This document shows, in pieces, positions 1 to 64,000 of a DNA stretch of 64,000 nucleotides; the first letter of the stretch is position 1, and each line of letters starts with the position of its first letter. A program made the translations under genes and the position numbers. The stretch is from assembly GCA_028534125.1 (NCBI GenBank), contig CM052816.1:18540001-18604000 (forward strand), read 5' to 3'. Source of the DNA: Lama glama. Taxonomy: Eukaryota. Below the pieces are notes generated by a model that searched no databases, was not told where the DNA came from, and saw only the letters and a list, made by a program, of their open reading frames with translations.

Positions 1-930
1 AAAAGGCATAGAAGGAGAAAAATAATAATTAAAGAAATAATGAAGGAAAACTCTCAGCTATAGAAAAATTTGCATTTTTAGGACTAAAGGGCTCATCCAC
101 TTTCAGGTTACACAAAAACCTCCAAGGTAATCATATCCTGGTGAAGTTTCTCAGATCTGAGGTTAAAGAGGAAATCCAACACATTTCCAGGCACAGAGAA
201 ATCTTTACTTACAAAGGAAAATGAATCCCATTGGTACAAAACTTCTCATTTGCGACAGGGGAAACCAGAGGACAGTAAAAGAATGCTCCTAGATTTTGAA
301 AGAAGAGGACTACATTCCAAGAATCCTACATCTAGACAACTTACCATTCATGTGTAAAGACTACTTTTCTGGGTATACAAGGACTCAGAAAGGACACTAG
401 TGTTTCTGTGAGAAAAGACTAAGGAAAGTGCTCTAACTAGGCTAAATTTAAATTGGAAAATAAAGACTGTAAGCTGTGGTAAGACGAAAAGAACAAAAAA
501 CATTTGGGAACAAGAACATGGTAGCCTTTATGGTTGAATCTAAAATCAGATGATGAGAATGGGACTGGGGCCTTTAATACCAGTGTCAAATGTGAAGAAA
601 GATGGGAAGGAGTAAAAGCTTTTGATAGAGGTTACAGAGAGGAGTGTCAGCAAAAGTTTCCATCTGGGACACCACTGATTAGAGAAATAGAGGTTTAAGT
701 TTCTTTGGAAAAAATTAAAAGTTAATACCATTGAAGTTAAATCCTCCTATAGAATGACTATCCAAAAAAAAAAATAAATAAATAAAGAGGAAAACCAAGC
801 TGATAAAATGTGTGTCTGTCTATGTGCAGTAAGTGTGTGTGTATGATTGCTAGGATTTATAGCAAAATATTAACTACTGATGGTAGGTTTATGGGTAACA
901 TTACTTCTTTTTTTAATTCATAAAAATTAT
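1..930 (+). mobile_element. Old degenerate L1 fragment(s) (ORF1-like region)
   Basis: A-rich plus strand with L1-like phrases such as aaagaaataatgaaggaaaac and ccaagaatcctacatctag. Confidence 0.5.
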
Positions 931-959
931 GGAACAATTAAATTCTACATGTGGAGGCA

Positions 960-1600
960 GGAAAAGTTTTGCACCCCTTAAGTACTGGGGATCTGTTGGG
1001 TCTGGGTTCCTCTTTGGGGGACAACCCGCTTCCAATTCCACATGCCTACTGCCTGGTCCTCGTGATGACTGGGTGCTACTGATCCTGGACAATCAGATGG
1101 CTCTCTCCTTCTGGCAGTCGGTCCAGGGATGGGTATCTGACCCATGAGTATATGGTTTTATGACTCAGAATGCATATAACAATCTACCTCTTTTATCTCA
1201 AGTAGCATGAAGTCATCATTGCCTGTTTTAGAACAAAACCAGGTAGGGGTAAATCAGTGAGGAGAGAGAAGGAAAAAGAGAACAGAGGGAGCTAAGAAGA
1301 TCGAAAGAGACAGACCATGATGACAATCCTGAACCTGTCTACCCTGCCAGTTTACTCCTTAGACTCCCCAGTTGTTTGAGTCAACACATTTCTTTTTAAA
1401 AAAATAATTTTTATTAATTATTATTTTTGACTTTTTTTTGATGGAGGTACTGGAGACTGAACCCAGGACCTTGTGCACGCTAAGCATGCACTCTACCACT
1501 GAGCTATACTCACCCTCCAATACGTTTCTTTTTTTAACTTAAGCTAAGCTAATGTGAGTTAGTTTCTGTCACTGTTAACTAAAAGAATCCTGACTAAGGA
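960..1600 (+). mobile_element. MaLR LTR (MLT1-like), interrupted by the SINE
   Basis: 3' end reads ...ttagtttctgtcactgttaactaaaagaatcctgactaa, typical of old MLT1 LTRs. Confidence 0.55.
1398..1518 (-). mobile_element. tRNA-derived SINE (camelid Vic-1-like) with A-rich tail and target-site duplication
   Basis: Minus strand GGAGGGTGAGTATAGCTCAGTGGTAGAGTGCATGCTTAGCGTGCACAAGGTCCTGGGTTCAGTCTCCAGTACCTCCAT plus A-rich tail; flanking direct repeats AACACATTTCTTTTT (1383-1397) and AATACGTTTCTTTTT (1519-1533). Confidence 0.85.
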
Positions 1601-1707
1601 AATGTCCCAGCCCCTAAAACTTCAGGACATGTTCACTAACATAACCTCTCTGAGTTTATTTTAATCAAGAATGCCTTCCTTTGCCAGTATGATATGATTT
1701 TAGCCCA

Positions 1708-1709
<2 letters not shown>

Positions 1710-1770
<61 letters not shown>
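1710..1770. repeat. Compound microsatellite (TA)n(CA)n
   Basis: About 14 TA units followed by about 16 CA units. Confidence 0.97.
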
Positions 1771-1773
<3 letters not shown>

Positions 1774-1989
1774 GTTTTAATGAAAGCAACTGCTATTCTC
1801 ACTCTCCTTATGAATAAAAAAAAAATCTGGGGAGTTCCTCCTCATAACATTATCTTTGTTCTGCCAAAGGGTGTTGTTTTGGGATGGCTCCACTGCCCTC
1901 CTCAGGCCCTGAGCCCTCATCTGCACTTCCTAAATAGAAACATTTGTTCATAGAAAATCTGCCTCCACTCCCACTGTTCACCCTCATCG

Positions 1990-2480
1990 CCTCTCAGTTT
2001 CCCCCCTGCTCACTATACTCCAGATACGGTGGTCTTTTCCTCTCATGACCTCAAAAATACCAGACTTTTACCTGACCTCAGGCCTTCATCCATGCTGTTC
2101 CCCCTGCCTGGAACTTTCTTTCTTCTGCTATCCTCTCCTTCCTGCACTTGGCTGCCTCTTCGTGTGTCAGCTCGAATATTACTTATGATATTCCTTCTTC
2201 CTACATCCTACTTCCTGGACAAGCTAATCTAAGATCTGACATCAACATCAACATCAACTTTCATTTTACTCTTTTCTTTCATAGCATTTATCATAAACCC
2301 TACGTATACAGTTACCTGTACTTCAGTAACCATGTGTCTAGTACCTCTTCCTCTAGAGACTACAAGCCCCACTGAGGGCAGTGGCAGGGTCTGTTTTATT
2401 CAGGGCACTCTCCCCAGTAACTAGAACAGTGCCTGACCCATGGCTGGCTCTCCTTAGATGCTGTTGAATGGATGAGTGCA
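1990..2480 (+). mobile_element. L2 3' fragment
   Basis: tgctgttccccctgcctggaac ... tagagactacaagccccactgagggcag ... tgttgaatggatga. Confidence 0.65.
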
Positions 2481-3009
2481 GCTTATGACCAGCCATTAAT
2501 ACATTGGACAGTTCCTGGAACACAGTCAGAAGGAGGCCTGCTTTCAGGAACAGGGCATGTCTTATAAGGCTTGCCAGTGAAACACCGCATAGATTAATGG
2601 CCTTTGCACTGACTTTAGCACAATAAAAAAAAGAATCAGGAAGGAGAGTTTCCAGGAACACCCTGGAGTCTGGAGAGCAAATGGACCGGGGTAAGGCTCC
2701 ATATTCCCACTTGTCTCTTACAGACATTGGCCAGGACTCAGTTGCATCCTCTATACAGGATGTTTCAGGATCACTGTTCAACCAGATCAACTGGGAAACC
2801 CCTGGCACAAATTTGTTTTCACAAAATGAGAAGGTACCCATCAAATTTAGATGTACTTGAAACATTTAAGCAGCAAAGTTAGAGGAAATGCCTAATGAAG
2901 GTATTAGACTCTCAGATCAGAAGGAAAGGGGGTGTTTGTAATATTAGAACCACAGCTTTCCATTTTATAAGTTTTTTTAAATTTATTTCTCACACTATAC
3001 AGTAATGTC

Positions 3010-3270
3010 AGAGCAAGGGCTTTGAAGTAAGCGAGACCTGGGTTTGAATCAAGTCCTGCTACTTACTAGCTATGTGACACAAAGCAAGTTACTTAACTCC
3101 TCTCGGCCTTGGAGTTTTTCATTTTCTTCCTTCTGAAATGGAGGATAATATCAGAACCTACCATATAGGGTGATGGTGCATGAGTGGGCATTATAATATC
3201 ATAGTCAAAGCAAAGCACTTATCACAATGTCTCGCACCTAATGAGCACCCCATACTCATTGTGAGTTACT
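3010..3270 (+). mobile_element. MIR SINE
   Basis: acctgggtttgaatc...acttactagctatgtgac...gcaagttacttaac core. Confidence 0.75.
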
Positions 3271-3274
3271 GTTA

Positions 3275-3965
3275 TCTTTTTTTTATTGAATAAAAGATCC
3301 TTTAAATTCTATACTGCTTTACAATTTTCAAAAGTTTCACAACATGATTTCGTATAATCCTGTAATAACCCCCTTTCTCCTCTTACACCCTTTCCTTTCC
3401 CCACCAGTAACCACTAGTGTGTTCTCTATATCTGTGAGTCTGCTTTTTTTTCTGTTTTATTCACTAGTTTGTTGTATTTTTTAGATTCCACATATAAGTG
3501 ATATCATACAGTATTTGTCTTTGAGTTATTTCAATTAGCTTTCCAAGTATATCCACATTACTACAAATGGCAAAATTTCATTCTTTTTATGACTGAGTAG
3601 TATTCCACTGTGTGTGTGTGTACACACAACATCTTCTTTATCCATTTGTCTATTGATGGACACTTAGGTTGCCTTCATATATTGGCAATTGCAAGTAATG
3701 CTGCTATGAAATTGGGGTGCATCTATCTTTTCAAATTAGTGGTTTTGTTTTTTCAGATATATACCCAGGAGTGGAATTGCTGGGTCACATAGGAGTTCTA
3801 TTTTCAGTTTTTTGAGAAACCACCAAGCTGTTTTTCACAGTGACTGCACCAATTTTCATTCCCACCAACAGTGACGAGGGTTCCCTTTTCTCCACCTCCT
3901 CGCCAACATCTGTAATTTGTGTTCTTTTTGATACTAGCCATTCGGACATGTGTCAGGTGATATCT
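3275..3965 (-). mobile_element. L1 3' end (ORF2 C-terminus and 3' UTR)
   Basis: The ORF at 3804-4064(-) contains RYHLTHVRMASIKK...CWRGGGEKGTL, the L1 ORF2 C-terminal motif; poly-T at the left end. Confidence 0.85.
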
Positions 3966-5632
3966 ATTGTTATAGACAACAGTAGTAGCTATTGTTATAC
4001 CTATTCTTGTAAACATAGGTAAAACATCTAAAGTGCTGGGTATCTGGCACATAGTAAATAGCAACTGACTACTGTTTTTTTTTTTTTGACTCCAACAAAG
4101 GTGCTATTCAAATATTCAACTACCCTGGCACCAGCCAGTCAGAGAGACGCTAAGCTTTTACCTTTTGGATTTGTGGGAGGAAAGGAGTAGGCTACTGTGG
4201 GTCAGAGGGCATGGGGGAGGGCAGGGATGGCGGTGATGGTGGGGGGTCATTTTAGGGGATTCTGGCAGTGGCCAGGTACCCAACCATTCAGAGGTATTTC
4301 TACATTTGACCCCCAGGGGAGCAAGCCAGCTCACCACCAGCCTGGAGCCGGTACTGAGTTAGATCTTGTGGAGGATTCCAAACCAAGGATAGTGCTAATT
4401 CTTACCCAGTTAGAAAATCACCTCCACAGCTCACTTCCACAGCCAGGGCCAGCGTCCCGCCTCCGGCTCCTTTTCTCGACCCTTCTTTGTTCACTACCCA
4501 CACAGGAACCATCATCTCCCTCCACGCCCAGTGACTCGCAGCCTCAACAACACCTCCACCATCACACTGTGCAGGGACTGCCCCCCCCCCGGAAACCCTT
4601 CCCAGTCCCCAAGGCTAACTCCATGTTCCCCTCTCTCCCTATCCCCCATACCAGCCAGAGGTGGGAGTCAGCCCCTCCCCCATCTGCAACACAGTCTCCC
4701 TCTCCCTGCCCTCGGCCATCATCCCCATCCTAAGCCTCGGCTATTCCCAGCTCCAGCCCCACGCTGAGGCCCTCAGGGGCCATAAACGTTTACCCCATTT
4801 CCCACTCTCCACCAGGGCTGCCAGACCCTCCAACCATCAGAGGCCTTAGGGCTGGGCCTGCCTTCCCACCCCAGCTGACTCTCGCTCGGGAAATGGCTGG
4901 CCTCTATTTTGAGCAGAGGGACGTGTCACACCTCCCTGGCCCAGGACACCTCCTCCCTTGCCAAAAAACCACACTCCAAGTGTGCTTAGCCAATGACCTT
5001 TCAGTCCTGGTCTGCAAAAGCTGTCAGGATCTTTCAAGTTGCCTAAATCCTCTGAGCCTCCAAAAAGTAAATCTTATTTTCTCTTTTTTTCCTGTAGTTG
5101 GCTATATATAGCTCCATGCACAATAGTTAACCTTGGAGGGCTGAACACTTGGACAGGCTTGGCCTATTGTCTTAACACCCGCCCACGTGCAGCCAGAAGC
5201 CACAACCGCAACCGCCCAACTGGGAACCGCCTGCAGGGAGGGGTTCACAGAGAGGGAACCCATCCAGCTATTTCGGGCGGGACCCACAGGTCCTGGCTCT
5301 GCTGCTTCTTTCCTGTGCAGCTCTGGAGAGCTGACTTGAGGTCTCTGAGCCTCAGTTTTCTAAGCCGTCAAAATACTGTAAATTTGGTAGGAGGAACAAA
5401 AGGCAAGAGAACTACTGTATAAATTTGCCAAGAATCTAATTCAGAGCGGGGGTCAATGGTGGTTGCCAAATAAATATGTACTGTTGATTATGTTACCTGG
5501 TCACTTTTTGAACCTCTGGGCGTTTGGCAACTGAGAAACATATCATTTCTCTTTCTGTCACTCACCCACACAGCACACTCAGGCATATACACTTAGAAAA
5601 GGCTATTTGCTCCTCCCTTTCTTTTCTTTTTT

Positions 5633-5740
5633 AAATTTTTTTTAAATTGAAGCATAATCAGTTTACAATGCTGTGCCAATTTCTGGTGTACAGCTTAATG
5701 TTCCAGTCATACATGTACATACATATACTCCTTTCTTAAT
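5633..5740 (-). mobile_element. Short artiodactyl-type L1 3' terminus
   Basis: ttttaaattgaagcataatcagtttacaatgctgtgccaatttctggtgtacagc. Confidence 0.65.
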
Positions 5741-5859
5741 GTTTCGCTCTTATCTGCTGACGACCTATCATTGAGCTTGCTCCTAACACTTTTGAGGCAA
5801 AAGGCAGAGTGTGAAGGGAGGTCCATATACTACAGGCCTGTACAGTAAAACAGTTTTAC

Positions 5860-8760
5860 TGACACAATAAACTCCACATGATAGGTTTTGACATATGCAC
5901 ACACCCATGGGACCAGAATCATGAAGTGGACACGTCTAATACCCTCCCAAAAATCTCCCCCCTTTATAGTTCCACCCTCCCATACCTCCCACGCCACCCC
6001 CACCATCCTCAGGCAACTACTGTTCTGCTTTCTGTCAAAACAGATTAATTTGCTTTTTTCCTTTTTTAAAGAGTTTTATATAAATGGATCCATATAGTAT
6101 GTATCCATTTTGGTTGGTTTCTCTATTGAAGCATAATTATTATGAAATTGGAATATTCATGTACAAAATTTTGTTTCTACATGTTTTTCTCTTGAGTAAA
6201 CAGCTAGTAGTGGAATGCCTGGATCATGTATGTGTATGTTTAGTGTTTCAGAAACCCCCACACTGCTTTCCTGCCAGAGTGGTTGTACCATTCTATATCC
6301 CCACCAGCAGTGCACGAGCGTTCCAGTTCCTTCACATTCTTGCCAACACTTGGAATAGTTAGTCTTTTTCATCTAGCCATTCTAATGAATGTGTAGTGAT
6401 ATCTTACTGTGGTTTTAATTTGCATTTCCCTAAAAATTAATGATGTTGAGAATATTTTACCATGAACTTATTTGCAATCCATATATCTTCTTTGGTGAGC
6501 TGTCCAAATCTTTGGCCTATTTACAATAAAATGAGCTGCTTATTTTCTCACTGTTGAGTTTTAAGGGTTCTTTTACAAGTGCTTTATCAGGTATATGATA
6601 TGCAAAGATTTTTCTTTCAGTCCATGGCTTGTCTTTTTATTCTCTTAACAGCATCTTTCAAAGAGCAGTTTTTTGTTTTGTTTTGCTTATTGAAGTATAG
6701 TCAGTTTACAATGTTGGGTTAATTTCTAGTGTACAGCACAGTGATTCAGTTATACATATATTCCTTTTCATATTCTTTTTCATTATAGGCTATTACAAGA
6801 TATTGAATATAGTTCCCTGTGCTATAAAGTAGGACCTTGTCCATTGTTTATGCATTTTATAGTTTCCTCTGGATATATATACCCAGGGATGGGATTGCTG
6901 AATCATAGGGTAAGTCTATTTTTAATTTTTTAAGGAATCTCCATACTGTTTTCCATAATGGCTGCACCAGACTACATTCTCACCAACAGTGTGGGAGGGT
7001 TCCCTTTTCTCCACACCCTCTCCAGCATTTATCATTTGTGGACTTTTTTAGTAATGGCCATTCTGACTGGTGTGAGGTGATACACACTGTAATTTTGATT
7101 TGCATTTCTCTGATAATTAGCAATATTGAGCATTTTTTCATTTGCCTATTAGCCATTTGTATGCCTTCATTGCAGAAATATTTGGTTAGGTCTTCCAAAG
7201 AGCAGAGTGTTAAATCTTGATGGAAGTCATCATTTTTTTTCTTTTATGAATTATGCTTTTTGGTCTCATATCTAAGAAACTTTTGCCTAACTCAAGGTCA
7301 GAAATATTTTCTCCTAGAAATTTTATGGTTTTTAGATTTTACATTTGATCTATGAGCCATCATTAGTTAATTAAAAAATAATAATTCCATTGTGTATATG
7401 GTGGGGGAAATCACTACATTTTTTTCTTTTGGTATATGGATAAAACCAATTATTTCAGCCCCATTTGTTGAAAAGACTACCTTCTCCACTGAACTGCCTT
7501 TGCAACTCTGTCAAGAATCAGTTGCCTAAATATGTGTGGGTCTATTTTTGGAGTCTCTATTCCGTTCCATGATTTATTTGTCTGTCTTCATGCCAGTATT
7601 GCACTATCTTGATAATGTAGTCTTAAAATTGGGTAATGTTAGCACTCCGATTTTATTCTTCTTTTTCAAAGTTGTTTTGGCTAATCTAGTTCCTTTAATT
7701 TTTTTAATATCAATTTTAAAATAAGATTGAATCAGATTGTCAATTTTTAACAACAAAAAGCCAGTTGAGATTCTGACTGGAAGAGTATGGAATCTATAGA
7801 ACCATGTAGACAGAACTGAAAACAACACTGAGTCTTCTGACCCATGAACAAGATATGTTTCTCCATTTATTTAGGTTTTCTTTCATTTGTCTCAGCACTG
7901 TTTTATAGCTTTCAGTCTAGGGTCGTGCACATATTTTACTATATTCAGCCTTAAGTATTTCATAAATTTTGTTGCTATTGTAAATGATATTTTTGAAATT
8001 TTCAACTGTAGTTGTTTATCGATATAAATGAAAATACAATTGATTTTTGTATGCTGATCTTGTATCCTGCAACCTTGCTAAAATGACTTATTAGTTGTAG
8101 CAGCTTTTTGTAGATTCCATCAGATTTTCTACATACACCAATTGTGTCACTGGCCAATAAACACAGGTTCCCTTCTTTCTTTCTGAACTGGATAACTTTT
8201 ATTAATATTATGTAAAAGTGGTAAGAGTGGACATCCCTGTTTGATTCTTCATCTTAGAGGAGAAAAGCCATTCAGTCTTCCACACTTAGGTATGATGTTG
8301 GATGCAGGCCTTTTGCATACGCTCATTATCAGGTTGAGGAAGTTCTCTGCTGTTTCTAGGTTGTTGAATATTTTTAAAATCAGGAATGGATTCTGGATTT
8401 TTAAATGCCTTTTCTGCATCTACTGCTGTAGTTTCATGTGTGTGTGTGTGTATGTGTGTCTGTGCATATATATGTACATATTTTTAAAAGTTTGTTAATA
8501 TAGTGAACTACACGTTAGTTAACCAACTATATGAAGGTTAAATAAACCTTCCATTTCTGGGATAAACCCCATTTAGTCATGATGTATTAACCCATTTACA
8601 GACTACTGGATTCTATTTTCTAAGATTTTGTTTAGGATTTTTACATCTATGATCATAGGGGATGTCAATCTGTTGTTTTCTTGTTATGAGTTTTTCTAGT
8701 GTGGTATTAGAGTAATGTTAATGACATTAAAATGAGATGGCTTCCCCTCGGGTGTAAGCT
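5860..8760 (-). mobile_element. Old L1 (L1M-type) ORF2/3' UTR remnant
   Basis: Degenerate ORF2 peptides (LAKTTLKKKNKIGVLTLPNFK; GTLVHCWWGYRMVQPLW). Confidence 0.85.
6669..7195 (-). mobile_element. Younger L1 3' fragment nested in the older L1
   Basis: IQMANRQMKKCSILLIIREMQIK...CWRGCGEKGTL; flanked by direct repeat CAAAGAGCAG (6659-6668 and 7196-7205). Confidence 0.85.
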
Positions 8761-10319
8761 ATTCTTGGGATGATATCCTGAGAAAAAGGTGCACATAGAC
8801 CCTGCAAGACCCTCAGGGCCGTTCTGGCAGGTGATTTGTGTATTCCAGTTATCTGGAGTATGACCTAGAAAAGTTCTGGGTATGCATTCCCCTTTGGTTC
8901 CTGTGGAAAGCATTGCAGGTAGGGCTCTTGAAAGCACTAGGCATAGGGTAGGGACACCTTTTTCCAAGGTCTAAGGCACACCCCCTCCACGCAGCCTTCT
9001 GGAATCCTGACTAGCCATCATCTAGAATCTTTGTCCACTCTAAATCTAACCCCTCTCCCTCCTATGAACCTTCCTGTGTGAATCACCCTGGTAAAGATAC
9101 TCTCTAGCGAGTTTTCAACTTCTTGCTACTGCCTCCTTCCCAACAGCATTAAGACATGCCCAAGGCTCTCATCTAAAAGACCAACAACGAAACAAAGCTC
9201 TCCTCGGTGCTGGAGTTCCTTACCACCCCTGCTCCCTCTCTCCTTTCATAGCCCAACTTCCAGGAAGAGCTGAATGCCCTCACTCTGTCCCCACATCCCA
9301 TTCACCTCTAACAAACATGAATCCGACTCTCAGCCTCACCACTCCTGCCCAGGTCACCGACAAACTCCCAGTTGCCAGTCACTTCAGAGCCCTTCGGCTG
9401 CACCCCATCTTGATTCCTCTCCTGCTGATGGCTTCAAAAGCCTGCTCCTTCTCCTGCCTCTCTGGCTTTTGCTTCTTCCACAGACTCCTACATACCCAGG
9501 CTCCCCTGGGTCTGTTCTCTCTTCTCCCCCTCAGACTGATCACCTAACTCCAGATGACTTACCCCATCTCCACCAGCAGCTGCACGAATTTACTCAGGGA
9601 GTGCACTGCTCAGTTCCAGAGAGCACTGTTCACACGGTGGTCCTTCTGAAGGGCAATGCCCAGAACTGAGCTATGTGCAACCTGGTCATATGTGGTTGCC
9701 CTGCTTGTCCACACTCCAAACATACTACTTGACATCCCACAGAACAATGGTCTACTGCATCTCTTGGCTGTAAGGTTTTAAGGGCTGAATTCATGTTTGA
9801 AGGGCCTGGCACACAGTAGATGATTTTAAGGGTGTGCTGAATGTATGAACCCACCACCCAATCCCAGCCAGCAAAGATCTCTCCATTGAGAAGGGCTGCC
9901 ATGCCATAAGTGTGGGGCTGTACTTCCTTTAGACTATGTGTCCTCTTGGACTAGAGAAAAAACTGTTTGCTAACCCTATTACCAGACAATCCCATTCTCT
10001 GAGCTGATGCTAGCTGTGCATTCTATTCTGCCTCTTTGAGCCTCAGTTTACTCATCCAGAAAATAAGGTCTACCTTGCAGACTAAGGCAAGGAGTCTTAA
10101 GGCAAAGGTGTCAAAACCACCCCTGCTTTCTGTCCCTTTCACTCTAACCCACAGCACTCAGGGTAATACTTCTGGCTAAAACTTACCCCAGAAAAAAATT
10201 TATTGATCATGGAAGGGCATCTGGAAGGGAAAAGGGAGCCAAAACCCTGGGAAGTATGTTCTGCCTTACCCTGTGTTAGCTCTCAGTGTCAATTCTATTC
10301 CGCTTATTAGTATTATTTA

Positions 10320-10900
10320 GTTATTCATTCATCCATCCATTTAGCAAATGTTGCCTGCTTGCTACTGACAAGTGCTGGGGCAGGCACTGGGAGAGGAGGA
10401 TTATATGCACAGATATGGTCCCTTTCTCCATGACACTGTACTCTGCCACACTTGGAAATGTCTGAGTTTATTTAGGTGTGAATCTACTAATGGAAGGAAA
10501 ACACAGAGCTGATTTGACAGAATGTAAGGTGGCGGTGGGGGTGGGGCTGTGTGGAGGCTGTGGTGTGAAAAGTAGGGAGATGGCTCTTTAGACAGAATGG
10601 CCACAGAAGAGCCCTCTGAAGAGGTGGCACATGAGCTGAATATTAAAGACGGGCTTACAGGGCAGGGAGTGCTCTAAGAGAGAAGGAGCGAGAAAGGGCG
10701 TGCCTGAGGAACCAGAGAACACAATGTGGTTGCAGCAAAAGCAGACAAGAGGAGAGGGGCAACAAGTACTATCAGAAAGGCCGGCAGGCACCAGAGCATC
10801 CAGCAAACAAAGTCTGGGTTGGTTTGTAAGAATGAGAAGAGATCTTTCAGGGTTTGGAGCGGGAATCCAAGTGATCAGCTTTAGGTTTTACAAAGACGGG
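10320..10900 (-). mobile_element. L2 fragment
   Basis: ttcattcatccatccatttagcaaatg... L2 3' end signature. Confidence 0.55.
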
Positions 10901-10925
10901 AGATGTCTTACTGTCCCGGGACATT

Positions 10926-10944
10926 TGCCCACCAGGGGGAGCGC
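10926..10944 (+). promoter_or_regulatory. Candidate CTCF binding site
   Basis: TGCCCACCAGGGGGAGCGC closely matches the CTCF consensus TGGCCACCAGGGGGCGC. Confidence 0.65.
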
Positions 10945-11184
10945 CTGGAATGCATCCTCTGGGTCCTTTGTGCCTGCTGGTTCTCATTCCTAAACATGGC
11001 TCTAGGCGCCAAAACCAGGCCTTGCTCAGATTAGGGGGTGGTAGTGATTTGGAAAGAAATAATCATTGGTAATTATTTTATTAATTTCTTTATGAATCTA
11101 ACGTGCCTGACTTGAATGAGGAATATTATTACAGCATAGCTTCCCAGTCCTCCATGAGGTACATACTATTAATAAGCCCATTTG

Positions 11185-11760
11185 GGGATGGCAACTTGGC
11201 AATTACAATTGTAATTCTGTATGTTACTCAGCCCAGCAATTCCACTTCTGGGAATTTACCATCAAGAAATATTTGTCTCTGTTCATGAGGAGGCTTGTGC
11301 GAAGATGTTCATCGGAACACTATTTGTAAACTGGTGAAAAAAAATAGAAACAACTTACATGTCCAGTCCCTACCAGGAGAATGGCAAAATAAATTATGGT
11401 TCATGTACTCTTGGGGAGCTATCATAAATAATGAGACATCTCCAGATGCTGTTATGCGAACATCTCCCAGACACACAGTGGAGTTTTGCACAAACCTGGG
11501 GCAGTATAGTCCTAGCAAATGAAGCAAAACAGAGCCATAACCCAAACAAAGCTATGCATTTTCATTTACCATTATATGTAAATTTATAGAAAGAGGACTA
11601 GAAGGAACCACAGCCAACTATTAAAAAATAGCTGTTTACTCTGGGGAGGGAGGGGTTGGATTGGTAGCTAGGATTGGGTCAAGTACGGCTTTGGCTACCT
11701 GTATTCATTTTAATTTTTCATGTGGTTTTGGTTCATACAGCATAAATATAAAAACAATGC
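11185..11760 (+). mobile_element. Old L1 (L1ME-like) 3' fragment
   Basis: cccagcaattccacttctgggaatttacc ... aaataaattatggttcat. Confidence 0.65.
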
Positions 11761-12769
11761 AAAGTGTGAGCTTGAAGTCACATAGTTAGGGAGTAGGGGG
11801 AGCTGGATTCCACCCAGGTTGGGGGCAGCACAGTTTCTAGTATAATGGATTTCATCTCTCCTCACTCACTTATTCACTCACCACACCTTTACTGAGTGTC
11901 TATTGTGGACCAGGCACCCTGCTAGCTACAGGGAAACAGTAAAGAGCAAAATGGAAGATTCCTGTCTAGTGTTTACTAATTGTTCGAAATATTTTAAAAG
12001 ACACACTACGCATCACTCTTCCCCTTTCCTGAGAGTTCTAACTTTGGTTCTGTCCCTGAATAACTGTTATTTTTTATAATTCCTAATTTTTTAGTTATTA
12101 ACTCTTGAGTCTCAGCTTATTCATCTGCAAAATGGGCCAAACACTACCAGCCTCACAGTTGTTCTAGTCATTAAATGAGGCAAATAAATGCTTAATCCCG
12201 AACTTGGTGCCTGGTATGTAGTCAATAAACCCAGACACTATTATCCTTGAGGCCTCAGCCTCTGAGTTGGCAATTTACGGGTAATGTCTCCATCTAGCTT
12301 CTGAGTCCTCCAAAAGGAAAGAAGTGTAAATAAAGGGGTGGGATAGGGGAAAGGAGGAACGAGTCACACTACTTTACTCTAGACAGGGATTTTATCCTGA
12401 GCTATGATGCTATACTCTTGGGCCTCTGCGCCCTATCTTTGCTTTCTCCTGGACTGCGAATTCCTGATTAATTCACTCACCTTCCCATGCGAAAACCATT
12501 TGCTGACCAAGAATTCTGTGTCCCCAAGGCCCAGCTCAAGGCCTGACCCAGATATAAAACAGCGGCCTCAGCCCTTGGCAAACTCACACGCTGCCTGTGG
12601 GCTACTTTATAGAGGACCTCAGCTCCTCAGTCCGCTGGCGGACACCCCGAGGGGTTTTTAAGAGAGGACTGCTCAGCCGCCTGCCCTGACCCAGGACCAC
12701 GATCTGCTCACCGCCACCCCGCGTCCTCCCGCCACAGATTCTGGTCCCTTTCTGTGGTTCCGCTGGCAG

Positions 12770-12951
12770 GACGCGGGCGGGGGTGCGCATTGAGAGGCCT
12801 CCCGGACACCTCGGACAAGCTCTCGGTCAGGCAGCCGGGAGAGGGGAAGGACAGGGTGACGCAAACAGCTCGTGGGCGTGGAGCGGTTGCAGTCCGCCCC
12901 CTCCACGTCATTCCGTAATCCTCCAGAGGTTGGGATCCTCGTTAGCCACCC
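12770..12951 (+). promoter_or_regulatory. Upstream elements of the vault RNA gene: CRE-like sites and GC boxes
   Basis: CCACGTCA (TGACGTGG on minus) at 12903-12910; TGACGCAA at 12857-12864; CCGCCCC at 12894-12900; GGGCGGGG at about 12775-12783. Confidence 0.6.
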
Positions 12952-13044
12952 GGGTCGGCTTTAGCTCAAGCGGTTACTCCGTCCCATTGGACTTCTAGTT
13001 CCTATATGGGGGTTCGAGACCCGCGGGTGCTTTCTGACCCTTTT
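12952..13044 (+). ncRNA. VTRNA2-1: Vault RNA family gene, orthologue of nc886/vtRNA2-1 (Pol III)
   Basis: Sequence GGGTCGGCTTTAGCTCAAGCGGTTAC...GGTTCGAGACCCGCGGGTGCTTTCTGACCCTTTT. A box TAGCTCAAGCGG (12962-12973), B box GGTTCGAGACC (13011-13021), terminal stem GGGTCGG/CTGACCC, T4 terminator (13041-13044). Lies beyond the TGFBI 3' end on the opposite strand, as recalled for human. Confidence 0.95.
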
Positions 13045-13399
13045 GCCTACTGAATTAAAATAGAATTTCATCTCTTCAGAAAAATTTAATACTTCCTCTA
13101 TCATTCTTCATTTTGCCCAGTAACATAATTCATCGGTTGATGACAATAAATTGAGGTAGATATGACGGCTGGACGGAGCGCATGGAACGGATCACTCCTG
13201 GGTCCCAAGTTAGCCTGATCCTAGATGGCCGAATGACCAACCTCCGCCGTGAGATAGGATACGTGCCAGCAAAAAAATAGCGCGGGACCCGAAATTAACA
13301 GTTAAGGTCAGAATCTCGGGACCTTCGAGTCACAGTGTGGATAATAAATACTCCAAGTACAACGAGAACGCCTCCAGAACGTAAATACAACCACTGCCA

Positions 13400-13529
13400 T
13401 TTATTTTATCTTTTAAATCGAAGTATAGTTGATTTAGTGTTGTATTAGTTTCTAGTGTACAGCAAAATGACCGTTATAATACATATTTTTCAGATTCTTT
13501 TCCATTATAGGTTATTACAAGATATTGAT
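13400..13529 (-). mobile_element. Short artiodactyl-type L1 3' terminus inside the CpG domain
   Basis: gaagtatagttgattt...tttctagtgtacagc...ccattataggttattacaagatattga; homologous to 6690-6810. Confidence 0.75.
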
Positions 13530-14899
13530 CCCCCCCACCCCCGCGCATATATCACGGTCGGTGAACCACAGTGATACCTCTCCTCCCTTACACCTTAGCC
13601 GCCCCATTTTTCTTTCAGGTCCTGGATCGCCCCGAGTTCCTCCCTTGCAGCCTTGGGGGCTGTACCCACTGGAACGGTCTGCCGTGTGCCTCACTCCCAA
13701 CCAAAAGATTTCTGCTCTTATCCTCCCTTCACACCTTACTGGTTTCCTTCATAATGTCTGCAGGATCTGCAGGCATTGTATGTAATTTGGCTTGATGTGG
13801 GGATAAGCCACGCGGAAGTAGGACCTTCTACCCTGGTAGTACTCACCGCATCTCGTACTTGTAGGCCATACTGAGCGATGGTTGACTTGGTTAATAACGC
13901 GCACACACAAGTACTTTTCAGATTAAACTCCTGGAAGTGGAACTGCCATCTTCAGGGCTTTAGAAACGCACTTCGGATGTTCCCTCCAGAAAGACCAGAT
14001 TAAGATGGGGAGGGGCCTTGGGTCTCAGGGGATGAAATCCCGGTGGCTCCAGGGAAGAGGAGACTGGGCTCTCAAGGGGGAAGCGGGGGGTGGTCAGGGC
14101 CACAGAGAGGTTCTCCTGGGGATGCTCTCGGGCAATAGTTCCAACTTTCCTCTGGACCCTGCATCGGTAGGGACCACCTACCAGCCGGCCTTGCCTTCCA
14201 CCCGCCTTGGCTTTGAAATCTTTTGATCACACCACGGGCATTCGATCACACCAGGATGTATCCCGCTTTCGAGTCTTTTCAGGGTTGCTGCCCCACCTCC
14301 TCAGTGAGCACTGATCAGCCCGCAGCAGCCGCAGCTCAGGCCTGCGCCCCACCCCCATGCCTTCCTCTGCAGTCACTGAGAACACATTCCTTTGGTTTGC
14401 GCCCCAGGCATAAAGAATTCCTGGGACCGCGTGCCCTCAGGCGATGGACAACCAGGCCTCTTGTGGCCTCACTATGTGCCTCAAGCTGGCAGGTATGGAG
14501 AAAACCTTCAGGGGCTCGAGCACCCCATACACCCTAATAAGCCACAGGATCCTCAAAGGGGCCTAGGAACAGCCGACATCCCGCAAGCAAACACCTCCAC
14601 CTGAGGGAGAGACCTGGCTCAGAAAAAGGAGCATCTCTCTCTCCACCCACCCACTCACCATGGAACCTTGGACCTCGCAAAGGAGAGAAACTGAGAGGCG
14701 AGCTTGTAGAGCTGGCCCCAGCTTGGAAGCTGAGCTATTAGCAGTCATGTGGGGAGGGGGATGGGAGAGGAGGGGAGGGATTAAACTGGACATCAGTCAA
14801 TACTTATTTTCTAATCTTACATGAAGAACACAAATTACTGAACTGTAAAGCAAAACAAATGGCAAACCCTTCCTGCTTTGGTTCAGACGACTTCTCCAC

Positions 14900-16335
14900 T
14901 GAGGGATCTTCTTAAAATTACAGATTCCTGGGCCACATCTCAGACAGCAGAATCAGGATCATTGGGTGGTACCCCCGAATCTGCATTTTTAAAGAACTCT
15001 AAGGTGACTATTTCATACCTCCTTCCTCCCCTTGTCTTATATTTCCTAAAATGAATTCATGTACACCCAGGAGAATTTCCTCGCCATCCTACCACCAAAG
15101 CCACTTCTCCCCCTGCATCCTAGAACAGTGCTTGGCATACGACAGGCATCCAATACATATTTACTGAAAGAATGAATGAGTGTTTGGAATGATAATCCCA
15201 CCCCCTCCTTTCAGGGAGGTGCTAACTTTCCTTATTTCCTCAGCCAGGGGAAATCCCATTGCTTTCCAGAAGTGAATGGTTAGGCTCCAGAAACCGATGC
15301 ATTAAATCAAGGGAAAAAAAACCCAAACAAATGTATTACATCTCCCCGGCAGCTCTTGGTAAACCAATAAATAGTTGAGAGAGGACTGAGCCTGATCTCA
15401 TTAAAGCCATAAAGTGAATGGCTTTCCTTTAAGAATGTTGCTTTCTGCATATTTACATCATGATGCTAACACAGCTGGAAACTGGAGGATTCCTGCTAGG
15501 TTCCAGATGTGGCTGGCAGGATCTTAATCTGCTTCCCGCTCAACCTGACCTGGCCCCCTTGGGAAACAAAGATTTGCCTTTGGAGCTCAAAGTAGAGAAG
15601 CCTTAGAGAGCTAGACACCCCTCCTCTGCTCAGCCCGAGCTGCTGTCCCAGCAGCCGCGGCCATTTCTTTAACATTGGTTCTCAAACTCTCCCCTGTGTC
15701 AAAATCACCAGGGAGACTTGTTAAAATCGCTGGCTCCATCCCCTGAATTTCTAATCCAATAGGTCAGAGGTGGAGCCCCCAAATTTTCACTTCTAAGAAG
15801 CTCACAGGTAATGCTGCTAGGACTGTAGTTCCCAGGACTATGCTTTTAAAAACTTTGGCCTATGGCAGATCTTCCAAATCTGCTGGGATATTTGTCACTC
15901 AAAGCGCAGCCCTGGGAACAGTGGCATTAGTGTCACCTGGAAACTTCTTTGAAATGGAGAATCTGAGGCTCCATCTCAGAACAATTAAATTAGAATCATT
16001 TCAACAACTTTGAGAAGCACCGACCTGGGGTGTGTGGTAAATATGCTAATTTCTGGTCTTCTTTGGGTCCAACTGAAAGACTCTCATGGGATAGGGCCTA
16101 GAAATCTGCATATGTAACAAGGTCCCCAGGGGGTTGGGTTCTTAGGCGGGGCGGAGTAGGTGACAGAAAATTGTTGCTTTGCACATTAAAATCACCAGGG
16201 GAGGTCTTGAGAGTACTGAGGCCCTGAGTCCCTTAAAACCAATTAAAATCACAATGTCTGACACTGAGGTCTAGCCTTTGGAATTTTAAAAAGCCCCTCA
16301 GGGATCTAACAAGTAGCAGGGTTGATGACCACTGC
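14900..16335 (+). mobile_element. Cluster of MER5-like (hAT-Charlie) DNA transposon fragments
   Basis: Repeated motifs ggttctcaaact, aatcaccaggga, aatctgcattttt and tttgagaagcac at about 14900-15010, 15675-15860, 15895-16025, 16040-16150 and 16175-16335. Confidence 0.6.
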
Positions 16336-17202
16336 TCTTGGCTTGTTGCTGGATATATGCCTTCCCCCTTGGCTACCCAAAGTAGTGGTTAGAAGAGTCT
16401 AGAGTCAGCATTGGGTCTGAATCCTGACTTAACCATTAATAATGCCTCCTTGAGTAAATTACACAAGCTTGCTAAGCCTCAGTTTCCCATTTTGTAAACT
16501 AAAGCAAATGTAAGATGATAAAAGACAATGTGTCCTAGCACTCAGATTTTTCTGGTTGGCACCAGAATGGAATTGGAGGCTCTCCAAGACCCTTTGTGAT
16601 TCAATTTCCCTCTTACCAGCCAGCTATGCAGCCACCTTTGGCTGCTATAGGACAGAAGCTTGTAGACTGTTAAGTGTGTTAAAATGCAAAAGGGGACACA
16701 TGTTCTCAGAAGGCTCTGCAAACACTCACAGGCCCAGCTGATGGGCATCATCATTTGAAGGCCAAGTGTAGTCCCACTATGACTGCGAGTGTCCTTAGGG
16801 TGACAGCTGGCCCACCAAGGGGTCACCTAAGAACGTGTGAGGAGGGGATGCGACCAACCCAAGGCAGTTCTATACCCCCAGCCCTCAGCAGCTCTCTTGT
16901 GGGTCTGGGACAGTCTTAGAGGCAGGGGATCACCCTGCTTCCAGAGGAAGGGCCTATACCTGCCCAGTGTGGCCTCATAGGGCCTGGCCCTGAATCTCAG
17001 CCCCAGAGATCCCATCTTGGCCCAGGATGCAGGTTTTCCACAAAGCAAGGGCAATTCAAAGGCCTCCACAAATGCTGAGTAAAGAAAAAGAAACTAAACT
17101 CACAGGCTTATCCCCAAACATGAGTTTTCTAATATTGAAAATAGAGTTAGAAAGTTGAACAAATGGTTTTTCTTTCTAATCGTTCACTGTTTTAAATGCC
17201 TA

Positions 17203-17718
17203 TGTTAGTTGCTACTGCCATCCAACAACTTCTCATAAACTTAGGGACTTAAAACAACACCACAATACTAACGCTTTCCCAGTTCTATGAGAATTCTGGG
17301 TGGACTTCCCTGGGTTCTCTGCTCAGGGTCCCACGGGATAAAATTCCAGTGCCGGTGGGCTCTTACCTGGAGGCCCTGGAGAAGAATTGGTTTCCATGCT
17401 CATTTGGGGGGGCTTTTGAAGGTCTGAGGGGCCCATTTCCCTGCTGGCTGTCAGCGGGGCTGCCCTCTGCTCCTAGGAGCTACCCAGGGGCCTTCTTACT
17501 TGGCTTTGTCTATCCTCAAGCCAGCAACTTTGCGCCAAGTATTCCTCAGCCCTCAAATCTCTGACTGCCACCTTGGCTACCAGTCGGAGAAACCCTGCTT
17601 TTAAACAAGGGGCGTGCGACTAGATTGGACCCACTGGAATAATCTCCCTTTTGCCATCAAGGGAGTAACACTAGGGGTGGAGTTCACGTAGGCCATCTTA
17701 GAATTTGGCCTACCACAA
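17203..17718 (-). mobile_element. MLT1-type LTR
   Basis: aaacttagggacttaaaacaac ... gccatcttagaatttggcctaccaca. Confidence 0.7.
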
Positions 17719-20299
17719 TGCCTGTTTTGTTTTATTTTAAAACTTTTAATAATTTATTCGGGCACAATAAAGGAAAGTTACAATATGTGGTATATGCCCA
17801 CATTTTCCTCAGAAACAAAACCTGTAAGTAAGAACCTGTTCCAGTAATTTGACAAAGGCTGTCACTGGTTGTTAGAATTATAGGTCATCTTTACTTTTTC
17901 TTTCTGCTTCTCCATATTTTCTAAACCTTTTGAAAGAGAAAGTGTTAATTTTGCAAAAAGAAAAAAGTTACCTTCAAAAGCAGAGAAACCTGACTCTTTT
18001 AGATGTTAAAAGATACTAAATTAACACCAATTTAGGTGGTGTGGTACAGATGCAAGCACAGATATACAGATCAGAGGAAAAGAAAATGTGGTCCAAGACA
18101 CAAGCTTATATGGATAACCAAGTGTTATCTCCAAGAAGGCAAAACGATATAATGGGGAAGGAAGTAACTGTAAAATTCCTGGGGCTGGGATAAAAATTTG
18201 GAGGTGGAAGTATTCATTAAGACCCTAAATTCCCATCTCTCAGTAAATCAAATTCAAACTGGATTTAAAAGTTAACAAGGAAATGATAGACATATTAGGA
18301 AATACACCTCAATTCACAAATATGATTTTTCTAAAGCTAAACATATGGTTAGAAAGATGACCACAGGGCTTTTATTTTTAATCATCCACTGGTATAAATT
18401 CCATAATCTCTAAAAAAGGTATAGGATATTAATAAATACCTCTGAAGATCTACTTTCTGTTTGGGGTATTCCTCCTGGTTGAAACTCTCAAGTATGTAAA
18501 CTATAGACCACACATAAAGGTGTTTGCTCGTTACTCAGGTACCCAGGGTTCCCGCCAGTGTAGCATCTCTCATGTTGAAAACAGTTTGCATTCCGAGTAA
18601 AGTCTCCCCACCCCACGTTCCTAACATCCTCAGGGTTTCTCCCCAGTGTGCATTGCTGAGATGGGCTGTGCTGTGAGCTCTCTCTGAAGGCCTTTCCACA
18701 TCACACCCGGTTGGGACATCTCACTCCTCTCTTGCTGCCGGGCTGCCACTGCCCCATGGACGGCCAGCCACGATTCCCTGTTGCAGGCTCAGAACTGGGT
18801 TGTGGTTTGATGACCTACTCGTCCTATACGAATTGACGACCTACTGTGTGTCTAAGCTAGATGCTTTGGGGGCAGAGGATGTGCTTGCTACACCAGGAAG
18901 CATACAGTGCTGCGGAATTCAGGTCTGTATGAAAGTATACAGAATAGGACTCAAGGGGGAGCAGTTATCAAAACTGTGTTGTAGGTCCCTGTGCATTTCT
19001 CTGATGAAAGAGCCCTTAGTTTTCATCAGGAGTCCCTGGCTTAAGGAAGATTAGGAATCCCTGCTTGAGGCTGGAAGTTACTAGGATCTGAATGAAGGAG
19101 TTTCTTCTCAGAGTAGGCCTGGGATTTGAAGCTGCATGTTGGCCATTGAGAGACTGTTCTTCCTTCATTCTCAGCCATGTCCAGGAACTGCCCCTGCGTG
19201 CCTGGAGAACTGAGGACACAGGGTGCTGACGCCGTGGCCCCATCTTTCCTCCCCTCCCCCACCAGGGTGGGACTGACCTCATCCTCTACCAGGGCTGCTC
19301 CCCTCACCCTCATGTCTGGGAGCCCGACTGAGATCTGCCATCAGGGAAAGGGCCCTGGCTGCAGATGGCTTCCTTAAACTCGAGTTATTTATGGGCTGTT
19401 GCCAGGGAGCTTTGGGACTCACTGGCCCTCCTGACAGGGGAGAGAGTGGTTTTCCATCTGTTCACTCAAAAACTCATTTCCGCCCAAATGAGAATATTTA
19501 ATCAAAAGTCTTTTTCCTCTGTCTCTGCCGCTCCCAAATCTCAGACCTTCCTTCTCACAGAACTGGAGGAAGAGGCTCCTGGAAATGGGGAACAACTCTC
19601 TAAGCATGAAACTTCCACCCCCAAGTTGTTAGAGGGTCAGGCCATCTGCTCCAGACGGAATGGCCCATTCTGCAGTGTGACCAGGCAGCCATTTGTGCCT
19701 TCTCTGGACCCAGATCTTCTCCTTGACCTGTGTGGGGCCTGCTGACCCACGTGTGCACTGCCTCAGGCGGGCTTCTCAGCCAGCATGGACTGAAACTGCC
19801 CCAGGGACAGGGACACCCAAAGTCCGCTTTCCTGGAAGAGACCTGGGGAGAGTGCTGGATGTGGGCTTCTTCCAGCTCACACGCCTGAGAGCCCCCGAGG
19901 AAGACACCCCAAGTGTCTAGCTGGAAACCAGGCTCTGTGGTAACACCTACTGAATACTTTACTGTGTGCCAGGCCCTGTGCTAGGTGTTGGGACACAGGG
20001 GTGGGATAGCACCCCTCCCTCACAGCAGCTCACACCCCAGCAGGGGAAGCCAAGAAGGATGGAGGAAATTACTCTGAGTAAGTTACTGGGCCTGTGATAA
20101 CGAATGCACAGGGGATGGAGGGAGGGGCTTCTGGTCCAAGCTTGAAAAATGAGATTGAACAAGCAGATTATTTCCAGTTTTCCATTTACCTACAGGGCAC
20201 TCAGTCCTTGAAAGTGGCATCCATTCAAGCACTCAAACCAGAAAATGTATCCTCCTCACCCTTCTTCCCCTCTCACTCCAGATGTAAGTCCTTTTGCCA

Positions 20300-22500
20300 A
20301 GGTTCCTGATGACATTCACATGGTCAAATCCAACGGGGACACCAATGATTTAACATGGCTGATGCTCCCTCCTTCTTGAATGCTTCTCCTCTGTTGTCTT
20401 CCAGGCCTCCTCACATAACTTCTCAGGCCCTTTTGCAGGTTTCTCTTCCTCTATGGAGCCTTCAAATGCTGGAGCAATCCTAGGCTGTGCCCCAGGCACT
20501 CATTTTCTCTATGTTTTCTCACTAGGTGATCTCACCCAGTCGTGGGTTTTGAATAACATCTAGAGTATCTGATGATACCCAAACACCCCATCTCAGGCCT
20601 GACCTCTTCCCTGAACTCTTGGCCTGGATATCTAAAAGCCTTCTTGACAGCCCACTTGGATGTTTAATGACTTCTCCACTGTAAACTATCCAAAGCAGAA
20701 CCCTTTCTTTTCTTTTGCTGGCAGTTTCTACCTTCTTTTTCTGCATTTTAGAAAAAATGGCACCACCTCTTAGCAAGCTGTTCAAGGTGAAATCATTAGC
20801 ATCCCTCTTAAATTCTCCCTTTCTCTCACACCTTTTCTCCAACCCATCTTCAAGTCCTATCTGTTCTACCTTCAAAATATACCTCAACTCCTTCCATGTC
20901 CTTCCATCTCTAGGGCCACAGCCCTGGTCCTCCATCATCTCTTGCTCGGATGACTATAATGGCCTCCTGACAGGTTTCCCAGCTTCCACTCTTACCATCC
21001 ACCCCAATCTATCTTCCACACTGAAGCCAAAGCAATCTTTTAAAAATATACTAGAAAATTAAGAAAATAATCCCATTTGTAGTAGCATTAAAAAAAAAAA
21101 AAACCAACAGACAACTTGAGGATTAACATAACCAGGCTTCTATGAAAGACTTATACACTGAAAAGTGCATACCATTGCTGAAAGAAATTAAAGAAGACAC
21201 AAATAAATGGAAATATAACCTGTATTCATGGATTGGAAGACTTAATATTGCTCAAATGTCAATACTGCACAAAGTGATCTACAAATTCAATATTACCCCT
21301 AAAAAAAATCCCAAAGATTTTTGTGCAGAAAAGGAAAAATCCATCTCAAAATTCATCTTGAATCTCAAGGGACCCTGTGTAGCCAAAACAATCTTGAAAA
21401 AGAGGAACAAAGTTGAATGACTCACATTTCTTGATTTCAAAACTTACTATAAAGCTATAGTAAGCAAAACAATGTGGTTCTGGCATAAAGACTGACATGT
21501 AGACCAATAGAACAGAGAGCCCAGAAATAAAGCCTTGCATATATGGCCAAATGATTTTGAACAAAAGTCACCAAGACCATTCAGTGGGGAAGAATGTGGA
21601 GAAACTGGAACCCTGATGCACTGCTGGTGGGAATGTAAAATGGTGCAGCCACTATGGAAAACAGTTTCTCAAAAAATTAAAAATAGATCCAGCAGTTCCA
21701 TTTCTGGGTATACACCCACAAGAATGGAAAGCAGGAATATGGTATTTATACGCTCATATTCATAACAGCATTATTCACAATAGCCAGAAGCTAGAATCAA
21801 TCCAACTGTGCACTGATGAATGAATGGACAAACAAAATGTGGTATATAAACAATGGAGTATTATTCAGCCTTAAAAATGAAGGAAATTCTGACACATGCT
21901 ACTATGAGGAAGAACCCTGAAGACATTATGTGAAGTGAAATAGGCTGGTCACAAAAGGACAAATACGGTACGATTCTATTTATATCAAATACCTAGAGGA
22001 GTCAAATTCATCAAGAGAGAAAGTCAAACAGTGGTTACCAGGGGCTGGGGAAAGGGAGAATGAGGAATTAGTGTTAATGGATGTAGTTTCAGTTTTGCAA
22101 GATAGAAGAATCCTGGGGATTGGTTGCACAACAATGTGAATATATGTGATGCCACTGTACACTTAAGAAGGGTTAAAACGGTAAATTCCATGCTACGTAT
22201 ATTTACTACAAAAAAAAAATTCTGATCATGGCACACCTCTCCCCATCTCTCTCCCATGAGTAAAACCCTCCAGGGCTCCTCACTGTCCTAAGGATAATGT
22301 CTAAAATCCTCACCACAGTCCCATGGACAGGCGAGGTCTGGCTCCCACACATCCATCTCAGCAGAGGAACCTTCCCTCCTCTCTGCACTCTGGCCGCACA
22401 GATCTCCCCAGCGCGTGCCTCAGAGCCTTGATGCACACTGCTCCTTCAGCCCAAATTCTCTTCCCCAGCCCCTCATTCTTCAGGCCTCAGTGTCAACTCA
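20300..22500 (+). mobile_element. L2 element split by an L1 insertion
   Basis: L2-like sequence at 20300-21045 resumes at about 22222 (ctgatcatggcacac...). Confidence 0.65.
21046..22220 (+). mobile_element. L1 (L1MB-like) ORF2 fragment, 3' UTR and A tail
   Basis: MKDLYTEKCIPLLKEIKEDTNKWK...SWIGRLNI (L1 ORF2); ETGTLMHCWWECKMVQPLWK; A tail at 22210-22219. Confidence 0.9.
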
Positions 22501-25500
22501 ACCGCCTCTCTCACCATCAGAGCTCTGTGATGGACTTCATTAGAAGTAAATGCAGGGACGGTGCAGCTGCCTGGGGTGCAGATGGCTGTGTGGAGCCTGC
22601 CACCAACCGGTCCAAGGCCAGAGCTGGAACTTTCCTGTGGGGCAACCGTACCTCAGTGCTGCCTTCCTCCCCTAGGCCCCAGAGTCCTCCCCTACCCAGG
22701 AGCAGGTGCGGAGTGCAAGTTATCTGTGCCTGAGGCTCTGTCTTGGGCCCCTCAGGCCAGTGGAAAGGGGTGTGTATGTGTGTGTGTGTGTGGCCCTACC
22801 TCCCACCCCCACTCTACTTATTCTCTGAACTGGCTTAATCTGGGATTTGGCCAAAGGATCCCACAGAGAGCATGCATTTCTTTCGTCACCAGGCAGGGAT
22901 GGCCAGGAAGCTGGCCCCATTTGACTTTTCAGGACAGGGCACTGAGCCCATTCATTCCATGGCCTTCTCTCCTGGCTCTAGAAAGGTTTCTGCGAACAAG
23001 ATTCTGAGCAGCTCCTCTCTGACCATGACATTGAATTATGGTTTCAAGCAAGAGGTATTTTCCTCTGCATGAGAAATCCCTCCTTTCCTGACATCCACGT
23101 GGCCAGTGTCCATGGCTGTTGCTGACCTCACTCCTGCCTGTAAACAAGCTGTGGTCTACGTTCTGCAGGCAGAATCCAGGCCTGCAGGGGCTTCTCATAG
23201 GGCCACCCTGGCACCCAGGTTCTACTTGTCCAGAGCTGCTGGGGCTCCTCCTCAATGGACCCTGGGGTGGGTGGGGCACAAGGGGCAGAGTGGCTAAGAG
23301 AGTAGGGTCTCGTTTATGTTCCAGCCTCTTCCTATTCTGAAACCTGGCAAACAACTACACTTCTTTAGGCTTCCATTTCCACAACAGTAAAATAGAAATT
23401 TTACAAGTACTTACCTATTTCACAGAACGGATGCAAGGAGTAGAAAAGATAATGCACTTAGGAGCATAGCCAAAGCAGTGGCCTCTCCTCCGGCCCCACC
23501 GCGGAGCTGGCCTCTGTGTGTGAAAGGCACACCCCAGCCTGGAGGGCCTTGTGGCCGCCGTGCTGAAGGTCTTTGTGGTCCTCTCTACTCCAGAGGCCTG
23601 GGAGCCCCAGAGTGACAGCAGCGAGAGAAGAGGACCAAGCAGAGCCTCTTTGCCTTCTTCCTTACCTTCCTTTTTTTGGTTGGGGCTCAGCAGGCAGGGC
23701 TCAGGGAGGCCGGGGCAACCTCCTGGCTGGGGCTGCCTTCTGACCTGGCAGTGGGGGACACAGGGCACACACACCTCCCCCGGGCGATCACTCATCCCTG
23801 GAAACATCCCGTGGCCGACCACTCGGCCCTGGGTGTCCATCCTCAGACAGCAGCACCTAACGCTTAGCCTGAGTCCCCCAGAAAAACAGAGATGGGGGTG
23901 TTTGGGACCCCGAAAGGGGATTTGATCCTCTTTGGTTGGGCAGGGAAGGCAGAGCCTCAGCTGTGCATGGTTCTCAGTCACTAAGAGGACTCTCCGGTTG
24001 AAGAATAGATGGATTTCCCCCCTTATTGGGGAGGCTCGGACAGGGGCAGGGCTGGGATCACAGGGACAGACGGAGGGGTTTGGGCATTTTGAAGGAACTG
24101 TGTGGTGATTTTTGTTTTAGTATGTGTGCTGCCAAAGCGAGCACGGTGATTTCCGCTTTAGAGTAAAGGGTCTTTAACAGTTACACTAATCACGTCTTTG
24201 AGCTCTGACGCCGCCTTGTGAAGCGCAGGTGTGTGCATTCTGACTGAGGAGCAGCAGCCCAGCAGCAGCAGGCCCCGCACGAGCGGCGCCATCACAGGCA
24301 GCCCGCGCCGGCGCCACCCCCCGGGGCAGGGCAGAGCTGCGGGAGAAGCAGCCCCCCAGGTGCGTGCAGAAGGCTGAACCTCACCTCGCAGGACGCCCCT
24401 GCCCCTGCAGCCTGACCTCCCCTCCAGGTCGGCTCCTTCAACCCCTCTCATCCCTCCCACTTCCGGGAGCTGCTGGGGGTCCCGCCCTCTGGCCCCTACT
24501 TGCTCAGATTCCTTCACGTCTGTCACAGAACCACAGTGCTGTCCTTCAGTCCACGTGGATGGGCAGGCGACAGTACCATTGGCTGGTGAGCAAATCTCTT
24601 CCCCGTGAGGAGGGACGCCCCATGAGGACGGGGCCACTACTCTCCAAGCCTAACACTCGCAGCCCTGGAACGAACGGATGGATGACGCTGTCGGATGACG
24701 TAAATGCCCGTCTTCCCCCAGCCCGGAAGCTACCTCAGGGAGGGGCTGTGTCTCTGCCCCCACTGCTCTATTCCCAGGAGGGGTGGGCTGACCGGCAGCC
24801 CGTTTGGGTCTTTGGGTTCCTTAAGGGAAATGAGCTCTAAGTCAGCCTTGACAGAGTGAAGTGTCGAAGGGCAGGACTGTCCTAGTCTCCAGGAGAGTGG
24901 GCGGCCTTGGGAAAAACAGAAAACAGGCTCTCAGCTGCACTGATCTTGAGCAGATCCAGACAGCAGGATAAGAATAAGGATACCTAATGCTGTGCTGAGT
25001 GTTTTGTAAGAACCATGTCCTTTCATCTTCACGATGGACCAATGAAATTGATGCTACGGTCATCCCCATTACAGATGAGGAAACAGAGGTGCTGGGAGAT
25101 TAAGTGATGGACCCAAGGCCACACAAGTAGAGGGCAATAATGTCATGGTCACACCAGCCTCTCAGTGCCGAGGACATTTTAAGATGGAGAACCTGAAAGG
25201 AGCAGGGGAAGGGATGTAGATGTGGGTGGGCACAGCCCTGAGCATGAGCCTGGAAAGCCTGGACCTGCTCCCTTATCAAATGGTAGTTCCTGGGGGACAG
25301 GAGACTTGGGGTCCAGTCCCAGCTTGGCCATTTTCTGTATCAGTAGCAGTTCTCCCTTTCCTGATCCTCTGTTCCTCATCTGTTTAATGGGACTGAGGGC
25401 TACCACTTTACAGAGTGGTGCCAAGGAGTCAAAAGTCCAACACGAAGGCAAGGGTCACCATGCTGGAAGGAAGATGGACACTTCAGGCCAGTAAGAGGAG

Positions 25501-25759
25501 TAAAGTACTGGTAAAGGGAACACTGAGGACTCAAGACTCCAGGGCCGGTGGAGACTGAAATGAAAGAAGTCAACAAAGATGTAGGTTCACATCTCCATGT
25601 GCTGTTGGGGTACCTTAGAGCCATACCCCACAGACCATCCCTAGGGGCATCCTTCAGGTGCTTCTGGGTGGAATCTCAGTGGAAGGAATGTCACAGCCCA
25701 AGAAACAGAAACCCAACCTTGTGAATACCCAGGCCAGCACACAGTTTCCATCCACATAG

Positions 25760-26352
25760 GCATATGTTTCTTTGGTTTTATTATTACAAACACACCATGG
25801 CTCTGCCACATCTGGGGAATCCTGAGCTCTGTATGCTCTGTCTACCCTCTCTTTTCTACCTGGACAAGGTCACATAGAAGGGTCCAAGCCACGTTGCAAG
25901 AAGCGTTTGACAGAGCAGTTCAACTCATAGCTTATAAGGATGCCATTTCTCCAGCTGTGAAAGAACCTTACAAAAACCATGCCACGATGCCCCAGGATGC
26001 TGGGTTGCTTGACTCATGTTTTGTGAGCATCACAAAACTTTGGCTCCCTATTCCAGAGGGCTTGGCATAGGCAGGAAACTCCACATTTGGGGCAAGTCTT
26101 TCTGGAAGTCAATGTCAGGCAGTGACACCCGGGTCTCTGCATGCAGTGGACTAACAGCCACGTTTAGGGGGAAAAAATTAAAAGTGTAACTCTCCCTCCT
26201 CCCCCCACCCACCCAAGGCTCAGATCTCATTATGGTGTGGCCCATGTACATTGAAGTGTGATATTTGGTTTAAAAAACATTCAGTCTCTTTGGCAAACTG
26301 AGAGAAACTGGCGGGGAGCTGCTGAAATGCATTCCTCCTGCGGTCTTTCGCC
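25760..26352 (-). other. TGFBI: TGFBI 3' UTR (about 590 nt)
   Basis: Lies between the stop codon and the AATAAA signal; cleavage site inferred about 15-20 nt after the signal. Confidence 0.8.
25777..25782 (-). terminator. TGFBI polyadenylation signal AATAAA
   Basis: Minus strand reads ...TAATAATAAAACCAAAGAAACATA, followed by GT-rich downstream sequence. Confidence 0.85.
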
Positions 26353-57519
<31,167 letters not shown>

Positions 57520-58559
57520 GGAGCGAGAGGCCGCGCGGACCGGGCGAGCGGCTGGGGGAGTGCGAGCGCCGCCGCCGCCGGCAGGTTAAGTAAGCGGAGC
57601 GCAGGGAGCCGCCCGAGGGGCGGGGAGCGGGAGGAGGGCGGGCTGCGGGCTCACTGCGCCCCCGCCTCCCGGCCCGGCCCGCCCCGCTCCCGCCCGCTCC
57701 CCCTCGACGCCCACGCCTCGCTCTCCTCCGCCCCGATCGTTCACAACCAGCCCCCTCTCTCATCCTCTGTGCCGGCCTCCGACAGGCTTGCAGGCACCCG
57801 GGGCTACAGGTCCTCCGGGAAGGGGAGGCAGTAGGGAGAGGCAGCGCCACACACTACTTCACTGTCTCCTTGATCTCTGCAGGGTCCTGAGCCCAAAGGT
57901 CCCTCGCTGGTCTCGGTCTATGCTGATTTCTGCAATACTGTCCCATCACACTTGCCTCTGCATTCCACGAGCACCCCTCTGCTCTCTCAGGCTTGATAAC
58001 TTTAAGACTGATAAGGAGGAAAGCTTACGATTGACAGAAGCCAAAAAAAAAAAAAATTGGGGGTAGATTTTGTTAGACTTCAAGCTACTCTTGGAAACCG
58101 TGGAGAAGGGTGGGGTCTGTCCATTCGTACACATTCTCTGTCTCTTTTAATAAACGTCAGTGCAATACTACATGCCAGAGGATGCTGCAAAGAGATAGAA
58201 AATGCAAGATTTCTGCCCTGAGGGAACTCAGAGCAAGTAAACAAATAGTCACCTGGGAGGAGGTAAGTACTCACCCAAGCACCTATTAATCACCCACCAA
58301 CTACCTGTCCCTGCTAGCCCCGGGCGACAAAGACGGATGAGTGAATGCGATCCAGGCTTTTTCTGAAAAGGCTCACAGTTGGGAGACCCACAGACCGTAA
58401 ATAATGTGCCATGGGGAGGGGCAGCTGGGGCCTTGGGAGCCTGGAGCAGGCACTGGGCCCTGACAGGATATGACACTTGCTCTAGGCCAGAAGGGTGAGA
58501 AGAAGTTAGCCAGGCAAAATGGTGTGCATTCTGGGTTCTCAAGGTGTCCGACTGGCTGA

Positions 58560-59700
58560 AGAATGGGGAGGTAGAGTCAAGGATAGAGAGAAGGGAAGGT
58601 ATGTCACAGGGCCCAGACCCCAGCCAAGTCCTGCAGGTGATGGAGAAGCAGGTCAGTGTCAGGAGCAGGTGAGGAGAGGATCAAATCAAACAAGGCAAGA
58701 CTGGAGGGAGGAAGGTCAGCTGATCAAGAGGGGACCAGGTGAGAGCTTAATCGGTGGTACTGGAGGTGGGCATGAAGAAAGGTGGCACACTGAGGGGTGT
58801 CCAGGAGGTCACAGACTTGGCAGAACTTGGGGGCTGTACCTCAGGAGTAGGGGGAGGAGGAGGAGGATTCAGGGATGACTAAGGTGCTATTATAGGCAGG
58901 TGCATCTTGGTGGATGGTGGTACCATTCCTAGAATGAGGGACATGGAGAGGGGCAGCAAATTTGCCAGGAGAGGTTAAGTGGTTTGGGACACATTGAGTT
59001 CGAGGTGCTTGTGATTCATCCAGGGGTCTTGTGGGCAGCTGAATATAAAGATCTGGGACTCCAGCGAGGATTCTGGGATGGAGATCCAGACATGGGAGTC
59101 ATCCTCAGCTGTAAGTGGCTGAAGCTGTGGGAGTGGGTGGATTCTCTGGGGGGCACAGGGAGTAAGAGGTGGGTGATGACAGATGACGGAGAGGAGGCAT
59201 GGTAGAGAGAAGCCAGCAAGGAGGTGAAGGAGTGCTGACGGAGAGTGGGAGGAAACGGGGGAGCTCCAGCAGGACAGGGCTGTAAGCAGTGAGTACCACT
59301 GCACACCAGATAGATCTGAAGCGCATCTGCTGTGTGGGAAACAGAGAGGTGCTGGGGAAGGCAGGAGGATGAGGCCAGACAATGGTGTTTTAACTCTTTC
59401 AGGAAGACTGAGAAGGGAAAGGGGGAGTCAGGGTGGAAGCTAGGGGACAGAATCAAGAGAGGCTTGACTCCCACTCCTATGGGAGTGAGGCATGACTCCA
59501 GGTGTGTTTGCATTGTGCCTGACAAGCCATCCTCATTTCTGGATGGAGATGTGCAGGAGGGAGCTGCTTTCAAAGGTCTAGAGTTCAGGGGAGGTGTGAG
59601 GACTGGAGATGCTGACTGGAGTCACCACACTAACCCTAACCCAAACCTAACCCTAACCTAACCCTAGCTAAAGCCCTGGATTTGGGCAGGCTCCCTCAGG
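58560..59700 (-). mobile_element. L2 fragments upstream of TGFBI
   Basis: gtttgggacacattgagttcgaggtgc...ggagatccagacatgggagtcatc, an L2 body signature. Confidence 0.55.
59630..59666. repeat. Short interstitial telomere-like array (CCCTAA)n, degenerate
   Basis: ctaaccctaacccaaacctaaccctaacctaacccta. Confidence 0.8.
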
Positions 59701-60859
59701 AGCATGAGTTGGTGAAGAGGAGGAGGAAGAGCAGGGGAAGAGGAGGAGAAGATGGCAGGTCAGAGCCCCAGGGAGCACCCATCTGGAGAGATTGAGGGGA
59801 GACAGAGAAGGAACCCTGAAAGGAAAGAGACACAGGGAGACCCCGAGAGGCCACAGGAGAGGAGGACTTCAGAGAACCACCCTCACTGCCAGGTGGGGAA
59901 GAGTCCAAGCTGGACCCTATCACCAAACGGTTCCTAGACTATGATTGGCACCTAGGAAACCAAAGACCACAAGACTGTAGAACATTTTCTGGAACATTCT
60001 TAACCCAGCTTGTATCTTCCTCATTGAAGACTAGGAGATGTCCTGGGGTGGTTTTGACCTTGGGTCCTGCCCTGACGCCTTCTCTGTATCCTTCCCTCCC
60101 ATCTCCCCAGAAGAAGGGGCTGAGACACTCCCTTCCCTGGCTACCTGTGGGGGCCGGTCCCAGGGTGGGGACTTCTGCCACTTTGGGGGAGATGTTCCCT
60201 TTCCCAGTCTCTGTTCAGATGGGGCTAATTCTGCCAGCTGGTGAGGACTGTCAAATACATACTTCAGTCTGGAATGAGTGGACCTCCCTGAAAGCAACTT
60301 TCTGAAGGGGGAGAATGCCTCTCCTGCAGCATGAAGCCCTTCATTTGGGTGCCTGGGATTTAGCTCCACTTTATCTGTGAGTCCTTCTCCTCATTGTGTT
60401 CATTATCATTTTCTTTTTTCCTAGTGCCTTGGGAAGAAAATCCAGAGATAGGAAGAAGCATTTTGATGATTTCTACATCAAAAATCCTATCTGCTGACCG
60501 TGCTCAGACAGAGATTGTGCAAAGAAAGAGGTGTCTAGCAATGACCACTCAATGAGTCAAGGTGGACGGCTGCTAAGATCACAAGCTGGGAAGCTGGGCT
60601 GAGATCTGAGGACACGGCAGTCTCCATAAATTGTCTAGTTTGAGCTGCTGTAAAATAATCCCTTTATAAAAATCAAGGTGATTCTGATCAGAAGGGTAGG
60701 GTCAGGAATGGAAGTTTCTGGAAAGGATACACGCTGAGAGGAAAGGAAGCAGCCTTTGGCAACTTTGCTGGATGGTTTAGCTTTAAACCTTGGGTCCCCT
60801 AGCCAGGATCCTCCAAGTGGATTACCAGCCTTGCCTAAGTGACAGCATTCATATAATAA

Positions 60860-61056
60860 AGCTGCTGAGTACACATGCTGGAGGTAGAGGACCTGGGTTC
60901 AAATCCCAGTTCTGCTACTTAGAAGCTGTGTGGCCTTGGGAAAGTTGTTCAACTCCTCTGAGCCTCAATTGCTACTTTTCTCATAGAGTTGATAGCAAAA
61001 GTTACCTCACAGGACTCTCGGGTAGATTACATGATATAATTCAAGTAAAGCATTGA
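60860..61056 (+). mobile_element. MIR SINE
   Basis: acctgggttcaaatcccagttctgctacttagaagctgtgtggccttggg. Confidence 0.75.
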
Positions 61057-62435
61057 ACAGATACGAGTTGCTTACCTCCCCCCAATAATTGCATTATATA
61101 ATAGAGATCACTGAAAAGATAGGATAGTTTAGAAACTACAGAAGTAATCATCTGAAAATAATCATTTAATTAATTGAAAGCAAAACATTTCTCTGTTTCA
61201 ACATGACTGCTTGGCACAGGGCATTGGGAAGTGCCCAGAGAGGTTCAGGCTCGGGCATGACTTCTCCCCGGGGGCTGGAGCACTGGCAGCATCACAATTT
61301 TAGGGGAGATGCTTCTTGTGTGTAAGAGCTTGGGAACTGTGCCTTCCCAGCCAGCCCCGCTCTCCCTCTAGCAAGATTTACAGGCTTTGGGGCAAGTCAG
61401 GTAATCTCGCTGTAAAACTTGCCTCTTCTGTAAAACTAACATTCGATGACTTGAGTTTTTCCATGAGCTCAGGAAAGAGATTACAGTAATACTTCATTTA
61501 CTGTTTGGATGTAAAAAAAAAATTCCACTTCCAGGTCCCTCCGCTTGCCCCTCCTCCAAAACCAGAAAATGCAGAACTCTGTGAATGTAAACACGTTCTC
61601 CCACCAGAGATGGCTGCTTTGGGGGGTGTTTTTCCAAGGAAGAGATGCTGCCAGAGAAAGCAGCAGAGGTCCCCCATCCCAGATGTCCTGCCTCCAACCA
61701 GGGCTAGCACCGCTCACTTTCATTTGGGAAAGATTTCCTTTTTCTTTCAGTGTTAGACAGACTGAAAAGAAAGAGACTGGTTTGGAACAATAATGCCTAG
61801 ACTTTTTCAGATACTTTGTAAAAATGACTACTTTGACATTTTGTGGCTTATACAAGGTCACCAGAAACAGTCTTAGTTTTCAAAAATAACCCTGTTGTGC
61901 TTGACAACAGGGCTTAAACATCAAGATGGGAGAGTAATTCCAACAAGTTCTCCGCAAAAGGACACTAAGAAAGAAACTGGTTCTGGGTCTGTCACCAGGA
62001 GATCTGCCATTTGCTGCCTGACCAACGTCATGCCTCCCTTTTGCTGTCCTCCCCAAAGTTCTGGGTGATGCTGGGCATCAACGGAATGAATGACATGGTC
62101 AAAATAATCTCCAGAGGGCATGCGGCCTTTCTAACCTGCCATCCTGTAGCAAATTAGAGAGCTCTTACGATTCAGTTCCCTAACACTTGCCAGGGAGAAA
62201 AAAAAGTGAGTTTTGGCATGAGATCTCCAACTTTTAAAATTATCTGAATCAAATTTGGAGGAAAATTTCCATTCCTTGTACAACACACAGCCCAGAGAAT
62301 AGTACTTTACACACAGCCATTATTCCATCCACCTAACAAGCAAATGCAAGAAGCATCCCTGATGACTAAAATTAAGGGGTGATTAGAGTGCCATTTAGGG
62401 GATTCAGCTTTGGCTTTTCAAGGATTTTCCATAAC

Positions 62436-62602
62436 TTTGCCTCAAAATGTGATGTGCAAACAGCTGCATCAGCAGCAACCTGGAACTTATTAGTAATGCA
62501 CCATCTTAGACGCCACTCCCCGTGCCTGCCCTGAGTCAGACTCTGCATTTTAAACAAGATCTCCAGGCCATCTGTGAGCACCTCAAAGTTTGAGAAGCAC
62601 AG
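62436..62602 (+). mobile_element. MER5A-like DNA transposon
   Basis: gcatcagcagcaacctggaacttattag...actctgcattttaaacaagatc...aagtttgagaagcac. Confidence 0.75.
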
Positions 62603-63540
62603 GCCTACAGGTTTATGTTAAGTAGCTAAAGCTCAGATGATTTTAAAATAGGATTCAATTTATGTAAAACTTTTCAAAGCCACAGAGCCACTGACAAGAA
62701 AAAAAATACACCTGAAAATCTGTACCAATAAAATGACCACATTGGAAGTCTTCGCTCTCACTGAAGCCCAGCTCACTCTGTGAATGACAGTCAAGACACC
62801 GGGGGGACGGGCAAGTGGCTTTTTCTCTAGGTCTAGCTGTTGGGTATTCAGTGACTTCCACACACTGAACAAGGAAAGGAAATTGTGTTCAGTCCGGGTC
62901 ACCTTCAATTCTTCTCCCCTTTCAAAGCCTGCGAAGGGGGCCATGGGTGGTCTAACAGGTTTGTAACAGCAAGAACTTAAAATAAACCTGCACCTTCAGC
63001 CTCTACAAGTGATGGAGACAGAACAGCTGTCACAGCCCTAACATGGTATTAGGTCCCCAGTGTTGACTTTCCTAAATGACTTGCTATTTTCACAACTTCT
63101 CCAAACACCATCTTTCGTAATCAGGGCTTGCCAAATGCTACTTGTTGGCTAGAACCCAACTTTATTTTCCAGGGAAATTGATTTTTCATAAGAGAATTGC
63201 TTTGTTTTGGCTCAGATAAAATATCTTGGAGATACTTTAGAAGAGAGGACTCCAGAACGCTTTTGAGGTTGATTCAATTACCTGACCTCAAATACTTTCA
63301 TGGAATAATGCCCACCATAAGGAACTTACCAGATGATGGTCAGCTTGAGAAGCAAAGCTTACCCATGCCTTTCCTCTGCTTCCCTCCAGTTTCCTTGCAT
63401 GGAGGGCAAAAGCCTCAGAGAAGCAATGCATCCCCAAGGCCAATAATCCTCAGAGCTCCTCTGTCTAGCTCCTCTCCCTTTTTTCACTCGTGCCAGTGGC
63501 ATCGCCCAAGGTTGGAAAGCTTGATGCCAGTTTTTCCTCT

Positions 63541-63596
63541 TTCCCCCCACCCCTCAGTGTAATCAGTCTTCCCCTCACCCCTCAGTGTAATCAGTC
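63541..63596. repeat. 28-bp tandem duplication within an L2 remnant
   Basis: ttccccccacccctcagtgtaatcagtc followed by ttcccctcacccctcagtgtaatcagtc (1 mismatch). Confidence 0.9.
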
Positions 63597-64000
63597 ACCA
63601 AGACCCTACAAGAGTTCTTTCCAAATCACTCCTAGATGATTCTGATCCCCTATTTACCACTCAAATATCCCAATCCCCATGGCCTCGCCTCTCACCACTC
63701 ACAGCTCCCAGCCAGTCTCCTTGACATCAGCTCCCACAGACTCTCACCCCAGCCATCCATCTCTCCCACCACTGCCTGACGTCTCTTCCCCAAACACCAC
63801 TTCTGCCAAAACATTGCTTTCTTAGGACCCTCTCAATGGCTTCTATTGTTGATGAGAGAAAATCCAGTCTTCTATTTTCTTCTTCTTTCTAAAAAAATGA
63901 ACATCTCCCCCCTACCCTACCCCTGATTTAAAAAGAAATACAAAGCTTGGAACACACTGAAAAGGCTACATTAGAGCATAAAACTTGTCCACCCGTAATC

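Follow-up and report, generated by a model that had tools for sequence, protein, structure and literature searches.

A camelid vault RNA gene downstream of TGFBI, almost certainly orthologous to human VTRNA2-1/nc886

The locus and its vault RNA gene

The window, by which we mean the whole stretch of 64,000 nucleotides analysed here, contains a small gene of the vault RNA family and, on the opposite strand, the protein-coding gene TGFBI. The vault RNA gene is 93 nt long and occupies 12952-13044 on the forward (+) strand, exactly the coordinates and strand given in an earlier note on this DNA. In a cmscan search of the whole 64-kb window, the Rfam Vault family (RF00006) matches this interval on the + strand with 75.3 bits (E 2.4e-15), covering model positions 1-99 of 99. 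The gathering score of RF00006 is 34 bits, so the gene scores more than twice the cut-off, and the comparison with the Vault covariance model that the earlier note had proposed gives a match over the full model. Two Rfam matches were found in the 64 kb in total, the other being a marginal tRNA-like one (see the last section). The earlier note had also read from this interval a 93-nt unit with an A box, a B box, a 7-bp terminal stem and a TTTT run, and cmscan, pattern search and folding all bear this out. The parts of the gene are as follows.

12952-12958 (+), RNA nt 1-7: 5' arm of the terminal stem; 7 bp with one G-U, pair probability 0.99-1.0
12962-12973 (+), RNA nt 11-22: internal A box (pattern match), with an extra A as in human nc886 that is absent from the Rfam consensus
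12982-13011 (+), RNA nt 31-36/55-60: central 6-bp helix enclosing the apical hairpin; pair probabilities 0.86-0.97
12989-13002 (+), RNA nt 38-51: apical hairpin; pairs 38-51 and 39-50 at 0.84, pair 41-47 at 0.69
13011-13021 (+), RNA nt 60-70: internal B box (pattern match)
13034-13040 (+), RNA nt 83-89: 3' arm of the terminal stem, pairing with nt 1-7 at probability 0.99-1.0
13041-13044 (+), RNA nt 90-93: predicted T-run terminator (T4) of RNA polymerase III (Pol III); the human gene likewise ends in T4

The combination of A box, B box and T4 run, for which both strands of the window were scanned with patterns taken from the tRNA consensus, occurs only once. The sequence and fold features that mark the vault RNA family are present in the gene, namely both internal boxes, a T-run, pairing of the 5' end with the 3' end and a variable central domain, and it looks intact, as had been claimed, with boxes, stem and T4 run all in place. 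The next T4 run is found at 13111, 67 bp beyond the terminator, and a read-through RNA would be about 163 nt long. Self-comparison at E 1e-8 revealed no second copy of the vault RNA gene in the window, and no poly(A) tail is present 3' of the gene. A scan of metagenome contigs for orthologue loci with a two-part pattern returned 0 loci.

TGFBI, SMAD5 and the lineage of the genome

57519-26353 (-): TGFBI coding exons in 17 segments (tblastn map), convergent with the RNA gene and the anchor of synteny

Exon 1 of TGFBI lies at 57519-57385 (-) and matches PDB entry 5nv6 (E 1.5e-17), the stop codon is at 26355-26353, and poly(A)-like signals follow at 25782 and 25388. TGFBI is intact. Its stop codon is separated by 13.3 kb from the RNA gene, which is on the opposite strand and points towards TGFBI.

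The TGFBI protein was compared exon by exon, with five residues trimmed at each exon end and matches below 80% dropped, against 20 of the 142 proteins returned, one of which (dromedary) is from a camelid. It differs from dromedary TGFBI at 0 of 480 sites, and the 19 other proteins differ at between 5 and 27 sites over 394-480 compared. The identity to dromedary at 480/480 sites indicates that the genome is camelid, in line with the earlier suggestion of a probable camelid. Identity in exon 1, or tblastn identity summed over the gene, is uninformative on lineage, ruminants likewise reaching 100% in exon 1.

SMAD5 is not in the window: none of the 120 open reading frames of at least 45 aa in 1-12900 matches any Pfam family. 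In human, SMAD5 starts about 50 kb from the gene, that is, beyond the 13 kb which lie to the left of the gene here.

At the far end of TGFBI there is a promoter CpG island at 57000-58000, where intron 1 holds a CTCF-like motif (57105-57118) that has one mismatch. Upstream of TGFBI, 59630-59666 is a short telomere-like array in which a 6-nt unit is repeated imperfectly 6.5 times.

Predicted fold of the RNA

The RNA is predicted to fold as a panhandle, made up of the terminal stem, the central helix and a small apical hairpin, with 28 pairs and a longest unbroken helix of 7 bp. The apical stem is bulged. The folding energy is -35.7 kcal/mol (z -2.29); this is only modestly unusual, with 5 of 200 shuffles folding equally well, and the opposite strand has a similar energy (z -2.16). 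As the energy is modest and both strands are alike, it is the covariance-model score that excludes chance, and folding energy was rejected as proof of function. Folded in isolation, the apical hairpin reaches only -2 kcal/mol (z -0.28), a weak value, and an isolated 29-nt piece prefers a pairing other than the apical hairpin.

Upstream elements, CpG content and CTCF-like motifs

10929-10942 (+): CTCF-like motif 2,010 bp upstream, with one mismatch; putative orthologue of the telomeric site in human
12541-14020 (no strand): patch of about 1.5 kb that surrounds the gene and has retained its CpGs; observed/expected (o/e) CpG >0.6, against a window average of 0.25
12857-12863 (+), -95 to -89: distal CRE-like site (motif); in human at -99 to -93 (by eye)
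12906-12910 (-), -46 to -42: proximal CRE-like half-site (motif); the human offset is identical (by eye)
13943-13956 (-): weak CTCF-like motif with two mismatches, about 900 bp downstream; at chance level (21 matches against 20.4 expected)

Two CRE half-sites within 100 bp have a probability of about 0.002 at the density found in the window. When aligned by eye with the human upstream sequence (S1 File of PMC8926257), the promoter stretch spanning both CRE-like sites matches in 45 of 61 columns. Vault genes that are transcribed are described as having the proximal CRE-like element, and pseudogenes as lacking it (PMC7058938). No TATA-like motif lies nearer than -399 of the gene; human VTRNA2 is likewise reported to be without a TATA box, unlike VTRNA1 (PMC13404743).

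Of 106 segments of 600 bp, the two with the highest CpG o/e fall in this patch and exceed the TGFBI promoter. CpG o/e is 0.85 across -189 to +82, the span given for the human CpG island (PMC10218354). The stretch 13000-13600 is AT-rich (GC 0.37-0.49) yet has a CpG o/e of 0.93-1.0, which is unusual for a mammal and suggests long protection from germline methylation. The human nc886 differentially methylated region is reported to span 1.6-1.9 kb and to be free of methylation in sperm (PMC10965113, PMC6304996); the human region is imprinted, with maternal methylation and two CTCF sites as its bounds. Guinea pig, by contrast, has methylation near 0%.

One-mismatch matches to the CTCF consensus occur twice in the 64 kb, the upstream motif at 10929-10942 being one of them. 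Coordinates given in PMC8926257 (S1 Table) put the human telomeric CTCF motif about 2,030 bp upstream of the gene and the centromeric site about 860-875 bp downstream. The camelid downstream motif was rejected as proof of a primate-type boundary because motifs of this quality are as frequent as expected by chance.

Comparison with human nc886 and vtRNA1

The human nc886 sequence was taken from Table 1 of PMC11349216 and its flanks from S1 File of PMC8926257; every comparison between human and camelid sequence was made by eye, and the identity figures are counts of this kind and not computed values. Human VTRNA2-1/nc886, also named pre-miR-886 and CBL3, is 101 nt long against 93 nt in the camelid, the difference being in the central domain, which has 31 nt in place of 39 (8 shorter). 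The two arms are very similar by eye, with 24 of 26 positions identical over nt 1-26 and 35 of 36 over the last 36 nt (59/62 together). The central domain has around 20-24 matches, for an overall identity of about 78-82% by eye, depending on how the gaps are placed. Inside this otherwise drifted domain, nt 38-43 are identical and in register (by eye). The segment after them is three nucleotides shorter (camelid 44-51, human 44-54), giving a shorter apical loop and a bulged stem.

The two genes end in T4, start with the same seven nucleotides and carry an additional A in the A box, and both lie beyond the 3' end of TGFBI on the opposite strand, which is where the VTRNA2 locus has been described (PMC7058938, PMC10491885). 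A published 5' primer for human nc886 has one match in the window, at 12951-12973, with 0 expected; its 2 mismatches fall at nt 8-9. At these two positions the camelid gene agrees with the Rfam vault consensus and with the 5' end of human vtRNA1, as implied by a control oligo in PMC13076579, and not with human nc886. The RF00006 consensus and vtRNA1 share with the camelid gene the panhandle, the A and B boxes and the T-run as well as nt 8-9; the camelid gene differs from vtRNA1 by the additional A of its A box. VTRNA1 has a TATA box and is flanked by ZMAT2 and the protocadherin cluster (PMC7058938, PMC13404743); the camelid gene has neither nearby.

Taking together the arms, the primer match, the promoter, the CpG patch and the CTCF spacing, the sequence comparison indicates that the gene is almost certainly the camelid orthologue of human VTRNA2-1/nc886. 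The earlier proposal of an nc886/vtRNA2-1 orthologue downstream of TGFBI is thus upheld by the Rfam match, the TGFBI map and the likeness to human.

VTRNA2 in other mammals

Vault RNA genes are reported at two loci whose synteny is kept in most mammals, with VTRNA2 dating from the eutherian ancestor (PMC7058938, PMC10491885, PMC9179338, PMC13404743). Table S3 of PMC8904404 lists orthologues in dog (98 nt), cat (99 nt), tree shrew (102 nt) and guinea pig (102 nt), which belong to the same family and locus as the camelid gene and are all longer than it. The cat gene is listed there with 81 matches to human, and the likeness of the camelid gene to human is about equal. The same table has no camelid entry and marks pig, rabbit, mouse and hamster as lacking VTRNA2; the listing of mouse agrees with the earlier note, which held nc886 to be absent in that species. 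With VTRNA2 reported across eutherians and tabulated for these four non-primates, a non-primate copy is to be expected. A reading of the gene as hidden or surprising is therefore not supported, and a routine Rfam scan also finds it at more than twice the cut-off.

In other reports nc886 is called evolutionarily young and confined to primates, guinea pig and squirrels (PMC8926257, PMC10965113), a limitation which the camelid copy contradicts. The rule given for nc886 in PMC8926257 is at least 80% similarity to human with the 5p, 3p and loop segments present. The camelid gene, at about 78-82% by eye and with a shortened loop, sits around this limit, and the claims of restriction probably result from an identity rule of 80%, which orthologues whose central domain is shorter would fail. 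In PMC8926257, 65 amniotes are aligned in the S1 figure, and a camelid may be among them. Among the literature matches listed, none reports nc886 or VTRNA2 in camelids or livestock, which is weak evidence of absence. As both the gene family and the locus were already known, the camelid gene in itself is a matter of annotation and of modest importance. The primary survey of vault RNAs (Stadler et al. 2009), which the papers on a eutherian-wide VTRNA2 all cite, may already include a camelid.

Proposed function and alternative explanations

Judged from its sequence elements, the gene is most probably a working Pol III gene. Human nc886 is reported to need both its boxes and upstream sequence for transcription and to be silenced by methylation (PMC10218354), and it is from this that we infer transcription of the camelid gene. 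TFIIIC would bind the internal A and B boxes, and the CRE-like elements upstream, lying in an unmethylated CpG patch, would assist. The product would be a panhandle RNA of about 90-93 nt ending at the T4 run, most likely acting as a structured protein ligand.

For a classical activator of PKR the threshold is a helix of about 30 bp. The longest helix of the camelid RNA, at 7 bp, is too short for this and the apical strand is kept, so the likeliest single role would be to bind and damp PKR. The camelid 5' apical strand, nt 38-43, is conserved by eye and paired in the predicted ensemble, and the loop is shortened. Work on human nc886 assigns strong inhibition of PKR to one conformer, conformer 1, and there to the apical stem-loop (nt 36-63); both this conformer and the strong inhibition are lost when nt 44-48 of the loop are altered (PMC5340918). 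A review places the PKR contact at nt 40-42 and the requirement for OAS1 recognition at nt 40-50 (PMC10914904). A motif of 9-10 nt common to human nc886 occurs once in the window, at the apical hairpin. As 1.2 chance occurrences are expected across the window, it is notable only by its position; within the 31-nt domain about 2e-4 are expected, a figure computed after the motif had been seen.

On the sequence side, the segment after nt 43 is shorter, the stem bulged and the isolated hairpin weak, and for these reasons we give damping of PKR by the camelid RNA roughly even chances at best, with an effect probably weaker than that of human conformer 1. The loop that is tied in human nc886 to strong PKR inhibition and to OAS1 activation is altered in the camelid RNA, and activation of OAS1 would be less likely than damping of PKR. 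A 2026 preprint states that several reported vault RNA phenotypes failed to reproduce (PMC13404743). The combined explanation, a working VTRNA2 orthologue whose RNA is a PKR ligand, is the best one available and has slightly better than even chances of being right.

A transcribed VTRNA2 orthologue could instead serve as an ordinary vault RNA, associated with TEP1 and the vault particle and overlapping with or replacing vtRNA1, with a PKR/OAS1 role arising later, in primates, and needing the longer loop. This is a possible though clearly less likely reading. It fits the shortening of loop 5 and the agreement of nt 8-9 with the Rfam consensus and the 5' end of human vtRNA1 and not with nc886. 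Some lineages, dog included, are reported to have retained a vault RNA at just one of the loci (PMC10491885), and human vtRNA2-1 is described as rising upon removal of VTRNA1, a compensation between the loci (PMC13404743). However, the part of the variable domain that has been conserved is the block linked to PKR, and the upstream region is free of TATA-like motifs as far as -399, as in human VTRNA2 and unlike VTRNA1.

It is improbable that the gene is orthologous but silent or decaying. Loss of VTRNA2 is common, given its listed absence in pig, rabbit, mouse and hamster (PMC8904404), and a repeat-like fragment lies 370 bp downstream of the gene. Against decay, the boxes, stem, terminator and both CRE-like sites are intact, the arms have stayed at 59/62 by eye while the central domain drifted, and CpGs have been kept across 1.5 kb.

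Mammals do have vault RNA pseudogenes (PMC7058938) and SMAD5 was not found in the 13 kb to the left, but a retrocopy or vtRNA1-type copy placed near TGFBI by chance is very improbable, because a retrocopy would not carry the upstream promoter sequence, CTCF spacing and CpG patch which here match the human VTRNA2 locus, and there is no poly(A) tail 3' of the gene.

Returning to the working orthologue with a PKR-binding RNA, the conserved block is the reported PKR contact and the loop differs, making the camelid RNA a natural variant with which to ask whether control of PKR and OAS1 is ancestral or specific to primates. A bolder and rather unlikely extension is that the whole nc886 unit, with its PKR-contacting hairpin, CRE promoter, CTCF flanks and germline-protected CpG domain of 1.5 kb, predates the split between primates and camelids, with the camelid gene being a natural loop variant and perhaps a model for imprinting. 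Were this so, nc886 would not be evolutionarily young, and the camelid RNA would be a short-loop variant provided by nature for testing which nucleotides PKR and OAS1 need. Camelids might then also show allele-specific methylation and so provide a non-primate model, the lack of which has been reported.

Repeats and other elements in the window

The second Rfam match in the window is a tRNA-like element at 1442-1513 (-), which scores at the Rfam threshold (29.5 bits) and is present in a single copy in the window. A tRNA gene at this position was rejected, since ARAGORN finds no tRNA in the window, and the element is probably a SINE derived from a tRNA, such as the camelid vic-1 (a camelid SINE name according to PMC3531059). 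A compound AT/AC microsatellite lies close by at 1710-1770.

Interspersed repeat fragments at 3568-3962, 5646-5717, 6211-7138 and 21584-21894 are 66-82% identical to one another, and we take them to be old LINE-1 pieces. The repeat-like fragment at 13417-13528, which resembles a LINE-1 3' end, is inside the CpG patch and is 80.5% identical to 6689-6806; it has 2 CpGs, against 0 in that copy.
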